Sequence record: NC_047880.1
DNA: 64,000 nucleotides
Direction: 5' to 3' (one strand)
Below the pieces are notes generated by a model. It had not been told where the DNA came from and did not search any database. It saw nothing but the letters and a program-made list of their open reading frames with translations. Shown piece by piece: positions 1 to 64,000 of this stretch (position 1 is its first letter; every line of letters starts with the position of its first letter). Both the position numbers and the translations under genes were made by a program.

Positions 1-32
1 TCAACAAGTATGACTCGTCGCGTGGTGCGATT

Positions 33-422
33 GTGAGTTATACGAAGTGGTGGATTCTGAACGCTCAAACCTGTAGCAGTAGCGAACACGAATATGGGAT
101 CGCGTATACAATACCGCAGACCCAGCGTAAGAAACTCGCAACAGGTGAAGATACCACTTCACTCAATTTCTCGGTTAGTCTCGATGCTCCGACTTCTGAA
201 TCTGATGAAGGACCGGACGCGAGCCTCCATCAAAAAGTGAGTGACCATCATCACTTAGAAGATCACGTCGATAGCGAAAGACGAACCGGAAAGCTGAGAC
301 TCTTGATTAAGCGTGTAGACCCGTTGGGTGTCGCTCGCCTCACGATGGATGTGGGTGAGGAGTTCGACAAAGACGAACTGGAATTTATGCGCCGTTACAT
401 GAAGTCTCAACGGCTAGCCTAA
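33..422 (+). CDS. hypothetical protein
   Basis: 129-aa ORF on the coding strand; the true start may lie upstream. Confidence 0.55.
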   Translation: MSYTKWWILNAQTCSSSEHEYGIAYTIPQTQRKKLATGEDTTSLNFSVSLDAPTSESDEGPDASLHQKVSDHHHLEDHVDSERRTGKLRLLIKRVDPLGVARLTMDVGEEFDKDELEFMRRYMKSQRLA

Positions 423-466
423 AACTGTAAACATTGCGAAAGCAAACTCAATATTGAGGATATATA

Positions 467-1729
467 ATGGCACGTGGATTTGATAACATCAGCGACAACA
501 GTAAGCGCGACAGCTTACGTGAGTCGGATATCTTTGAGATTTATCCGTTAGCGAAAAAAGCTGCTGGCGGCTGGGTGTCTATTCGTTTACTTGAAACTGA
601 CCTGCTGCCTATCAAAAAGCACTGGATCAAAATCATGGGCGGCAAAGACAAAGACAAAGAAATCAAAATCCCACGTCTTTGTGTTAGCTTCGACCCTGAC
701 AATGCCGGTAAACCGTTACGCGGTATGAAGTGTCCGTACTGCGGCATTGCTCACGGTAACGATGAATCAGGTGCACCAGCGCAGTACGACTTTAAGTGGT
801 ATGCGCAAGCGATTGTTCGTGATGAACAAGAAACTCAGCCACGCAAATTGCCGAAGCACACGAAGCAAGAGCTGAAAACGAAAAAGAAAGAAAAAGGCTC
901 AGAAAGCTGGACTCCGGTATTTTGTATCCCGCTCACTAACAGTCTGGCTGGCCGTATCAAAGAGCTGGGCGAGCGCAACATTCACAACGTTAAAGACAAA
1001 AAGTCTGGCAAGAAGTCTAAGCAAGCGTTTCAGGTCAATCATCCGAAGTACGGCTGTGACATTGAAATCAAATACAACGCTAAGAAATCTCCTGCAGAGC
1101 GTTACTCAATCGAACGCGGTGAGCATAAGCCGCTGACCGAAGAAGAAAAAGAATATCTGACCTGGGACTTCGAAAACTGGGAAGAGATTTATGATCTTCT
1201 CGGCCGTCTGTCAGAAGCAGATGCTCTTGCTGACTTCAAGAAGATGGACGTTCTCGGCGTCGAACCTGATGATAGCGATGACGACGAAGACGACGATGAC
1301 GATGGCATGTCATTGGGCAAGAAAGGTAAAAAGTCCAAGAAGTCTCGCAAAGACGATGACGACGAAGACGACGAGGATGACGAAGACGAACGACCGTCTA
1401 AGAAATCCAAGAAGTCCAAGCCTTCTAAGTCTAAGCGTCTGCTGGACGATGATGAAGACGACGAAGACGAAGATGATGACGAAGACGATCGTCCATCTAA
1501 AAAGTCCAAGAAGTCTTCTAAGGACAAAAAGTCAGTGAAGTCCAAGAAGTCTAAAAAATCCAGTCGTGACGATGACGACGAAGATGATGAAGACGACGAA
1601 GACGAAAAGCCTAAGAAGAAGAAAAAGAAAACTTCTTCTGCTGACAAGTCTTCCGTGAAGAAGAAGAAAAAGAAATCTTCTGACGACGATGAAGACGAAA
1701 AGCCAAAGAAAAAGAAAAAGAAAAAGTAA
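467..1729 (+). CDS. T4 gp32-like ssDNA-binding protein with a long D/E- and K-rich tail
   Basis: Globular N-terminal ~265 aa with Zn-type Cys/His residues (RLCVSF..KCPYCGIAH) in a gp32-like arrangement; directly upstream of RecA/UvsX; GAGG SD at 456-459. Confidence 0.65.
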   Translation: MARGFDNISDNSKRDSLRESDIFEIYPLAKKAAGGWVSIRLLETDLLPIKKHWIKIMGGKDKDKEIKIPRLCVSFDPDNAGKPLRGMKCPYCGIAHGNDESGAPAQYDFKWYAQAIVRDEQETQPRKLPKHTKQELKTKKKEKGSESWTPVFCIPLTNSLAGRIKELGERNIHNVKDKKSGKKSKQAFQVNHPKYGCDIEIKYNAKKSPAERYSIERGEHKPLTEEEKEYLTWDFENWEEIYDLLGRLSEADALADFKKMDVLGVEPDDSDDDEDDDDDGMSLGKKGKKSKKSRKDDDDEDDEDDEDERPSKKSKKSKPSKSKRLLDDDEDDEDEDDDEDDRPSKKSKKSSKDKKSVKSKKSKKSSRDDDDEDDEDDEDEKPKKKKKKTSSADKSSVKKKKKKSSDDDEDEKPKKKKKKK

Positions 1730-1743
1730 CTGATCGATCACAT

Positions 1744-1771
1744 GGGGTGGCATAAGCTGCCCCATTCTTTT
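1744..1771 (+). terminator. intrinsic terminator
   Basis: GGGGTGGC-ATAA-GCTGCCCC followed by a T-rich tract. Confidence 0.7.
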
Positions 1772-1794
1772 CTCTAATCAGGAATTACCTCTCG

Positions 1795-4287
1795 ATGGCC
1801 AAAGAGAAGAAAGTAAAAGAACCCAAAGCTAAGAAAGCAAAAGCTGTTGCTTCTGATGATGTGGGTGGAAAAGAGATTAAGGTGTTTAGTCTCTCAAGCA
1901 TGATGGACGACACGCTCGATCTCATTGAGAAGAAAACGAAAGTAAGTTCTCAGGATGCAGCGCGTCACGCACCACGTATCTCAACTGGTGTGCTCGCTCT
2001 CGATATGTATCTCGATGGCGGTATTGTACCTGGTGGCTGGTATACATTTGCAGGCGGTGAGCAGTCCTGTAAGTCTACGATGACCATGAGTATCATGGCG
2101 TCTCTGATTCGTCTGAAATATAAAGGGACCAGCGTAGTATTCGACTACGAAGGTTCAACCGATGCTGACTACGTTGCTGGTCAGTTGAAAACGTTTGGCG
2201 TTACTGTCGATCCGAAAACAATCTTCGGTGTGCGCGATACTGATGGTGGTGGCTGGATCATCAAACCTCAGATTCGCTACTACGCACCTGATAACGGTGA
2301 GCGCTTCTTCGATTACATGTCGATGCTGCGTCGTCGTCTGCCGAACAAAATCGTTGAGAAAGACGGCTCTGCGTATTACGTCTTTGAGAACACCAAAGAG
2401 AACGCGAAGAAAGTCGCTGGCTTCTACGATAAGAAGTGGTTCAGTCGTAACAACGAATTCAAAGTACCTGCCGAAGATGCACACATGCAGGCTATGGTTA
2501 TCGTTGACTCCTATCCGGCAATGATGCCTGATGCTGTCGATGATGACGATGGTTCAAAAGCAATGGCAATGCAGGCGCGTATGTTCTCTGACGGTATCAA
2601 ACGTTTCCGTGGCGGTATGCGTCGTAAGATGATGACTATCGTTGGCGTTAACCAGATTCGTCTGAAACCTGCTGTAATGTTCGGCCCGCCTGAGTACGAG
2701 CCGTGTGGTGAAGCGTTGAAGTTCTATTGCTTCGCGTCTGACACTAACATCCGTACTGATCACGGTGTGCTGACTGCACCTCAGATCAAAGAGCTGCTGG
2801 ATGCAGGTAAAGACGTTAGCGTTGAATCGTTCGACGGCTTCCAACAGATCGTTCAGGCGTGGAAAGTCGATGACGCTCCATTCCCTATCGAGCTGTACGC
2901 TGGTGGTCACGCATATGTTGGCAGTGCAGAGCACCGTCAGTTCACGCTGATGCACGACACAACCGATGATGGTATGCGTGTGTTACGTCCTGAATGGAAC
3001 ACACTCAATCAGCTTGCGCAATTCCCAAGCGCCGAAGGCCAGTACGCCGCGTTGCGTGTCGCTAAAGTTGAAGAACTGAAACAGCATACGCCTGACGTGT
3101 ATGATGAATCTTCCGCTGCTGTTAAACGCCTACTCGCTAACTGCGATCCACAAAGCAAGCAACTGCCTCTCGTATCTAAAGGTGATACGACGTATGCAGC
3201 GAACTGCCTCGTGATTGATATGGTTGGTGATAGCACTGACCAGTCAGACTTCGAGCTGTGGGTTAAGCACTTCATGAACATCGGTATCTTGGCGTTTGCT
3301 GATGCTAACGGTATCTGGTTGCCGGGTCTGCATAAGCATGAGCTGGAAGAAGCCTTAGTTCAAGATGCTCTCGGTGCACACGCAGGTATCAGTGATGCTT
3401 CGTCCGCTCGTCAACGTCAGACTCAGATGCTGACTGTGATCGCTGACGTATTCCCTGAACTGACTCGTTACGTCCTCGACTACAACCTGACTAACGAGCC
3501 TATCTATCTGGCTCCTGGTTATGATTTCGCGGAAGCGCTTGACGCAATTCTGCATAAAGAAATCAGCGGTTACGACGACCAGTACGATCTGCTGATGACT
3601 CAGCTTGCGTATATCGAAGACTGGTACACGGTCTGTGACTCAATCGTTCCTGTTCCGTTCTCTCTTCGCGCTCTCGACCGTGATGTTGAGTTCTGGGATG
3701 TTAACGTTGCATCAACCTCAGTCGTTATCACGAACAACTTCGCATCGCATAACAGTGACGTGCGCGTTCGTCTGACTTCTCGCGCTGTGCCTCAGGGCTG
3801 GCCTGTGATGAAAGACGCTCACGGTATCGTCGGCGAGAAGTCTGTTACTGTTGAAGGTGGTACTGACCGCTATCGTTTCATTGCGGCTAAGACTACCAAG
3901 AACAAGATGGGTGGCATCCCGAATCAGCAAACGTGGATGCGTTTGTGGGAAGCAGATGGTAATGGTGAAGCTCGTGGCTTCGACCCAGTGTTTGACTGCT
4001 GGCATTATCTGAAAACCCTGGGCTTGATCAACGGTACGCGCAAGAACTTCAAAATGAAAGCGCCGTGTCCTCTCGCATCTGATGTTAAGATCGATTGGGA
4101 CGAGTTCCGTACTTTGATCAACGGTAACAAGCAACAAATCATTGACGTGTGTCGTAAGCTGAAAGTGAAGAAGCCTCTGTCTTTACGTGCGTGGTGCTTC
4201 AAGTTCGTGCAGTCCACACAGGGCAAAGAGATGTTGAAAGCGTCTATCAGTAAGTCGGCTAAAGTCGAAGACGACGAAGACGATTAA
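1795..4287 (+). CDS. recA: RecA/UvsX recombinase, intein-containing
   Basis: RecA motifs: ISTGVLALD, P-loop GGEQSCKST, VIVDS, QARMFS, NQIR, GEALKFY/SDVR, KNK. Confidence 0.9.
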   Translation: MAKEKKVKEPKAKKAKAVASDDVGGKEIKVFSLSSMMDDTLDLIEKKTKVSSQDAARHAPRISTGVLALDMYLDGGIVPGGWYTFAGGEQSCKSTMTMSIMASLIRLKYKGTSVVFDYEGSTDADYVAGQLKTFGVTVDPKTIFGVRDTDGGGWIIKPQIRYYAPDNGERFFDYMSMLRRRLPNKIVEKDGSAYYVFENTKENAKKVAGFYDKKWFSRNNEFKVPAEDAHMQAMVIVDSYPAMMPDAVDDDDGSKAMAMQARMFSDGIKRFRGGMRRKMMTIVGVNQIRLKPAVMFGPPEYEPCGEALKFYCFASDTNIRTDHGVLTAPQIKELLDAGKDVSVESFDGFQQIVQAWKVDDAPFPIELYAGGHAYVGSAEHRQFTLMHDTTDDGMRVLRPEWNTLNQLAQFPSAEGQYAALRVAKVEELKQHTPDVYDESSAAVKRLLANCDPQSKQLPLVSKGDTTYAANCLVIDMVGDSTDQSDFELWVKHFMNIGILAFADANGIWLPGLHKHELEEALVQDALGAHAGISDASSARQRQTQMLTVIADVFPELTRYVLDYNLTNEPIYLAPGYDFAEALDAILHKEISGYDDQYDLLMTQLAYIEDWYTVCDSIVPVPFSLRALDRDVEFWDVNVASTSVVITNNFASHNSDVRVRLTSRAVPQGWPVMKDAHGIVGEKSVTVEGGTDRYRFIAAKTTKNKMGGIPNQQTWMRLWEADGNGEARGFDPVFDCWHYLKTLGLINGTRKNFKMKAPCPLASDVKIDWDEFRTLINGNKQQIIDVCRKLKVKKPLSLRAWCFKFVQSTQGKEMLKASISKSAKVEDDEDD
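2728..3753 (+). mobile_element. intein (342 aa) in RecA/UvsX
   Basis: Starts CFASDT (block A), has block B-like YVGSAEHRQF, ends VITNNFASHN followed by Ser+1; removing it restores ALKFY-SDVR. Confidence 0.92.
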
Positions 4288-4301
4288 TATAAACCAATAG
4301 A

Positions 4302-4327
4302 GGCGGGCTTCGGCTCGCCCTTTCTTT
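4302..4327 (+). terminator. intrinsic terminator
   Basis: GGCGGGC-TTCG-GCTCGCC followed by CTTTCTTT. Confidence 0.85.
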
Positions 4328-4342
4328 AACAGGAAAAATGAA

Positions 4343-4720
4343 ATGTCAAAAACGTATCTCGCTGATATCGGAAACTTAGGTCTTATCAAACTGGCTATCA
4401 ATGCTGACGTTCGCCCTCTGAATATCGAAACGCTCAAAGAGCTGGACTCTGCTGATCTGCCTACTGACCTGAACCGTGTGTATGTCGTTGGGGCTAACGT
4501 CGCGCCTGCTATGTTCACTGAACTCGAAAGCTACATCGACCCGTCTGAACTCGTTGCTGACGTTGAGAAAGGTAATATCGGCAAGCTGTTCAACCGTGAT
4601 GTTATTCGCAGCGAACAGGTAGACCCGGATATGCTGGCGCTGGTCCTGCTGTTTAGTCCGAACAATGACAGCGCAGCACTCGAAGTTCTCGGCTTTGCTG
4701 CTGTGAAGATTAATCTGTAA
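4343..4720 (+). CDS. hypothetical protein
   Basis: 125-aa ORF with AGGA SD. Confidence 0.8.
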   Translation: MSKTYLADIGNLGLIKLAINADVRPLNIETLKELDSADLPTDLNRVYVVGANVAPAMFTELESYIDPSELVADVEKGNIGKLFNRDVIRSEQVDPDMLALVLLFSPNNDSAALEVLGFAAVKINL

Positions 4721-4794
4721 ATACAACACAGAGCGGGAGATTCACTCTCGCTCACATTCAACTCGATAGACCATACGGTCAGGAGTATTAGACG

Positions 4795-5514
4795 ATGAAA
4801 AGAATTCACGTACAGACATTACCGCTAGACGCACTCAACGGACTTGTTCACGGTTTCCACCACCATGAACGTCACCACAATTTCGGTCGGGTCGATGTAT
4901 CTTTATATTACATGGACGTGACAGCTCAAGCAGCGCAGAACTCCTTGTTTTCTATTTTGAAAAAAGAAAAGCATAACATCAAACCTGTGGGTTACGATAG
5001 TATCAGTTCTGTTCAAGGTAAAACGCTGCCTGAAATAGCTGGCACTGTGTTATCTACTAGCCTGCTTCACGTTGACCGTGCATCTATCGCATCTAACCTA
5101 AACGACATGTTTGGCAGTATGCGCCGCTCTGGACTCACTAAACAAAGCACAATAACAATTTACGGTGAGCCTGGAATTGAGAAGCTTATGCACATGGCGA
5201 ACGACGTTGCATACGCAGCATATAGCGAAGCCGATAACTCCTCAATCCGACTGGGCCATGAAGGTACGACGACAAATCTTCCGTTAGATACTCTCATGAA
5301 ACTTATTCTCGACACTGAGAAGAACATTTGTGCTACGATTCATAATTCGCCTGCGAACGTATACACGTTTGGTCCTGAGCTTACGATCTTGGACCCTGAG
5401 TGGTTGTCTAAGTTTCTTTCGTGTGTGAAGCGTACAGGCAAGAGCGCACATCTTCATCCAGAACTTCATCGTAAGTTTTTTGACGCTGAAATTTCCATTT
5501 ACGAATTCGTATAA
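4795..5514 (+). CDS. hypothetical protein
   Basis: 239-aa ORF with AGGAG SD. Confidence 0.8.
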   Translation: MKRIHVQTLPLDALNGLVHGFHHHERHHNFGRVDVSLYYMDVTAQAAQNSLFSILKKEKHNIKPVGYDSISSVQGKTLPEIAGTVLSTSLLHVDRASIASNLNDMFGSMRRSGLTKQSTITIYGEPGIEKLMHMANDVAYAAYSEADNSSIRLGHEGTTTNLPLDTLMKLILDTEKNICATIHNSPANVYTFGPELTILDPEWLSKFLSCVKRTGKSAHLHPELHRKFFDAEISIYEFV

Positions 5515-5553
5515 CTGAACACAATGCTGTGTGTAGTCTTTGCCAATTGGCAC

Positions 5554-5583
5554 GGGAGATCATGATGGTCTCCCATTTTTTTT
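5554..5583 (+). terminator. intrinsic terminator
   Basis: GGGAGATC-ATGAT-GGTCTCCC followed by a long T run. Confidence 0.8.
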
Positions 5584-5620
5584 ATTTAAATTCCCCGCAT
5601 ATGTCTTGAGAGTCTGCGCT

Positions 5621-6640
5621 ATGTCTAAAGAAACTTACTTAGAAGTACATGATGCCTATATTGCAAACAATTTCTTGCAGGATATTCCACGTTCTAAACT
5701 GACAGCTCGCTTCACTGAATATTTGAATCGTGTCAAAGGCGTTGTTCCTTCCAACGGTATTCCTATGGCTGAATTCTTGCAGTGGGCAAACATGATGCCA
5801 GCTAAGGACGAGGAGATCGATTCCCGTAGAATGCTGTTTACGGTTGGCATTGTCTACACGCATTTCATCTGGTCGTTCACTAAAGCCTCCTATGTTGTTG
5901 AGCGTGATATATGGAAGCATCTTGTCGAGAGCGACTCTCCAAAAATACTACCGTCTGCTACACTCAAGCAACTCCCTCACTGGTCTCAGTGGATTGCAGC
6001 ACCAGTTACTGTCACACACAAAGACAGCAAGTCCGATACATCTTACATAATTGATTCGGATGGTTTCTGGGCGACCTATGCAAATTTCAACGAAACAACC
6101 CACATGAACCTGGCCTTTGTTGGGTCTATCAGCATTAATAACGCCCGTCATATAATGCACATGCAACTTATCTTTGACATTACCAAAGATATGGAATTGA
6201 TTGATGGTTTCGATTGGTTCATGTTTATATTGGGTGAAAACGGAAGTTCACATATAGACCCGAGTACACCAGAAGGTCCTGTCGTAGCTCGTATTCTTCA
6301 AGAATTTATGAAGCCTGTCGTCAACGTGCTTTTGTTCATTGCCTCAGAAGTAGACAACATCTACAAGGGAGGTATGAAAAGATTTAAACCCCGCAAACAG
6401 GGTAACTCATACAAAGTTATACCAGTGCGCGATGTAAGAGAGTGGAAAGTAGGTACAGAGTTACTTAATGAAATTCGTACATACGAAAACGAAGTAGAGA
6501 CTGCGAAATCTCAAGGCCGTCGTGCTCATATACGACGCGGCCATTATCATAACTACTGGTACGGTCCGCGTACTGGTGATCGTCAGCTCAAATCAAGATG
6601 GGTTCCACCTTGTGTTGTTAGAGGCACCATCGAAGATTGA
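5621..6640 (+). CDS. hypothetical protein with C-terminal RxHxRRGHxH motif
   Basis: ATG at 5621 preferred, since the ORF-track start overlaps the terminator; C-terminus RRAHIRRGHYHNYWYGPR..RWVPP. Confidence 0.8.
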   Translation: MSKETYLEVHDAYIANNFLQDIPRSKLTARFTEYLNRVKGVVPSNGIPMAEFLQWANMMPAKDEEIDSRRMLFTVGIVYTHFIWSFTKASYVVERDIWKHLVESDSPKILPSATLKQLPHWSQWIAAPVTVTHKDSKSDTSYIIDSDGFWATYANFNETTHMNLAFVGSISINNARHIMHMQLIFDITKDMELIDGFDWFMFILGENGSSHIDPSTPEGPVVARILQEFMKPVVNVLLFIASEVDNIYKGGMKRFKPRKQGNSYKVIPVRDVREWKVGTELLNEIRTYENEVETAKSQGRRAHIRRGHYHNYWYGPRTGDRQLKSRWVPPCVVRGTIED

Positions 6641-6685
6641 GTTCTATCAACCTCCACGTATGAGCGTTTAGCTCGGAGAAAAACT

Positions 6686-7447
6686 ATGTCTCGTGTACAA
6701 AATGTCTATATCCCTGATGTTGAATCGTTTGAACCTTACGTCCGCTCACTGTGTCACATGGCGCGTATACTCGATCAAAATGGTACTAACTACAACAAGA
6801 TGAAACACGTAGTTGTTATCGGTACTTCTAAACGTATGGCAGAAGCTTATGTGCGACAGCTTCTTGGATCAAAAGACCTGCCTAGCAATCTTATCTGCTT
6901 CGGTTGTGATGAATCACCTGTCAATCACCGCGAGTTCTCTTACATCGGTTCGCATGTCGTGCTGCTGCCTGAATTGAACTATGCGTCTGAAAGCGCTTTG
7001 GATAAAATCTCACGCCGCGTTATTGAAATGATTTTGAGCCTGAAACAGAAGGACGAAGACACAGAGCTAAAGAATGGCGCTCTCACTGTCACGTATCAGA
7101 ATCCAAGAATCTGGTCATGCCTCATTTCATGTGGGGCCGTCATGAACGCGCCGAACTATGCTAACATTCAGTTCCAGAAAGATTTGGTGTCTTCCATAGG
7201 CGTAGGCCAACTCATGGACTGTATGACGAATGAAGACTACCACGAACTTCATGCGCAAACGATCACGATCGGCCTTGAGTTCCTGTACGTCAAAACCGAA
7301 TACATTATTGAGAAACTGCACAACCTGCTGTGGTCACTCAGCTCAACAAACAGTGAGTTCAAGGATAAGCACACGATAGTCCTGCACGACGATTTCCGTC
7401 TGGCCTTATTCGAACAATATCTGCTCTACGACTTCCGTGGGTTTTAA
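6686..7447 (+). CDS. hypothetical protein
   Basis: 253-aa ORF with GGAG SD. Confidence 0.8.
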   Translation: MSRVQNVYIPDVESFEPYVRSLCHMARILDQNGTNYNKMKHVVVIGTSKRMAEAYVRQLLGSKDLPSNLICFGCDESPVNHREFSYIGSHVVLLPELNYASESALDKISRRVIEMILSLKQKDEDTELKNGALTVTYQNPRIWSCLISCGAVMNAPNYANIQFQKDLVSSIGVGQLMDCMTNEDYHELHAQTITIGLEFLYVKTEYIIEKLHNLLWSLSSTNSEFKDKHTIVLHDDFRLALFEQYLLYDFRGF

Positions 7448-7521
7448 GACTATTCTTAGTCCTGTTCTCTAATTTCTAAACGTCGGCAAGTAGTGCTGAC
7501 GAGACGTTATTGGAGAATAAC

Positions 7522-7782
7522 ATGTGCGGACGTAGCCTAGTACGGTTGAAGTATCTCGCACGGTCCTCGAACTGGTGCAACAATAAAGTAAACGCTTGTA
7601 ATAAGCGGAAGGCGAAGCATGTACAGTGTGAAGAATTTCTGGCAGCCACGAAAGGTTGTAGCACTGTCCAACTCTCGCCCAGTGTTATCTCGTTCTATTG
7701 TAATTCTGAACTGGTCGGTCAGACAGTATGGCATGAAATAGAAGGCGATAATTCACTTCAATTCCGTCTGTTACTCGCATAG
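7522..7782 (+). CDS. hypothetical protein
   Basis: GGAG at 7512-7515, ATG at 7522, followed by a terminator. Confidence 0.55.
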   Translation: MCGRSLVRLKYLARSSNWCNNKVNACNKRKAKHVQCEEFLAATKGCSTVQLSPSVISFYCNSELVGQTVWHEIEGDNSLQFRLLLA

Positions 7783-7785
7783 TCT

Positions 7786-7827
7786 AAAGGGCTGTCAGAA
7801 ATCAATCTGATGGCCCTTTCTCTTTTA
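7786..7827 (+). terminator. intrinsic terminator
   Basis: AAAGGGCTGTCAGA...TCTGATGGCCCTTT followed by a T-rich tract. Confidence 0.75.
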
Positions 7828-7890
7828 TACGCTAATTTTTAAACGTATAAACGCGCGGTGTTCCGCTACCTCACTCTAAGGATATTCATT

Positions 7891-8823
7891 ATGTCTTTGA
7901 TTAAACTCGAAGGCGTTGCATCTACTTCTGCTGTATCAAAAGCACAGAAAGATGCGGCTGTCTACATGTTCGGTTCTAAAGGTCACAGCATTGTTGCAGT
8001 GCTTGACAAGTTCGCTCGCGCAAAAGAAATTCAGGCGCCGCACCTTGCTGGTATTCTCGCGCTGATGAAAGATGGTGAAGATGACGAAATCATCAAATTC
8101 ACATCGTCCGCTGCTGGGAAGAAGTCTATCGTTGCTGCGAAGCAATTCGCTATTGCAAAAACGTTTACGAACGCAATCAAATACCTGAAACTGATTCGCG
8201 TTCCGATGAAGTGGATTCCAGGCCACTCTGATACTGCGGCTGCACGTATTCAACAAACCGAAACTATTCGTGCAAGCAAACGCGCTTCTACAAAACCTGA
8301 GAAGCCTATCAAGCTTGATAACCCTCATGCACCTGAAGCCGTAGAGCAAGAACAAACCAAAGCGTCTGCCGCTATCAACAAGATTTGGGACCTGTCTAAG
8401 TTCAAATCAAATCTTCTTGATTCGTCTTGGTCTGCGTTGATCACTGCATTCAACACAGAGTTCAAAGGTCGCTATGTGTTGAAACTGAACAAGCGTGAAG
8501 GTGCATTCCGCATCAACACTCTCAATGGCGGTTACTCTGGTCGTGGTGAAGCATTCCTGTCTGCTGCTTTCGAAAACAATTCGTGGGTAATGTTTGCCAA
8601 CGACCCTGCGACTAAGAGTGCTGCATTCGATAGTTGGTACGTCGGTCCTAAACTGACATTCGCAACAATCGTTTCGTATCTGAGCAACGAACTTGCTGGT
8701 CCTCATTCCGGTGAGAAGCAAGAGATCGATAAGCTGATCGCTGGCGCTGTTATCTTCCCGCACAATGATCGCTATTACGATGCGACAGAAGACCAGCCGA
8801 AAAAGACTACTGCAAAAAAGTAG
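7891..8823 (+). CDS. hypothetical protein (0-frame product; may be extended by a -1 frameshift)
   Basis: AAGGA SD, ATG at 7891; ends GCA AAA AAG TAG. Confidence 0.8.
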   Translation: MSLIKLEGVASTSAVSKAQKDAAVYMFGSKGHSIVAVLDKFARAKEIQAPHLAGILALMKDGEDDEIIKFTSSAAGKKSIVAAKQFAIAKTFTNAIKYLKLIRVPMKWIPGHSDTAAARIQQTETIRASKRASTKPEKPIKLDNPHAPEAVEQEQTKASAAINKIWDLSKFKSNLLDSSWSALITAFNTEFKGRYVLKLNKREGAFRINTLNGGYSGRGEAFLSAAFENNSWVMFANDPATKSAAFDSWYVGPKLTFATIVSYLSNELAGPHSGEKQEIDKLIAGAVIFPHNDRYYDATEDQPKKTTAKK

Positions 8824-9524
8824 TTACCAGTGCACCTGCTGCATACACTCCTTCTGGGAAAAGCGCAGATACACTGGTAGACGAAATCGCAGAAACTCCT
8901 GCCAAGAAAATTGCAGCGAAAGGTCTTCGCGAGAAAGAAGAATACTTTGCTGCACTAGCTACGGTGCTAGGTCGTAACTTGCCTGCATATCGCGTAGAAG
9001 CAACGCACGAAGGTGTGACTGTTACACGTGGCTCGAAGGTCAACACTGTGCGTCTTGGCGAAAAAGCTTGGACCATTCAGATGGGCATCACTGCTAAATT
9101 GAAATCACTCGGCTCCAAGTTTGATATCGTTGATCTGCTTGGTATGATTGACAAAGGTATCGCCAGCCCAAAGCTTAAAGCCGGAGTTCCCGGCCAAGCA
9201 ATGCCGATGCCTTACTTTGATGCCGTGAAGAAGAACGCGCAAGACGGAACGTATGATACCGTTATCTACATGGAAGCTGATCGAATTTATCCTCTGGCGC
9301 TCAAGCGTGAAGGGAATATGTTCACAATGAAAGTTTCTATGTTCGGCCCTATTCAGCATTTCATCACTCAAGGTATTCAGGAGTGTGGTGCAACGCTGAC
9401 TGGTGTGACGGGTAGATCATTCACGTTCAATGAAGACGATGCCAACGCATTTGAGAAGTGGCTTAAAGCTCAACGTAGACCGAAGACGCTTTCGACCAAA
9501 TATCTGATGCCACAGGCTTTGTAG
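8820..9524 (+). CDS. -1 frame extension of the 7891 ORF (the ORF track reports only 8964-9524)
   Basis: Frame is open from 8820 (VVTSAPAAYTPSGKSADTLVDEIAETPAKK...); no SD before GTG 8964. Confidence 0.65.
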   Translation, partial: VVTSAPAAYTPSGKSADTLVDEIAETPAKKIAAKGLREKEEYFAALATVLGRNLPAYRVEATHEGVTVTRGSKVNTVRLGEKAWTIQMGITAKLKSLGSKFDIVDLLGMIDKGIASPKLKAGVPGQAMPMPYFDAVKKNAQDGTYDTVIYMEADRIYPLALKREGNMFTMKVSMFGPIQHFITQGIQECGATLTGVTGRSFTFNEDDANAFEKWLKAQRRPKTLSTKYLMPQAL

Positions 9525-9541
9525 TAGCAACTGCTTGAACC

Positions 9542-9570
9542 AAAAAGGGGTGCCTTCGGGTGCCCCTTTT
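9542..9570 (+). terminator. intrinsic terminator (possibly bidirectional)
   Basis: AAAAAGGGGTGCC-TTCG-GGTGCCCCTTTT. Confidence 0.9.
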
Positions 9571-9644
9571 GCGTCTCTGTATGCCGTTAAAAGCACTAAA
9601 AATCGACCTCATATAGCTACATATAATAGACCGCACATCTGCTG

Positions 9645-9703
9645 AACTCTGCATATAATAGGCTAAAATAGCGCTAGATTTGAGGTGCTGAATATGATAT
9701 ACT
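9645..9703 (+). promoter_or_regulatory. boxed sigma70-type promoter, copy 1
   Basis: AACTCTGCATATAATAGGCTAAAATAG, 23 nt, then TG-A-TATACT. Confidence 0.8.
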
Positions 9704-9750
9704 GAATGCGAGCAATAACGCTCAATACACTGATTGCCAAGGGGCATACA

Positions 9751-10389
9751 ATGACTACTTATACATCTATCTATGAAATCGCAGAAGCAATCGACGGCGG
9801 CCTGAATTCAGAAGAAGTTGCGCAAGCTCTTAACATCACAGCGTCTGCACAAGAAATTCTGGTTTGTGGTCTGCAAGAAGACTTCGGTATCTACGTGCCG
9901 CTAATCAATGATCAAAACTATCTGATCGCTGACACAGACGATTTGTTCTCTGAACATCTGAAAGGTCAAGGCGCTTTCACCGTATGCCGCATCTTCACAC
10001 CAGAAAATGAAATGTTCGATCAAGAAGAAGTCGAAGTTGAACAGCTCGGCGAGTTTAATGATTTTGAAACTGCACTCGCAGCATTCGTATCTGCTATCAA
10101 CACAGCCGCAAATCTGAAAGCAGAATTAGAAGCATTTGCCGCACGTATCAATCAACTGCTGCCTGATGATCGCAGTGTTGTGGTTTTCGATGATATCGAA
10201 GATGAAGCCGCATACATGATGATCGTCAAAGTAGAGAACGGCAACGTGGTTGAAGATATCGGCTACAGTATTTCTCACTCGCTTTCAGGCACTGATTGTT
10301 CTTACGCTGACGCGGGCGACTACCCGACAATCGAGCTTGGCAAAACTGATGAAGAAGTTGCGGCCAACATCGCTGCTCTGACATTCTAA
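9751..10389 (+). CDS. hypothetical acidic protein
   Basis: AAGGGG SD, ATG at 9751. Confidence 0.8.
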   Translation: MTTYTSIYEIAEAIDGGLNSEEVAQALNITASAQEILVCGLQEDFGIYVPLINDQNYLIADTDDLFSEHLKGQGAFTVCRIFTPENEMFDQEEVEVEQLGEFNDFETALAAFVSAINTAANLKAELEAFAARINQLLPDDRSVVVFDDIEDEAAYMMIVKVENGNVVEDIGYSISHSLSGTDCSYADAGDYPTIELGKTDEEVAANIAALTF

Positions 10390-10402
10390 ACTGACACATA
10401 GC

Positions 10403-10445
10403 AGGCAGAAATTCTGATTGTATTTGAACTGCTGCCTGCTATTAT
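10403..10445 (+). promoter_or_regulatory. boxed promoter, copy 2 (variant)
   Basis: AGGCAGAAATTC, 22 nt, then TG-C-TATTAT; TTGTAT -35. Confidence 0.65.
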
Positions 10446-10494
10446 ATGATCTCTAGCGCAATGACGCGCTCAACACTGAACGAGAGAAAACAAA

Positions 10495-10746
10495 ATGACA
10501 GACAAGAAAGTAGTTATTGATTTAGTCGCTGACGTTGCATCGCCAACAGAAGTTGTTTTTGAAGATGGCCAGAAATCATCTGAGTGGCTTGCGCCTTACG
10601 ATCTGCGTTTGAACGTGTCGCAAACTGTAGGACCGAACGGCTACCCCGAAGTTGAAATCATCGGCGACGATGCTAATCTCATTAAGTTCTTCGACGAGCA
10701 AATGCCTAACTCTGAACTTTCAGAAAACGACTTGCTCGATCTGTAA
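10495..10746 (+). CDS. hypothetical protein
   Basis: 83-aa ORF downstream of a promoter. Confidence 0.75.
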   Translation: MTDKKVVIDLVADVASPTEVVFEDGQKSSEWLAPYDLRLNVSQTVGPNGYPEVEIIGDDANLIKFFDEQMPNSELSENDLLDL

Positions 10747-10760
10747 CAGCGCCGTACACA

Positions 10761-10789
10761 AGAGACGTTACGGCGTCTCTTTTCTTTTA
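10761..10789 (+). terminator. intrinsic terminator
   Basis: AGAGACGT-TACG-GCGTCTCT followed by TTTCTTTT. Confidence 0.85.
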
Positions 10790-10813
10790 TACTAATTGCC
10801 AAGGGGCATACTG

Positions 10814-11470
10814 ATGAACGTTTTAAAAACTGCTGCTGACTTTGATCGCGCACTACATAACGCCGTTACTCTGAACGACACGACTGAGATTGATCAATTC
10901 ATCACGTCTATCACAACTGAACTTAATCGTTCAGATATCGTTTTGCGTTTTGTTGCAGGCGACGACCCCGCGAATAGCGAGTCTAACATGGACCTTTCGC
11001 CTACATACATTTCAGCGGCGCGTGTTGCGAACCCCGAAGAAGAGTTGCTCACTATCATTCTGCCTACTGCTCATGAAGATTATAAGTGTGATACGATTGA
11101 TATCGTAGGCACTGACCTGTGCGTGTCTCGCTGTAAGGCTTACATCAAAATCAACGATACGACAATACAAGAAGTCGCTCGCGTGATAGCGCAGACCATT
11201 AAGCGCCGTTCGCCTCTGCTTAAACTGGCTGACGCTGATCGCTCTATCATTGAGATGTACAGTGCAGGTCTTATCTCGATGACTGAGCTTGTGCTTGACC
11301 TTGTATCGCGTGGTATTGGCATTCGTCAAATAACTACAGGCACAACTGATGACCCAGCAATCGAAGTCATTGTTCGTCACGGCAAACTCTACTTAGACCT
11401 CACACATGATGCAGGCCAAGTCGATGAACACAACTGGCCTGTGCTGCAATCAGTTGTTGTGCTAATCTAA
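10814..11470 (+). CDS. hypothetical protein
   Basis: AAGGGG SD, ATG at 10814. Confidence 0.8.
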   Translation: MNVLKTAADFDRALHNAVTLNDTTEIDQFITSITTELNRSDIVLRFVAGDDPANSESNMDLSPTYISAARVANPEEELLTIILPTAHEDYKCDTIDIVGTDLCVSRCKAYIKINDTTIQEVARVIAQTIKRRSPLLKLADADRSIIEMYSAGLISMTELVLDLVSRGIGIRQITTGTTDDPAIEVIVRHGKLYLDLTHDAGQVDEHNWPVLQSVVVLI

Positions 11471-11478
11471 TTCAATTC

Positions 11479-11497
11479 GCCCTGCTGCGGGGCTTTT
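11479..11497 (+). terminator. intrinsic terminator
   Basis: GCCCTG-CTG-CGGGGC followed by TTTT. Confidence 0.65.
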
Positions 11498-11521
11498 ATA
11501 TTTCTGTTTGAGAGAATCGTT

Positions 11522-12049
11522 ATGAAAAATCAATACCTCATTATTCGCATGAAAGCCGCTGACCTGTACAACAACAAATTTTTAATGCGCGGCTTTGATC
11601 GAAAACGTATCGATCAAGTCATCGGGATCGTTGTCGTTGTAGCTGATGAACACAGCACTTCCCTGAAAGACAACATGTATCACCTGTCCAGCGTTGGTGT
11701 TGAAATGCTAGTTTCTGATACGCAGCAAAAACATGCGCGACTGTTCTGGAATGACGAAGACCGTCGTGTGATACAAGATGGTAAAACACTTCTGCCTGCG
11801 GATTTACGCAAGACGATTGATTCTATGCTGAACAATCGTATGTACCATACAGTAGATACTCAAATACCAGAAGCGTTTCGTGAGTGCCACACTGTGTTTG
11901 ATATTCCAGCAGGCACAGAAATGCGTGAGCGCATAAATAAACGCTTGCACGATATGCAGAAGAAAGACGTTCTGGATAAATTCACTGTAGAAGAATTATT
12001 GCAGCACCTGAAGAAACGTACAGGTGCTAAGATCACACTCGAACTGTAA
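11522..12049 (+). CDS. hypothetical protein
   Basis: 175-aa ORF. Confidence 0.8.
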   Translation: MKNQYLIIRMKAADLYNNKFLMRGFDRKRIDQVIGIVVVVADEHSTSLKDNMYHLSSVGVEMLVSDTQQKHARLFWNDEDRRVIQDGKTLLPADLRKTIDSMLNNRMYHTVDTQIPEAFRECHTVFDIPAGTEMRERINKRLHDMQKKDVLDKFTVEELLQHLKKRTGAKITLEL

Positions 12050-12105
12050 ATCAAAACTAACCAACAGCCTTGCGCAAGCGGGGCTTTTCTGATCTGGAGA
12101 ATGCT

Positions 12106-12375
12106 ATGTACCAATACGATCACGATGAACTGTCTGTTATGCCTCTCGATGCGCTGTATGGTCTTGCTGAGTCTCGTAACTTGTTGGACGACGATGCTGG
12201 CGATGATGATTCAGATGCACCTGATGCGGACCAGTTGATTGCACTGATTATTCAAGATCAGATCGATCAACAACAGGACGAAGATGACGCGGCAGACAAG
12301 CAGCGAGCCGAAGATGATCGCGATCCGCTGATCAATCGTCGTGATGGCCAAGACGGCTCTGACGACTACTGCTAA
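12106..12375 (+). CDS. hypothetical Asp-rich protein
   Basis: GGAG SD, ATG at 12106. Confidence 0.75.
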   Translation: MYQYDHDELSVMPLDALYGLAESRNLLDDDAGDDDSDAPDADQLIALIIQDQIDQQQDEDDAADKQRAEDDRDPLINRRDGQDGSDDYC

Positions 12376-12419
12376 AACGAAGAGACACCAAACGAGTGTT
12401 TCAATAACTGGAGAACATC

Positions 12420-12761
12420 ATGGACCGCATGATAATCAAAGTAAGCCCTGACGAATTCAACGCTCGTCAGATTCTATTGCCTCACGCTTTACCTTTCACT
12501 AAAGAAGAGGCTGTTGTGTTTGTCGTAACGAGCACGAACGAGTTTGGTGGTTTGACGTATGAAGACGCATACCTTATCACTAAACTCAAAGTGACTGACA
12601 ACACAACTCCTGGAGGGCCTGCTCAAACGCTTGAAACGCAAGAGTATGGCAAAGTCACATTAGACGAAGCGTGGAAAATTCCACTCTTGCCTAAAGTGTA
12701 TATCGTTGAGCCTGTACCTGAACGCGATCAGCGTATCTACTCGCAGACTGAATTCGTCTAA
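12420..12761 (+). CDS. hypothetical protein
   Basis: GGAG SD, 113 aa. Confidence 0.8.
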   Translation: MDRMIIKVSPDEFNARQILLPHALPFTKEEAVVFVVTSTNEFGGLTYEDAYLITKLKVTDNTTPGGPAQTLETQEYGKVTLDEAWKIPLLPKVYIVEPVPERDQRIYSQTEFV

Positions 12762-12766
12762 CTATC

Positions 12767-12793
12767 AAGGGCTGCCTAACGGTGGCCCTTTTT
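12767..12793 (+). terminator. intrinsic terminator
   Basis: AAGGGCTGCC-TAAC-GGTGGCCCTT followed by TTT. Confidence 0.85.
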
Positions 12794-12837
12794 CGTTTCT
12801 GTAAATACTGCTCACGAACAAACAAAAGGTAATCACT

Positions 12838-13197
12838 ATGCGCCGCTCTTTCATTGTATTTCTTATCTCTCAAGGCGAACTGAACAACGGTCGCTTCTTT
12901 CAACCCAAGATGAAACTTGGCGCAGACCTGCTGGCTCACATTGATTGTGTGTTGCTCGTCGTGCGTGATACCAAACACGTCTACTGCCCTAAGCAGTTTG
13001 AGCACCGTGAAAGCGCAGAGCCTGGAATCTATCAGGTTGACTTTGAAGACATGCAAGAAGTCACCACGATGATCAATGCTATTCAGGCACTCAAGATGCC
13101 TATTGACAGGACTGCACCGATCGAAGAGATTCGCTATTTCTTGCGCACACCAGCACAAGACACAGACCCGTCACTTGTAACTTATATCGAGGTATAA
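12838..13197 (+). CDS. hypothetical protein
   Basis: 119-aa ORF with AAGG SD. Confidence 0.75.
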   Translation: MRRSFIVFLISQGELNNGRFFQPKMKLGADLLAHIDCVLLVVRDTKHVYCPKQFEHRESAEPGIYQVDFEDMQEVTTMINAIQALKMPIDRTAPIEEIRYFLRTPAQDTDPSLVTYIEV

Positions 13198-13467
13198 ATG
13201 GCATACGATCCACCTAAGCCGAGAACGAATCTCGGTGCATCACTGGCAGCACGTTTTGGTGTTACTTCTGCTGAGAAGATTGCGAAGAGAAAAAAGATCT
13301 ATCCGAAAAACAAAACAGCTTCGTCTGCTGTCACTACTCCGATGTATGTTGCACTGACGAAGCTGGCTAATCGTCGTGGTATCTCTGCTGCCCGTCTTAT
13401 CGAAAGTCTGTTGGAGCGTGAGCTTACCGCAGAGAACATTCCTTACATAGGAGTTCAAGACGAATGA
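13198..13467 (+). CDS. putative ribbon-helix-helix (CopG/Arc-like) DNA-binding protein
   Basis: SAVTTPMYVALTKLANRRGISAARLIESLLERE fits the beta-alpha-alpha RHH pattern. Confidence 0.5.
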   Translation: MAYDPPKPRTNLGASLAARFGVTSAEKIAKRKKIYPKNKTASSAVTTPMYVALTKLANRRGISAARLIESLLERELTAENIPYIGVQDE

Positions 13468-13829
13468 GTCTGCATATTTATTGTCGTCTGTATGGCGTAC
13501 AGCATCGCTTGCGTATCACGGAGCATGATTTCACACGCACACCTAAAATGGTCACTGTGTGTAACGCAGACTTCCTCACAATGATGCCTCTTGTTATTGT
13601 CGGTGCTGCTTACGACACGTACACGCCGTACAAAATTTTGAAAGCAGGTAAAGCTGATTTTAAGATCAGAAGAATTGAACGTGTATCGTCAGACAAGTGG
13701 CTTTATGTATTCGAAGATTCACAGGGCAATGCGTTCCAAACGTATTTGCATAGGAGGATGTATGAAACGTATCGGGACAATCGTAGCACTCGGACTGAAA
13801 GACAAACAGCCGAAGTCGTGCGACATTGA
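13464..13829 (+). CDS. hypothetical protein
   Basis: 121-aa ORF, ATGA overlap with the upstream gene. Confidence 0.7.
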   Translation: MSLHIYCRLYGVQHRLRITEHDFTRTPKMVTVCNADFLTMMPLVIVGAAYDTYTPYKILKAGKADFKIRRIERVSSDKWLYVFEDSQGNAFQTYLHRRMYETYRDNRSTRTERQTAEVVRH

Positions 13830-14397
13830 TATAACGCCTGTGTCGAAAGACGACGAATGGGGCTCGCTGAGTCCCTTTCATTTAGGACCATGCAGAACAC
13901 CTGACGGTACGATGTTCTATAACATGGAAAACCTCTGGCAGTACAGCAAAGTGTATGAAGACCATCTGAACAACTCTAACGATATCTTTAGTGGTGAAGT
14001 TAGTCCAGACTGGTATGCGTGGCATCTCAAAGGTGCTATGTCAAAACAGGCGCATCGTTATCCCATGGGTAAAGGCCAAAAGCCGTTATTCAGTCGCTGG
14101 GGTAATCTGCGTCTTTCTTACGTTCCAGCGCGAAAACAAATCTACGTGCCTGAGTATGCGAAGCTGGTAATTGAACAGAAGAAGTTCAAACAGCTCCTCA
14201 AAGAATATAAGAAAGGTGCTAACATCGTTGTGCGTGACTATGACACATACGATATTCATAAAGCATATCCTGATTCACGCTCCCCGTGGATAAGTGCGAT
14301 AGAGAATCCTCACAACAAGTTCGGACACTCATTCGTGATCGCTCTTGCTCTCTTATTTCATGAACGACCTCTCTGGTACAATCAATGGGTTTTATAA
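13762..14397 (+). CDS. DUF6939-like protein (NADAR-related, inferred)
   Basis: LSPF..GP, ENLWQYSKVY, ARKQIYVPEY, RDYD and FGHSFV motifs recalled from this family; GGAGG SD before ATG 13762. Confidence 0.55.
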   Translation: MKRIGTIVALGLKDKQPKSCDIDITPVSKDDEWGSLSPFHLGPCRTPDGTMFYNMENLWQYSKVYEDHLNNSNDIFSGEVSPDWYAWHLKGAMSKQAHRYPMGKGQKPLFSRWGNLRLSYVPARKQIYVPEYAKLVIEQKKFKQLLKEYKKGANIVVRDYDTYDIHKAYPDSRSPWISAIENPHNKFGHSFVIALALLFHERPLWYNQWVL

Positions 14398-14759
14398 AAA
14401 TCAATCGACAAGGTTGTACGCGCATTGTTTTCCTGACAAAGAAGTATGCGATCAAGATTCCTACTATAACAACGTGGGAAGGATTCGTTCTCGGCCTGCT
14501 GGGAAATATGAATGAGCGCAGGTGGAAAGACTCACCTCCTGAATGGTTTATCTGCCCGCTTCTTTATAGCAATCGTTTTGGTCTGTTGAACATAATGCCT
14601 CGTTGTAGTCCAGTCAAACATCGAGGTTTGTATCTCACGGAACTGAAACGTATCTGTGTGCTTTCACCTCTGTCCGATGAATTCTATATGTCAGACGCAA
14701 AGCCTCAGAACTATGGAACGTATAAAGGCCGCATGGTCAAACTTGATTATGGGAGTTAA
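14385..14759 (+). CDS. miniature protein-kinase-like protein
   Basis: GCTRIVF..YAIKIP (subdomains I/II), DAKPQNYG (catalytic loop), VKLDYG (DFG-like). Confidence 0.6.
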   Translation: MGFIKINRQGCTRIVFLTKKYAIKIPTITTWEGFVLGLLGNMNERRWKDSPPEWFICPLLYSNRFGLLNIMPRCSPVKHRGLYLTELKRICVLSPLSDEFYMSDAKPQNYGTYKGRMVKLDYGS

Positions 14760-14762
14760 AGC

Positions 14763-15077
14763 ATGATTCAACCTAAATACGAATGGCGTATGCGCTTCGA
14801 AAACCGTGAAGGTAATCTCAACTTACCTGAGTTACCTCCTGATATCGAAATCTATATCAAAGACAACCTCACGCTTCAACGCATCCCTGTCTTAGTTAAC
14901 CGCACAACAATCGTAAGCGTTAACGGTAAGACGTGTGGTTGTTTACAGTGGCTCGATACTGCTAATCTACTCGTTTGGTCTTCATTTGAGATCTATCGTT
15001 TTACGCTGTTTGTCGAACGAGTCACACGCGAAACTGCATCTGAGACAGCCCTGCAATCTGAACAACTCTGCATATAA
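14763..15077 (+). CDS. hypothetical protein
   Basis: 104-aa ORF with GGAG SD. Confidence 0.7.
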   Translation: MIQPKYEWRMRFENREGNLNLPELPPDIEIYIKDNLTLQRIPVLVNRTTIVSVNGKTCGCLQWLDTANLLVWSSFEIYRFTLFVERVTRETASETALQSEQLCI

Positions 15078-15122
15078 TAGGCTAAAATAGCCGTTCACTT
15101 CTAGACGCTCCTATGCTATAAT
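15064..15122 (+). promoter_or_regulatory. boxed promoter, copy 3
   Basis: AACTCTGCATATAATAGGCTAAAATAG, 23 nt, then TG-C-TATAAT. Confidence 0.85.
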
Positions 15123-15168
15123 AGATTCAAGCAATAGTGCTTATAAATCTAACGCTGAGGAGCGTATC

Positions 15169-15612
15169 ATGACTGTATATCACATCTCAACTCTGACTTC
15201 CCCAGAAGACTTCCTTGAAGCGCGTTTTGGCCACATGGAAAACCTCGTTACTAAAATCAAAGAAGCGTTGAATCGTCCTGATATCGAAGTGTACTTAGAT
15301 GCGGACGACGGGCAGATGCTCGAAGAAGCAAACACAGAAGGTCCAGACCAGAAGATTGACGATAGCCTGATCAACGTTCACATTCGTTATGCAGGTATGT
15401 CGTCTGATGAATCGACTGAGAAAGGTGTGTGGGATATTCTGCTGGGCGTTCCTCATGTTGATAACGACATGGGCGACTGGACGAATTCATACACGCTGTT
15501 CATTCTCGATGAAGACATGGACGCTCTTGAGGAAGTTGCGATTGAAAACGGAAATCCTCATATGTTTGAGACTATCGTTGATCGCATTAACTTCTGGTTA
15601 CCTAAACTGTAA
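15169..15612 (+). CDS. hypothetical acidic protein
   Basis: SD in hairpin ACGCT-GAGG-AGCGT. Confidence 0.85.
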   Translation: MTVYHISTLTSPEDFLEARFGHMENLVTKIKEALNRPDIEVYLDADDGQMLEEANTEGPDQKIDDSLINVHIRYAGMSSDESTEKGVWDILLGVPHVDNDMGDWTNSYTLFILDEDMDALEEVAIENGNPHMFETIVDRINFWLPKL

Positions 15613-15677
15613 TTGATTTGTGAAGGGCCTTCTCTGAGGGCTCTTTGAAAATCTAACCTAAGCTGAGGAGCTTAACA

Positions 15678-16004
15678 ATGTCATCATCAACTGAAATCAC
15701 TTTCTCTTTCTCTTCTCTGACTAGCCTTGAAGTTGTGACAGGCAGTAGTGCTGTTGCCGACTATATGGGCGTGGCTGCGAATCAGAAGAAAACGTTTAGC
15801 AACAAAGAAGCGTTGGACCTGATGCAGAACAGCAACATCATTAGCGCGTTGTCTCGCTTTGACCAAGCGATTGTCAATCTGCTGATCGATCAGCAAGAGA
15901 GCCACGAAGAACAGCGCAAGCATTATGTTGAACTTGCTCGTGGTATCGATCGTCCTGAAGATGTCCATGCAGGCGTGTATCTGACAATCAGACACTGCCG
16001 CTAA
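15678..16004 (+). CDS. hypothetical protein
   Basis: SD in hairpin TAAGCT-GAGG-AGCTTA. Confidence 0.85.
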   Translation: MSSSTEITFSFSSLTSLEVVTGSSAVADYMGVAANQKKTFSNKEALDLMQNSNIISALSRFDQAIVNLLIDQQESHEEQRKHYVELARGIDRPEDVHAGVYLTIRHCR

Positions 16005-16070
16005 GATTTGTGAAGGGCATTCTAGCGAGTGTCCTTTGAAAATCACATAACCCGTTCTGAGGAGAACAAC

Positions 16071-16427
16071 ATGTCTGCTACTCAACTGCCTATCGACGCT
16101 CGCGCTTTTGATGACCTCGATAACATCGGCTTTTTGCATATCACTAACTGCCTGTCGATTATGCTTTCTCGTGGCGATTTAGAACTCGTCACTGATATTG
16201 CAGATCGCACAGTCACTGTTAAGTACAGCACTGGCGCTGTGAACAAACTCGGACACGGACTCATTGTCCTGCGTTTCCCCTCAGAAGTGCTTCAATCAGA
16301 TATTCTCGAAGACTTCGAAGTGACCGTTGATAAGAATATTGTGATTCTTATCGAACGCCAGTACAGTTCAGCCGCAACGTTTCAGCGCATTGCTGGCGTG
16401 ATTGAAGGTCTGATGTACAAACTGTGA
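16071..16427 (+). CDS. hypothetical protein
   Basis: SD in hairpin GTTCT-GAGG-AGAAC, ATG at 16071. Confidence 0.85.
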   Translation: MSATQLPIDARAFDDLDNIGFLHITNCLSIMLSRGDLELVTDIADRTVTVKYSTGAVNKLGHGLIVLRFPSEVLQSDILEDFEVTVDKNIVILIERQYSSAATFQRIAGVIEGLMYKL

Positions 16428-16491
16428 TTGTTGCTTGCAGGTTCTTACGAGAGCTTGCTGTCAACATAACCCACATGCTGAGGAGCATACA

Positions 16492-16911
16492 ATGATGAAA
16501 TTCCCAACACGCGGCCAGACTTACACACTGCGTCAAATTCTGCTTGAACTGCCTTTACGTGATTCCGCGTTCTTGCGTTTCTACCCGACTAAAGTTCGTT
16601 ATGTCGGATCAAGTGAAGCAGATATTCAAGTCATTCAGACTTCTGCATTGAGCGACGAGCATTTGCTGCTTGACCCTCAGTGGGAAAACAGTGAGTGGGT
16701 ATTCGTCGAAGAGACTTACGAGTGGATTCCTATCTTCCGCGCAAAAGATAATGCAGCAATCGAAGCGCTGTGTGTTATCGAAGCTTCAACCGAGTCATTC
16801 CATCGTAACAACGGGCACATGCACGTATACCCAAAAGGTATGCAGTTCCCGCAGTACGAACCGTATGATGAAACAGTTCACGCCAGCTATCTTGAGCGTG
16901 TAGGCGAATAA
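16492..16911 (+). CDS. hypothetical protein
   Basis: SD in hairpin ATGCT-GAGG-AGCAT, ATG at 16492. Confidence 0.85.
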   Translation: MMKFPTRGQTYTLRQILLELPLRDSAFLRFYPTKVRYVGSSEADIQVIQTSALSDEHLLLDPQWENSEWVFVEETYEWIPIFRAKDNAAIEALCVIEASTESFHRNNGHMHVYPKGMQFPQYEPYDETVHASYLERVGE

Positions 16912-16917
16912 CAAAAC

Positions 16918-16949
16918 AGGGATGCTCACAAAGGTGGGTGTCCCCTTTT
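16918..16949 (+). terminator. intrinsic terminator
   Basis: AGGGATGCTCAC...GTGGGTGTCCCCTTTT. Confidence 0.75.
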
Positions 16950-16971
16950 ACTTTCTGTTGAGGAAAAAGCT

Positions 16972-17481
16972 ATGACAAATAACACCAGTGCTATCGTTCT
17001 TCGTCTCATGACTCACGTTCATCTGATGCACAGTGTAGAGCAGGTCTGCATCATGCAGGACGTTGTACGCATCCGTCTGTCTGGGATCATGTATGACGTG
17101 CGCACAAACGGCCATACGTTCTTAGTGCATGAGATTGAATCCTCCTGCATGTCATCAACTAAGGCAGCGCGTGACCTTGAAGAGAAATTGAACGGCGAGC
17201 GTGAAGCGGTACCTGTGCACGGTTTAAAAATTCAACCACACTGGCCACCGATTATCGACAAATACACCCAGTCAATGTCTCCTCATTACATTCAAGAATA
17301 CACGGAACATTGTGGTGGGCCTGACTTAGATGGTCTCAAAACAAAAACTATCTGGGTAAGATCTCACTTGCTTGAATTCTGGCGAGCGAATGGTCTGAAC
17401 AATTTCCTCGACCACGTACTCTTTATCGAAGGTCGCATTCGCCGCGACGAGCTGTTCAAAGAAATCCAAAAGCACTGCTAG
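16972..17481 (+). CDS. hypothetical protein
   Basis: GAGG SD, 169 aa. Confidence 0.8.
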   Translation: MTNNTSAIVLRLMTHVHLMHSVEQVCIMQDVVRIRLSGIMYDVRTNGHTFLVHEIESSCMSSTKAARDLEEKLNGEREAVPVHGLKIQPHWPPIIDKYTQSMSPHYIQEYTEHCGGPDLDGLKTKTIWVRSHLLEFWRANGLNNFLDHVLFIEGRIRRDELFKEIQKHC

Positions 17482-17507
17482 TTCACTCATAACAAAAGAA
17501 GGACCAA

Positions 17508-17816
17508 ATGAAAACATTACCGCTTAACTTAGCGGGCTTTGTTGTAGCGATTTATAGTCGCATTAAGTACCGTAGGGAAAGATTTAAAAACGAAATATTG
17601 GACGCGATTATAAAATTGAATCAACGAGACCGTAACCTGTTGTTCATCGTGTTTGATTTAGAAAACAATGACAGTGGCATAACTGCATTGTCTAACATGA
17701 GTCGCAGACAGCTTGCTGACCTGTGTGCTCAAAACTACGTGCGTGTCACAGGCAGAGATTGGTCTGTGTACCACACATTCAACCAAGTAGTATCTGCAAC
17801 TAGAAGATGGGGTTAA
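17508..17816 (+). CDS. hypothetical protein
   Basis: AAGGA SD, 102 aa. Confidence 0.7.
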   Translation: MKTLPLNLAGFVVAIYSRIKYRRERFKNEILDAIIKLNQRDRNLLFIVFDLENNDSGITALSNMSRRQLADLCAQNYVRVTGRDWSVYHTFNQVVSATRRWG

Positions 17817-17818
17817 TC

Positions 17819-18259
17819 ATGAGCGATATAGATATTCTGATCCGTGAATACCAACGGGCGTATCTGAAAGCGGAGTCATCACACTGGGGAAACGTTGCGT
17901 ACCACGTTGAAGATCTTACTGAGTGTTCGATCTACATGCGATTCCGTTCAGGCAGACAAGCTCTGTGGCAGCGACCCGTTCTTGTACTCGCAACAATCGA
18001 CGTGAAAAATCCGGGCAACGGTTTCTTCTCCAAGCTTCTCGCTGAAACGAAAGCCCTGTGTAAAGAACGCGACTGGGTGCTACAGCTTGAGAACGTGTTG
18101 ACTCCGCAGTTTCGTCGCTTCCTATCTCGTGGTGGATTCACACCACAAGGCGTAGACTCTGATTCTGATCATGGCAGTATGTACTGGTTCCATGACGAAA
18201 GTATCCTCAGCACAACGCCTATGCGACCTGAGTATTTTGAATTGATCAAACAGCTCTGA
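17819..18259 (+). CDS. putative GNAT-family acetyltransferase
   Basis: LATIDVKNPGNGFFSKLL (motif A-like) and ENVLTPQFRRFLSRGGF (motif B-like). Confidence 0.55.
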   Translation: MSDIDILIREYQRAYLKAESSHWGNVAYHVEDLTECSIYMRFRSGRQALWQRPVLVLATIDVKNPGNGFFSKLLAETKALCKERDWVLQLENVLTPQFRRFLSRGGFTPQGVDSDSDHGSMYWFHDESILSTTPMRPEYFELIKQL

Positions 18260-18275
18260 ACATTGATAACCACCC

Positions 18276-18305
18276 AAGCACTGGTCTGAAAAGGTCAGTG
18301 CTTTT
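18276..18305 (+). terminator. intrinsic terminator
   Basis: AAGCACTGGTCT-GAAA-AGGTCAGTGCTT followed by TT. Confidence 0.8.
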
Positions 18306-18326
18306 CCTACATTACTGGAGCACTAC

Positions 18327-19367
18327 ATGACTAACGAAACTGGCATGATGATTGATGAAGATGTTCTTGATTACCTCGAAGACAGACTCACGCATGAGAT
18401 GCAAGACATTACCAATGCGTTGAACAACCTGCTGTACGCACACCGCGCTGTGTTGCAGATCTCTCACCTTGAATCAGATGAAGACATTGCTGCATTGTCT
18501 CACGCTGACCTTACGCTGCTGCTCAAGCTGGCTGACCCGAACAGTTCTTACGACAACGTTACTCTGTCTAACAGAAAGATTCTCGGTCTTGTGCTGAATG
18601 CTCTGAACGTTGTAGAGTACCGCCTGCCGACATATCAATCCACGCTCTTGGAGAAACGTGCCTTTGAGCTAAATGAAGTTCTCATTCTCGACAAGACTGT
18701 AGGCCAAGGTGTTATCTTCTCTGCTGCATGGAACTGGCTGCACGGCATTCAAGATGTGAACCTCGATCAGATTGGATTCAGTGAAGTGCCTGAGACAGAT
18801 GGTATCTATCTCGTACTTGATGAACATAAGCAAGTGCGTATGGGCCGACTGTTCCACAACGCAGATGATGGACTTTCGTTTATTGAGCATCATGCAAATG
18901 AAAGTTCTGCGTGGCACAAGGCAGAAGAACTCAACGAAGATGAATTGCCTATTTGCTTACTCACTAACTGGGTTCTGGTTATACCTGAGATAGTGCCTAC
19001 AGTCCGTGCAACAGGTGCACCGCTTAAAGCTGCTACTGACTGCACTCGCATCTATGCGTTCGTGACAAACCTCAGCCCTCACGTTAAGACTGAACTTGTC
19101 ACACACTTCGCAGGCATTCTTGATCGTGAACTCAATTCCGTTCAAGCGATAGGTCGTCTGTCTGAACTTGACTGGCAGAACGCAGCCCGCGCCGTTGCTG
19201 ACGATGTGCTGTTACGCCTGAGTGACCGTACATCGTGGTCTACAGAGAAAGCGTGGCCGTGCTTTGTTGCTGTGTTAAAGGAGTTGGGCTTCAACTTCGA
19301 AACCCATCAGTTCGATGCTCAATATGAGTATGGTGCTAACGATGAAGAACATGATACAGATTCGTAA
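18327..19367 (+). CDS. hypothetical protein
   Basis: 346-aa ORF with GGAG SD. Confidence 0.85.
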   Translation: MTNETGMMIDEDVLDYLEDRLTHEMQDITNALNNLLYAHRAVLQISHLESDEDIAALSHADLTLLLKLADPNSSYDNVTLSNRKILGLVLNALNVVEYRLPTYQSTLLEKRAFELNEVLILDKTVGQGVIFSAAWNWLHGIQDVNLDQIGFSEVPETDGIYLVLDEHKQVRMGRLFHNADDGLSFIEHHANESSAWHKAEELNEDELPICLLTNWVLVIPEIVPTVRATGAPLKAATDCTRIYAFVTNLSPHVKTELVTHFAGILDRELNSVQAIGRLSELDWQNAARAVADDVLLRLSDRTSWSTEKAWPCFVAVLKELGFNFETHQFDAQYEYGANDEEHDTDS

Positions 19368-19563
19368 AAAGTTATATTTGAATGTGACAGCCTTAGTGCT
19401 GTCCTTCATTCTTATCACACTGCTTTGTTGGTCCGACCTAAACATATTTGCGTTTGCATACGCTATGCTGCTGGGTCTATCTCTATTCTGCGCAGGCGTT
19501 GCTATTGGCCGCGTAGAAAAAACAATTGAAGAACTATTTGAAAAGGAAGATCAGAATGGCTAA
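19351..19563 (+). CDS. small membrane protein (2 TM)
   Basis: Two hydrophobic stretches; start approximate. Confidence 0.65.
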   Translation: MIQIRKKLYLNVTALVLSFILITLLCWSDLNIFAFAYAMLLGLSLFCAGVAIGRVEKTIEELFEKEDQNG

Positions 19564-20101
19564 GTCACTCGGCGTATACATGACATACGTGTTACGTCAC
19601 AGTCCGCAATCAATCGGTATTGCTATGGACACTCAGGGTTGGGTATCAGTTTCTGATTTCTTGCAGAAGCAACAATGGCACAAGACAAAGACTGTCTCTC
19701 TGGAAATGCTGATCGAAGAAGTGGCGAATGACGAGAAAGGCAGATTCGAGTTGAACACAAGTCAGACCAAGATTCGTTGTGTTCAAGGACACTCCGTCGA
19801 GCATGTGATTCTTAACTTGCAGGACTACATGCCTGAAGATTACCTGTATCACGGTACTGCTGAAAAGAACTTGGCAATCATCTTACAGGAAGGTCTGAGC
19901 AAGATGCGCCGCAAGCACGTTCACATCTCTGACAACCAAACTACTGCAATGCAAGTAGGTCAGCGACACGGCAAACCTGTTGTGCTTTCAGTTGACGCCG
20001 CTACTATGGCTTCTCATGGATATAAGTTCTACCGTGCAGAGAACGGAGTCATTTTGATTAACGAAGTACCTCCACGATATCTTAGGATTGCTCATGAATA
20101 A
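19556..20101 (+). CDS. kptA: RNA 2'-phosphotransferase (Tpt1/KptA family, NAD+-dependent)
   Basis: YVLRH, DEKGRFE, IRCVQGHS, LYHGT, KMRRKHVH and RHGKPVVL motifs. Confidence 0.92.
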   Translation: MAKSLGVYMTYVLRHSPQSIGIAMDTQGWVSVSDFLQKQQWHKTKTVSLEMLIEEVANDEKGRFELNTSQTKIRCVQGHSVEHVILNLQDYMPEDYLYHGTAEKNLAIILQEGLSKMRRKHVHISDNQTTAMQVGQRHGKPVVLSVDAATMASHGYKFYRAENGVILINEVPPRYLRIAHE

Positions 20102-20492
20102 AAGATACTATCAATATCTAGGTGGTCGTCGATTCGTCAGATCGCCTAGCGGTACTTGGTACTTCGTGTTTCAGCGCGATGGTGCTATGGTAACGAACAG
20201 CAACGGAACAACGTTCTACCGTACAGGTTCAGAAGTGTGGAAAGATATCACGATGACTGAACGTAACCAACTTGAACGCATGTTCGTGGAATCGAGACAA
20301 GCCGAACGCAAAGTAATGAAAGAGGAAGATATGCACTGGCTGACCCTGATCCGTGTTCTTATCAATGACTCAATGATTGAAAGCAACGAAAACAAGGCCG
20401 AATTGGCGGGGCTTTTAGATGGGCTGCGCATAGCGTCATATCAAGAGAAGCTGTCTGATCTAGACACATTATTGGACAAAACGTCTGTATAA
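20088..20492 (+). CDS. hypothetical protein
   Basis: 134-aa ORF. Confidence 0.7.
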   Translation: MLMNKRYYQYLGGRRFVRSPSGTWYFVFQRDGAMVTNSNGTTFYRTGSEVWKDITMTERNQLERMFVESRQAERKVMKEEDMHWLTLIRVLINDSMIESNENKAELAGLLDGLRIASYQEKLSDLDTLLDKTSV

Positions 20493-20516
20493 AGTGTAAG
20501 CACAACCTGATATACT
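20473..20516 (+). promoter_or_regulatory. boxed promoter, variant copy
   Basis: TGGACAAAACGT, 23 nt, then TG-A-TATACT. Confidence 0.6.
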
Positions 20517-20567
20517 ATCTATGAACGCTAGACATTCTGTTTAGCTATTTACATGAGGAACATGTAC

Positions 20568-21911
20568 ATGAAAAAGATCAAACACACTTTCCGCCTTGCT
20601 GACTTGGTTCACATCAAACCAAACACAAAGAAAACCCGCAGTCACTTCGAATCCGATGTTGATGCAATCGTCGTTGGTCGTGATGATGAAGAAGACAAGT
20701 ATGACCTTCACATTAAAGGTGTTGGTGTAAGTGCTTGGTACCCAGCAGAAGATCTGATTCTGATCAAACATGATCAGAGCGAACTGCTTGACCAGTGGGA
20801 ATCAGGCAACTACGGGAAAAAGAAGCGCAAGATTCCTAAGACGCTGCGCAACTTCACAGCGATTCTGCCTGTGACCTGCAACGCCGATTGTTCGTTCTGT
20901 CCAGAGAAAGAGATGGAAACGAAAGCAGGCCAGAAAGAATGGCAAGACAATTTGATCGCTTCTATTCTTGCGCATGAACATCGCTTCGACCACGTATCAA
21001 TCAGTGGAGGCGAACCTACTCTGCGTCAGAAATTCCTGTTCGAAACGATCGACCGTATTCTGTCTGAGACTTCAATCAAGAAAGTCGGTCTGACCTCCAA
21101 CGGCCAATTCCTTGAGAAGCATAATAACACTCTGGACTTTCTTGATCGTAACACAACGCTTGAGATGACGAGCAAGCTGTCGCATCTGAATATCAGTATG
21201 CACTCATTCAACCGTGACCGTGCAAACGAAATTATGGGCGTGAAGTATCAGCACAGTCTGGAAGAGCTTGCCCGCTTTCGTCGTCAGTTAGGTCGCAACG
21301 TTAGCTTCCACATTAACTTTGTTCTGAATGAAAAGTCCGATGACTATCAGAAAGAGTTTCTGGCAGCACAAGCTTTCATGAAAGAACATCCGTACATTGA
21401 TGTTGTATTCCGTGTTGACTACAACAACAAAGAGCTGTCGCAAGAGCTGCGCGACTACGCTATGGCCGTTGAAGAGTATCACGCACAATCTGCTGATGCT
21501 GTTAAACGCCGCTTGAAGTTCAAGGCGCCTAAAGTATTACGTCCTAAGCTTGTTCAGAAGTTTGATGGAGTCTTCGGGCATAACGAAGATCACGAAGAAG
21601 GTGCTTGGACAACGGGCTGTCCGTCTTGCTTCACTCACTGTTCTGATTCCGTCAACAATAGTCATGCGTACTTGAAAGCGAGTTCATACGAACCGAATGA
21701 AGATGAAGATGAATACACTGAGATGGTGTTTCACATGGACGGTAAGTTGTACTTCGATTGGTCGCGTGTGGATGTAGTGCCTGCTAAGAAACCGAAAGCA
21801 AAGAAAGTTGTGGCGAAAGCTAAGAAAGAAAAGACTAAACGCGATTGTGTGTACTACCCGCGTTCTGGTTGTTCTTATGCTCGTACTGGCGTAGGCTCTT
21901 GTCAATTCTAA
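20568..21911 (+). CDS. radical SAM protein with extra N-terminal domain and Cys-containing tail
   Basis: CNADCSFC (CxxxCxxC) at 20877-20900, SISGGEPT, LTSNG, LNISMHS. Confidence 0.9.
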   Translation: MKKIKHTFRLADLVHIKPNTKKTRSHFESDVDAIVVGRDDEEDKYDLHIKGVGVSAWYPAEDLILIKHDQSELLDQWESGNYGKKKRKIPKTLRNFTAILPVTCNADCSFCPEKEMETKAGQKEWQDNLIASILAHEHRFDHVSISGGEPTLRQKFLFETIDRILSETSIKKVGLTSNGQFLEKHNNTLDFLDRNTTLEMTSKLSHLNISMHSFNRDRANEIMGVKYQHSLEELARFRRQLGRNVSFHINFVLNEKSDDYQKEFLAAQAFMKEHPYIDVVFRVDYNNKELSQELRDYAMAVEEYHAQSADAVKRRLKFKAPKVLRPKLVQKFDGVFGHNEDHEEGAWTTGCPSCFTHCSDSVNNSHAYLKASSYEPNEDEDEYTEMVFHMDGKLYFDWSRVDVVPAKKPKAKKVVAKAKKEKTKRDCVYYPRSGCSYARTGVGSCQF

Positions 21912-21922
21912 GGGGATAAAAA

Positions 21923-22477
21923 ATGAAACCTGTTGAACATTCCGAAGGTTACTGGGCATCTGCACTCTGCCCTCTTCTGCCTACAGCGATTCATAAAGAT
22001 CGCGCATGGCACGGCAAGAAACTGTTTCTTGCAAAACTTGATCGCGTAGAGTTGCAAGCGAACCGTGTGCAATTCCGTGGCATCTCTAAATGTCGTCTGT
22101 GTAACTGTCAGAACGGTGGAGGTACCTTTGAGTATCTCGGCTGGCGTTGGCCTCAAGGCTATTCTCATTACATCGACGAGCACAACATCAAGCCGTCTGC
22201 TGAGTTCTTTGAATTCGTTAATCGCTGTACGACCGACCCGAAGATCAAAGTAGACGTTAGCACAGGCGTAACGAAAAAAGAGATGTTGCTTCTGGAGCAT
22301 GTTGCATGTGCCTATGCAGGCAGCGAGCAAGTGCGCCTCCATGCAATGTATATTGTGGCTAAGATGCTACGTGCTGAACGCGGCCAGAACATGCCGCACA
22401 CTAACGTGGTTATTGTTGATGAAAATAGTAGCGAAGACGAACTCCGCGCTGCTCTGAAAAGAATGGGAGTCTTATAA
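21923..22477 (+). CDS. hypothetical protein (CxxC + WPxGYxHYIxxHNxKP motif)
   Basis: CRLCNC..WRWPQGYSHYIDEHNIKPS, a probable metal-binding motif. Confidence 0.75.
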   Translation: MKPVEHSEGYWASALCPLLPTAIHKDRAWHGKKLFLAKLDRVELQANRVQFRGISKCRLCNCQNGGGTFEYLGWRWPQGYSHYIDEHNIKPSAEFFEFVNRCTTDPKIKVDVSTGVTKKEMLLLEHVACAYAGSEQVRLHAMYIVAKMLRAERGQNMPHTNVVIVDENSSEDELRAALKRMGVL

Positions 22478-22809
22478 TGTATTCTGTTTATTACACTGCG
22501 TACCATACGTGGCGCAAACGCTTTTCTGCTGTCGTCGTGTTGTTAGTTCTGACTCTGATTGCTCAGGGTTACATGAGCCAAACAATGGCGAACAGTTACT
22601 GGATGTGGATTGGCATTCTGTACATCATACCGCTTGCTGTTAGTTGGTACTACATGGCTTTCTATAGTGACTGTCTGATTTCTGATTTGCAGGCAGGAAC
22701 TCACGTTGTCTGTCCTGGCTATGACAAGTGGAAAAAGCGACACATCGCTTGGTACACAAAACGTTTTGGCAGCGCACCTCGTATTAAACAGATGGGGGAT
22801 AATAACTAA
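22477..22809 (+). CDS. membrane protein (2 TM)
   Basis: Two hydrophobic helices. Confidence 0.75.
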   Translation: MYSVYYTAYHTWRKRFSAVVVLLVLTLIAQGYMSQTMANSYWMWIGILYIIPLAVSWYYMAFYSDCLISDLQAGTHVVCPGYDKWKKRHIAWYTKRFGSAPRIKQMGDNN

Positions 22810-23135
22810 TGATTACTTTCCTTCTCCGTGCTCTAGGCCTGCGCTACCCCTCAGTCTATTGTGCCCTGAACAATATGCGCAAAGATTGTGTGCGTATCTC
22901 CTATGACTCTTACGTTGTAAAAAATTCTTCTGGACTAGCCGAAGCAATCAATGACTATATCAAAAATACTTACGATATGGTTAGCCCTAATGATCGTGAT
23001 ACAGCTTCGGCGTTGCGCGTTAATCTTTTAGAAGGTGCAACAAACGTGCATTATCCTAGCGTTGTGTGGGTGACGCAGAGTTCATTAGAAATTCTGCATG
23101 TTGATTATGATCAATCTGATGCGTACGGAGCGTAG
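22809..23135 (+). CDS. hypothetical protein
   Basis: Stop/start overlap, 108 aa. Confidence 0.7.
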   Translation: MITFLLRALGLRYPSVYCALNNMRKDCVRISYDSYVVKNSSGLAEAINDYIKNTYDMVSPNDRDTASALRVNLLEGATNVHYPSVVWVTQSSLEILHVDYDQSDAYGA

Positions 23136-23138
23136 CTA

Positions 23139-23615
23139 ATGAGTCGTCTGTTTACTGAGAACCACCGCAAGAAACATCACGTTGCTTCAACTGACCCTAA
23201 GTATCATGGTGCTGAGTGTGAAGCAATCTATCTCAACGGTATGGAGTTGTTGAAAGAGCATCACTACCTACGCTCTGTGCTGACCAACATAAATATTGTT
23301 TCTAGTTCTTCTGGCATCACTAATAAGACAACGCGCAAGACTCGTAACGCTTGGGTGAAAGCTGTTGCTGCCCTAGCAGACGAACCGCGTAGTCGTGCAA
23401 CTCTTATTGCTCGGTACAACGATGTTGCCGAGCTGCTGAAAGATGCAAGGCACTCTTATTCCGAGTACCACAGCGAACGACACGGCGTGCCTATCCTGTA
23501 TCACGTAGTCGACCCGCGTATGCAGGTTCTCGTCAAGTGTCACACTCACGGGTATGCCCGTCACTATATCGACTCAACGGGCATCATCGCAAAACTTAAA
23601 TATATTAAGGTGTAA
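23139..23615 (+). CDS. hypothetical protein
   Basis: 158 aa, GGAG SD. Confidence 0.75.
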   Translation: MSRLFTENHRKKHHVASTDPKYHGAECEAIYLNGMELLKEHHYLRSVLTNINIVSSSSGITNKTTRKTRNAWVKAVAALADEPRSRATLIARYNDVAELLKDARHSYSEYHSERHGVPILYHVVDPRMQVLVKCHTHGYARHYIDSTGIIAKLKYIKV

Positions 23616-23619
23616 AGAA

Positions 23620-23877
23620 ATGGCTGTAGGCTTTGGACCTGCTGATGGTGTTCAAGATACCATCCACGCAAACTTGATGAATGAACTTGATCGCGTTCGT
23701 TCAGAACTTCAAGGTAGTGGTAGCGATTATTGCCATGACTGTGACGCAGAGATTCCAGTCATGCGCAAGCTTGCAATGCCGAACGCTATCTACTGTGTAA
23801 GCTGTCAATCAGATCACGACGGCAGCGCTCACGTTTCCTACAACCGACGTGGCTCGAAAGACTCACAGTTGAGGTAA
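23620..23877 (+). CDS. ybiI: DksA/TraR C4-type zinc-finger protein (YbiI-like)
   Basis: CHDCDAEIP..R..A.P...CVSCQ, and C-terminal YNRRGSKDSQLR matching E. coli YbiI as recalled. Confidence 0.9.
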   Translation: MAVGFGPADGVQDTIHANLMNELDRVRSELQGSGSDYCHDCDAEIPVMRKLAMPNAIYCVSCQSDHDGSAHVSYNRRGSKDSQLR

Positions 23878-23879
23878 GT

Positions 23880-24245
23880 ATGGGTATCAGATATATTCCT
23901 CGTTGGATTTACCTGAGTATCAAACGTGTCGTTCTCTCCATCGAATTGAAACTGCTCGAACGTAAAGTCCAGCGAACGGAAGAACAAAGAGTTGTGTTCG
24001 ATGCGATTGCGAACATGGGCGTTCGTGGTCATCAAGTCTTGGTTTACTTTGATCGTTACTACAAGAAACCTCGTGGCATTAGTCACAATCTTGTTTACTT
24101 GTGGCCGAAGAAAACATTGCATCAAGTATTCCACAATAACGGTATTGAAGTGTCAGACACACCTGACTACGAAGTTGCGTTCAACCAACTACTCGACAAA
24201 GTATACAGAGAAGATAAGCATGAAACCGACTATATGGAAAGTTAA
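23880..24245 (+). CDS. hypothetical protein
   Basis: GAGG SD, 121 aa. Confidence 0.75.
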   Translation: MGIRYIPRWIYLSIKRVVLSIELKLLERKVQRTEEQRVVFDAIANMGVRGHQVLVYFDRYYKKPRGISHNLVYLWPKKTLHQVFHNNGIEVSDTPDYEVAFNQLLDKVYREDKHETDYMES

Positions 24246-24579
24246 GTACACGCAGAAAGATAAGCCAAGCAATACGCATGGCGCTATCTTTTTCTCTCAA
24301 GAGGACTTTGAGAAATCTGCGTGGTTGCACTCTCTCAATTTCACTGTCGATGTTCAGACATTCATTGAGCTGCCGCTTGATTCGTTTCAATACCCAAACG
24401 TACCAAGCACCACGGAACCTCCGCGTATCTTTAGCGTTAAGCATTACACAGGCGACGAGCATCCGTCACTGATAGGCATGAAGCAATACTTCCACGTCAT
24501 TGGTGATCGTGAGGAAGTACAAGAGTTTGCTGACATGCTCAACACCGCACTGCTGTGTGCGTCAAAAGTTAAACAGTAG
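24220..24579 (+). CDS. hypothetical protein
   Basis: ATG at 24220 in the 23992 frame. Confidence 0.7.
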   Translation: MKPTIWKVKYTQKDKPSNTHGAIFFSQEDFEKSAWLHSLNFTVDVQTFIELPLDSFQYPNVPSTTEPPRIFSVKHYTGDEHPSLIGMKQYFHVIGDREEVQEFADMLNTALLCASKVKQ

Positions 24580-24586
24580 GTGAATC

Positions 24587-24922
24587 ATGAACGAGAAATT
24601 CGGTGGAATCTCTGACGAAGAAGTGGAAGTCTTCTTGAAGCAGAATGGTTTTATGCAAGTGCGTAAGCTTGAGACAGGTGAATGGATTGGACTGATGCGC
24701 CTAGCATTCACAATGAGCGTGTGTTGTGATATTGATGACATGACACCGTTTCGTTATCGTTGGTGTTTCAGCGAACTTGCCGAAGCCATGCACTTCTTCG
24801 CTGTATGCAAGTCTGTGACAGAAGTACCAGAAGAAGATCGTAGACATTCACTTGCTGGTCATCGGTACATTGATAAGCCGTTACTCGTTCTGTACAACGA
24901 AGTGGGGCTGCCTCGCTGGTAG
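24587..24922 (+). CDS. hypothetical protein
   Basis: AGGTG SD, 111 aa. Confidence 0.8.
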   Translation: MNEKFGGISDEEVEVFLKQNGFMQVRKLETGEWIGLMRLAFTMSVCCDIDDMTPFRYRWCFSELAEAMHFFAVCKSVTEVPEEDRRHSLAGHRYIDKPLLVLYNEVGLPRW

Positions 24923-24973
24923 TCGATACGATTCTGTAAATCCCCTCTATAACTGTTGAGTAAGGAAAAGAAA

Positions 24974-25339
24974 ATGATTAAACAACTTCCGAACATCGTC
25001 AAAGGTATGAACTGTGACGATGCTGCCGATTACGTCGGACTTCACGAGTACAGCGCTACTGTCAAAGGTACGTGGCGTCTCATTCACGGTTTGAGTGCAA
25101 GCGGTGAACGGGTCGTTGTCCTGTCCGTACCTCAAGAACATCATGTGCTGCCTGACTATAAAGGCGTTCAGACTCTTATCCACTACGGCTTCAAAGAAGT
25201 GGACGCTCTGCTTGCGTTGTGTATTCATCGTAACGAGTATGCACAAATGAAGAAGAAAGACAGAGCTGCCAAACGTAAAGCAGCCGAAGTAAAACAACAA
25301 CCGCGTCGCAGCGGTCCTGTATCTCTCGACGATCTTTAA
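24974..25339 (+). CDS. hypothetical protein
   Basis: AAGGA SD, ATG at 24974. Confidence 0.75.
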   Translation: MIKQLPNIVKGMNCDDAADYVGLHEYSATVKGTWRLIHGLSASGERVVVLSVPQEHHVLPDYKGVQTLIHYGFKEVDALLALCIHRNEYAQMKKKDRAAKRKAAEVKQQPRRSGPVSLDDL

Positions 25340-25348
25340 GGAACAATC

Positions 25349-26065
25349 ATGACAACTAAACCTGAACTGAGTGAGTTCGCTAAAAGCGGCCGTATCGTTC
25401 GTCAATGTGAAATCCGTCTGGCTCTTGCTGATTGCTATCGGACTCTGCGTGATAACACATTCTTGCAGTCGATTGAATTGCCTGCTGATGAACGTAAAGC
25501 ATTCAACATGTTCACGTCTACCATGGACGAAGGCGATTGTGTACGCTTCCAGTCAATGGTATCAACGTGTGCATTCGCTCTCGATAAGTTTTGTAGCGGC
25601 GCACTGACTGATCTCTCTAAACTGATTGCGCTTCATTATGATCGCAGCCGTGAAGAAGATAGCGTCCGCACTTCTATTCACCCGCATCAACAAGCTATCA
25701 TGGATGATCTTGCACGTACTGAAGGTGCAACTATTCATGTGGCTTCTGTTGAGCCTGAAGAAGACATTCGCACATTCGTTGCTGCGTTGATCGAATACAT
25801 CAAAGAGCATCTGGACGAAGAAGACCGCGAGCCGTGTGTAATCGAAATCTGCGAAGCGCTTGAAGGTGAAGAGTACGATATCTTCGCAGACAAGACCGAA
25901 GACGAGATGTTCGCGTTCTTGCGTGAAGCGATGTTTGCCACAGACATTCCTGTTGAAGATCTCAAAGAAGATGTTCTGAATGTTATTCAAGGAAACGGCT
26001 GGCCTCAAGTTGGTATCTTCGGGGCTGACGAGGCTGACGATGAAAACTACGCACTCGCTCCTTAA
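25349..26065 (+). CDS. hypothetical protein with acidic C-terminal half
   Basis: AAGGA SD, 238 aa. Confidence 0.85.
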   Translation: MTTKPELSEFAKSGRIVRQCEIRLALADCYRTLRDNTFLQSIELPADERKAFNMFTSTMDEGDCVRFQSMVSTCAFALDKFCSGALTDLSKLIALHYDRSREEDSVRTSIHPHQQAIMDDLARTEGATIHVASVEPEEDIRTFVAALIEYIKEHLDEEDREPCVIEICEALEGEEYDIFADKTEDEMFAFLREAMFATDIPVEDLKEDVLNVIQGNGWPQVGIFGADEADDENYALAP

Positions 26066-26237
26066 TCGTTACTGGCGCGAACTGATCATTGTGATTGTGT
26101 TCGCTGCCGTTGCTACTGCTGTTATTTTCCTTGGAGTAGAAAGCCCGAAGGTTGTCGTGATAGTGGCAATCATCTGTGCTCTCTACTTCATTGCTGTTCA
26201 GGTCTGTAGACCATCTTATGGGGATAAGAAAGAATGA
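26040..26237 (+). CDS. small membrane protein (2 TM)
   Basis: GAGG SD, two hydrophobic helices. Confidence 0.7.
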   Translation: MKTTHSLLNRYWRELIIVIVFAAVATAVIFLGVESPKVVVIVAIICALYFIAVQVCRPSYGDKKE

Positions 26238-26794
26238 AAAAGAATGAAGTTAAACTGAGTGCGAAAGATATTGAAGCAGGCAAGAAGCAAATCTTAGACA
26301 TGTGCCTGCATTACGGTATCACTGTTGAAGCTGGTGGCGTGGGTTATGAAACGCTGTACACCGATGACATGGATGAAACGCAAGGCGGCTGGTATTGTTC
26401 TTTCGATAAGAAGATGAAAGAGCGACTGCGTGAAGCGCGTGTTACTTCGTGGCAGAACATCGGCATGGTGTCTGATGATACCATCAACGGCTTACTCGTC
26501 AATCTGCGTGACTTAGGCACCAAGCTGCGCAATCGCCGCAAAGCAGATCCTCAGACTGGTCTGACTAAAGCTGAGACTCTGACTAAAATGAAAGTGGCCA
26601 ACACAAAAGCTGCGATCAACAAGTTCCACAGCACGGGTGCTCTGACTGATGAAGAACTCAATCTTTGCATCAAGCACTATCAAACCTTAGAGCAAGCAAT
26701 TCATGCAGACCAAACACTGCAACTTGCTTGGGCTTATGTGTCGCAGAGTCTAAACACTCTCGTCCAGTTTAAAGAAGCACGTAAGCGCAAGTAA
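26234..26794 (+). CDS. hypothetical protein
   Basis: 186 aa, ATGA overlap. Confidence 0.8.
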   Translation: MKKNEVKLSAKDIEAGKKQILDMCLHYGITVEAGGVGYETLYTDDMDETQGGWYCSFDKKMKERLREARVTSWQNIGMVSDDTINGLLVNLRDLGTKLRNRRKADPQTGLTKAETLTKMKVANTKAAINKFHSTGALTDEELNLCIKHYQTLEQAIHADQTLQLAWAYVSQSLNTLVQFKEARKRK

Positions 26795-26797
26795 CAT

Positions 26798-26828
26798 AAT
26801 GGGAGATCTCGACAAGAGGTTTCCCATT
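26798..26828 (+). terminator. intrinsic terminator-like hairpin
   Basis: AATGGGAGATCTC-GACAA-GAGGTTTCCCATT. Confidence 0.65.
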
Positions 26829-26850
26829 AGTCATTTCTGGAGCAAATTTT

Positions 26851-27825
26851 ATGAAGTACGGATTCGCCTGCAAGCTGATTGATAACAAGGGCAAACAGCC
26901 TTTCCCTAATCGCAGTATCAGCTACAAACACTTCGCACCGTTAACTGACGAAGACCAGAGACTCAAACTGATTGAGATCGCTACGCACAACCTGACAATG
27001 TTGCTCGCTATGATTCACTATGTCGGACGTCTGCGTATGGACTTGCGTATGTTCCGCATAACAAGCGAACTGCTTCCTCTGTACACGCATCCGAAAGTCA
27101 GTGCATTGTATCAAGAGCCTCACATACGATCATTGATTGAACCAATGCTTGCTGAGTGTGGTCGTGCTGCGCGTACACGTCAAGTTCGTTTGTCGTTTCA
27201 CCCAGGCCAGTTCACCGTACTTGCATCTGACCGACCAGAAGTTGTCGTGTCTGCAATTGAAGAACTTGAGTACCACGCGTACTGTGCATATCAGATGGGA
27301 TACGGCAGAAAGTTCCAAGACTTCAAAATCAACATTCATCTGAGTGGCCGACTCCGTGCAGAAGGTTTCCGTACTGCGTTCAAACTCCTGTCACCTCACT
27401 GTCGTCGCATGTTGACCGTTGAGAATGACGAGATCACCAGCAGCATCGAAGACGTGTTAACTCTAGGTGACTTGTGTCCGATCGTCTTGGACGTGCATCA
27501 TCATTGGGTAATGACTAACGAATACATTCTGCCTACAGATGATCGCGTTAAGCGCGTGATAGACTCGTGGCGTGGCGTTCGACCTGTTGCACACTATTCA
27601 GTGTCTCGACCTGAGCATGTACCGTCACGTGGTATGCCCGATCAGAACAAGCTGCAAGCTAACAGAATGCAGTTACGCGCACACGCTGAATACTATCACA
27701 ATGAAGACGTAAACGACTGGGTCCGTACTTTCTCTGATTTCGACATAATGTGCGAGTCAAAAGCTAAAAATCTAGCTCGCTTAAAATTGGTGTATTTTGA
27801 GTCAACTCTGCATATAATAGGCTGA
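26851..27825 (+). CDS. uvsE: UV DNA-damage endonuclease (UvsE/UvdE)
   Basis: MFRITSELLP, RLSFHPGQF, LTVENDE, VLDVHHH, HYS and DIMCESKAKNLA motifs. Confidence 0.93.
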   Translation: MKYGFACKLIDNKGKQPFPNRSISYKHFAPLTDEDQRLKLIEIATHNLTMLLAMIHYVGRLRMDLRMFRITSELLPLYTHPKVSALYQEPHIRSLIEPMLAECGRAARTRQVRLSFHPGQFTVLASDRPEVVVSAIEELEYHAYCAYQMGYGRKFQDFKINIHLSGRLRAEGFRTAFKLLSPHCRRMLTVENDEITSSIEDVLTLGDLCPIVLDVHHHWVMTNEYILPTDDRVKRVIDSWRGVRPVAHYSVSRPEHVPSRGMPDQNKLQANRMQLRAHAEYYHNEDVNDWVRTFSDFDIMCESKAKNLARLKLVYFESTLHIIG

Positions 27826-27862
27826 AATACGGCTTGTGCTGTAGGTCGCACCGTGATAAACT
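27804..27862 (+). promoter_or_regulatory. boxed promoter copy
   Basis: AACTCTGCATATAATAGGCTGAAATAC, 23 nt, then TG-A-TAAACT; TTGTGC -35. Confidence 0.8.
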
Positions 27863-27916
27863 GTACATGAGCACTTTTGCTCGTTTAGCTTGTCTAAAAA
27901 GACATAAGGAAACGCT

Positions 27917-28210
27917 ATGTACACTAATCACATTATCGCAAAGAAACCTGCTGCACCTCTGACGTATTCAGCAAGCAACACGTATGAACAACGCGACCGC
28001 ATCTCCTGCATCTGGCCTGGCTGTCTCGATGTTCCTGCTGCAATTAAACGTTGGTGCCGTGCTCATGAGATTATGATCGATCTCGATTCCTATATGCGCG
28101 TTCGATTTCGAGGACGTCGTGCGGATATCCTGACATTGATTGCAACTCACATTGCGCCTAACAATTCTGAACTGACCGCACGTATCGTCAGCACAATCAC
28201 AGAGGCTTAA
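27917..28210 (+). CDS. hypothetical protein
   Basis: AAGGA SD, 97 aa. Confidence 0.75.
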   Translation: MYTNHIIAKKPAAPLTYSASNTYEQRDRISCIWPGCLDVPAAIKRWCRAHEIMIDLDSYMRVRFRGRRADILTLIATHIAPNNSELTARIVSTITEA

Positions 28211-28211
28211 A

Positions 28212-28475
28212 ATGAAAATCGAAAGAATGGAAGCTACCTATGAGTTGCGTGATACGAAAGCGGCTTTAGTTGAGAAGAGGGGCTTTCGTACCGTTGAGTC
28301 GAAGTATGTTGACGGTACGGAGGTTAGATTACAACGGAGAGACCACGAGGTTCTCGAACGTATCGTTGTAGGCTACGACAGATTTGGTCGTGCCGTGTAC
28401 GGGTCACTCGTACCACAACGTTCGTTCGAAGTGCGTGACAGCAAGGACGGCGTACCTCAAGTGCCAGCTCCCTAG
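28212..28475 (+). CDS. hypothetical protein
   Basis: GAGG SD, 87 aa. Confidence 0.7.
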   Translation: MKIERMEATYELRDTKAALVEKRGFRTVESKYVDGTEVRLQRRDHEVLERIVVGYDRFGRAVYGSLVPQRSFEVRDSKDGVPQVPAP

Positions 28476-28552
28476 CAAGCTCACAACAAGAAGCCATAGA
28501 ATATACAAACTCAAAAATAATTCTGTGCTTAAACCTAGTGGGGTGTCACAAA

Positions 28553-28930
28553 ATGATCGTCATCTGTAATTCTTCAAAAGACTTTTCTTTTGAACGGTTG
28601 TCACACGGGGACGCATTTGTTTTTGGAAAGACACGCATGTTACTACGTGCGGACTTTATCGTCCTGACCGACAAGAACAATGCTTTCTATGTTATACGCA
28701 AATCTGATGTTGTTTGGTCGCCGGAACTTACTGGTGCAACGCAAATGGTGAAAGTCCGGGCGTTTGCCCAGATTAAACCGTTCGAACTAAACACTGCATG
28801 TCCGCAATTCAACAGCCGCGTATACGGAACAGTAGCTTTTCGCAACACGCACTTTGAGTATCGGTTAAATCACCTACAATATAAACCAACACAGTTCGGA
28901 GGTTTACATGGCACGGTATCATGTGTTTAG
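28553..28930 (+). CDS. hypothetical protein
   Basis: GGGGTG SD, ATG at 28553. Confidence 0.65.
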   Translation: MIVICNSSKDFSFERLSHGDAFVFGKTRMLLRADFIVLTDKNNAFYVIRKSDVVWSPELTGATQMVKVRAFAQIKPFELNTACPQFNSRVYGTVAFRNTHFEYRLNHLQYKPTQFGGLHGTVSCV

Positions 28931-29156
28931 CGCTACCCATCAGTATTACGGCGAAGCTTACGCTGGGACATATCTTAAAGATATCGACATGGGCGTAACG
29001 CTGAACCAAGCGGAGTTCAAGGACTTCGCCTCAGCCAAAACTTGTGCAGACAAACTGCATGAGGTTTGCGATATAGGCTGGATTGTCTACAACGCATTTT
29101 CTGAAATGCCGATGTACGACACTCGGACGTCTACTGACGAGTCTGTAAATACATAA
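28908..29156 (+). CDS. hypothetical protein
   Basis: GGAGG SD, 82 aa. Confidence 0.75.
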   Translation: MARYHVFSATHQYYGEAYAGTYLKDIDMGVTLNQAEFKDFASAKTCADKLHEVCDIGWIVYNAFSEMPMYDTRTSTDESVNT

Positions 29157-29226
29157 CAGGCCCGCCTACATCTTCCAGTGTGATGCTTACGGGCTTCACG
29201 CAAATTCACTTAAATGAGGTTTTACT

Positions 29227-29736
29227 ATGAAACGTTTTATCACTGCTATCGCTTTTGTTGTTGCTTCTTCTAACGCATTCGCTTCTACCCAGTACGTTGC
29301 GCCAACAATTAGCGGACTGAACCCAAGCACTGACCTGACTATCACTCATGCACTTGATAGTTCTTGCAGTACAAAGATGGCGACTGCTATCGATCTGCGT
29401 GGTGGCCTTGTTGATTTTGCTGTCAACAAGAACACAATAGACACTAAACCTCTGTGGCCTCTGCTGTGTAGTCCGACAGTTGAAGCCACGAAAGTGGATG
29501 TGGAACGTGCGGGGCAAGACATTACTCTGACCTATACCAACCGCGATAAATCAATGCCTAAGCTGATTATCGTTATGCAGCGCGTCGAATCTGAGAACGA
29601 CGATGATGCGCCAACGTATCAGATCGTCCGCGTAGGCGATATGAATGCTATGGGCTATGAAGAACAGGCGGCACTGCAAGACTGGCTGCTTGATTGCTAC
29701 GCTGCAACTAATCAAGATTCGTTGGCGCTGAACTAA
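29227..29736 (+). CDS. exported protein with Sec signal peptide
   Basis: MKRFITAIAFVVASSNAFA|S, an AxA cleavage site. Confidence 0.8.
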   Translation: MKRFITAIAFVVASSNAFASTQYVAPTISGLNPSTDLTITHALDSSCSTKMATAIDLRGGLVDFAVNKNTIDTKPLWPLLCSPTVEATKVDVERAGQDITLTYTNRDKSMPKLIIVMQRVESENDDDAPTYQIVRVGDMNAMGYEEQAALQDWLLDCYAATNQDSLALN

Positions 29737-30038
29737 TGGCTAAAACGAAAACCATGCTGACGTATTCTAATCAGTTGCAGAAAGATATCTCAAAGCCCGA
29801 AGACTGGCAGTTGTTCAAGGACATGCTACTTAATCTTCGGCTTGCTGTACTGACTGAGCCTAAGCCTCATGCTAAAGTGCGTGAACTATGTCGCACTTGG
29901 TATAGTGGCGGGAAATATCGAAGCCCGATTTGTGATTCAACCCTTATTCGTTTGTCTTCAACAAAGAAAGCGCATACGCTGTTAGACGAACTGATTGAAC
30001 TTTATGTTGATATTGAGGAAAAGAATGATGACCAGTAA
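29736..30038 (+). CDS. hypothetical protein
   Basis: Stop/start overlap, 100 aa. Confidence 0.7.
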   Translation: MAKTKTMLTYSNQLQKDISKPEDWQLFKDMLLNLRLAVLTEPKPHAKVRELCRTWYSGGKYRSPICDSTLIRLSSTKKAHTLLDELIELYVDIEEKNDDQ

Positions 30039-31095
30039 ACCTGTTATGAGTGCAACCCAAATTGAAAACCGTCGCGTGACTGGTGTGCGCAACAAAGTTA
30101 CTGCTGCCTTGCAAGGTGGTTTCGATGCAATGCGTGTGCCGCGTCCTGATCAAAGCCATGTGCGTGATGCTTTCCGCTTCATTGCTAATCAGGTTCTTCA
30201 CGCAGGCGCACAGTTCAAGTATGAAGACACTAAGCCAAGTCATGCAGCCGCGTACGATATTATTCGTCAGTACGAAATCAAACTCACTGGACCTCAAGCG
30301 CGAATCGCTCGCCCTGATGTTATTGTTGATTTTGAAGATCTGCTGCGTCCGAACTTACAGGCAGTCTGGCCGAGCGTTCTGCGCAATCTAACGATCACAA
30401 ACTCGTTGCTTCGCAATCCAGATTCGAACGTATTCTCTCCTGACCCTGATGCGAATACACAAAACCTGATGAACTCGCTTGCGTTCTGGTTCACTGAACT
30501 TGGCTTGAAAAATATGCTTATCGATCCATCAATCGTTGAGCACACCAACTTAGTATCGATCAACGTTGTCACTGCGGCATCGCACTATGATCTGTCTGCG
30601 TGTGATTGGGAGTATCGCAACCGTCTCTACGGCCGCTCGTATGAACCTGATACACAAGAAGTCCCAGACTGGAAAAAGCCAGCACCTTCGAACTGCACCT
30701 GCAACACAAGTTCTTATGACGACGATTGCCCTGCTCACGATACAGGCGATGATATTGACGATGAAGTTCCTGCTTTCTATACAGACCGCTACATCGTCGA
30801 ATTCGAACACAGCCTGCGTGACGTTGATTTCAACGCTGAAAGGCCTGCACCAGTTGCCTTAGATTCCGTACAACAAAAACAGCGCTTCAAGAAAGCAAAG
30901 TCTAAAACACCTCGTGGCGGCACGTTCGATTTCATGCCTCAATGGTATGTGCTCGATGAACGTGAAGCGAAAGGCGTATACTTCGCTGTCGTGCTTATGT
31001 CTCGTTCTACAGTCGGTATCCCAGTTGTTACTGCGACAACCCGCGAAGCTCTCGCAATCGCAGAAGTCCTGCACTCGTTCGAATTCGACAAATAG
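30025..31095 (+). CDS. hypothetical protein with internal CxC...CPxH motif
   Basis: GAGG SD; NCTCNTSSYDDDCPAHD. Confidence 0.8.
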   Translation: MMTSKPVMSATQIENRRVTGVRNKVTAALQGGFDAMRVPRPDQSHVRDAFRFIANQVLHAGAQFKYEDTKPSHAAAYDIIRQYEIKLTGPQARIARPDVIVDFEDLLRPNLQAVWPSVLRNLTITNSLLRNPDSNVFSPDPDANTQNLMNSLAFWFTELGLKNMLIDPSIVEHTNLVSINVVTAASHYDLSACDWEYRNRLYGRSYEPDTQEVPDWKKPAPSNCTCNTSSYDDDCPAHDTGDDIDDEVPAFYTDRYIVEFEHSLRDVDFNAERPAPVALDSVQQKQRFKKAKSKTPRGGTFDFMPQWYVLDEREAKGVYFAVVLMSRSTVGIPVVTATTREALAIAEVLHSFEFDK

Positions 31096-31096
31096 A

Positions 31097-31140
31097 AGGT
31101 AGAAACAGCGCTCGAAATGAACGCACTTCTATGATATAAT
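31097..31140 (+). promoter_or_regulatory. boxed promoter, variant copy
   Basis: AGGTAGAAACAG, 23 nt, then TG-A-TATAAT. Confidence 0.75.
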
Positions 31141-31206
31141 CATAGCTAGAGCATATCGCTCTCACGTAACCTTTAAACATACGTTAATCAGTAACGGGAA
31201 TATATA

Positions 31207-31509
31207 ATGGCTCGCACACTCTCACGCAAGAAAGCACTCGCCCTCATGTCTGACGCTTACAACTCAAAACACGAACAATACCTTCCACGACTTATGGCGG
31301 AAGATATGGAATCGAAACACCTCTTCGAATTCCGTGAGCAAGTTGTCGCTAAGATTCAGGCGGGCGAGAATCCCTCTAAAGTTGTCGATGATATGATCGA
31401 TACCGCGATTCGCGTTACTCTGGTCCGTCGTCGCACGAGCAATGACTATAATCCAAAACTTTCTGATGTGCTCACTGACGAACTGCGTGATGCACTGCGT
31501 AACTTATAA
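31207..31509 (+). CDS. hypothetical protein
   Basis: 100 aa, downstream of a promoter. Confidence 0.8.
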   Translation: MARTLSRKKALALMSDAYNSKHEQYLPRLMAEDMESKHLFEFREQVVAKIQAGENPSKVVDDMIDTAIRVTLVRRRTSNDYNPKLSDVLTDELRDALRNL

Positions 31510-31517
31510 GGTATAAA

Positions 31518-32078
31518 ATGAAAAGCTACGGTTACTTTTTGGTTCTTAACCACATCGCACTCGCGGTTGACAATCCCAGCAAGGAGGCTGGGTTCAAGTC
31601 TCTTATCGAACTTGATATGTTCAATCGTGCTTCCTCAATCGTTCTGCCTGATGCTGAGCCGAAAGGTTTCAAGCTCGCAAAAGATTTGACGGAAGCTATC
31701 TATCCTGCGTCTGCTGACGTTCAACCAACAATCGGCCAACGCATGATGATGGTGCAAGCCCTTCATGACCAAGAAGTAGCCGCACTGTTAGGCGATACAA
31801 CGATCTTTGTCGCTCATTCATTCACTAATGATGAATTGATGACACGCTTTGGTTTCTTCTACGACGGTACAGACACTGCGCTGTTCATGCCGTACTACTT
31901 GCGCAAACACATCATGGCAGATCAAGCGGTCTTCTGTGAAGGTAAGCTGACGAGTTTTGATTATGCCTGCTCAAACGGTGCAATCACACCTCATGTCCAT
32001 TCTTACGGTTTGCTGACTGCGCAAGCTTATGGTCACGATACAATGCCAGCTAAGTACCGTCACAATTTTCTTCTCTGA
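31518..32078 (+). CDS. hypothetical protein, possibly a degenerate DnaQ/DEDD exonuclease fold
   Basis: IFVAHSFTND resembles the ExoII motif; ExoI acidic residues are absent. Confidence 0.35.
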   Translation: MKSYGYFLVLNHIALAVDNPSKEAGFKSLIELDMFNRASSIVLPDAEPKGFKLAKDLTEAIYPASADVQPTIGQRMMMVQALHDQEVAALLGDTTIFVAHSFTNDELMTRFGFFYDGTDTALFMPYYLRKHIMADQAVFCEGKLTSFDYACSNGAITPHVHSYGLLTAQAYGHDTMPAKYRHNFLL

Positions 32079-32092
32079 CGGAGGCCGCACTC

Positions 32093-32539
32093 ATGGGTGT
32101 AGTCAAAGGTATCACATCGACTGAGTTTCCAGCTCGCGACCGCGACGAGTATTCGCAAGTCATTATTCAAATGTCTGACGGTACATTCAGCGCAACGCTA
32201 ATGCGACGAGATCGTACGGAGCCGCTGAATACAATCTGGCGTATCGACGGCGACTGTCTGCCTGAAGAATTCTTTCAAGGCACTCGCCCTATGTATGTGT
32301 CTGCATCGTATCTGCAAGACAACGGCAAGAGCTTGTTAGTTGCAGCAGGTCCGAATGAAGGTCTGTTCTGCGAAGTCTGTTTTGATTTTGATTTGAAGTC
32401 AAAAGTTGACGGCGTTGTTCTTACACACCGTGCTAACCAAACAATCATTCAGATTCTGAGCGGACCTCATGAGGGTCGTATCGTCAGTTCTGCTGAGTGT
32501 CAGTATTCAATCCTCCCGTATAAAGGAGTTAAGCTGTGA
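32093..32539 (+). CDS. hypothetical protein
   Basis: GGAGG SD, 148 aa. Confidence 0.8.
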   Translation: MGVVKGITSTEFPARDRDEYSQVIIQMSDGTFSATLMRRDRTEPLNTIWRIDGDCLPEEFFQGTRPMYVSASYLQDNGKSLLVAAGPNEGLFCEVCFDFDLKSKVDGVVLTHRANQTIIQILSGPHEGRIVSSAECQYSILPYKGVKL

Positions 32540-32718
32540 TCAAGTTTAAAGTTCTCGTAATCTCTACCGTTGTCCGTGGCTGTGAGTCTGGCGCAGGTGT
32601 CAGTCAGACCGTGCTAGACTTCGACACAAAAGAAGAGGCTGATACTGCCGCAGATCGAATCAACGGCACAAAGCCAGTAGAGTATTACTTAAAGAATCAG
32701 GCTATCCCACTCTACTGA
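32536..32718 (+). CDS. hypothetical protein
   Basis: AAGGAG SD, GTGA overlap. Confidence 0.75.
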   Translation: MIKFKVLVISTVVRGCESGAGVSQTVLDFDTKEEADTAADRINGTKPVEYYLKNQAIPLY

Positions 32719-32731
32719 TTTAGGTGACGCT

Positions 32732-32995
32732 ATGAGCAAAGGTAATTTCATGAAGCGCCTTGAAGCGGGCGAGACGTTCTACATGTACGTGTCTGGAAAA
32801 GACTGCACTCCAATCGCTCTTGGTCACGATGCTAATATTACGGACTTGCGTGTTGCTATAGGCGGACTTGCGTTTGCTCACAACCTCAAGAAAGTAAAAG
32901 TATCTTTTAGTCGCAACATCATGGCAGACCCTGATGGTGTTGTGTATTTCGATATCGTTCAAACAATCACTGTTAAAAAAGAAAAGGTGTACTAA
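32732..32995 (+). CDS. hypothetical protein
   Basis: AGGTG SD, 87 aa. Confidence 0.75.
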   Translation: MSKGNFMKRLEAGETFYMYVSGKDCTPIALGHDANITDLRVAIGGLAFAHNLKKVKVSFSRNIMADPDGVVYFDIVQTITVKKEKVY

Positions 32996-33531
32996 TGCAA
33001 TTTCTCGTTAAGCCAGACCTGAATCGTTACCCAGATTTCATCGTACCAAAGCGTGGCTCTGCGCAAGCTGCTGGTATTGATCTGTTCGCTCAACAGGATA
33101 TGATCATTACTGCTGATACTGAGCTGTTCGACCTGGGTTTTCAAGCTGCTGTGCCTGATGGTTACGTTGCTATTATTTTCCCTCGTAGCGGTCTTGGCGC
33201 TAAGTTCAATGTGCAACTGTCGAACACTACTGGCGTTATTGATAGTGACTATCGTGGCGAGTGGAAAGCTGCTATTCATCTCGGCGGTAAAGGTACGCAA
33301 GTCGATCAACTTGATTGGCTGAGCGCTGCGTATCTGCAATCGGACATGGACGAATTCCCTGACCTCGACGATGACGAAGATCAGAAAGCATTGCTGATCA
33401 AACGCGGCGAAGCTTACGCACAGGTACTCTTCTTTGAAGTGCCTCTGATGGAAGTTGCGCTGGCCGAAGAACTGCCTGATACAGAACGCGGTGATGGTGG
33501 CTTCGGTTCTACAACTGCACCACGTGTCTAA
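32995..33531 (+). CDS. dut: trimeric dUTPase with acidic insertion
   Basis: All five motifs: AGIDL, PRSGLG, GVIDSDYRGE, AYAQ, RGDGGFGST. Confidence 0.95.
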   Translation: MQFLVKPDLNRYPDFIVPKRGSAQAAGIDLFAQQDMIITADTELFDLGFQAAVPDGYVAIIFPRSGLGAKFNVQLSNTTGVIDSDYRGEWKAAIHLGGKGTQVDQLDWLSAAYLQSDMDEFPDLDDDEDQKALLIKRGEAYAQVLFFEVPLMEVALAEELPDTERGDGGFGSTTAPRV

Positions 33532-33748
33532 TTGGCCAGCGATAGCCATCGCGTATTATCTCGTTGGTTGTGTTATGGCTTATCGTGATTTCAAAGTGGC
33601 TAGTGCGGAAGTCAAGAAAGATTCTTACAAGACAACCATTCTTGGCAAAATGCCTCGATATAAAATTGTTTTGTTAGCTCTGATGATTTCCGCCATCGTG
33701 GTGTTCATTGATATCCCCACGTGGCCATTTAGGAAGAAACGTTCTTAA
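33524..33748 (+). CDS. small membrane protein
   Basis: Two hydrophobic segments; start uncertain. Confidence 0.55.
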   Translation: MSNWPAIAIAYYLVGCVMAYRDFKVASAEVKKDSYKTTILGKMPRYKIVLLALMISAIVVFIDIPTWPFRKKRS

Positions 33749-33796
33749 ACACGAAGGGTCCTTCACTGGGCCCTCATTTATCGTAATATAAACACT

Positions 33797-34111
33797 ATGA
33801 GAAAGAAAACTTGCTTGCTGCCACGAGAGCGTAAAAGCCCGCTAAAGAACATGCGCGCCTATCTCGCATTTCTCGCCCGGAAACCCAATGATAATCGCAG
33901 AGTATTAGAAGCGTATTGCAATGCAGCGTTAGCTCAAATGCGCCGTGACAGATTCTTTGTTGGCAGGCTCTTTGCTCATAAAGTGTATACGAAGTCGAAC
34001 AAGGTCGCATACACAGTTGTCTGGATTGACCCATACAACTACGACTGTCTTGTTCTCAATCACAGAGAGAGGAAAGTAGAATTTAAAAATCTATATGGCC
34101 TGATTCTTTGA
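33797..34111 (+). CDS. hypothetical basic protein
   Basis: 104-aa ORF. Confidence 0.6.
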   Translation: MRKKTCLLPRERKSPLKNMRAYLAFLARKPNDNRRVLEAYCNAALAQMRRDRFFVGRLFAHKVYTKSNKVAYTVVWIDPYNYDCLVLNHRERKVEFKNLYGLIL

Positions 34112-34150
34112 TTAGGTCCTAGCGCCTACACACTAGGAGATATTCCAAAA

Positions 34151-34828
34151 ATGTTAGTTATCATCAACAATCGTACCGACGAGGTAATGAACCGCCTGAA
34201 CGTAGCAGTATGGGTTTGTGTGGCATTCGCGTTTGCGCTTTTAATAGCGTTACGCATTTCGCCGTCATTCGCCAGTATGTCTACAGGCATCGAGAAACCA
34301 ATTGATGTTTCGTCCGCAGTGTCGCTTGATGCCTCCCATCGAGTGGCTAAACAATACAAGGAGATAGCTGCATCTGAGCAACAACAAGAACGAAGGCGAG
34401 AGAAATCCCTGACGAAAGAACGCCTTCAACAATTGTATGCACACCTGCCGCACCCGTCAGACCTAGGCAAGCAAATTGATTTGGCCGCAGCAAAGTATGG
34501 CGTAGACGCAAAACTCGTCCTCTCTATCTGCGTGTCCGAGTCGCATCTTCGTGCTAAAGTCAGAAACAAATCTGGTGCTACTGGCTTATGTCAGATAATG
34601 CCAAAGATGCACGGGCGTAGTTCCCGCGAGTTACTTGATTACCGTGTTAACGTTGATCTTGCAGCACGTATCGTTTCAGATCTTACCAAGCAATGCAAAG
34701 GCCGTCGTGCCTGTGTGATTCAATCTTACAATACTGGCTGGGGAGCATACCTGAAGGGTGCGCGAGCGCCACAATACTTAGCTAAAGTACAGACCGAGTA
34801 TCGCCGCAAGCATACTCCTTCTTCCTGA
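34151..34828 (+). CDS. lytic transglycosylase (SLT) with N-terminal TM anchor
   Basis: AAKYGVD..LVLSICVSES (catalytic Glu), GATGLCQIMP, YRVNVDLAA, SYNTG. Confidence 0.9.
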   Translation: MLVIINNRTDEVMNRLNVAVWVCVAFAFALLIALRISPSFASMSTGIEKPIDVSSAVSLDASHRVAKQYKEIAASEQQQERRREKSLTKERLQQLYAHLPHPSDLGKQIDLAAAKYGVDAKLVLSICVSESHLRAKVRNKSGATGLCQIMPKMHGRSSRELLDYRVNVDLAARIVSDLTKQCKGRRACVIQSYNTGWGAYLKGARAPQYLAKVQTEYRRKHTPSS

Positions 34829-34842
34829 GAGGATATAATACA

Positions 34843-35517
34843 ATGAATATTCAATTCGCAGACCTGTGTAAGTTGCAGCGGGAAATATTAAAGCCGTTAT
34901 CTCCGAACCAAGAGTTCGCTCTGGTTCAGTTGCTCGTTGACGAAGACTGTGCTGATGAAGTTGCTGGCATCATTGAAGTGATGTTGAAAGAGCATGACCA
35001 CACAGAACGTCTGTATAGTGCTTGGTTGGAATCGTCTAAGCACACAAACGTTGTCCCGCTGATCGTTCCTGTTATTGACAGTGAAAACATCATGCGTGAC
35101 ATTCTCAACCGCGATAATAGCACTCTCGGTCTGGCGGACAGCTTGCGCCACGTTCTTGATGAAGCACACATCCGCATGTTGCGTACTGCTGAATCTCAAA
35201 CAGAACTGCTGTCTGTATCAACTACTGGTCCTGCACTGACTGTTGATTATGTTGTTGGCTGTATGCTCGACGCTCTTAATGAAAGTCTGATGCCTATCGC
35301 AGTACGCCCTACTCAGGAACAACGTGCTTCGCGTAAAGAGAACCTGCTGTCATTCAGCAAACTCAAAGCACTCGACCTGTTCTCTGGCACACTCGATTAT
35401 AGCCGCGCACTCCGCCCTACTCCTGAACATCGTCAGGAACGTATGCAGATTGCCGCTTCAATCGCACACAGTGCTGGTAAATCAAACGAAGATTATTCCT
35501 TCGTGTTTGAACGCTAA
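34843..35517 (+). CDS. hypothetical protein
   Basis: GAGGA SD, 224 aa. Confidence 0.8.
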   Translation: MNIQFADLCKLQREILKPLSPNQEFALVQLLVDEDCADEVAGIIEVMLKEHDHTERLYSAWLESSKHTNVVPLIVPVIDSENIMRDILNRDNSTLGLADSLRHVLDEAHIRMLRTAESQTELLSVSTTGPALTVDYVVGCMLDALNESLMPIAVRPTQEQRASRKENLLSFSKLKALDLFSGTLDYSRALRPTPEHRQERMQIAASIAHSAGKSNEDYSFVFER

Positions 35518-35526
35518 GTAAAACTC

Positions 35527-35557
35527 AACGGGAGACCTTAACTGGTTTCCCGTTTTT
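35527..35557 (+). terminator. intrinsic terminator
   Basis: AACGGGAGACC-TTAACT-GGTTTCCCGTT followed by TTT. Confidence 0.85.
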
Positions 35558-35588
35558 CATTCTTGTACGAATTTTTGAGATCAACCAA

Positions 35589-36530
35589 ATGACTAAAATG
35601 GTTACTATGCCGTGGGAAACTTCTGAGCAACGCAATGACTTTTTCTCTACGCAAGTGCGTCAGTTAGACTTACATCCTGTGTGGAGCTATGTCGAAGTGC
35701 AAAACAATCCTCAGTGGAAAGGTGACCCGCTGCTTCACCACATGCACTATCATTCGACAGAACACATGAAGCAGGTAACTGCACTTGCATTGTGGTTGCT
35801 GACAGAAGAAATGCAGTACGCATGGCAGTATGAAAACGGTGCGCTGCCGCTGGCCGTCGCGTGTATGTTCCACGATATGCACCACTCACTTGGTCGTCTT
35901 AATGATTCAGGCAATATTCTCATCGCCAAAGATGCTTTCAAAAAGTATCTGACCTTCTGTACAGACCAACGTATTATTGATCAGCAAGAGATCATTCTTG
36001 AACTGATTGGCATTACCGAATTCCCTTACATGAAGAACAGACAGCCGAAGAATCTGATTGAGCGCTGTATTCGTGATGCAGATATTCTCTACGGTATGCA
36101 GGATGACGCAATGGACGTAGTGCTATTTGCTCTGCGTCGTGAAGTGAATCGCAACGTCAATACTAATACGCGCTACAACCAAGAACAGTGGGCTACAGGC
36201 CGTGTTGACTTCCTCATGTCCGTTGAGATGTACACACCTACTGCGAATGCAATCATGGCCTGGGCATTAGCTGAGGATAACGATCACAACCATCAATCTA
36301 AGATTGATAGCTGGGCGAAAGAGAATGTATACTTCCGTGATACGACTGCACACCAGCTAAAAGCTAATGACGTGTTGTTCATTGATACGCAGGAAGACAG
36401 TACTCCGAAACGCCGTCTGATCGAAAGTGTTGAGACAGTTCATCCATACCTGAACATATACTTCCACGACGGCTCTGCTATCTCGCTGCGTGATGGAGAG
36501 AGCTGCGTGGTATGCGAAAGACGCAAATAA
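35589..36530 (+). CDS. HD-domain phosphohydrolase
   Basis: YHSTEH ... FHDMHH ... IRDADIL. Confidence 0.85.
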   Translation: MTKMVTMPWETSEQRNDFFSTQVRQLDLHPVWSYVEVQNNPQWKGDPLLHHMHYHSTEHMKQVTALALWLLTEEMQYAWQYENGALPLAVACMFHDMHHSLGRLNDSGNILIAKDAFKKYLTFCTDQRIIDQQEIILELIGITEFPYMKNRQPKNLIERCIRDADILYGMQDDAMDVVLFALRREVNRNVNTNTRYNQEQWATGRVDFLMSVEMYTPTANAIMAWALAEDNDHNHQSKIDSWAKENVYFRDTTAHQLKANDVLFIDTQEDSTPKRRLIESVETVHPYLNIYFHDGSAISLRDGESCVVCERRK

Positions 36531-36531
36531 T

Positions 36532-36575
36532 AGGCTGAAATAGAGGTTCAGCAAACACCTCATATGTGATATAAT
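36532..36575 (+). promoter_or_regulatory. boxed promoter copy
   Basis: AGGCTGAAATAG, 23 nt, then TG-A-TATAAT. Confidence 0.85.
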
Positions 36576-36604
36576 AATCAGACACACATAAAGAGAGAAA
36601 TAGA

Positions 36605-37297
36605 ATGAGAACTTTAAAACGAATCAACATCGGCTCAGATACTAACTTTTTTGCGCTTAACGCAATCGTCGTACCTGTTGCTGCAATCTACATGGACGTC
36701 ACTATGACGGAGTCAGGCAAAGAACTGAAACTACCTGTACGTGTTGATCCGAACGTATCTCCTGAAGCCATGTCGATATTTGTTGAATACAAACTGGATA
36801 TTCCTGTGCTTGCCTGTCATCCGATATCTGATACCGAGTTCTATACAGAGATCGGATTTACGTCAGTTAATGCTCGTCGTTTTAATCTTGAACACAGAGG
36901 TGTTTCGCCTATCGCTTACATGGGAATGCTGCCTGACGTTACCGAATCTGATGTTGGGGATAAACGATACGTTGCGCCTTTATCAGTTTATCAACTTCCT
37001 GAACGTACAGACATTCCTAAACCATTTTCAAAGGTCCGCAGATACGGCGCTGTATTGCGTACTGATTATTTGCACACACCACTTCTTGATGCTATTGATG
37101 ACGAAACGTGGGCCGCTCGTTTGCTGGAGCCAACAGGTATGATGTGGTCTGAATTTCTCGAGGGTGCGACAAACGGTAGATTCACACCAGCCGATGATTT
37201 GTCTGAATGCTTCGGCGATCTGGATGCGGAGTTTGTACCTGAGTCTGACCTAAAGTATCTTGTAGGTCTTAAAGTTAAAAATCGAATGAAGGACTAA
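36605..37297 (+). CDS. hypothetical protein
   Basis: 230 aa, downstream of a promoter. Confidence 0.8.
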   Translation: MRTLKRINIGSDTNFFALNAIVVPVAAIYMDVTMTESGKELKLPVRVDPNVSPEAMSIFVEYKLDIPVLACHPISDTEFYTEIGFTSVNARRFNLEHRGVSPIAYMGMLPDVTESDVGDKRYVAPLSVYQLPERTDIPKPFSKVRRYGAVLRTDYLHTPLLDAIDDETWAARLLEPTGMMWSEFLEGATNGRFTPADDLSECFGDLDAEFVPESDLKYLVGLKVKNRMKD

Positions 37298-37299
37298 TC

Positions 37300-37518
37300 A
37301 TGATGCACGATTTGTATAAGGTAAGTGCTATCCTGTTCTACGCTCTAGGCGCTATGGCATTCCTTGCACATATCGTAGGCTTCATGAAGAACTGGATGAA
37401 GATAAAAGAGATGCGCCAGAAGAGTCGTGACAAGCTGAAAAAATCAGTAACGCCTATGGCAGCAATTCGTCGTCGTCTTAAACAAGCAAAGCGCGATACA
37501 CTGCGCAATAAGAGGTAA
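37300..37518 (+). CDS. small membrane protein (1 TM, basic tail)
   Basis: Hydrophobic N-terminus, K/R-rich C-terminus. Confidence 0.7.
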   Translation: MMHDLYKVSAILFYALGAMAFLAHIVGFMKNWMKIKEMRQKSRDKLKKSVTPMAAIRRRLKQAKRDTLRNKR

Positions 37519-37522
37519 TGCT

Positions 37523-37855
37523 ATGACAACCAAACAACGTAACAGCCAGTATATCCGAAGTCGTGTGATGTTAGCCCTTGATGCAATGTTCGCACGTAAG
37601 CAAGAGCAGAACCTCGCTGATGATACAGCGTTCTCCGTGTTACAGACAGACCTACTTCCTGTTGGGGAAATGATGTTCAGAGATGCCTCAATGATTGAGC
37701 GGTGTCTGCAAAGTCCCCACTTCGTTAATCTCTACGGCGCGTATACAATCACTCCTGCTCGTAATCAAAAAGACGAGCGCGTTGTTGTTTTCGTTCGTGT
37801 GCCTGATATTGATGACGTAGTGCAAGTGGAGGTACTGAACGATGGAACAAATTGA
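37523..37855 (+). CDS. hypothetical protein
   Basis: GAGGT SD, 110 aa. Confidence 0.8.
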   Translation: MTTKQRNSQYIRSRVMLALDAMFARKQEQNLADDTAFSVLQTDLLPVGEMMFRDASMIERCLQSPHFVNLYGAYTITPARNQKDERVVVFVRVPDIDDVVQVEVLNDGTN

Positions 37856-38384
37856 TATGTTCGCTTTCAGAGAAGCGCAATCAGTGACACGATTCTCTGA
37901 GTACCACAACCCTGCTATTTCTGATGATGATCGTGCTAGGACTTGGCGTAAAGCACAAGCAGCCTTTGGTGCCGGACCTGCTGGCAGTCCTATTCGTGTT
38001 GAAACTCTGCACAAACAAGTTGGCCGTGTGCATGAACTTGTTATCGTTCCAAGCGAGTTCTTCCGTGCAAAGCTTGTACAGAACATGGGTGAGCCGCGTG
38101 ATGCAGATGACCAGACCTACTTAACTAACCTGTATACGCATACAGAAACAGTTGGTGCGTTTGTCCGCGACTTTCTTGAGTACGAACAAGACATGGGACT
38201 CGTAGGCTGTATGCCGTTATTCACGGCTGCTACGATATATGAAATCCGTCTCGTCATGTTCTGGCATTTGAATAAACTTGAAACAGTAGACGATTGGACT
38301 GCATGGTTAAAAGCAGTTAGCGACTACATCGATCAAGAGAAGTGTTTCGAAATCCACAGTTCGACTGAACTCTATTCCAAATAA
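37842..38384 (+). CDS. hypothetical protein
   Basis: GGAGG SD, 180 aa. Confidence 0.8.
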   Translation: MEQIDMFAFREAQSVTRFSEYHNPAISDDDRARTWRKAQAAFGAGPAGSPIRVETLHKQVGRVHELVIVPSEFFRAKLVQNMGEPRDADDQTYLTNLYTHTETVGAFVRDFLEYEQDMGLVGCMPLFTAATIYEIRLVMFWHLNKLETVDDWTAWLKAVSDYIDQEKCFEIHSSTELYSK

Positions 38385-38421
38385 GCCGTAATGCTCACGG
38401 GCATTATACAGGAGATACAAA

Positions 38422-39720
38422 ATGTTATTCGATATCCGTAAGAACTTACTCATGGTTCGTGTTGTTATGGGCGGCCAGCCTGTGTACAACTTCTACAATG
38501 CGTGTGGTCGTGAGTATCAACTCACTGGCCTAGTGTGGAAAGAAATTGTAGAGCGCCAGTTCTCTGGTAGTCTGAACGTACAAACTGCGTGGGGTCAAAG
38601 CGTCCGCATTGATCGTCAGACTTTCATCTTCGACGAATCGGGTGACATGTTGATTCGCCTGTATGTAGGTCCGTACGGTTCAATTGATGTACCTGTCGCT
38701 GATGTGACTAACGGCGATTCTATCTTCAACGTGATTGACGGTGTGTGCATTGAAGACTCAATGCGTGGTGATATCCGCGCCCACCTGCGGGCAACAAACA
38801 GACCTGTTGAAAACATTGTCTGGTATCATGATATGTCTGATACTGAGCTGCGTATTGTTCTCAAGAGCTTCGGGCAAGGTCCGATGCGTATCGACAAAGC
38901 TGACACAGAAGGTCTGCATAAGATCTGGGAAACGTTTATCGAACGTCACGATGACGTGTACAAATACACGCACAGAGCAATCGGTATTGAAGACGATGAA
39001 AAGATTCCTGCTGATCTGCGCCCTGAAAGTCTGCGCCCGATTTCAAAACGTTCTATGGCTCCGAATAAAACCGTTGAGCTGATGAACGTTGCTCTATTTG
39101 ACATACTCAAAGTCATGGCCATTATTCCTGTAGATGCGGAGAATGGACTTGATCGCCAGCAGTTGCATGACATTGTTTTCGAGTGGTACAAGTCGCTTGA
39201 AGATGATCGCCTGCCTACGTACTTGAGAAACCCTCAGTTCACTGTCAATTTCATCTACGGTATGTTGCCCGACTATGATTGGAAAACAATCAATGACGAG
39301 ACAGAAGACTATCAACAATCTCTCGTCCGCGCTGCGCTTATCGAGCTGGAAAAAGAATTCGAATTAAATCCACGCCCAGAATTGAAGCAGACTGGTGCGT
39401 GTAAGCTTCCTGAGCTGAGGCTTCTCTCTGATGTGAAGTGGGCTATAGTGCGCCGCGTCTTACGCACTATTGAGACACGTTGTGCTTTGGGTCATGACGT
39501 ACTTCGTATCGGCATCCCAGACGTTCTCAAACTTCTTGAGCAAGATGATGTATTGTCCTCGCTGCACAAAAGCCAGCTTGTGACTCTTGCTAGTGCTTTA
39601 AGCCACTTTGAAGCAGCAAAACAAAATACAGAATACCTGAAAGAACTAATTACATATGCGGCGCTGAACATAGAACGTCTTTCAGATGAAGCCGACGAAG
39701 AGGAAGAAGAAGACGAGTAA
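38422..39720 (+). CDS. hypothetical protein
   Basis: AGGAG SD, 432 aa, acidic C-terminus. Confidence 0.85.
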   Translation: MLFDIRKNLLMVRVVMGGQPVYNFYNACGREYQLTGLVWKEIVERQFSGSLNVQTAWGQSVRIDRQTFIFDESGDMLIRLYVGPYGSIDVPVADVTNGDSIFNVIDGVCIEDSMRGDIRAHLRATNRPVENIVWYHDMSDTELRIVLKSFGQGPMRIDKADTEGLHKIWETFIERHDDVYKYTHRAIGIEDDEKIPADLRPESLRPISKRSMAPNKTVELMNVALFDILKVMAIIPVDAENGLDRQQLHDIVFEWYKSLEDDRLPTYLRNPQFTVNFIYGMLPDYDWKTINDETEDYQQSLVRAALIELEKEFELNPRPELKQTGACKLPELRLLSDVKWAIVRRVLRTIETRCALGHDVLRIGIPDVLKLLEQDDVLSSLHKSQLVTLASALSHFEAAKQNTEYLKELITYAALNIERLSDEADEEEEEDE

Positions 39721-39769
39721 GCTTCTTCCGATTCACACTCAATCATACCTAACATTGTAGGGAACAAAA

Positions 39770-40201
39770 ATGGTACAGTTTAATAAAAAGATTCTTGTAG
39801 TTGACCGCGTGTCTCTCGTAATGAATGACGAAACTATTGCTGCGTGGGGAATAGCTGCTGGTGCTGATCGTGAAGGCGCAGCGACTAACACTGCCCTGAT
39901 ACTCGGCAAGCTGCAACGTGATATCGCTTGTTCGCTTTATACGAACCATCCAGAAGCTGCGCTGCGTGGAGAAATTCTCTGGACCTCTTACGGTAGCGTG
40001 TCACTGCAAGGTCTGTTCGTCATTGCGTCTAATGCTGACAATGAACTCCTCAACTCTATCGAAGATCAGGATTACCTGTGCCATCTTCGTAGCATTCAGG
40101 AAGTTGCCACTGCCTCTGGTTTTAACGTCAACATCCAGCGCGTTCAAACGTCATTCCCGATCAATACAATCGAAGTACCTGCGTCTCTCTTAAACTCCTG
40201 A
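39770..40201 (+). CDS. hypothetical protein
   Basis: AGGGA SD, 143 aa. Confidence 0.8.
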   Translation: MVQFNKKILVVDRVSLVMNDETIAAWGIAAGADREGAATNTALILGKLQRDIACSLYTNHPEAALRGEILWTSYGSVSLQGLFVIASNADNELLNSIEDQDYLCHLRSIQEVATASGFNVNIQRVQTSFPINTIEVPASLLNS

Positions 40202-40210
40202 GGTGATATC

Positions 40211-40510
40211 ATGACAACAAAGACAATGACAGTACCGAATGCTGTAATCGTTTGCGCCATGCGTGAGTCTAGTTCTTTCATGGGGCAGAAAGCAGACGGC
40301 TGGGTTTATCTGCCAAGCAAAGAAGCGCTCGAACAATTCAAGAAACACATTGAACAACACAAGCGCATTGAGGAGTACAGCTACATTGTGAGCATAGACC
40401 TCAAAGTAATCAATGAAGCGGGTATGCTGCAACTCGCGGACTGCATCAACGACGAAGATGATCGCCCGTGGCTGTGGTCGAATGATGACTTCTCTGTCAA
40501 GCTGTGGTAG
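40211..40510 (+). CDS. hypothetical protein
   Basis: GAGGTG SD, 99 aa. Confidence 0.8.
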   Translation: MTTKTMTVPNAVIVCAMRESSSFMGQKADGWVYLPSKEALEQFKKHIEQHKRIEEYSYIVSIDLKVINEAGMLQLADCINDEDDRPWLWSNDDFSVKLW

Positions 40511-40515
40511 CTATC

Positions 40516-40574
40516 AAGTCTGCACAAAATAGGCTGAAATAGCGGTATCAATAAAAGCCTCAATATGATACAAT
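40516..40574 (+). promoter_or_regulatory. boxed promoter copy
   Basis: AAGTCTGCACAAAATAGGCTGAAATAG, 23 nt, then TG-A-TACAAT. Confidence 0.85.
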
Positions 40575-40627
40575 AGAAGCGTAGCAGATGCTGCGCTTTT
40601 TTACTTTATAGTCTGAGGAGACTCGTT

Positions 40628-41092
40628 ATGTTAGAACCAATCAAATTCAATCAGTCTGAAATCGATCTGCAAGACGCAATCATGGAAGTAGCTGTGAGCA
40701 ACGTTATCAAGCTGACACCTAACTGGACTGATATTTGTCTTGCTGCTGCCCGCCTGTATCTGACAACCTGCGATATGCTTAACGGAACAATTCCTGAAAT
40801 CCGTTTCATTCATAACGGAAAGTCTACTCGCCTTGAGTACCGTCTCAAAGAAGTTGAAGGTACCGAAGATTTTGAAGCTGACGCTGCGGACATTGAAAAG
40901 CAGAAAGCAATTCTCGACGCGATGTTTGACACTGCTGAGAAATCAGAAGACGGATTCAGTTACGGCGACTTGCTGATCTGTTCGGGTCGTTTGTTCATGA
41001 TTGGTTACGATGGTCTTGCTGGAACCAAAGACGTTCTGAAATTCCGTCACAACAAAAAGAACTTCACTATGCACCTTGTTGAGGCCAAATAA
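40628..41092 (+). CDS. hypothetical protein
   Basis: SD in hairpin AGTCT-GAGG-AGACT. Confidence 0.85.
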   Translation: MLEPIKFNQSEIDLQDAIMEVAVSNVIKLTPNWTDICLAAARLYLTTCDMLNGTIPEIRFIHNGKSTRLEYRLKEVEGTEDFEADAADIEKQKAILDAMFDTAEKSEDGFSYGDLLICSGRLFMIGYDGLAGTKDVLKFRHNKKNFTMHLVEAK

Positions 41093-41725
41093 ATGGAAAC
41101 CTATTTCGTACTCAAACGTCACATGCGCGATAGCCGCAATCTTGCATTCTTCCACGACGATAAGTGTCTGGCGATGTTCTCAACACGCTTGATGCAACGT
41201 GTGCTGGAAATTCTTGAGCTGCCTACAGTTATGTCCACAATCGTTTGGGCAGACGACAAAGAAACGCACAACCGTCTGTTGATCGTTGACCGCTCATTCA
41301 TAACACGCGACAACGAAATGCGCACTAACTTTGAACTGTCGATGATCACTTCGCCTGCTGGCCGTCCTGATTATTCGATACCTGTTGATGTGTGTCGTAT
41401 GCACGACGGCATCACACCGTACATCAAAGAGATTCGCATTGAACAGGCGATTGCTCAACTCATGCTGAAAGAGATTCAAACTCTGCTGCTGTCTGAACCT
41501 AAAGAAGACGACGAAGACATGTATGAGTCTCTTTTAGACGGCGACGAAGTATCGGACATAGAATTCTCTCCTGAGTTCCTGCGTCAGGAAATTGCCGACG
41601 GCTATCGCACAGAAGACTACATGCTTCGCCTGAGCATTGAAGACGTATTGGAGATACACGATAAAGAAGTCGGAGTATTCATGCCAGACCACGAAGACCA
41701 AGACCAAACACCTTTCTATTATTAA
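41093..41725 (+). CDS. hypothetical protein
   Basis: GAGG SD, 210 aa. Confidence 0.8.
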   Translation: METYFVLKRHMRDSRNLAFFHDDKCLAMFSTRLMQRVLEILELPTVMSTIVWADDKETHNRLLIVDRSFITRDNEMRTNFELSMITSPAGRPDYSIPVDVCRMHDGITPYIKEIRIEQAIAQLMLKEIQTLLLSEPKEDDEDMYESLLDGDEVSDIEFSPEFLRQEIADGYRTEDYMLRLSIEDVLEIHDKEVGVFMPDHEDQDQTPFYY

Positions 41726-41736
41726 GGCAGTACAGA

Positions 41737-41928
41737 ATGAAAACAACAAGTGACCTTGTCAAAGAACTCAAACAACATGGCGTCTTGATTATTGAAGACC
41801 ACATGAAACACACTCTGCCTGATTTAACTTTCACGCTTGATTGTATGTGTATCACTTATTCTAAGCGTGAGATTGAAAGTACCAAGCTGGGCCGTGTTGT
41901 TCGTATTCGAATGATGGCCGCACACTAA
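41737..41928 (+). CDS. hypothetical protein
   Basis: 63 aa, AAGG SD. Confidence 0.65.
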   Translation: MKTTSDLVKELKQHGVLIIEDHMKHTLPDLTFTLDCMCITYSKREIESTKLGRVVRIRMMAAH

Positions 41929-42052
41929 TACATGCGGTTTGCCTGACGTGCCTCACACTCAACCACGCATTTGCGGGTGGCATAGTCGGGCTCTTTTTGA
42001 AATGTGTTTGTTTGACGCGCATTACATAAAGATAAACCAACAGGAGGCTGTT

Positions 42053-42391
42053 ATGAACAGATTTACCGCAGTATCGAAAGACGCACAAATCGTTTTGCTG
42101 AGTTGCGCTCTCGCAGGCACGCTGAACATTCTAGGCAGAGAACATCAAGACGGCGGAAAGCAGGTATTCGAATTCACCCTTGCTAAAATTGGCCTCGCAC
42201 CAGACGAGTTCAAATTCATTCTTGATCAAATGTCGTCTGATGTGGAAGAAGAAGTCAGATCTGTTACTGGTCTGCCTGACGAAGACGAAGACACCGCGTC
42301 TGATTTAGACACTATGGAAGACAGCCCAAACAAAGGCGAATATGATACAAGCCGCATGAACAAAGATGGCTGGGAAGATTTAGACCGCTAA
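42053..42391 (+). CDS. hypothetical acidic protein
   Basis: SD in hairpin AACAG-GAGG-CTGTT, ATG at 42053. Confidence 0.8.
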   Translation: MNRFTAVSKDAQIVLLSCALAGTLNILGREHQDGGKQVFEFTLAKIGLAPDEFKFILDQMSSDVEEEVRSVTGLPDEDEDTASDLDTMEDSPNKGEYDTSRMNKDGWEDLDR

Positions 42392-42395
42392 TGTG

Positions 42396-42454
42396 AAGTC
42401 TGCATAAAACAGGCTAAAATAGAGGTTGAGACATATATCAACACCTGTTATACT
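42396..42454 (+). promoter_or_regulatory. boxed promoter copy driving a non-coding segment
   Basis: AAGTCTGCATAAAACAGGCTAAAATAG, 23 nt, then TG-T-TATACT; TTGAGA -35. Confidence 0.85.
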
Positions 42455-42460
42455 TATTAG

Positions 42461-42600
42461 ACAGCGAGACATATGTGTTGCTGAGTTCGATTGATAGCTT
42501 TTAGCTGTATGTGAACTTTTCCCCCGCATACAGCTCTTTTTAAAGTGACTTGATTGAGGTTGCTTTAAAAAAGACCAGCTATTTGATGTATGCAAAAAGT
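42461..42600 (+). ncRNA. candidate structured small RNA
   Basis: ORF-free ~140 nt between two promoters; 5' hairpin plus a three-way junction (helices 42494-99/42577-82, 42503-11/42527-35, 42536-49/42559-73). Confidence 0.5.
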
Positions 42601-42643
42601 TGGACGAAATAGCGGTTGTGCAAAATGCTCTGCCTGCTATACT
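42601..42643 (+). promoter_or_regulatory. boxed promoter, variant copy
   Basis: TGGACGAAATAG, 22 nt, then TG-C-TATACT; TTGTGC -35. Confidence 0.75.
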
Positions 42644-42708
42644 TATATCTCTAGCGCAATAACGCGCACAACGTAGTATCTCATATACAATACTGAGGAG
42701 TATTAATC

Positions 42709-44247
42709 ATGGCTATCGAAACTAACACAAATCTGGTTGGCAAAACTATCGTTCTGTTGGACGGCACTAAAACTAAAATCACTGATGCAATCGCGTCTGG
42801 TTATAAAGTGAAAAGCCGCACAGCCCGCGTATCAACTCGTTGTGTAGTTAAAGACGGCGCTCACTTCCGTGAAATCGAGCGCATGAACATGAGCCAGTTA
42901 GAAGATACAGGCGAAGGTTACGTGAAAGTGAAAGACGCGAAAGCGACCAAGTCTGCTAAAACCGCGAAAGCTGAAAAGCCAGCTAAGACCGCGAAGACAA
43001 CCAAAGCAGATAAGAAACCTGCTAAGCCGTCTAAGAAAGACGAACCTGCTCCGAAAGTTCGCAGCAAGAAAGAAAAAGAAGCGAAGCAACAAGAAGATTA
43101 CTTGAGCCTCGCAACTGCGATCATTAAAGGCGGCAAGAAAGTTGCGCCTGTCGAAATCGAAGCAACCGACGCTGAACTGACAGACGCGATTGCAAAACGT
43201 CTGGTCGATGTTCTCGAAAATACCGAAATCGCCCGTGTAGCTGCTGACAACAAAACGCCGATCGCAAACGCAATCGCAATCACGTACGGCGCTGAGTTCG
43301 CCGAAGAAGCTAACGTGCTTCAAATCACGCTGAACCTGCAATACGCTAAGCCTGTAGTATCAGCGCCTGAGCCTGAGCTGGATGAAGCTGTTGCTCGTCG
43401 TGCTGCTAAACTCGCCGCTAAGAAAGTGGGCAAAGTGCTGGCGAAAGCGATCAAAACTGCATTCGACCTCGAAGATGCAAACGACCTGCTGCCTGGTACC
43501 GTGTTGCTCAAAGCAGAAGAAGAGTTTATCTTCTGCGGCGAAAGCGCGAAACATGCAGGCAAAGCGCTGCTGTACAAAACAGCCGACGATAAGTTTGCGT
43601 CTGTCGCTGCTGATGCTCTGACTGAATACGAAATTGTTCAGGAAGAAGCTGAGGCCGAAGAAGAGGAAGAGGAAGAGGAAGCTGATGAAGACCTCGATGA
43701 CTCTGACGCTTATTCATACATCGCCGTTGATAAAGACCAGCTCGCACTCGTTAACAAGAAAGTGACTGCTAAGTATCACGCTGCAACCGCTGAACGTTTC
43801 GGCGTTAGCGAAGAAGCTCTGGTCCCTGGCCTTGTCGTTACAGACGGCGACACAACGTTTGCTTATCTGGGCTTCGATAGCAAAGGCGGTATGCTCGTCA
43901 TTGACAATGAAGCCGAAGATCAAGATGTTCTGTGCTACTCAAAAGCAGACATTAAATCTCTGGTAGACTTCTCGCCAGTAGTTGGCGAAGCGGACGAAGC
44001 TGATTCTGACGACGAAGAAGACCTCGACGACGAAGAAGAAGCTGCTGATGACGAAGAGGAAGAGGAAGCAGACGACGAAGAAGAAGCTGATGATGACTTC
44101 GACTTCGGCTCTGATATCCCGTCAGAAGATCTTGAAGACCTGACCGCTGATGAACTGCGTGACCGTGTTGTTCACTTAGGTCTGTCTACCCAGAAGAAAG
44201 CAGATCGCATGGACGAAGACGAACTCCGCGCACTGCTGACTGAATAA
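42709..44247 (+). CDS. multi-domain protein with a K/A/P-rich linker and poly-D/E tracts
   Basis: SD hairpin AATACT-GAGG-AGTATT; 512 aa. Confidence 0.9.
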   Translation: MAIETNTNLVGKTIVLLDGTKTKITDAIASGYKVKSRTARVSTRCVVKDGAHFREIERMNMSQLEDTGEGYVKVKDAKATKSAKTAKAEKPAKTAKTTKADKKPAKPSKKDEPAPKVRSKKEKEAKQQEDYLSLATAIIKGGKKVAPVEIEATDAELTDAIAKRLVDVLENTEIARVAADNKTPIANAIAITYGAEFAEEANVLQITLNLQYAKPVVSAPEPELDEAVARRAAKLAAKKVGKVLAKAIKTAFDLEDANDLLPGTVLLKAEEEFIFCGESAKHAGKALLYKTADDKFASVAADALTEYEIVQEEAEAEEEEEEEEADEDLDDSDAYSYIAVDKDQLALVNKKVTAKYHAATAERFGVSEEALVPGLVVTDGDTTFAYLGFDSKGGMLVIDNEAEDQDVLCYSKADIKSLVDFSPVVGEADEADSDDEEDLDDEEEAADDEEEEEADDEEEADDDFDFGSDIPSEDLEDLTADELRDRVVHLGLSTQKKADRMDEDELRALLTE

Positions 44248-44332
44248 GCTGTACTCACTGTAAACTGATATGATAGCGGTCTATGAAGGCCGCTATACTT
44301 TGACTAATCGCGCTGATTGAGGAATCACAACT

Positions 44333-45568
44333 ATGTCAACTTCAAACAAAATGTTATTGAACGCCCGTGTACGTCGTCTTGATGGTACTGTTACTCACAT
44401 CAACAAGATCAACACTAACGGTTATAGCACTGATGCCAAGGGGCCTCAGATACCTGTTAAGCGTCTCGTTCTTGCAGGCAAATCTTTGAAAGAGATTGAA
44501 GCGCCGTTCGCAAAAGACGAGTGCATCATCTCACAAGGCGTTACAGTCAAACTGAACAAACGCCAGCAACGTGAACTCGCAGATAAAACGCTTGATGAAA
44601 AAGCGTTGCGTCCTGACTTCGGTAGCTTGGTGTTTATCGACCCTGACACAGGCAAAGCGACTGACGGCAAGAAAGTGAAAGTGAAAGCTGGTGCGAAAGA
44701 AAGTCTGAAAGAAACGCGCAAGCATAACAAAGAGCCGAAAGTTAAGAAAGCAGAGAAAGTTTCTGCCAAGAACGATCTGAAAGATTCACTCGACCTGATT
44801 GACGAACGTAAGGCGCCTAAGTCTGCGCTCGTTGAAATGCTCACTGCTACACTCGAAGGCGATACGACGAAAGAACAGCGTAAGCAATTCGCTGATGCGT
44901 TTGGTATCGACTGGAAAGCTGCTAAGAAGCTCGGCGGCAAGGGTATCGTTAAGCAACTCGGACGTAAAGCTGCGCAAGCTGCTGCTGACAAGCTGAATGC
45001 TACTGTGACCTCTGATGCGTTCATTAAGCAGATGCCTCCTGAGTTGAAGCGTCTGATGCGTGAAGGTTCGCTGACCCTGAACAAAACACAGATTGAGCGT
45101 GTACTGTCTGCGCTTGGTCTTGATACGAAGTTCTATGCTATCGCAATGCAGAACTTCCTGGGTAATCTGACACTGGCTATCAAGCCTGAAGAAGTGAAGA
45201 CTACGCAGAAGAAAAAGAAAGCTGCACGTCCGCAGTATGCGACTGATAAAGACGCGAAGCGCCGTGTAAAGAAGATGACAATAAAGCTGTTGGCGCCTGA
45301 TGCGAAAGGTATGAAGACTGCTAAGGCTCACCTGAAACAGGCGAAAGCAATCTTAGCCTCTAAGCTGGGTATCGCTACAAAAGATATTAAACGCGGTCTG
45401 ATTGTGTATCACAAGAACGGCGTTGATTACATGTTCGTGGCCTGTGATGTACGCGGTCCGATCTTCATCGACAAAGATGGTGACCCGGCAGTGTATACTT
45501 ACGCGAACCTGCAAGACACGTTCGACTTCACACTGACGCCAACCTCTGAGCTGGACGCCGCTGTATGA
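44333..45568 (+). CDS. Lys-rich protein, probable paralog of the 42709 protein
   Basis: SD hairpin TGATT-GAGG-AATCA; N- and C-terminal segments resemble those of the 42709 protein. Confidence 0.88.
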   Translation: MSTSNKMLLNARVRRLDGTVTHINKINTNGYSTDAKGPQIPVKRLVLAGKSLKEIEAPFAKDECIISQGVTVKLNKRQQRELADKTLDEKALRPDFGSLVFIDPDTGKATDGKKVKVKAGAKESLKETRKHNKEPKVKKAEKVSAKNDLKDSLDLIDERKAPKSALVEMLTATLEGDTTKEQRKQFADAFGIDWKAAKKLGGKGIVKQLGRKAAQAAADKLNATVTSDAFIKQMPPELKRLMREGSLTLNKTQIERVLSALGLDTKFYAIAMQNFLGNLTLAIKPEEVKTTQKKKKAARPQYATDKDAKRRVKKMTIKLLAPDAKGMKTAKAHLKQAKAILASKLGIATKDIKRGLIVYHKNGVDYMFVACDVRGPIFIDKDGDPAVYTYANLQDTFDFTLTPTSELDAAV

Positions 45569-45954
45569 AAACATCTGAAATAGTTATGACAGGTGTATTT
45601 GCTCAACTGTATGCGCGGCTAGTAATGGCCGCCATCAATAAAGTTCACATCTACTACATGGACTTAGCGCCTGTAGTGTTCGGTGTGCAATTCAGTAAGA
45701 TGGATAACTCGCAAGTAGAAGCTGTCTGGCAGATGCTGCGTATGTCCATGCAAATGGATATGCAACACAATAGACCGCCGCTCGCTGCGCTGTTTGTCAG
45801 TCGCGCTTCTGAGTTAAAGAAACCTGGCCGCTCATTCTTCAATGAGTATGAGAAGATTACAGGAATTAAGCTCTCCTACGAAGACTGGCAGAAGCTCGTT
45901 GAAGAAGTATGGGCGCATTATTCAATGCAAGATTTCGTTGGAGAGCAATCATGA
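45565..45954 (+). CDS. small putative DNA-binding protein (PPLxALxV...PGxxF family)
   Basis: RPPLAALFVSRASELKKPGRSFF motif; ATGA overlap. Confidence 0.55.
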   Translation: MKTSEIVMTGVFAQLYARLVMAAINKVHIYYMDLAPVVFGVQFSKMDNSQVEAVWQMLRMSMQMDMQHNRPPLAALFVSRASELKKPGRSFFNEYEKITGIKLSYEDWQKLVEEVWAHYSMQDFVGEQS

Positions 45955-46430
45955 AAAAGTTAAAAATCAAATCGTCAATCAGTCGCGGTGGTTACAAGCC
46001 GAAGTCTGATGACGAAGCCCGCAAGCTGGTAGTTGAGTTTATTCTCGGTACTATCGGTACTGCACCAACTGTTCTGAGCCAGACGTTAGTTCTGAACGTT
46101 GCGAACTACAACTGGCTGACGTCAATACCTGATACTGCTAAGCCTACGCAATCGAATCAATCAGTGTTGCATAAAACTGTAAAAGAACTTAATGAGTTCT
46201 GTCGATTGAACAAATTTCCACTGGGCTTACTAATTATGCCCCACACATCATCGAGTGACTATAGCGGTGATGAAGTGATAGCAATCCCGTGGAAACATGT
46301 TGCGGCGAATTCACAAAGTCAGTCCGCTGTTAATTCGATTTTCGAAACAGTGATCGCTGATGGATATCCGCAGTTCGTAGCCGATGCAAAAACTTTGCAC
46401 GTAGACGTAGAGGGTAGCGATGTTTTATGA
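45951..46430 (+). CDS. hypothetical protein
   Basis: GGAG SD, ATG at 45951. Confidence 0.75.
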   Translation: MKKLKIKSSISRGGYKPKSDDEARKLVVEFILGTIGTAPTVLSQTLVLNVANYNWLTSIPDTAKPTQSNQSVLHKTVKELNEFCRLNKFPLGLLIMPHTSSSDYSGDEVIAIPWKHVAANSQSQSAVNSIFETVIADGYPQFVADAKTLHVDVEGSDVL

Positions 46431-47700
46431 TCACGTATTCACGCATGACGAGCGGCAGGCGTTGCTGCTCCTTGCTGAATCATTCTTTCTGGTAAAAACT
46501 GAATGTCCCGACTATCTCAAAAAGTCTAAGCACTCGATTGAGATTCGACACACGATTAATCATCGTGGGAAAGAACGCCGGTCGGGTCACATTGTAACGT
46601 CATTCGTTCCGCGTATTCACATGAGCGTTATTCAGCGTCTTGTTCGTGTGATTCGTGACGACTACGATATCCGCGCAGCACATCACCTGAGCAAGTTGTT
46701 TGAACTCGGACTCGGCGTGCCGAAGCAACGTGACATTGCACTTTACCTGAGTGACTACTCAAAAGAAGCTGATCCGAAAGGTGTGGGTATGAAGTATATC
46801 CGCAAGCTGATTAATGAGTATCACCGCAAGTATCGTCGCAGCATGGCAGGTAGTCGCTGGATTATGCCAGCCGCGTATACTGCGAACATGATGCACATGC
46901 AGTCTTTCATTCACTTGAAAGAGAACGGTTATGCGAAGCAACTCAAAGTGCCTGATGGAATACCTGTGGTTCTCGTGTACAACAACACGAACCATGAGCG
47001 TTCTGAGTTTACTTTGTGTGACGCATTCATGATAAGCCCGCTGGGCTTCCCTGTACCGTTCGCGCAGATTGCATTACGTCCTGAATTCAAAGCTGTGCCG
47101 AAAACGTTTTGCTCGAAAGCACTTCGCGGTCGTGGTATGTACAGCATGGTGATGGGTGTTGTTCATTGGTCTGATACTGATTCTGTGAAGCACTTCCGCG
47201 AACTGATGGAAATTGATGCTGATAGCTATCTGTCATTGCTTGATAGTGAACAGTACATGGACCGACGTTCGCCTGAGTATCAAGCGCTGTGCGACAAGCG
47301 CGCCGAGTATAACGAACAACGTGTAGAGATGAATGAAGTCCTCGCTAAGTTCGGAACTACGAAGCGTATTCTTAAACCCGAGCAGCAGGCTAAGTTAGAC
47401 CGTGCTCTCAAGTTCTTCGCAGACCGTAAAGACTTCCTCAAGGAGTTTGATCAGTTTGAGAAGAAAGAACAGCACAAGGCAGCGAAGCAATTCGCAGTAG
47501 CCAGTGCGCAGTTCGCAGCAATTGACTGTGGTACTATCATGGACCGCACAACGTATATGGCGGTCAGTACGACACTCGATAAAGTTCACCACATTCTTGG
47601 GAAGTGGGGATTTACTACTGTCGATACTGTTAATGCTAGTTTGAAACACTCACTCATGACTTACGGCGAATCAAAAGCAACTCGTCGCTGGTCACTATAA
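46420..47700 (+). CDS. hypothetical protein with one Sel1-like repeat and a coiled coil
   Basis: AAHHLSKLFELGLGVPKQRDIALY resembles the Sel1 consensus. Confidence 0.7.
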   Translation: MFYDHVFTHDERQALLLLAESFFLVKTECPDYLKKSKHSIEIRHTINHRGKERRSGHIVTSFVPRIHMSVIQRLVRVIRDDYDIRAAHHLSKLFELGLGVPKQRDIALYLSDYSKEADPKGVGMKYIRKLINEYHRKYRRSMAGSRWIMPAAYTANMMHMQSFIHLKENGYAKQLKVPDGIPVVLVYNNTNHERSEFTLCDAFMISPLGFPVPFAQIALRPEFKAVPKTFCSKALRGRGMYSMVMGVVHWSDTDSVKHFRELMEIDADSYLSLLDSEQYMDRRSPEYQALCDKRAEYNEQRVEMNEVLAKFGTTKRILKPEQQAKLDRALKFFADRKDFLKEFDQFEKKEQHKAAKQFAVASAQFAAIDCGTIMDRTTYMAVSTTLDKVHHILGKWGFTTVDTVNASLKHSLMTYGESKATRRWSL

Positions 47701-47722
47701 CCTTTATCTGAGGAGATATGTA

Positions 47723-50700
47723 ATGTCTGATAACAACGAAAACTTGGGCGCATCAAGCCGCTTCGGCACAGAGTTACAACAACAAGTGACGAACGAACAA
47801 CGTCGCGCTAACTCTGCTGAAAGTGGTACCGTACATCGCAGCACTATCGTGGTGCTGACTACCCTGAACTCGAACGAAAAATATTCGTACATGTCTGCCG
47901 ACGAGCAACTGCACGAAAAGCCTATCATCGGTAAAATCATCGACCGTCTGCCTGCGCTGATCGAACGTGCATCAGGTCCGTCTGCTGATAAGAACAGCGC
48001 GTACTATCTGCTGCATCCGAACAACGGTGTACCGACCAGCATTGATGAACGTGTTAAGTTCGGCGACTCATTTGCTGCTATCGTTTCATATACTGTAAAT
48101 AAAGCAGTATCAGAGATGCACGGTACGCTGTCGCTTGCGCTGTTTGCTGCTGTGGATTCTTCTGACTTGTCAGACTTAGCTGCTGAGTTCGGTATCCACG
48201 CAATCGCAATCGTGCCTGCTGATAATAGCGGTGTGTTCATCAAAGCACTGACTGAACAACTCGAAGCGCTGCAATCTGTAAACGTACTGAGCATTGACGA
48301 CACTGATGGTACTCTGGACCGCGAAGTGATCGACTACGCTGCTCTGCCCGGCAATCCAGTAACTGTGGTATCTGGTGCTGTGCGTACTTTCATTACGCAA
48401 TCTATCGGTGGCGAAGTCATCGCTGCAATCCCAAATAACGGAGAGTTCAACGTGAAACAAAACACAATCAATCCTGCGCCAGTCGATCTTGAAGAAGACT
48501 TCGATAATGAAGACGAAGTTGAAGATCAGCAGGAAGACGGTGAAGAAAGTCCTGCGTCTGGTGCCGAGCTGTTCGGCTTCAAGTCAGAAACCCTGACCAC
48601 TGAACAGATGACCGAAGCTCTGGAAGCTGTCGGTTATGATTGTACCGAATTCGCAGAAGATGAACTGCGTGTATCGTTCGAAACCGAACAGGCGTTGTAT
48701 CTGTCTAAAGAAGACGCTGCGGAAGAAGAGTCTGATGAAGAAGAATCAGACGACGAAGAAGAAGCGGAAGAAGAATTCGATCCGTGCGCTTCTCTCGCTC
48801 AACTGCTGGCTGAAGAATCTTTCGACCGTCGCGCTCTGAAAGTCCTGGTACTGTCACAAGAACTGAAAGTGTTCAAGTCTGACACCGAAGAAACTCTGGT
48901 AGCGAAGCTGCTGGAAAACGTCGAAGATGCAACGCAGCAAGAGCTGTTTGAGCTGGTATCAACGTTCGTTGAACTGCTGGGTGAACGTGAAATCGAATGC
49001 CCTGCGCTGACTGCCGCGATCTCGTCTGACGACGAAGACACATCAGGTGATGATTCTGACGACGAAGAAGAGTCAGAAGAAGAGGAAGACGAAGATGAAG
49101 ATGAAGAATCAGAAGATGATTCCGAAGAAGCGCCTGTCTCTGACCTGACCTCTGTAACTGATCCGCTCGACTACTTCCAGTTTGCTGGTGGTGAACTCGA
49201 ACATCATCATCGTCTGGCCGCTGTTGAAGCGATGGGCGAAAACGTTGAAGGCCTGAACATCATTCAGGTAATGAAAGCGTTCAACCGCATTCAGCAACAA
49301 ACCAACGCAATCGAAATCACCGGCCTGTCCGTCAACGCCGATGTAGACGATGCAGAAGACGCGGGTCTGGAAGATCAGATTCGTGCGATTCTCGAAGCGA
49401 ACGAAAGCGGTGATGACGACGACACTGCAATCGAAGATCTGTGGACGCTGCTTGATTGTGCATCTGATGATCAAGACGCTACCATGATTGACGATATCGT
49501 TGCGTCTGGTACCGAAGAGCGTCACGCTACCGCTCTGCAATCTGCTGCTGAAACCTACGGCGTGGACATTTCTGAAATGTCTTACGAAGAAGGTCTGCTA
49601 GCATTCCTGGCCGAGTTCTTCTCTGAGGGTGATGCAGAAGAAGAATCCGAAGAAGAGTCGGACGATGAAGAAGCGGAAGAAGTTGATGACCGTGAAGGTT
49701 ACGAAGCTGACACTGCTGAAAACGCATCGAGCCTGCTGTTCCTGAAAGATATCGACAAGTCAAACCCAATCGGTCCGATGCTGTCTGTTGATATGGCGCA
49801 AGCGCTGATCATCAACTTCACGCTGACTGATGGCCGCACTTACACTGATATCGAAGCTGAACTGAACGATGTTAACGATGTTAACTATCGCATTCCGTTC
49901 AACGTAGGCGCTGCTGATAAAGCTGCCGGTTCTATGCACGTACCTGCCGGTATCATCGTTGATGTTATTCAACGCGCAGGGACCAGCCGCTTCTTAGCTG
50001 ATCCGAAAACGTTCGACGTTGGTTCATGGGCTGAAAGTCTGGAACAAACTCTCGACGCTGAGATTCAGAACTCTATCTACGAAGGCCGCATTCCTGATGG
50101 CGCTGACCCGCAGGAAGCTGGTGTTGTAGTCGGTGACTTCATCGACGAAGACGAGCTGGAAGAAGCTGCCGAGCTGGGTATTGACCCAAGTCAGTTTGAC
50201 GAAATGGGTACTGGTGATCATCTGCCGATTGCAAGCCTGTACAACGCACACACTCGCGTCCGTCCGGTTAACGATGGTGATAACTACATCGTCGCTCACA
50301 CCACTGTGTTGAACGTTGCACTGCCGGGCTTCTGGGGAGCTGAGTCTGCTGAGATTGTTGGCCGCATGATTCAAGCTGCTGTCAATCGCGTTATCAGTAG
50401 CATCGCAGATCGCACCGACGTTAAAGTCTACGCTGCGTTCACTCTGGAAGCTGCTGCTCTGCTGAACAATAGCAACCTGTTCGCTGCTATGTCTGTGTTG
50501 CGTGACATGGAGCGTGTACAAGCGTACTCTGCGGCTGACGCCGCTGCGTTCACCGAAACTGATGACGTGATCGAAACTGCATCTGCTCTGGATGATCGTG
50601 ACCTGCCGTTCACTGTCCTGACTTCTGGCATTGCACAAGCAACGTTCGAAAACGGCGGTGACCTGACTGTTCTGGTGCCATGCTTCGAAGAAGAAGCTGA

Positions 50701-50740
50701 GTACGAAGACGAAGCCGAAGACGACGGCGACGACGAATAA
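47723..50740 (+). CDS. very large, highly acidic protein (1005 aa)
   Basis: SD hairpin TATCT-GAGG-AGATA; repeated poly-D/E linkers between short helical modules. Confidence 0.92.
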   Translation: MSDNNENLGASSRFGTELQQQVTNEQRRANSAESGTVHRSTIVVLTTLNSNEKYSYMSADEQLHEKPIIGKIIDRLPALIERASGPSADKNSAYYLLHPNNGVPTSIDERVKFGDSFAAIVSYTVNKAVSEMHGTLSLALFAAVDSSDLSDLAAEFGIHAIAIVPADNSGVFIKALTEQLEALQSVNVLSIDDTDGTLDREVIDYAALPGNPVTVVSGAVRTFITQSIGGEVIAAIPNNGEFNVKQNTINPAPVDLEEDFDNEDEVEDQQEDGEESPASGAELFGFKSETLTTEQMTEALEAVGYDCTEFAEDELRVSFETEQALYLSKEDAAEEESDEEESDDEEEAEEEFDPCASLAQLLAEESFDRRALKVLVLSQELKVFKSDTEETLVAKLLENVEDATQQELFELVSTFVELLGEREIECPALTAAISSDDEDTSGDDSDDEEESEEEEDEDEDEESEDDSEEAPVSDLTSVTDPLDYFQFAGGELEHHHRLAAVEAMGENVEGLNIIQVMKAFNRIQQQTNAIEITGLSVNADVDDAEDAGLEDQIRAILEANESGDDDDTAIEDLWTLLDCASDDQDATMIDDIVASGTEERHATALQSAAETYGVDISEMSYEEGLLAFLAEFFSEGDAEEESEEESDDEEAEEVDDREGYEADTAENASSLLFLKDIDKSNPIGPMLSVDMAQALIINFTLTDGRTYTDIEAELNDVNDVNYRIPFNVGAADKAAGSMHVPAGIIVDVIQRAGTSRFLADPKTFDVGSWAESLEQTLDAEIQNSIYEGRIPDGADPQEAGVVVGDFIDEDELEEAAELGIDPSQFDEMGTGDHLPIASLYNAHTRVRPVNDGDNYIVAHTTVLNVALPGFWGAESAEIVGRMIQAAVNRVISSIADRTDVKVYAAFTLEAAALLNNSNLFAAMSVLRDMERVQAYSAADAAAFTETDDVIETASALDDRDLPFTVLTSGIAQATFENGGDLTVLVPCFEEEAEYEDEAEDDGDDE

Positions 50741-50752
50741 GCACAAGCCTGC

Positions 50753-50780
50753 AAGCGGCTCTTCGGGGCCGCTTCTCTTT
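50753..50780 (+). terminator. intrinsic terminator
   Basis: AAGCGGCTC-TTCG-GGGCCGCTT followed by CTCTTT. Confidence 0.85.
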
Positions 50781-50795
50781 GAAGGAAATGTGTAA

Positions 50796-51644
50796 ATGTC
50801 AGAAGCAAAGCAAGACAGTATTGACCACGGTGCAAAGCTCGCTGAATTGATTGGCAAGCAAAGCGCAGACTACGACAAGCTGCATTACAGCTATGTTGAA
50901 GTACGTGGCAAGAACATGGACTTGGAAGAAGAACTCGCCGAGTCCACCCGCCGTGAAACGAAGCTGCGCCTCGAAGCACGTAACACGCAGCGTCTTAACC
51001 GCGACCATGCGATTCGCCTCGAACGTATCATCGAGCAAGAACGTGGTGATAAGGTTGATGCGCAAAACGAAAATGCTCGTCTGCTTGTTCAGATCGATAA
51101 GCTGAATGAAACTGTAAAACAGAAGCATGTAGAGCAAGCGTCTGTTGTTCTGCAAATGATAATGTCAGAATCTGTCAGGCAGTTCGGTAATGTTGTTCAA
51201 GCTGTCTCGCACATGTTCGTCAATCGTCGTAAGTCAAAAGCCGACGCAGCCATGCAATCAACATTGCTGATGGACTATGTGACTAAACAGCCTTCACTGT
51301 ATCGCACTGTTGCGCAGTATTACAACTCAATCAATCTGCCTGTACCAACCGCAGCCGCGTTGAAGTTGCAAATGATTGAGCACGTTAAACAGAACGCGCA
51401 TCTGTATCTCAAAGACCCTGATATTCAAGCCTATCGTGAAGCATTGATTATCATGGTTACGCAACCGACTTCGCAAGTTAATCGCAGCCGCGTTATGACC
51501 AGTGTGCGTGATGGTTTCGACTACATCAATGTTTTCGATGCTGGGTTCGACGTAGCTATTCTGTCGGACAATACTTCGTGGGCAGCAACACTGTCTGACT
51601 CGCTGTTAGATATTTCGGGTCATCTTATCAGCGCGAATTTTTAA
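50796..51644 (+). CDS. coiled-coil protein
   Basis: Heptad-rich N-terminal half; AAGGA SD. Confidence 0.8.
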   Translation: MSEAKQDSIDHGAKLAELIGKQSADYDKLHYSYVEVRGKNMDLEEELAESTRRETKLRLEARNTQRLNRDHAIRLERIIEQERGDKVDAQNENARLLVQIDKLNETVKQKHVEQASVVLQMIMSESVRQFGNVVQAVSHMFVNRRKSKADAAMQSTLLMDYVTKQPSLYRTVAQYYNSINLPVPTAAALKLQMIEHVKQNAHLYLKDPDIQAYREALIIMVTQPTSQVNRSRVMTSVRDGFDYINVFDAGFDVAILSDNTSWAATLSDSLLDISGHLISANF

Positions 51645-51739
51645 TCTGTAAAAAATATTCGTAAAGTAATCTGTAAACACTAATTGAAGTTCACACTGAG
51701 CAACTCGCTCAACCGCATAAATCTGGAGCATTAAAGAAA

Positions 51740-52300
51740 ATGGCAAAAGCTACTAAAGGTACTAATCTGGTTCCGACCATTGTTTCCCGTATCGCAAAGA
51801 AAGCTGGTTCTATCGGAACTACCAAAGTTAAGCCAACTGATCTGCCGCACGACATTCTGATTGAAAGCGTTCACGCTTCTGAAATCGTCGGTTTCATCAC
51901 AGACCGTTCTGCTACCAGCGTAACGATTCGTCACAAACGTGGCCACGGTTCTTCTGCTCAAATCGTTTCTACTTTCGGTCCTGGTCAACTGCTGACTGTT
52001 CTGGGTGAAGCCGGTTCTCACGGTCAAGTCCGTGCAATCGTGACTGCGCCAGTGTGTGAGCTGAAAGGTTACACTGTTAAATTCGACGGCGCAATCATCA
52101 TCGCCACCTCAATCGAAACTGGCGAAGTGATTAACGTTAACACCAACCTGCCGGGCTACACTGTTCGCGCTACTGTTAACGAAAACGCTGCTGCTAAAAA
52201 GTACGGCACTGCTGCGCCAGTTAAAAACAAAAAAGTTGAAAAGTCTGACAAAGCCGGTAAATCTGCGAAAGCGATTAAAGGCGGCAAAGTAAAAAAGTAA
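51740..52300 (+). CDS. beta-rich protein with Lys-rich tail
   Basis: GGAG SD, downstream of tandem CTGTAAA motifs; ends KNKKVEKSDKAGKSAKAIKGGKVKK. Confidence 0.85.
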   Translation: MAKATKGTNLVPTIVSRIAKKAGSIGTTKVKPTDLPHDILIESVHASEIVGFITDRSATSVTIRHKRGHGSSAQIVSTFGPGQLLTVLGEAGSHGQVRAIVTAPVCELKGYTVKFDGAIIIATSIETGEVINVNTNLPGYTVRATVNENAAAKKYGTAAPVKNKKVEKSDKAGKSAKAIKGGKVKK

Positions 52301-52452
52301 CGGCGTCTGACGAAGACTTTTAATAGTCTCTGACGAATCTGTAAAGAATGATTATGCAGCAACATAAAAAATGTGTTGCTGCCGAATACAAACGAATCTG
52401 TAAATCTTAATTGAAGCAATAACGCTTCTCGAACTCAAAGGAAATTCGTATC

Positions 52453-53232
52453 ATGGCTAAAGCTAAATCCGCAAACGCAGCAACTCTGGTTCTGGCATCT
52501 ATCTTCGGTGTTGTTGTTGAGAACGCTTCGAACGAAGAGATTCAAAAGCTGCTGGCAGACGCGGGTCTGACTGTATCCGGTGGTAAAGTTGTTAAAGGCA
52601 AAGCTGCTAAAGCTGAAAAGCCTGCTGCTAAAGGTAAAGGCAAGAAAGCTAAAGCGCCGACCGTTGCTGAAATCGTTGCAGCGGTGAAGGAAGAAGAAGA
52701 ACTGGACATCTCTGCTGTGAGCGAAGATGATCTGCGCGCCGCAGTTGTGAAAGCTAAACTGGCCGCTGCCAAGAAAGCAAAAGCGCTGGACGAAGACGAT
52801 CTGCGCGAACTGCTGAACGAAGCAATGGGCGTCGAGTCAGAGGATGACGAAGACGACGAAGAAGAGGACGACGAAGAAGAAGAGGACGAAGACGACTCTG
52901 ACGACGAAGACGAAGACGACTCTGATGAAGAGGACGACGAAGACGACGAAGAAGAGGATGAAGACGACGAGGAAGAAGAAGAGGACGAAGACGACGAAGA
53001 CGAAGACGAGGACGAAGATGAACTCGACCTTGATTCGCTCGACGAAGACGAACTCCTGGCCCTCGTGATCGAACACAAGCTGGCGCCTAAGGCGAAAGCT
53101 AAGAAAATGGACGAAGACGAACTGCGCGAATTGTGCGAAGGTCACTTCGGCGGTGATGACGAAGAAGAAGAGGACGAAGACGACGAAGACGAAGACTTCG
53201 ACGATGAAGACGAAGACGAAGACGACGAATAA
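52453..53232 (+). CDS. acidic protein with poly-D/E tracts and two copies of a ~40-aa helical module
   Basis: About 60 consecutive residues almost all D/E between the modules; AAGGA SD. Confidence 0.9.
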   Translation: MAKAKSANAATLVLASIFGVVVENASNEEIQKLLADAGLTVSGGKVVKGKAAKAEKPAAKGKGKKAKAPTVAEIVAAVKEEEELDISAVSEDDLRAAVVKAKLAAAKKAKALDEDDLRELLNEAMGVESEDDEDDEEEDDEEEEDEDDSDDEDEDDSDEEDDEDDEEEDEDDEEEEEDEDDEDEDEDEDELDLDSLDEDELLALVIEHKLAPKAKAKKMDEDELRELCEGHFGGDDEEEEDEDDEDEDFDDEDEDEDDE

Positions 53233-53446
53233 GTCCTGACTCCCGGTCGCTGCCCTTCAAAGTAGAGATGCTTGCGAAGGGCTAATATTCGAAACTTCTT
53301 CTCGAATATTTTAGTAAAATGTTTTAAGTTTCCTGTACATCGTATGCTGATTATAGTAATGTACGAGTACAGGGAATTACCTGAATTGAATTTTGTATTT
53401 CATCCCGCGACAATACTCGCACAAAACAAATTGAACGGAGTTTATC
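53233..53446 (+). other. highly structured intergenic/leader region (four hairpins)
   Basis: Inverted repeats at 53252-58/53276-82, 53284-92/53302-10, 53329-38/53367-76 and 53391-96/53421-26. Confidence 0.55.
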
Positions 53447-54010
53447 ATGAGCAACAAAAAAATCATCAGCGGTCTGAACAAAAACCTGAAAGCCATCGCC
53501 AAATCTGAGCAGGCGCTGTCTAAGACCGTCGCGTCTACTTCTAAAGAAATCGAAAACCTGGGCGCACAACGTGCTGGTATCGAAGCGCAGATCGCAGAAC
53601 TGAGCGGCGCCGCTGCTGCACCGGTTAAAGCGGGCAAAGCTGCTAAAGTTGCCAAAGCTGAAAAGCCAGCTAAAGCAACCAAAGCTGACAAGAAAGCCGC
53701 GAAAGCTGAAAAGGCCGCTAAGCCTGCTAAAGCAGATAAGAAAGCTGCTAAAGCTGAGAAAGCCGCCAAGCCTGCTAAAGCAGACAAGAAAGCCGCCAAA
53801 GCTGAAAAGCCTGCTAAAGCAACCAAAGCAGATAAGAAAGCTGCTAAAGCTGAAAAACCTGCCAAGGCCGGTAAAGCTGCTAAAGCAGAAAAGCCGGGCA
53901 AAGCTGATAAAAAAGCTGGCAAGAAAGTGAAAGCTGAAAAGCCTGCTAAAGCCGGTAAGAAAAGCAAGAAAGCTTCCGAGTCCGAAGACTTCGACTTCGA
54001 CATGGAATAA
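53447..54010 (+). CDS. histone H1-like (AlgP/Hc2-type) K/A/P-repeat protein
   Basis: N-terminal coiled coil, then tandem KAEKPAKATKADKKAA / KAEKAAKPAKADKKAA units, then a short acidic C-terminus. Confidence 0.8.
   Translation: MSNKKIISGLNKNLKAIAKSEQALSKTVASTSKEIENLGAQRAGIEAQIAELSGAAAAPVKAGKAAKVAKAEKPAKATKADKKAAKAEKAAKPAKADKKAAKAEKAAKPAKADKKAAKAEKPAKATKADKKAAKAEKPAKAGKAAKAEKPGKADKKAGKKVKAEKPAKAGKKSKKASESEDFDFDME
53636..53960 (+). repeat. ~48-nt (16-aa) imperfect tandem coding repeat
   Basis: AAAGCTGAAAAGCC...AAAGCAGATAAGAAAGCTGCT units repeated about 5-6 times. Confidence 0.85.
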
Positions 54011-54041
54011 AAAGTAATCGCTGAGGCGGTTGCTTAAATTT

Positions 54042-54074
54042 AAGAGGGCAGCGCTGACGGGCGTTTGCCCTCTT
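54042..54074 (+). terminator. terminator-like hairpin
   Basis: AAGAGGGCAG-CGC-TGACGG-GCG-TTTGCCCTCTT; weak U tract. Confidence 0.6.
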
Positions 54075-54110
54075 GTCGTATCTAGCACAATTTTTTTGAA
54101 GGAAGTTCAA

Positions 54111-54608
54111 ATGACATCCGATGAACTTAACAAACATGAAGCAGGCGTTATGTCTCGGCTCGATGCGATTCCAAAGGCATCGGCACCACAAAAGAAACCT
54201 TCTTACTTCGAACTCGTATCACTCCGCATCGAAGCGTCTGGCCGTCTGGCTCGCGCTCTCTTCACTCTGCATTCTGCAAACGTTATCAGCATGAACTTAG
54301 CGCATGACTCGGCCGAGCAGGAAGCTCTGACAGTTGCTGAAAAGCACTGGGCTGATATCTGCAACGGCCTTGTGCCTGTACAAGACGGCACAGGTACAGT
54401 CAAGCTACGCGCTGATCTTCCTGCATGTATCGAAGCGTTTCGCATCGTCGTTATGGAATGCGCTCAACGTGCTGCACTCGATAAAGAATGCAGAGAGAAG
54501 ATGGCTCATGGCGAAGGCTTTAAGCTGCTGACTCAATCCACTCAACTCTCCCTTCCTGTTAAACATACCTGCAATGAGGACTGCGATCATGGCACAGAAG
54601 CTATCTGA
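54111..54608 (+). CDS. hypothetical protein
   Basis: SD in the loop of TTGAA-GGAAG-TTCAA, ATG at 54111. Confidence 0.75.
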   Translation: MTSDELNKHEAGVMSRLDAIPKASAPQKKPSYFELVSLRIEASGRLARALFTLHSANVISMNLAHDSAEQEALTVAEKHWADICNGLVPVQDGTGTVKLRADLPACIEAFRIVVMECAQRAALDKECREKMAHGEGFKLLTQSTQLSLPVKHTCNEDCDHGTEAI

Positions 54609-55353
54609 GCAAATCAACCGTTACTTCAATCTCATGGAATCAATCCGTAAGCAACTGTTTCGTGTTATGCCTATCTCTAACCGTTACTTGTGCATCGTGA
54701 GTTTCAGTACGCAGTATCAAGCGGTCATGAGCGATCTGGTGAGCAAAGAAAGTCTGCTGCCTGTTAAGCTGCTTGATGGTCTGACGGGTTCTGAGCTTGT
54801 TGCTTACGGCACAATCATGCAGGCAATCGAACAGTGGGTTGCTTCTGGTATGCAAGAGGATTTCCCTCTCGACCAGCGTCAGGATGTTTATTCCGAGTAT
54901 CGTCGTCTTACTACAGACGCAGAGCAGGAATCAACTGAACCTCAAGTCGCAGTGGTTCGTGCTGATACTCATACACGCGCGGCTATCTTACGCATGTCAT
55001 TCGCCTCGCTCGTTGAAGCTGCATCCGACCTTGGTATCTGCCACGATGTTCAGACGAAAGATCTCAAACACAAAGATCTGCAAGCTGCCGTTCTTAAACA
55101 CTTAGGCATGGCTCAGCCTGATGCGGAAGAACGTGATGCACAGGATATCGACAATATCAAAACAACGATTCTGTCTGCTACCGATGATGAACTCCGTGTT
55201 ATGTGTGCTGAGGCTCATGTAGTCGCTCGTAAAGAACTGCGCCTTGTCGGTCGTGACGAGATGATCAGCCTGATGTTCATCCACCATGACATTGAAGAAG
55301 AAGACGATGACTGCGGATGTGGCGAACTAAGCTGCATCTGTCACGCTCGCTAA
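54589..55353 (+). CDS. hypothetical protein with two short helical modules and a Cys-rich tail
   Basis: GAGG SD, ATG at 54589; ends DCGCGELSCICHAR. Confidence 0.8.
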   Translation: MAQKLSEQINRYFNLMESIRKQLFRVMPISNRYLCIVSFSTQYQAVMSDLVSKESLLPVKLLDGLTGSELVAYGTIMQAIEQWVASGMQEDFPLDQRQDVYSEYRRLTTDAEQESTEPQVAVVRADTHTRAAILRMSFASLVEAASDLGICHDVQTKDLKHKDLQAAVLKHLGMAQPDAEERDAQDIDNIKTTILSATDDELRVMCAEAHVVARKELRLVGRDEMISLMFIHHDIEEEDDDCGCGELSCICHAR

Positions 55354-55410
55354 GTCTGCATAAACGAGGACGAAACGTGAGTAGCGTTTAGTACCAGTCT
55401 GTGCTATAAT
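55352..55410 (+). promoter_or_regulatory. boxed promoter copy upstream of the topoisomerase genes
   Basis: AAGTCTGCATAAACGAGGACGAAACGT, 23 nt, then TG-C-TATAAT. Confidence 0.8.
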
Positions 55411-55480
55411 GTCATGAGACAAGTAGTGTCTGAATATGCTAATATCGAGTGGTAACGCTACTCACTTGGAGAATACGAAA

Positions 55481-57520
55481 ATGGCCAAAGCGCCTAAAGC
55501 GGTTAAAGTTAAAAAATCATCGGGTGGCGATGGAAGCCAAGAAGGCTTCGTCATTGCAGAAGGCCTTGATGGTATTCGTTTGAATCCCGGAATGTATATG
55601 GGCGAACGTGGTTCTGACATGGCTTATCGCGCAGTCAAGGAACCTACTGATAACGTCTACGATGAATTGATGGCGGGCCGCAACAAAGTTCTTGAGGTTG
55701 TTATCGACTATGACAACGACCTGAACGTTGTAGCGGATATGGCAAAAGGTATTCCGACTGACTTCAAGAAATTGAAAGACGGTTCGAAAGAAACGATCAT
55801 GACCGCAGCATTCAGTCGCGCACATGCTGGTGGCAAGTTCAACGACCAAGCATATAAGACCTCTGCTGGTACTCACGGCGTAGGCGTTGCAGCACTGAAC
55901 GCAATCTCAAGCAAACTCCGCGTATGGTCTATGTACAAAAGTGGTTGTGCATATCAGATGTGGGAATGCGGTGTTGCTAAGTCAGGCAAAGATCCGAAGC
56001 AAGTCAAATCCGTCGATAAAGATGTTATGTCGCTGCTGCGTGAAAAGAAACACAGCAAGTACGGAACGATTGTTGCGTGGACTCTCGACCAGACCGTCGT
56101 ATCTGCTGACGTGCAACGTGGCAAGAAGCTCGCAAAGAACTATCGTCATGCTGAGCCAGACCCTGCACGTATCGGCGAGTGGCTGCGTAACATGTCGCTG
56201 CTCAACCCAGGTTTCGAAGTACGCCTGACGCTTATCAAGAAAGGCAAGCGCAAAGAATTCACGTTCCACAACAAGAAAGACCTCGCACATATCGTTAAGA
56301 CGATGGTCGAAGAACGCGAACTGGAAACAGTCGGCAAGCCGTTCGTATTCAAATCAGATAATATCACTGCTGCACTTGTGTGGACGAATCATCCAGACAC
56401 TGATAACTTCCTGTCTTTCGTTAACACAAGCCCGACAGTCGATGGTGGCTGGCACGTTGTAGGTTTCCGTGATGCGCTGTTTGATGCTATCAAGCCGTAC
56501 ATGAAAGAGCCTAAAGCTGCGAAAGGCAAGAGCAAGAAGAAACTTGCATTCAAGCAAGAAGACTTGCTTATCGGTCTGACTGGTATGTTCGACTGGCGTA
56601 TGCACGGCGCACAGTACACCTCACAGGTTAAAGACAAGTTGGCCTCGCGTATCGAGAAAGATGTTTACGAGTTGATGAAAGACCAGCTTGTGAAATATTT
56701 CAAAGACAACAAGAAAGTTGCAACGACGATTATCAAGCGCGCCGAAGCAATGTCTAAAGGCCGTGATGAACTGTCTGCTGTCGTCAAGTCTATGGCTGAC
56801 ACGAAGAAGAAGCTGAAAGGTAACGCACTGCCTGCTGATCTTATCACTGCTCTCAAGTGTAAGCCGCATGAACGTGAACTGATTATCGTGGAAGGTGATT
56901 CAGCAGGTGGTACAGCGAAACACGCACGTAACCCTGACTATCAGGAAGTAATGCTTGCTGGTGGTAAACCGCTGAACGGTCTGAAAGCAACTCTCGCGGC
57001 CGTGTTGGTTCACAAAGAAGTCCAGTCAATGCTGGTCTCTCTCGGCGCTGACTTGAAATCGTTAGACCCGAAAGCTGAGTTCCCGATACTGAGCACGAAG
57101 AACTTGCGTGTGGGTAACTTGCTTCTCTTAATGGATGCCGACCCAGATGGTTTCCATATCGCAACGTTGTTCATGGGCGTTATCTATCGCTTGCTGCCTG
57201 ACTTGATGAAAGAAGGTCGCGTCTGGATTGTTGATGCACCTCTGTATAACGTGATGCACAAAGGCATTCACTACGGTGGCATGACATTCGATGAATGCCG
57301 TGCAATTGCACCAGCAGCAATCAAAGACAAAGAGATTGTACGTGCAAAAGGCTGGGGTGAAGTTGAGCCTGATGTGCTTGAAGCGATTGCATTCAATCCG
57401 AAGACTCGTCGCTTGATTCGCGTTAACCCATTCGCTAGTGTTGAACAAGAACGCTGGTTCCGTGGTGTTGTCGCAGAAGATGCTGTGCACCGTCGTCGCT
57501 TACTTGGTCTGGAGTCTTAA
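55481..57520 (+). CDS. gyrB: type IIA topoisomerase B subunit (GyrB/ParE-like)
   Basis: GHKL motifs EPTDNVYDE, DMAKGIP, HAGGKF, GTHGVG; TOPRIM motifs EGDSA, DADPDG, KGWGE. Confidence 0.93.
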   Translation: MAKAPKAVKVKKSSGGDGSQEGFVIAEGLDGIRLNPGMYMGERGSDMAYRAVKEPTDNVYDELMAGRNKVLEVVIDYDNDLNVVADMAKGIPTDFKKLKDGSKETIMTAAFSRAHAGGKFNDQAYKTSAGTHGVGVAALNAISSKLRVWSMYKSGCAYQMWECGVAKSGKDPKQVKSVDKDVMSLLREKKHSKYGTIVAWTLDQTVVSADVQRGKKLAKNYRHAEPDPARIGEWLRNMSLLNPGFEVRLTLIKKGKRKEFTFHNKKDLAHIVKTMVEERELETVGKPFVFKSDNITAALVWTNHPDTDNFLSFVNTSPTVDGGWHVVGFRDALFDAIKPYMKEPKAAKGKSKKKLAFKQEDLLIGLTGMFDWRMHGAQYTSQVKDKLASRIEKDVYELMKDQLVKYFKDNKKVATTIIKRAEAMSKGRDELSAVVKSMADTKKKLKGNALPADLITALKCKPHERELIIVEGDSAGGTAKHARNPDYQEVMLAGGKPLNGLKATLAAVLVHKEVQSMLVSLGADLKSLDPKAEFPILSTKNLRVGNLLLLMDADPDGFHIATLFMGVIYRLLPDLMKEGRVWIVDAPLYNVMHKGIHYGGMTFDECRAIAPAAIKDKEIVRAKGWGEVEPDVLEAIAFNPKTRRLIRVNPFASVEQERWFRGVVAEDAVHRRRLLGLES

Positions 57521-57521
57521 T

Positions 57522-57824
57522 ATGCGCGGAACTAACTTTCCTGTAGTACATGGCACCGAGCACTGGGCAATTCCTTTGCTCGACTATCCAGACATTGTAT
57601 CACCTGAGTTGAGTGCGAAGCTCGATGCGTCACTTGCAGAGATTCGTCAGATTGCTGCACGGAGTGGAAAAGAAATGAAACAGAACGAAGCATTCATCGG
57701 TATTCAAAGCACAGCACAGAAGAAAGATGTTGTTGCCGTGCGTGTGCTCAAAGCTCGCAAGCCTGCCACTGACTCAATGTGTGTGATGGCGAAACTTGCA
57801 GCACTACCTAAAGGAGCGCAGTGA
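57522..57824 (+). CDS. hypothetical protein between the topoisomerase subunits
   Basis: GGAG SD, ATG at 57522, GTGA overlap with the A subunit. Confidence 0.7.
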   Translation: MRGTNFPVVHGTEHWAIPLLDYPDIVSPELSAKLDASLAEIRQIAARSGKEMKQNEAFIGIQSTAQKKDVVAVRVLKARKPATDSMCVMAKLAALPKGAQ

Positions 57825-59476
57825 TGGCGATTAAGCCGAAGAAAGTCAAAGTAGTGAAGTCCACTGCTGTCGCTAAAGTAAAGCCTGCGAAGTTGAAAAC
57901 GAAAGTAGTTGCTGTCGATGACCTGCCGAAGAAAAAGAAAAAGAAAAGCAGTGACGTTGCAACTTCGACTGGTGTTATGACCTCGTTGTATCCGATGATT
58001 GGCCAAGACCCGAAGTTGATTCGTGACGAGAACCTCGCGGACTTCACTAAACGCGCTCTGTTCCAGTATGGTTCATACGTTGTTGAAGACCGAGCTATCG
58101 CTGACTATCGTGACGGCCTCAAGCCTGTGCATCGTGCGTTACTCTGGTCGCTGTGTGACTTAGGCTTACGTCCTGGTGGTGCGTTCAAGAAAGCTGCTCG
58201 TACTGTTGGTGATGCCTTAGGTAAGTATCACCCACACGGTGACGCTGCGTGTTACGGTGCGATGGTAACGATTGCAAACACAGTGCCGCCTGCTGTTGCT
58301 GGTCAAGGTAACTGGGGTGACCCTGTAGCACCTGCCGCTGCGATGCGTTACACCGAAGCGAAAATGAGTAAGTTCGCTGGTAGCTTCCTGCTCGACACTG
58401 ACTACCTCGAAGTAACGCCGATGGTGGACAACTTCTCGAACGATATGAAGCTGCCTCTGTATCTGCCTGCTCTGTTGCCGTACATGCTGTTCAACGGTAG
58501 TGTGCCTGCGCCAGCATACGGCGTGAAGTGTGGTAACCCATCGTTCAGCTTTACGTCTGTTGCAAAAGTCGTGTGCGATATGCTGGAAGGCAAAGAGTAC
58601 GATGCGAAGAAGCTCGCTAAGACTCTCAAGATCAACCACGAGTACGGATGTAAAGACGTAAGCTCTGATGCTGATTACTTGAATCTGATGACAACTGGTC
58701 GCGGCAAAGTTACATACGAACCGCTGATGAAGATTGACGAGAAGAACAAGACAGTCACCGTTCAGACCTACGTGCCACTGGGCATGGCTAACACAGCAGG
58801 CATCACGAAGAAGCTGATGAAGATTGCTGAGTGGCAGGGTGTTGTGTCTGCATCGAATGCGAGTTCGAAGAAGAACAAAGACTCTGGTCCATGGGGCGCA
58901 GCGTTCGCAATCAAGTGTCGCGGTAGTGAAGACCAGTTGTATGAGATCGCGACCAAGGTTCAGAAAGAAGTAACAGCCGCTGTGAACTACTCGCTCGGTG
59001 TAACGATTCGTCGTGCTGATGCAGCGAACAAGTTTAAATACCTGTCGTATGTCGAATACTTCAAAGCGTGGATTGCGTATCGCATTAAGCTGGAAGTTGC
59101 GATGCTCAAGAACAAGATGGCCAAAGCAGAGAAAGCCTTGCACTTGCAGCAAGTATATCTCTGGGCAGTAGACAACATGGACAAGCTGCTCAAAGCTCTG
59201 CCTAAAGTGTTAGTCGCTGCTGACCCTGACGTTGCGCTGTCGAAAGCCTGTAAGCTGCCCGTTGAAGACGCGAAGATTATCCTCGATCGTCAAGTTCGTA
59301 AGCTTGCGAAACTTGAACGAGCTGGTCTGTTAGCCAAGATCAAGGAAATCAAATCTGAGATCGCTGAGTATAAAGCAGGCCTGAAAGAGCCTGGAAAATA
59401 TGCCGCTGCTGGTACTGCCGCAAAAGTTAAGGCGTATCTGAAATCGCCTGATGATAAGATGCCAGTCGGTCTGTGA
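57821..59476 (+). CDS. gyrA: type IIA topoisomerase A subunit (GyrA/ParC-like), without a C-terminal pinwheel domain
   Basis: RAIADYRDGLKPVHR, KYHPHGD, AAAMRYTEAK (catalytic Tyr), P..LFNG. Confidence 0.93.
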   Translation: MMAIKPKKVKVVKSTAVAKVKPAKLKTKVVAVDDLPKKKKKKSSDVATSTGVMTSLYPMIGQDPKLIRDENLADFTKRALFQYGSYVVEDRAIADYRDGLKPVHRALLWSLCDLGLRPGGAFKKAARTVGDALGKYHPHGDAACYGAMVTIANTVPPAVAGQGNWGDPVAPAAAMRYTEAKMSKFAGSFLLDTDYLEVTPMVDNFSNDMKLPLYLPALLPYMLFNGSVPAPAYGVKCGNPSFSFTSVAKVVCDMLEGKEYDAKKLAKTLKINHEYGCKDVSSDADYLNLMTTGRGKVTYEPLMKIDEKNKTVTVQTYVPLGMANTAGITKKLMKIAEWQGVVSASNASSKKNKDSGPWGAAFAIKCRGSEDQLYEIATKVQKEVTAAVNYSLGVTIRRADAANKFKYLSYVEYFKAWIAYRIKLEVAMLKNKMAKAEKALHLQQVYLWAVDNMDKLLKALPKVLVAADPDVALSKACKLPVEDAKIILDRQVRKLAKLERAGLLAKIKEIKSEIAEYKAGLKEPGKYAAAGTAAKVKAYLKSPDDKMPVGL

Positions 59477-59491
59477 TTAATCTGTAAATAC

Positions 59492-59551
59492 AAGTCAGCA
59501 TATTCTAGGACAGAATACGGTCTTGTTATTGTGTCACAAAAGTGTTATAAT
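59492..59551 (+). promoter_or_regulatory. boxed promoter, variant copy
   Basis: AAGTCAGCATATTCTAGGACAGAATAC, 24 nt, then TG-T-TATAAT; TTGTTA -35. Confidence 0.75.
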
Positions 59552-59821
59552 AGCAGAGTTAAATAGAACCCTAATGTTGGGAGATAGAGGGGTTCTACTT
59601 CTTCCCATTAATCAGGAGGTGCAATACGGCAAATATCGACCTTGCGTATTACAATGAGTCACACAGTGACCAACCGCCAGTTTCGCTGGAACGCGAACAA
59701 GAGCAATACTATAATCGACCCACGAAATACTAATATGTAGTTGCAGCATTTAGTATTCGAAGTGTCGCTAGGACCTAGGGTATGGTCCTCAACTCTTAAA
59801 GAAGTTTGGAAAAAATCCACA

Positions 59822-61090
59822 ATGAAAAATATGGTAAACAACCTTAAGGCTGGCGTTCAGACTGTTAAGACTGAGCTTGAGAAATTGTATAACGGTACGA
59901 ATCTCAAACGTCACCATGTTGTTAAAGTATTGGGTATTCCATCTGCTAGTTTGGCAGAGCTTACAAAAGCATTAAGAAGTAACACGTTTAAGTCATACCC
60001 CGATGTAATCGAATTACGTGATTCAGTACGCACTACAACCACAACCTGCCTCAACCTGTCAGAACTCGTAGCGACTGGTAAGATCAAGCCGCGTGAGCTG
60101 ATGGTAAAGCTTGGTGAAATTGTGAAATCGTTCTCTGCCGATATTGCATTGGCCGATGCGTGTATCGCTTATTTGCCTCAATCCAAAAAGTCATTGTCTC
60201 TCGATGACCTGTCAGAAGATGATCGCAAGGACTTGAAGAAAGTCTCGCAGCATCTGACTGATATGGAGAATCAAGTAAACGATCAGAAAGCTATACGCCG
60301 TGAAGAACGTGAAGACGCAGCAACAGCAAAGACTGGCCGTGTGCTTCAACGTTTGAAAGCGAAATACTTTCACAAGGTCCCAAGAAAGTTCAATAGCTCC
60401 ATTCAAATTCTACAATTGCCTGTAATGGCTCGATTCGGAACACTCGCCATGAGTCCTGAATCACTGTCTCGTATGGGATTCAAAATTGAAACTGCTGGTC
60501 TGCACTCAACCCCGAGTTCTGATCTTGGTATCATCTTTGAAAACCAACTTCTAATGTTCTTTCGTATGTCAGATGCGAAAGCAGTTGCAGAAGAAGAGGC
60601 CAGTCGTTACAAGAGTCGTGATGGTACCCTCGTAGAACGTAAACGCCTCCAGAAAGAACGCAATGCCGAACGTCGAGAACTCAAGAAACTGAATGCACTT
60701 TTGGAAAAGCAAACAGCCTTGAAAGTTCGTCGTAAGATACAAGCGCAGATCGATTCGAGCCAAGCAGATATCGACGATATCACAGCACAGCTTGACGATA
60801 TGGATGCGAAGGTTCGCGTGAGTAACTCTAACGCCCGTGTTCATCGTGTGATGACAACGAGCAACGACCATGCGATGTTGAATTACCTTAACCCGATAAT
60901 CGACACACTCAACGAGAAAAGCTCAAGCACTCTTGGTCTTTTCACCACAATGCCGTTACGTGGTATCATGCCTGATGCAGACGTGCATGTTGCTTGGATT
61001 ATGGAGAAATCAGCGATCAACCTTCTGCTGCGCCACACAGGCGGAGATGTGAAGTTGCAGAACTGGTTTATGCCTTGGTCTAATGGCTAA
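59822..61090 (+). CDS. hypothetical protein with coiled-coil segments
   Basis: Long ORF; start between 59822 and 59831 is uncertain. Confidence 0.8.
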   Translation: MKNMVNNLKAGVQTVKTELEKLYNGTNLKRHHVVKVLGIPSASLAELTKALRSNTFKSYPDVIELRDSVRTTTTTCLNLSELVATGKIKPRELMVKLGEIVKSFSADIALADACIAYLPQSKKSLSLDDLSEDDRKDLKKVSQHLTDMENQVNDQKAIRREEREDAATAKTGRVLQRLKAKYFHKVPRKFNSSIQILQLPVMARFGTLAMSPESLSRMGFKIETAGLHSTPSSDLGIIFENQLLMFFRMSDAKAVAEEEASRYKSRDGTLVERKRLQKERNAERRELKKLNALLEKQTALKVRRKIQAQIDSSQADIDDITAQLDDMDAKVRVSNSNARVHRVMTTSNDHAMLNYLNPIIDTLNEKSSSTLGLFTTMPLRGIMPDADVHVAWIMEKSAINLLLRHTGGDVKLQNWFMPWSNG

Positions 61091-61622
61091 CGAAAACCGT
61101 TTACCTGCGGAAACTTCTGGTGAGTTAACACGGTGTATCATCTGCGGCAAATTCAGTCGCTCGATACATTATCACCATACAGTTCCCCGCTCACTGGGTG
61201 GAGAAGATTCTCTTCAAATCCCAATAGACGGTGACTGCCACACAACGCTACATGCGAAAGCAGAAGCTGTGGTCAGTAAGTTGGCTGGTAACCGTAAAAA
61301 AGCAATTGGTCAATTCTGGCATGATCCAGAAGTAGAGCAACGTGCTGAAATGTGGCTAAGTATTCTGGTCGATGCTATGATTAACCCACCGGTGCAGCCG
61401 GGACAGAAAGAAGTGCTGCTGCCGATGATTAAGGTTGATCTAGAAACCAGAATGGCTTTAGAATTGTTGAAGCGTGACACTCCTGGCATTACTAATATGA
61501 GCCAAGTGTTGCGGTACTGTATCGAAACAACATTGAAGGTTAAGGGGTTAAAAAATGGCGATTCAAAAAATGCGCACACTGGACATCAAAGCACTCGTAA
61601 AAAGCGAACTGAGCTGTGGTGA
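61083..61622 (+). CDS. HNH-type endonuclease domain protein with a possible C-terminal RHH
   Basis: CIICG..IHYHHTVPRSLGGED...DGDCHTTLH. Confidence 0.75.
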   Translation: MANENRLPAETSGELTRCIICGKFSRSIHYHHTVPRSLGGEDSLQIPIDGDCHTTLHAKAEAVVSKLAGNRKKAIGQFWHDPEVEQRAEMWLSILVDAMINPPVQPGQKEVLLPMIKVDLETRMALELLKRDTPGITNMSQVLRYCIETTLKVKGLKNGDSKNAHTGHQSTRKKRTELW

Positions 61623-62415
61623 TTGCCGTGGTCTGACGAAAGATGCACTTCTCCCAAGTGCTGAGAAACCTTGTGCAACTCAAGGCCAACTCGCAGACTC
61701 GAAGATCTGCCGCCACTATCGTTCTGATAGTCAATCGCTGACAGAGCTTATGCAGAGTTCAGGCAACGAGCTTGTTGCGCTATTTAACCTGTTCAAGAAC
61801 TTTGCCGATAAAGATTTGCGCGTAGTTGCTGGTCTGCTGTTAGCTGAATCTAAGACACGCCGTCACGGTGTTCGTCTGGGTCAAGCTGTATTCGTTCGCT
61901 ATCGTGGACGTGAGACTCGTAACTACTTGAACAACTTCATGGCAGCCCGTGTGCTCGACGTGGACGACAACTCGATACGCCTTATTTCCGAGAAAGGTGA
62001 TGTTGTGTTGACGTACACAAACGCAGGCTTTGCAGGTCCTTCCGTATATACGAAAGCCCAGTTTGCTAAACTCCGTAAAGAGATGATCAAAGAAGGTAAG
62101 TTGATCGACCCTGAACGTGAGATTAAGACTTCTAAGCGTATGCTCCCAGAAGAAAGCAATGTCAACTTCTCTGCACCGAGTTCACTCGATGGCTTCTCAC
62201 TCCCTATGATGGGTGAAGTCGTGAAGGGTAAAGGTGCGAAGCGTAAGGCTCGTAAGACCAACACGCTGGTTGATATCGTAAGCATGATTGAAAGTGGTCA
62301 TGACATGGGCGCAGAGCAAGACGAGTCTGGTGTAATGTCGTTAGGCAGTAACAGCTATCGCCGTAAGAATAAAAGCCGTGGCGGTATTGTTGAGCTTGGC
62401 GATCTCGACGATTAA
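61555..62415 (+). CDS. hypothetical protein with N-terminal Cys cluster
   Basis: CGDCRGL...C...IC; 286 aa. Confidence 0.8.
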   Translation: MAIQKMRTLDIKALVKSELSCGDCRGLTKDALLPSAEKPCATQGQLADSKICRHYRSDSQSLTELMQSSGNELVALFNLFKNFADKDLRVVAGLLLAESKTRRHGVRLGQAVFVRYRGRETRNYLNNFMAARVLDVDDNSIRLISEKGDVVLTYTNAGFAGPSVYTKAQFAKLRKEMIKEGKLIDPEREIKTSKRMLPEESNVNFSAPSSLDGFSLPMMGEVVKGKGAKRKARKTNTLVDIVSMIESGHDMGAEQDESGVMSLGSNSYRRKNKSRGGIVELGDLDD

Positions 62416-62472
62416 TTTGATACACAGCAAACAAAACAATCTGACAAAAATATACGATTAGGATCTCGGAAA

Positions 62473-63603
62473 ATGATCGCAGAAGAACAAGACTTAAATT
62501 CCTTCCTTTCCCAGCGTTTGAACCTCGTTGAGGGTTCTGCTGAATTTCGTAAAGTATACGCTGCAACCGTACGATATGTCGGCAGCGGTTATAAATCTAT
62601 CGCGGGGTATCATCGTGATTTGCAGGCAGTAGTTGATTTCAAACAATTTGAATTCACAGCCGCTGACCTGCGTATTGATCTTTCTTCTATCTGTCGGTTC
62701 ACGCTCAAGATGCGTTTCTTTGTGCTTGCTGTTTGCTTTCACAAAGAGCCTCAAGAAATCATTCAGAAGTATGCGTCTTACGGTCTGTCTAAGCGCGAAG
62801 CAGTGCTTGCATGGAACACGCTACTCAAGTCTGATGATGAACGTAAAACGATTCGTCGCACAGCAAAAGCAAAACACAAAGGTCTGGTGCTCGCAATGGT
62901 TAGCAGCCGCGAACTCCGTGTGCGCCTAGACCAAACATCAAGTCTGTTCGCAGAGCTTCATCGTAATGCGAAACGTCTGGTGCGTAAAAACTTGCAGTGG
63001 GTTAGCCTGTCGCACAACATCCCAATCGCTGATCTCACCTGTGATATCATGTGTAAGGTGTTGCTGTCTTATTATCAATCGCTCCCTAACAAATTCAGTG
63101 AGGCACATCAACTCAACTATCTCCGTGCATCGTTGACTAACCGCATCAACAACATGAACAACTACTACAGCGCAGAGAAGCGCCGTCGTATGCACAAAGT
63201 GGGTGAAGACAAATACGAGATCATTGTTATGTCTGACAATCAGATGTGGCACGATCCGAATGACGATTCATCTGCCTCGTACGAGGACATGTTGGGTTCT
63301 GATGCTCGCGTACACACGGAGCAAATGGAAAACTCCCTTACTATTAATCGTCTGCTGGTTGATGCAGAAGGAACGAAGCGCCACCGCCTGTACACGACTG
63401 TGCTTGGTCGTGATTGTGCTGATTTTACGGAATACTTGCGCGAGAACGGAATGCTGAAAAACACCATGACCTGTGCGACTGAATGGTTTATGGCTAAGCC
63501 GTCCAAGTTCATACGCAAGACGCTGGCAAAATGGTTGGACGTGAGTATCACTTCAATCAATGCTGGTCTTGATACGTTACGCGGCTCTCTACAAGCTGCA
63601 TGA
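62473..63603 (+). CDS. divergent sigma-factor-like protein
   Basis: DLTCDIMCKVLLSYYQSLPNKF..QLNYLRASLTNRINNMNNYYSAEKRR aligns by eye with sigma70/ECF region 2. Confidence 0.5.
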   Translation: MIAEEQDLNSFLSQRLNLVEGSAEFRKVYAATVRYVGSGYKSIAGYHRDLQAVVDFKQFEFTAADLRIDLSSICRFTLKMRFFVLAVCFHKEPQEIIQKYASYGLSKREAVLAWNTLLKSDDERKTIRRTAKAKHKGLVLAMVSSRELRVRLDQTSSLFAELHRNAKRLVRKNLQWVSLSHNIPIADLTCDIMCKVLLSYYQSLPNKFSEAHQLNYLRASLTNRINNMNNYYSAEKRRRMHKVGEDKYEIIVMSDNQMWHDPNDDSSASYEDMLGSDARVHTEQMENSLTINRLLVDAEGTKRHRLYTTVLGRDCADFTEYLRENGMLKNTMTCATEWFMAKPSKFIRKTLAKWLDVSITSINAGLDTLRGSLQAA

Positions 63604-63992
63604 GAGGGTACTCGACAGTGATGCACAAAGCAATCATCAACACTGACGTGGAGCGTTCTGCTTTAGCTCTGTTCAGTCGTCCTCAGTTAGACGAGGACTA
63701 TAAGCGTACCGTATTGTATCTCGTATATAAGACTGTAAATCGTAATGGCATGATGCAAGTCAGGCGTCTTGTTTTTGAGATCAACAAAGCATATGCGATC
63801 AACAAAGAAGATGTGAAGTCTGCGATCAGTGCGCTCAAAGCACCGTTCGCATTCAACGCTCTGAATATCTTTGTACCTCGCGCGGACGCTAATACCAACC
63901 AAGTGTGTAGGGTTAACTCTGGTCCTGAGATCGAAAGCTGGATCTCAGAGGTAGAAGTGATGTACCCTCACCTAAGTCGCATGTTGCAGTAG
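63600..63992 (+). CDS. hypothetical protein, possibly winged helix
   Basis: ATGA overlap with the sigma-like gene; alternative ATG at 63621. Confidence 0.7.
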   Translation: MRGYSTVMHKAIINTDVERSALALFSRPQLDEDYKRTVLYLVYKTVNRNGMMQVRRLVFEINKAYAINKEDVKSAISALKAPFAFNALNIFVPRADANTNQVCRVNSGPEIESWISEVEVMYPHLSRMLQ

Positions 63993-64000
63993 GGGCGTAA

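Follow-up and report, generated by a model that had tools for sequence, protein, structure and literature searches.

The window analysed here, the terminal 64 kb of the genome of Erwinia jumbo phage vB_EamM_Y3, encodes acidic proteins in which a segment of about 40 residues appears to recur, raising the question of whether this segment is a domain in its own right, to which fold class it belongs and what it does for the proteins that carry it. The two principal carriers are gp315 and gp323. The former starts with a small N-terminal domain, continues with a stretch rich in Lys and with two acidic tracts, and ends in the segment itself. The latter consists, from the N- to the C-terminus, of a conserved stretch of 45 aa, a Lys/Gly/Ala linker, a helix, one copy of the segment, a 62-residue Asp/Glu tract, a second copy and an acidic tail with a conserved Phe. 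A likeness that we had considered between the gp323 N-terminus and ribosomal stalk proteins was dropped, as there is no Pfam signal and the AF2 confidence is low there. Within the Y3 clade, the topoisomerase II genes follow directly downstream of the cassette, which is on the strand bearing replication-type genes. A scan for promoters and terminators returned sites no more often than in shuffled sequence. The literature that we searched contains no treatment of these genes, and the papers that mention Y3 deal with taxonomy and morphology. The features discussed below are listed in Table 1.

Table 1. Module copies, carrier genes and related segments in the 64-kb window of phage Y3
Feature	Position	Strand	Description
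gp315	42709..44247	+	512 aa ORF; annotated as hypothetical protein; phrog_33433, unknown function
Module copy 1	44125..44244	+	last 40 residues of gp315; 'GL(S/T)T' type; HMM E 4e-16
gp320 segment	48815..48916	+	conserved in orthologue alignment; module membership unsupported
gp323	52453..53232	+	259 aa ORF; alignment of 11 homologues; phrog_30618
Module copy 2	52702..52821	+	gp323 residues 84-123; HMM E 3e-16
Poly-Asp/Glu linker between gp323 modules	52837..53022	+	predicted disordered; pLDDT about 50
Module copy 3	53023..53142	+	gp323 residues 191-230; HMM E 8e-19
Degenerate module copy, gp326	54994..55092	+	inside 54985-55104; family-level hhalign and homologue P0046
Second gp326 segment	55168..55284	+	only helix 1 resembles the module

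The original prediction had placed strong copies of a repeated module at 44125-44244, 52702-52821 and 53023-53139 and weaker ones at 55168-55284 and 54985-55104, and the translations at all five places read exactly as it gave them. We found that the strong copies align without gaps and are homologous, with Smith-Waterman scores of 78-100 against 25-27 +/- 5 for shuffled sequences (z 11-14), and none of 2000 shuffles reached the observed score. Furthermore, when a profile of 53 copies was searched against all 4419 six-frame ORFs of the complete Y3 genome, the three strong copies were the only ones returned, with the next-ranked match at E > 4. A profile comparison between the gp315-type and gp323-type copies gave a probability of 98.5% (E 2e-15), and the cross-matches between phrog_33433 and phrog_30618 fall exactly on the module. 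The conserved columns are the hydrophobic positions and Lys25-Ala26, not the flanking Asp/Glu composition. Taken together, these results and the comparison with relatives described below establish that the module is real and that its strong copies are homologous and conserved.

The proposal that the module is spread over several of the acidic proteins was accurate for gp315 and gp323, where it is clear, and for gp326, where it is degenerate, but did not hold for gp320 or for the second gp326 segment. The gp326 segment at 54985-55104 is not significant when the Y3 copy is taken alone (pairwise shuffle z -0.8 to 1.7), but it proves to be a degenerate member at the level of the family: the module profile aligns in register there with the 16-member gp326 family (hhalign P 2.3e-5, probability 76%), and the homologue P0046 carries a copy at the same position with an HMM E-value of 1.3e-6. 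The other supposed weak copy in gp326 is not a demonstrable member, since the HMM finds no match to it among the Y3 ORFs, no HeH-type Pfam match occurs in its 15 homologues, and the hhalign values (P 0.014 for Y3 alone, P 0.0084 over 20 columns with the family) go with the likeness confined to its first helix. Likewise, the gp320 segment is without support as a module copy, having no HMM match and an hhalign P of 0.18 with the alignment elsewhere in the protein.

For the family beyond Y3, an exhaustive profile search over 1.84 billion representatives yielded 22 proteins at the cut-off of E <= 1e-3. One of these, the eukaryote-like P0029 with six matches, was excluded as spurious because it contains a different repeat that shares only the core 'GLST.KKA..DEL'. 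About 20 further phage protein clusters carry one to four copies, nearly always on poly-Asp/Glu linkers. We define the family by the profile of 53 copies (alignment A3) and a full-length match in register with the hydrophobic columns and Lys25-Ala26, and the strong Y3 copies match in this way (E 4e-16 to 8e-19), the gp326 copy doing so only at the family level. Pfam, PHROGs and NCBIfam, searched with whole proteins and with pieces, returned no named family, and by sequence the module forms a family of its own, outside Pfam and NCBIfam and within unnamed PHROGs only. Two-copy architectures are common. Different host proteins have acquired and lost the module: Y3 gp308 and P0035 are 43% identical over 320 aa (E 1e-85), and P0035 has an inserted copy that gp308 lacks. 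Where the neighbourhood of a carrier is informative, it is one of DNA replication or recombination: the gene for P0022, a protein whose tail holds four modules, comes directly after PolA, PDDEXK and AAA_24 (Sak4) genes, and that for P0023 lies between PolA and RecA/clamp-loader genes. Five other contexts are short or unannotated contigs and, like L021, uninformative.

We consider it probable that the strong copies represent an autonomous HeH-like mini-domain of about 40 residues that serves as a docking unit on an acidic tether at phage DNA. Its predicted architecture comprises two acidic amphipathic helices and, between them, a basic connector of 13 residues with one helical turn around a Lys-Ala that is almost invariant, and the family is strung in one to four copies on disordered Asp/Glu-rich linkers, often beside Lys-rich stretches. 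Each module may then act as a small docking unit on a flexible acidic tether, its basic connector contacting nucleic acid or a DNA-bound partner, and this contact could recruit or retain the carrier at phage DNA in replication, recombination or topology management. We infer this binding role from the fold class and from the gene neighbourhood (topoisomerase II, PolA, Sak4, RecA). It may extend to a chromatin-like kit for the phage's own DNA, encoded upstream of topoisomerase II and made up of the Lys/Ala-rich, H1-like gp324, the basic-tailed gp322 and gp316 and the poly-acidic gp315, gp323 and gp320. In this kit the HeH modules on their acidic tethers would be a recruitment handle of a new kind, folded but comparable in role to the tail of an SSB, that unites basic DNA-coating proteins with enzymes of replication, recombination or topology on phage DNA, although we regard this larger picture as doubtful.

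A module copy is net negative (mean -4.9), and this is uncommon for an HeH that binds DNA. Such strongly acidic modules and linkers would suit a different arrangement, along the lines of the original prediction, in which the ligand of the modules is not nucleic acid but a basic protein, either the H1-like, Lys/Ala-rich gp324 or gp322 with its basic tail, and gp323 and gp315 act as chaperones or counter-ions for it. The genes for gp322, gp323 and gp324 are indeed neighbours and syntenic in five of the five phages examined, and LEM, which binds the protein BAF, is a general precedent for an HeH with a protein ligand. Nevertheless, we think this arrangement unlikely: conservation falls on the hydrophobic core and on the basic connector with its Lys-Ala, the acidic positions not being fixed; members whose genes follow Sak4 or precede RecA have no H1-like neighbour that we noted; and many carriers hold a Lys-rich stretch of their own, so that the charge pairing could be intramolecular.

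For the fold, AF2 confidently predicts two helices with a long connector, in agreement with the helix-loop-helix of the original prediction. Modelled alone (copy 1, pLDDT 87), the module is predicted to have its two main helices at residues 8-17 and 31-39, on either side of the 13-residue connector, and a helical turn at 23-28. In full-length gp323 the corresponding predicted helices are 91-100, 106-109 and 114-124 for copy 2 and 198-207, 213-217 and 221-232 for copy 3, with pLDDT of 83-91 over the modules, about 50 over the acidic tracts and 44-63 over the N-terminus. A Foldseek search with the entire gp323 model was meaningless (TM about 0.1). With the module as query, the BFVD top 50 include 14 matches with a functional name, and 11 of these are labelled Rho-N (10) or HeH/LEM (1), at TM 0.65-0.79, rmsd 1.2-2.6 A, 36-40 columns and E 0.75-2.5. 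In the PDB the matches include a chain of 3'hExo, which carries a SAP domain, at TM 0.67 and Rho at TM 0.61 (E 8.5-9.7). None of the matches to named HeH proteins in BFVD or the PDB has an E-value below 0.001, a significance that a query of 40 residues cannot attain, and the strongest viral match, at E 0.018, is in all likelihood an orthologue of the query protein itself.

The most likely fold is a hairpin of the HeH type, as in SAP, Rho-N or LEM. The weak fold-search E-values and the shallow AF2 alignment, with its 17 sequences from close relatives, are what one would also see if the monomer hairpin were an over-prediction and the segments were amphipathic helices for self-association or coiled-coil pairing with no independent HeH, and the strong hydrophobic periodicity and the frequent pairing or tandem arrangement of copies agree with that. 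We judge such pairing improbable, since every gp315 orthologue and P0033 carry a single copy, the helices have merely 9-12 residues, conservation is as high in the connector as in the helices, and the model superposes at the above rmsd on proteins named Rho-N or HeH.

We also looked at the module in diverged relatives. Module positions are retained in five of them, including AD1, Alexandra, Yoloswag and fHe-Yen9-02, whose gp315 orthologues all terminate in the module, and the dN/dS of about 0.1-0.4 at near-saturated dS (about 0.1-0.25 for copy 2 against its orthologues) places the modules under purifying selection. That there is no domain here, but only a by-product of Asp/Glu/Lys-rich low complexity or a recent unconstrained internal DNA duplication, is hardly credible, for although the region is rich in low-complexity repeats of the GAA/GAC type, with low-complexity DNA repeats in the gp323 linker and the copies adjoining acidic tracts, this is contradicted by the composition-preserving shuffles, by the HMM scan, by a DNA identity between strong copies of only 54-60% (40-47% at third codon positions) and by a dN/dS well under 1, as well as by a gapless register across 53 copies from diverse phages, and by a module length that stays constant among gp323 homologues while that of the linker and other acidic tracts varies.

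HeH modules are common small viral adaptors, and the present branch, missing from Pfam and NCBIfam and found in unnamed PHROG families only, is unusual in that its helices are acidic, its basic connector is longer and its copies stand in tandem on poly-acidic tethers. Its definition offers a first way into a block of some ten conserved hypothetical genes of the Y3, Alexandra, AD1 and Yoloswag jumbo phages, and ties them to a motif that unrelated phages carry in replication and recombination modules. Should the module turn out to be a handle for recruitment to phage DNA, it would offer a simple and testable entry into the genome organisation of jumbo phages that form no nucleus; were it merely a structural spacer, the finding would be routine domain annotation.

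How the module relates to the known HeH classes depends on whether fold or sequence is compared. The match to the HeH fold of SAP, LEM and Rho-N proposed at the outset is partly supported by the predicted fold and its functionally named viral neighbours, but not as membership of SAP, LEM or Rho_N, no copy reaching a curated threshold. With no significant fold match to a named HeH and no significant sequence match to an HeH family, HeH here denotes a predicted fold rather than membership. The sub-threshold Pfam matches among the 53 copies were to SAP (7), DUF6472 (7), LEM (3), Ish1 (2), Rho_N (1) and HeH (1). All PDB chains, searched with profiles of 17 and 53 copies, gave matches at chance level and none related to an HeH domain (HigA3; a Nei helix-two-turn-helix, E 1; Nudix-type proteins, E 0.001-0.004 over 31 columns).

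The likeness to SAP (PF02037; Ku70, SAF-A, PIAS) lies in a length of about 35-40 residues, a first helix that has the form L..L...EL and runs into a (G)L turn, and another amphipathic helix after it. All seven SAP matches stay below the gathering threshold of 23.9 bits (best 20.5, in P0032; the Y3 gp315 copy has 16.1 and E 0.009) and lie mostly over helix 1, and the module has a negative net charge whereas SAP is basic. A Gly before Leu20 is limited to gp315-type copies, so that the family as a whole departs from the conserved Gly and short connector of the SAP motif. The spacing from Leu20 to Leu34, 14 residues in all 53 copies, exceeds that in SAP; the connector is about 5 residues longer than in the SAP motif, with a helical turn, and some 3-5 residues longer when Rho-N is included in the comparison. 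By structure, the best class of neighbours is the N-terminal HeH of Rho (the BFVD matches above), from which the module differs in a loop about 3 residues longer and in having no OB or CSD partner domain after it. By sequence, the one Rho_N match (PF07498, E 0.017) is below the gathering threshold of 24.9 bits, and an hhalign comparison with 81 gammaproteobacterial Rho sequences falls short of significance (P 0.069, probability 0.8%), its best alignment lying in register on Rho residues 5-33; PMBT14 gp42, a homologue of P0022 that we tried as a bridge to Rho_N, scored 10-11 bits only. With LEM and HeH/LEM the module shares two helices and the long connector between them (11-13 residues, including a helical turn), and the weak LEM matches (PF03020; three copies, 9-12 bits against a gathering threshold of 24) include gp315-type copies; the single HeH match (PF12949) has an E-value of 0.055. 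LEM and HeH are, however, eukaryotic modules of the nuclear envelope or chromatin, without the acidic tandem context of the phage module.

A final comparison concerns function only. The tails of single-stranded DNA-binding proteins such as E. coli SSB, T4 gp32 and T7 gp2.5 are disordered and acidic and recruit replication and recombination partners, and they end in a short acidic-aromatic peptide, not in folded modules. An SSB identity was considered for the N-terminal domains of the multi-copy carriers P0020 and P0022 and rejected, as these domains match no annotated SSB family and nothing in the PDB or Pfam, and their phage homologues are all 'hypothetical'. As a functional analogy, P0022 nevertheless resembles these proteins in its modular tail and in the place of its gene after the Sak4-like and Cas4-like genes, a slot in which many phages encode their SSB.

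We found that the ~40-residue helix-connector-helix module carried by the Y3 proteins gp315 and gp323 is a real, cleanly defined domain family. All five peptides quoted in the original prediction are exact translations at their positions, and the three strong copies, one at the C-terminus of gp315 and two in gp323, align without gaps with Smith-Waterman scores of 78-100. Sequences shuffled at constant composition scored 25-27 +/- 5 (z 11-14; 0 of 2000 reaching the observed value), and a pure composition artefact is excluded. Searching the 4419 six-frame ORFs of the whole Y3 genome with an HMM of the three copies recovered exactly these three sites, as did a 53-copy HMM (E 4e-16 to 8e-19), and neither HMM found a further site below E = 4. 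The DNA of the copies is only 54-60% identical, and 40-47% at third codon positions, so the duplication is old and the likeness has been preserved in the protein sequence. Comparison with four orthologues gave dN/dS values of ~0.1-0.25 for the two modules of gp323 and 0.3-0.4 for that of gp315, dS being close to saturation. Furthermore, module length is constant among homologues and the flanking Asp/Glu tracts differ in length. In the gp315 orthologue of Yersinia phage fHe-Yen9-02, the C-terminal copy looks nearer to the second gp323 copy than to the other gp315 copies, which hints at exchange between copies.

Positions of the module copies, their carriers and neighbouring features (Y3 features in window coordinates; others within the locus named)
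Feature	Position	Strand	Description
gp308	38422-39720		
gp315	42709-44247	+	512 aa, annotated hypothetical protein
gp315 N-terminus	42709-42880		~55 residues
gp315 stretch ahead of module	43987-44124		'DFDF' motif
gp315 module	44125-44244		strong copy
gp316 N-terminus	44333-44500		~55 residues
gp320	47723-50740	+	1005 aa, annotated hypothetical protein
gp320 conserved segments	48590-48920		residues ~290-400
gp320 proposed copy	48815-48916		
gp323	52453-53232	+	259 aa, annotated hypothetical protein
gp323 N-terminus	52453-52587		45 residues
gp323 first module	52702-52821		strong copy
gp323 second module	53023-53142		strong copy
gp324	53447-54010	+	Lys/Ala-rich, annotated hypothetical protein
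gp326	54589-55353	+	annotated hypothetical protein
gp326 first proposed copy	54985-55104		
gp326 second proposed copy	55168-55284		
AD1 gp311	L006 2191-2343		50 aa, divergent variant
Alexandra gp324	L007 1720-2448		divergent variant at C-terminus
fHe-Yen9-02 gp315 orthologue	L008 3460-4992		C-terminal copy
P0022	L011 8001-9320		four copies
P0035	L013 8001-9539		AD1-like phage contig
PMBT14 gp42	L017 3971-4978		homologue of P0022
P0020			three copies, acidic C-terminal tail
P0033			one copy, N-terminal

By megablast the region matches the 261,365-bp record of Erwinia phage vB_EamM_Y3 (Sasquatchvirus Y3) at 100% identity; the window begins at record base 197,366 and is thus the final 64 kb of the record. 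The gp315-gp326 gene order is common to Dickeya phage AD1, Erwinia phages Alexandra and Yoloswag and Yersinia phage fHe-Yen9-02, and the block lies on the plus strand, with the three topoisomerase II genes directly downstream. Module carriers of the Y3 clade are found among plus-strand replication/topology-type genes, the virion genes being on the minus strand.

Several other features of these proteins were observed. At their N-termini, gp315 and gp316 show weak paralogy (BLASTP E 1e-5, 28% identical across 53 aa); a Lys-rich stretch follows in each, and the two N-termini look like a common small domain that has no Pfam match. The N-terminus of gp323 is kept in 11 of 11 homologues, also with no Pfam match, and is predicted by AlphaFold2 as two helices and a beta-hairpin (pLDDT 44-63); distant gp323-like proteins have a similar short N-terminal helical part. 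The Lys/Ala/Pro-rich gp324 consists of imperfect 'AKAEKPAKA.KADKKA' units, corresponding to the DNA repeat families D6, D8 and D9, and ends in an acidic '..SESEDFDFDME' tail, which the 'DFDF' motif ahead of the gp315 module resembles; the gp323 tail has a conserved 'EDFDDED'.

The weaker copies that had been proposed in gp326 and gp320 fared differently. The first gp326 candidate fails all pairwise tests and the HMM when the Y3 sequence is taken alone, but when the module profile was run against the aligned orthologues of eight gene families from the neighbourhood, gp326 was the only one to score (P 8e-5), and with 16 protein-database homologues the match is in register (P 2.3e-5, probability 76%). 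As a gp326 homologue, P0046, furthermore has a copy at the same place (HMM E 1.3e-6), we infer that the gp326 family carries the module there and that Y3 has its most degenerate form. The second gp326 candidate is alike in helix 1 only (P 0.014 and 0.008), with no HeH-type Pfam match in the corresponding C-terminal segments of 15 homologues, and is unsupported, as is the gp320 candidate, which is conserved among orthologues and matches by neither HMM nor profile comparison (P 0.18). Two segments of gp320, conserved in five orthologues and flanked by acidic runs, have helix-turn-helix-like hydrophobic spacing ('LT.EQ..EAL.A.GYD...' and 'DR..LK.LV...LKV.K.DT.ETL.AKL'), and no sequence relation between them and the module was found. 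The module is therefore clear in two Y3 proteins and present in a third only as a relic, so that its proposed occurrence across several of the acidic proteins was overstated for Y3.

By tblastn, 51 phage-collection records of the Y3 clade contain the module. Word-based searches retrieved orthologues only; when 1.84 billion cluster representatives were searched exhaustively by HMMER with a 17-copy profile, 22 proteins came up at E <= 1e-3. One of these, the eukaryote-like P0029 (816 aa), has ~eight tandem ~34-residue repeats of a different type ('..ESV.TD.LSTAKKAG.NDELADEPVKIRND..') that match via the 'LST.KKA..DEL' core only, and was left out as unrelated; the remainder are phage-like, with one to four copies. 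Distant gp323-like proteins have the same layout, with a small helical part at the N-terminus, then a Lys/Gly linker and then a pair of modules with acidic runs between them. Distant gp315-like proteins all have the module at the end, one with an additional internal copy. P0035 is 43% identical to Y3 gp308 (320 aa, E 1e-85) and has a copy inserted at residues 352-391 that gp308 lacks, indicating that the module was gained or lost between orthologues. A divergent variant with the connector '..IIKPEAA.KL..' occurs in AD1 gp311 (HMM E 6e-4) and Alexandra gp324 (E 0.02), and no Y3 counterpart of it was found.

The 53 distinct copies gathered align over 40 columns with one single-residue insertion. 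Conserved are hydrophobic columns 3, 6, 11, 15/16, 20, 29, 34 and 37/38 and the connector Lys25-Ala26, and the charges are kept apart, with acidic residues in columns 1-10 and 31-41 and basic ones in columns 22-30 (mean net -4.9 per copy). The module is covered by neither Pfam, NCBIfam nor any named PHROG family, and the gp315 and gp323 PHROG families match each other exactly at the module.

As a prediction, the HeH fold is well supported. From the module alignment, AlphaFold2 predicts two helices (8-17 and 31-39) whose connector forms a short helical turn at 23-28 (pLDDT 87), and in full gp323 both modules take the same shape (pLDDT 83-91), with acidic tracts at ~50 and the N-terminal 45 residues uncertain. 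In a BFVD fold search, which also hit AD1 gp311, 14 of the best 50 matches have a functional name, and 11 of these bear the label 'Rho termination factor N-terminal domain' or 'HeH/LEM domain' (TM 0.65-0.79, rmsd 1.2-2.6 A, 36-40 columns). Foldseek against the PDB gave a best E of 2.6, a weak value expected of a 40-residue query; its list contains Rho (TM 0.61) and a 3'hExo chain (TM 0.67), which we take to have a SAP domain, at E no better than 2.6. Compared by hhalign with an alignment of 81 Rho proteins, the module gave a single match, which falls on the HeH of Rho (residues 5-33) and in the register expected, but at P 0.069. Among the 53 copies, SAP and DUF6472 are the Pfam families matched most often (7 each), followed by LEM 3, Ish1 2, Rho_N 1 and HeH 1, all below gathering score. 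The proposed HeH match stands at the level of predicted fold; membership of SAP, LEM or Rho_N does not. With its longer connector and absent turn Gly, the module appears to be a separate branch.

Among distant carriers, P0022 comes directly after genes for DNA polymerase A, a nuclease of the PDDEXK type and an AAA_24 ATPase, and P0023, on a 137-kb contig, has DNA polymerase A on one side and RecA-like and clamp-loader genes on the other; other contexts are too short to inform. In Pseudomonas phage PMBT14, gp42 follows genes annotated as Cas4-like exonuclease and Sak4-like annealing protein; it shares with P0022 the slot after the Sak4-like gene, and over an N-terminal domain of ~120 residues the two proteins are 44% identical (E 3e-25). 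The middle region of gp42 differs, with a pair of other HeH-like repeats, scoring only 10-11 bits against Rho_N, in place of the four modules of P0022.

The functions of SAP, Rho-N and LEM domains elsewhere are established. Given these known roles, the gene context and the architecture, the module is most likely a small docking unit on a flexible acidic tether, whose conserved basic connector would hold the carrier at phage DNA or a DNA-bound partner. A coiled-coil or self-association role is a live rival. Less probably, the acidic modules would grip the H1-like gp324, as originally suggested; however, conservation does not fall on the acidic residues, and members of the family are also present where no H1-like neighbour was noted. 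The fold of the family is plausibly of a known type, in an unusual acidic, tandem and tethered form; the family merits a domain-family description and is not a first-order surprise.
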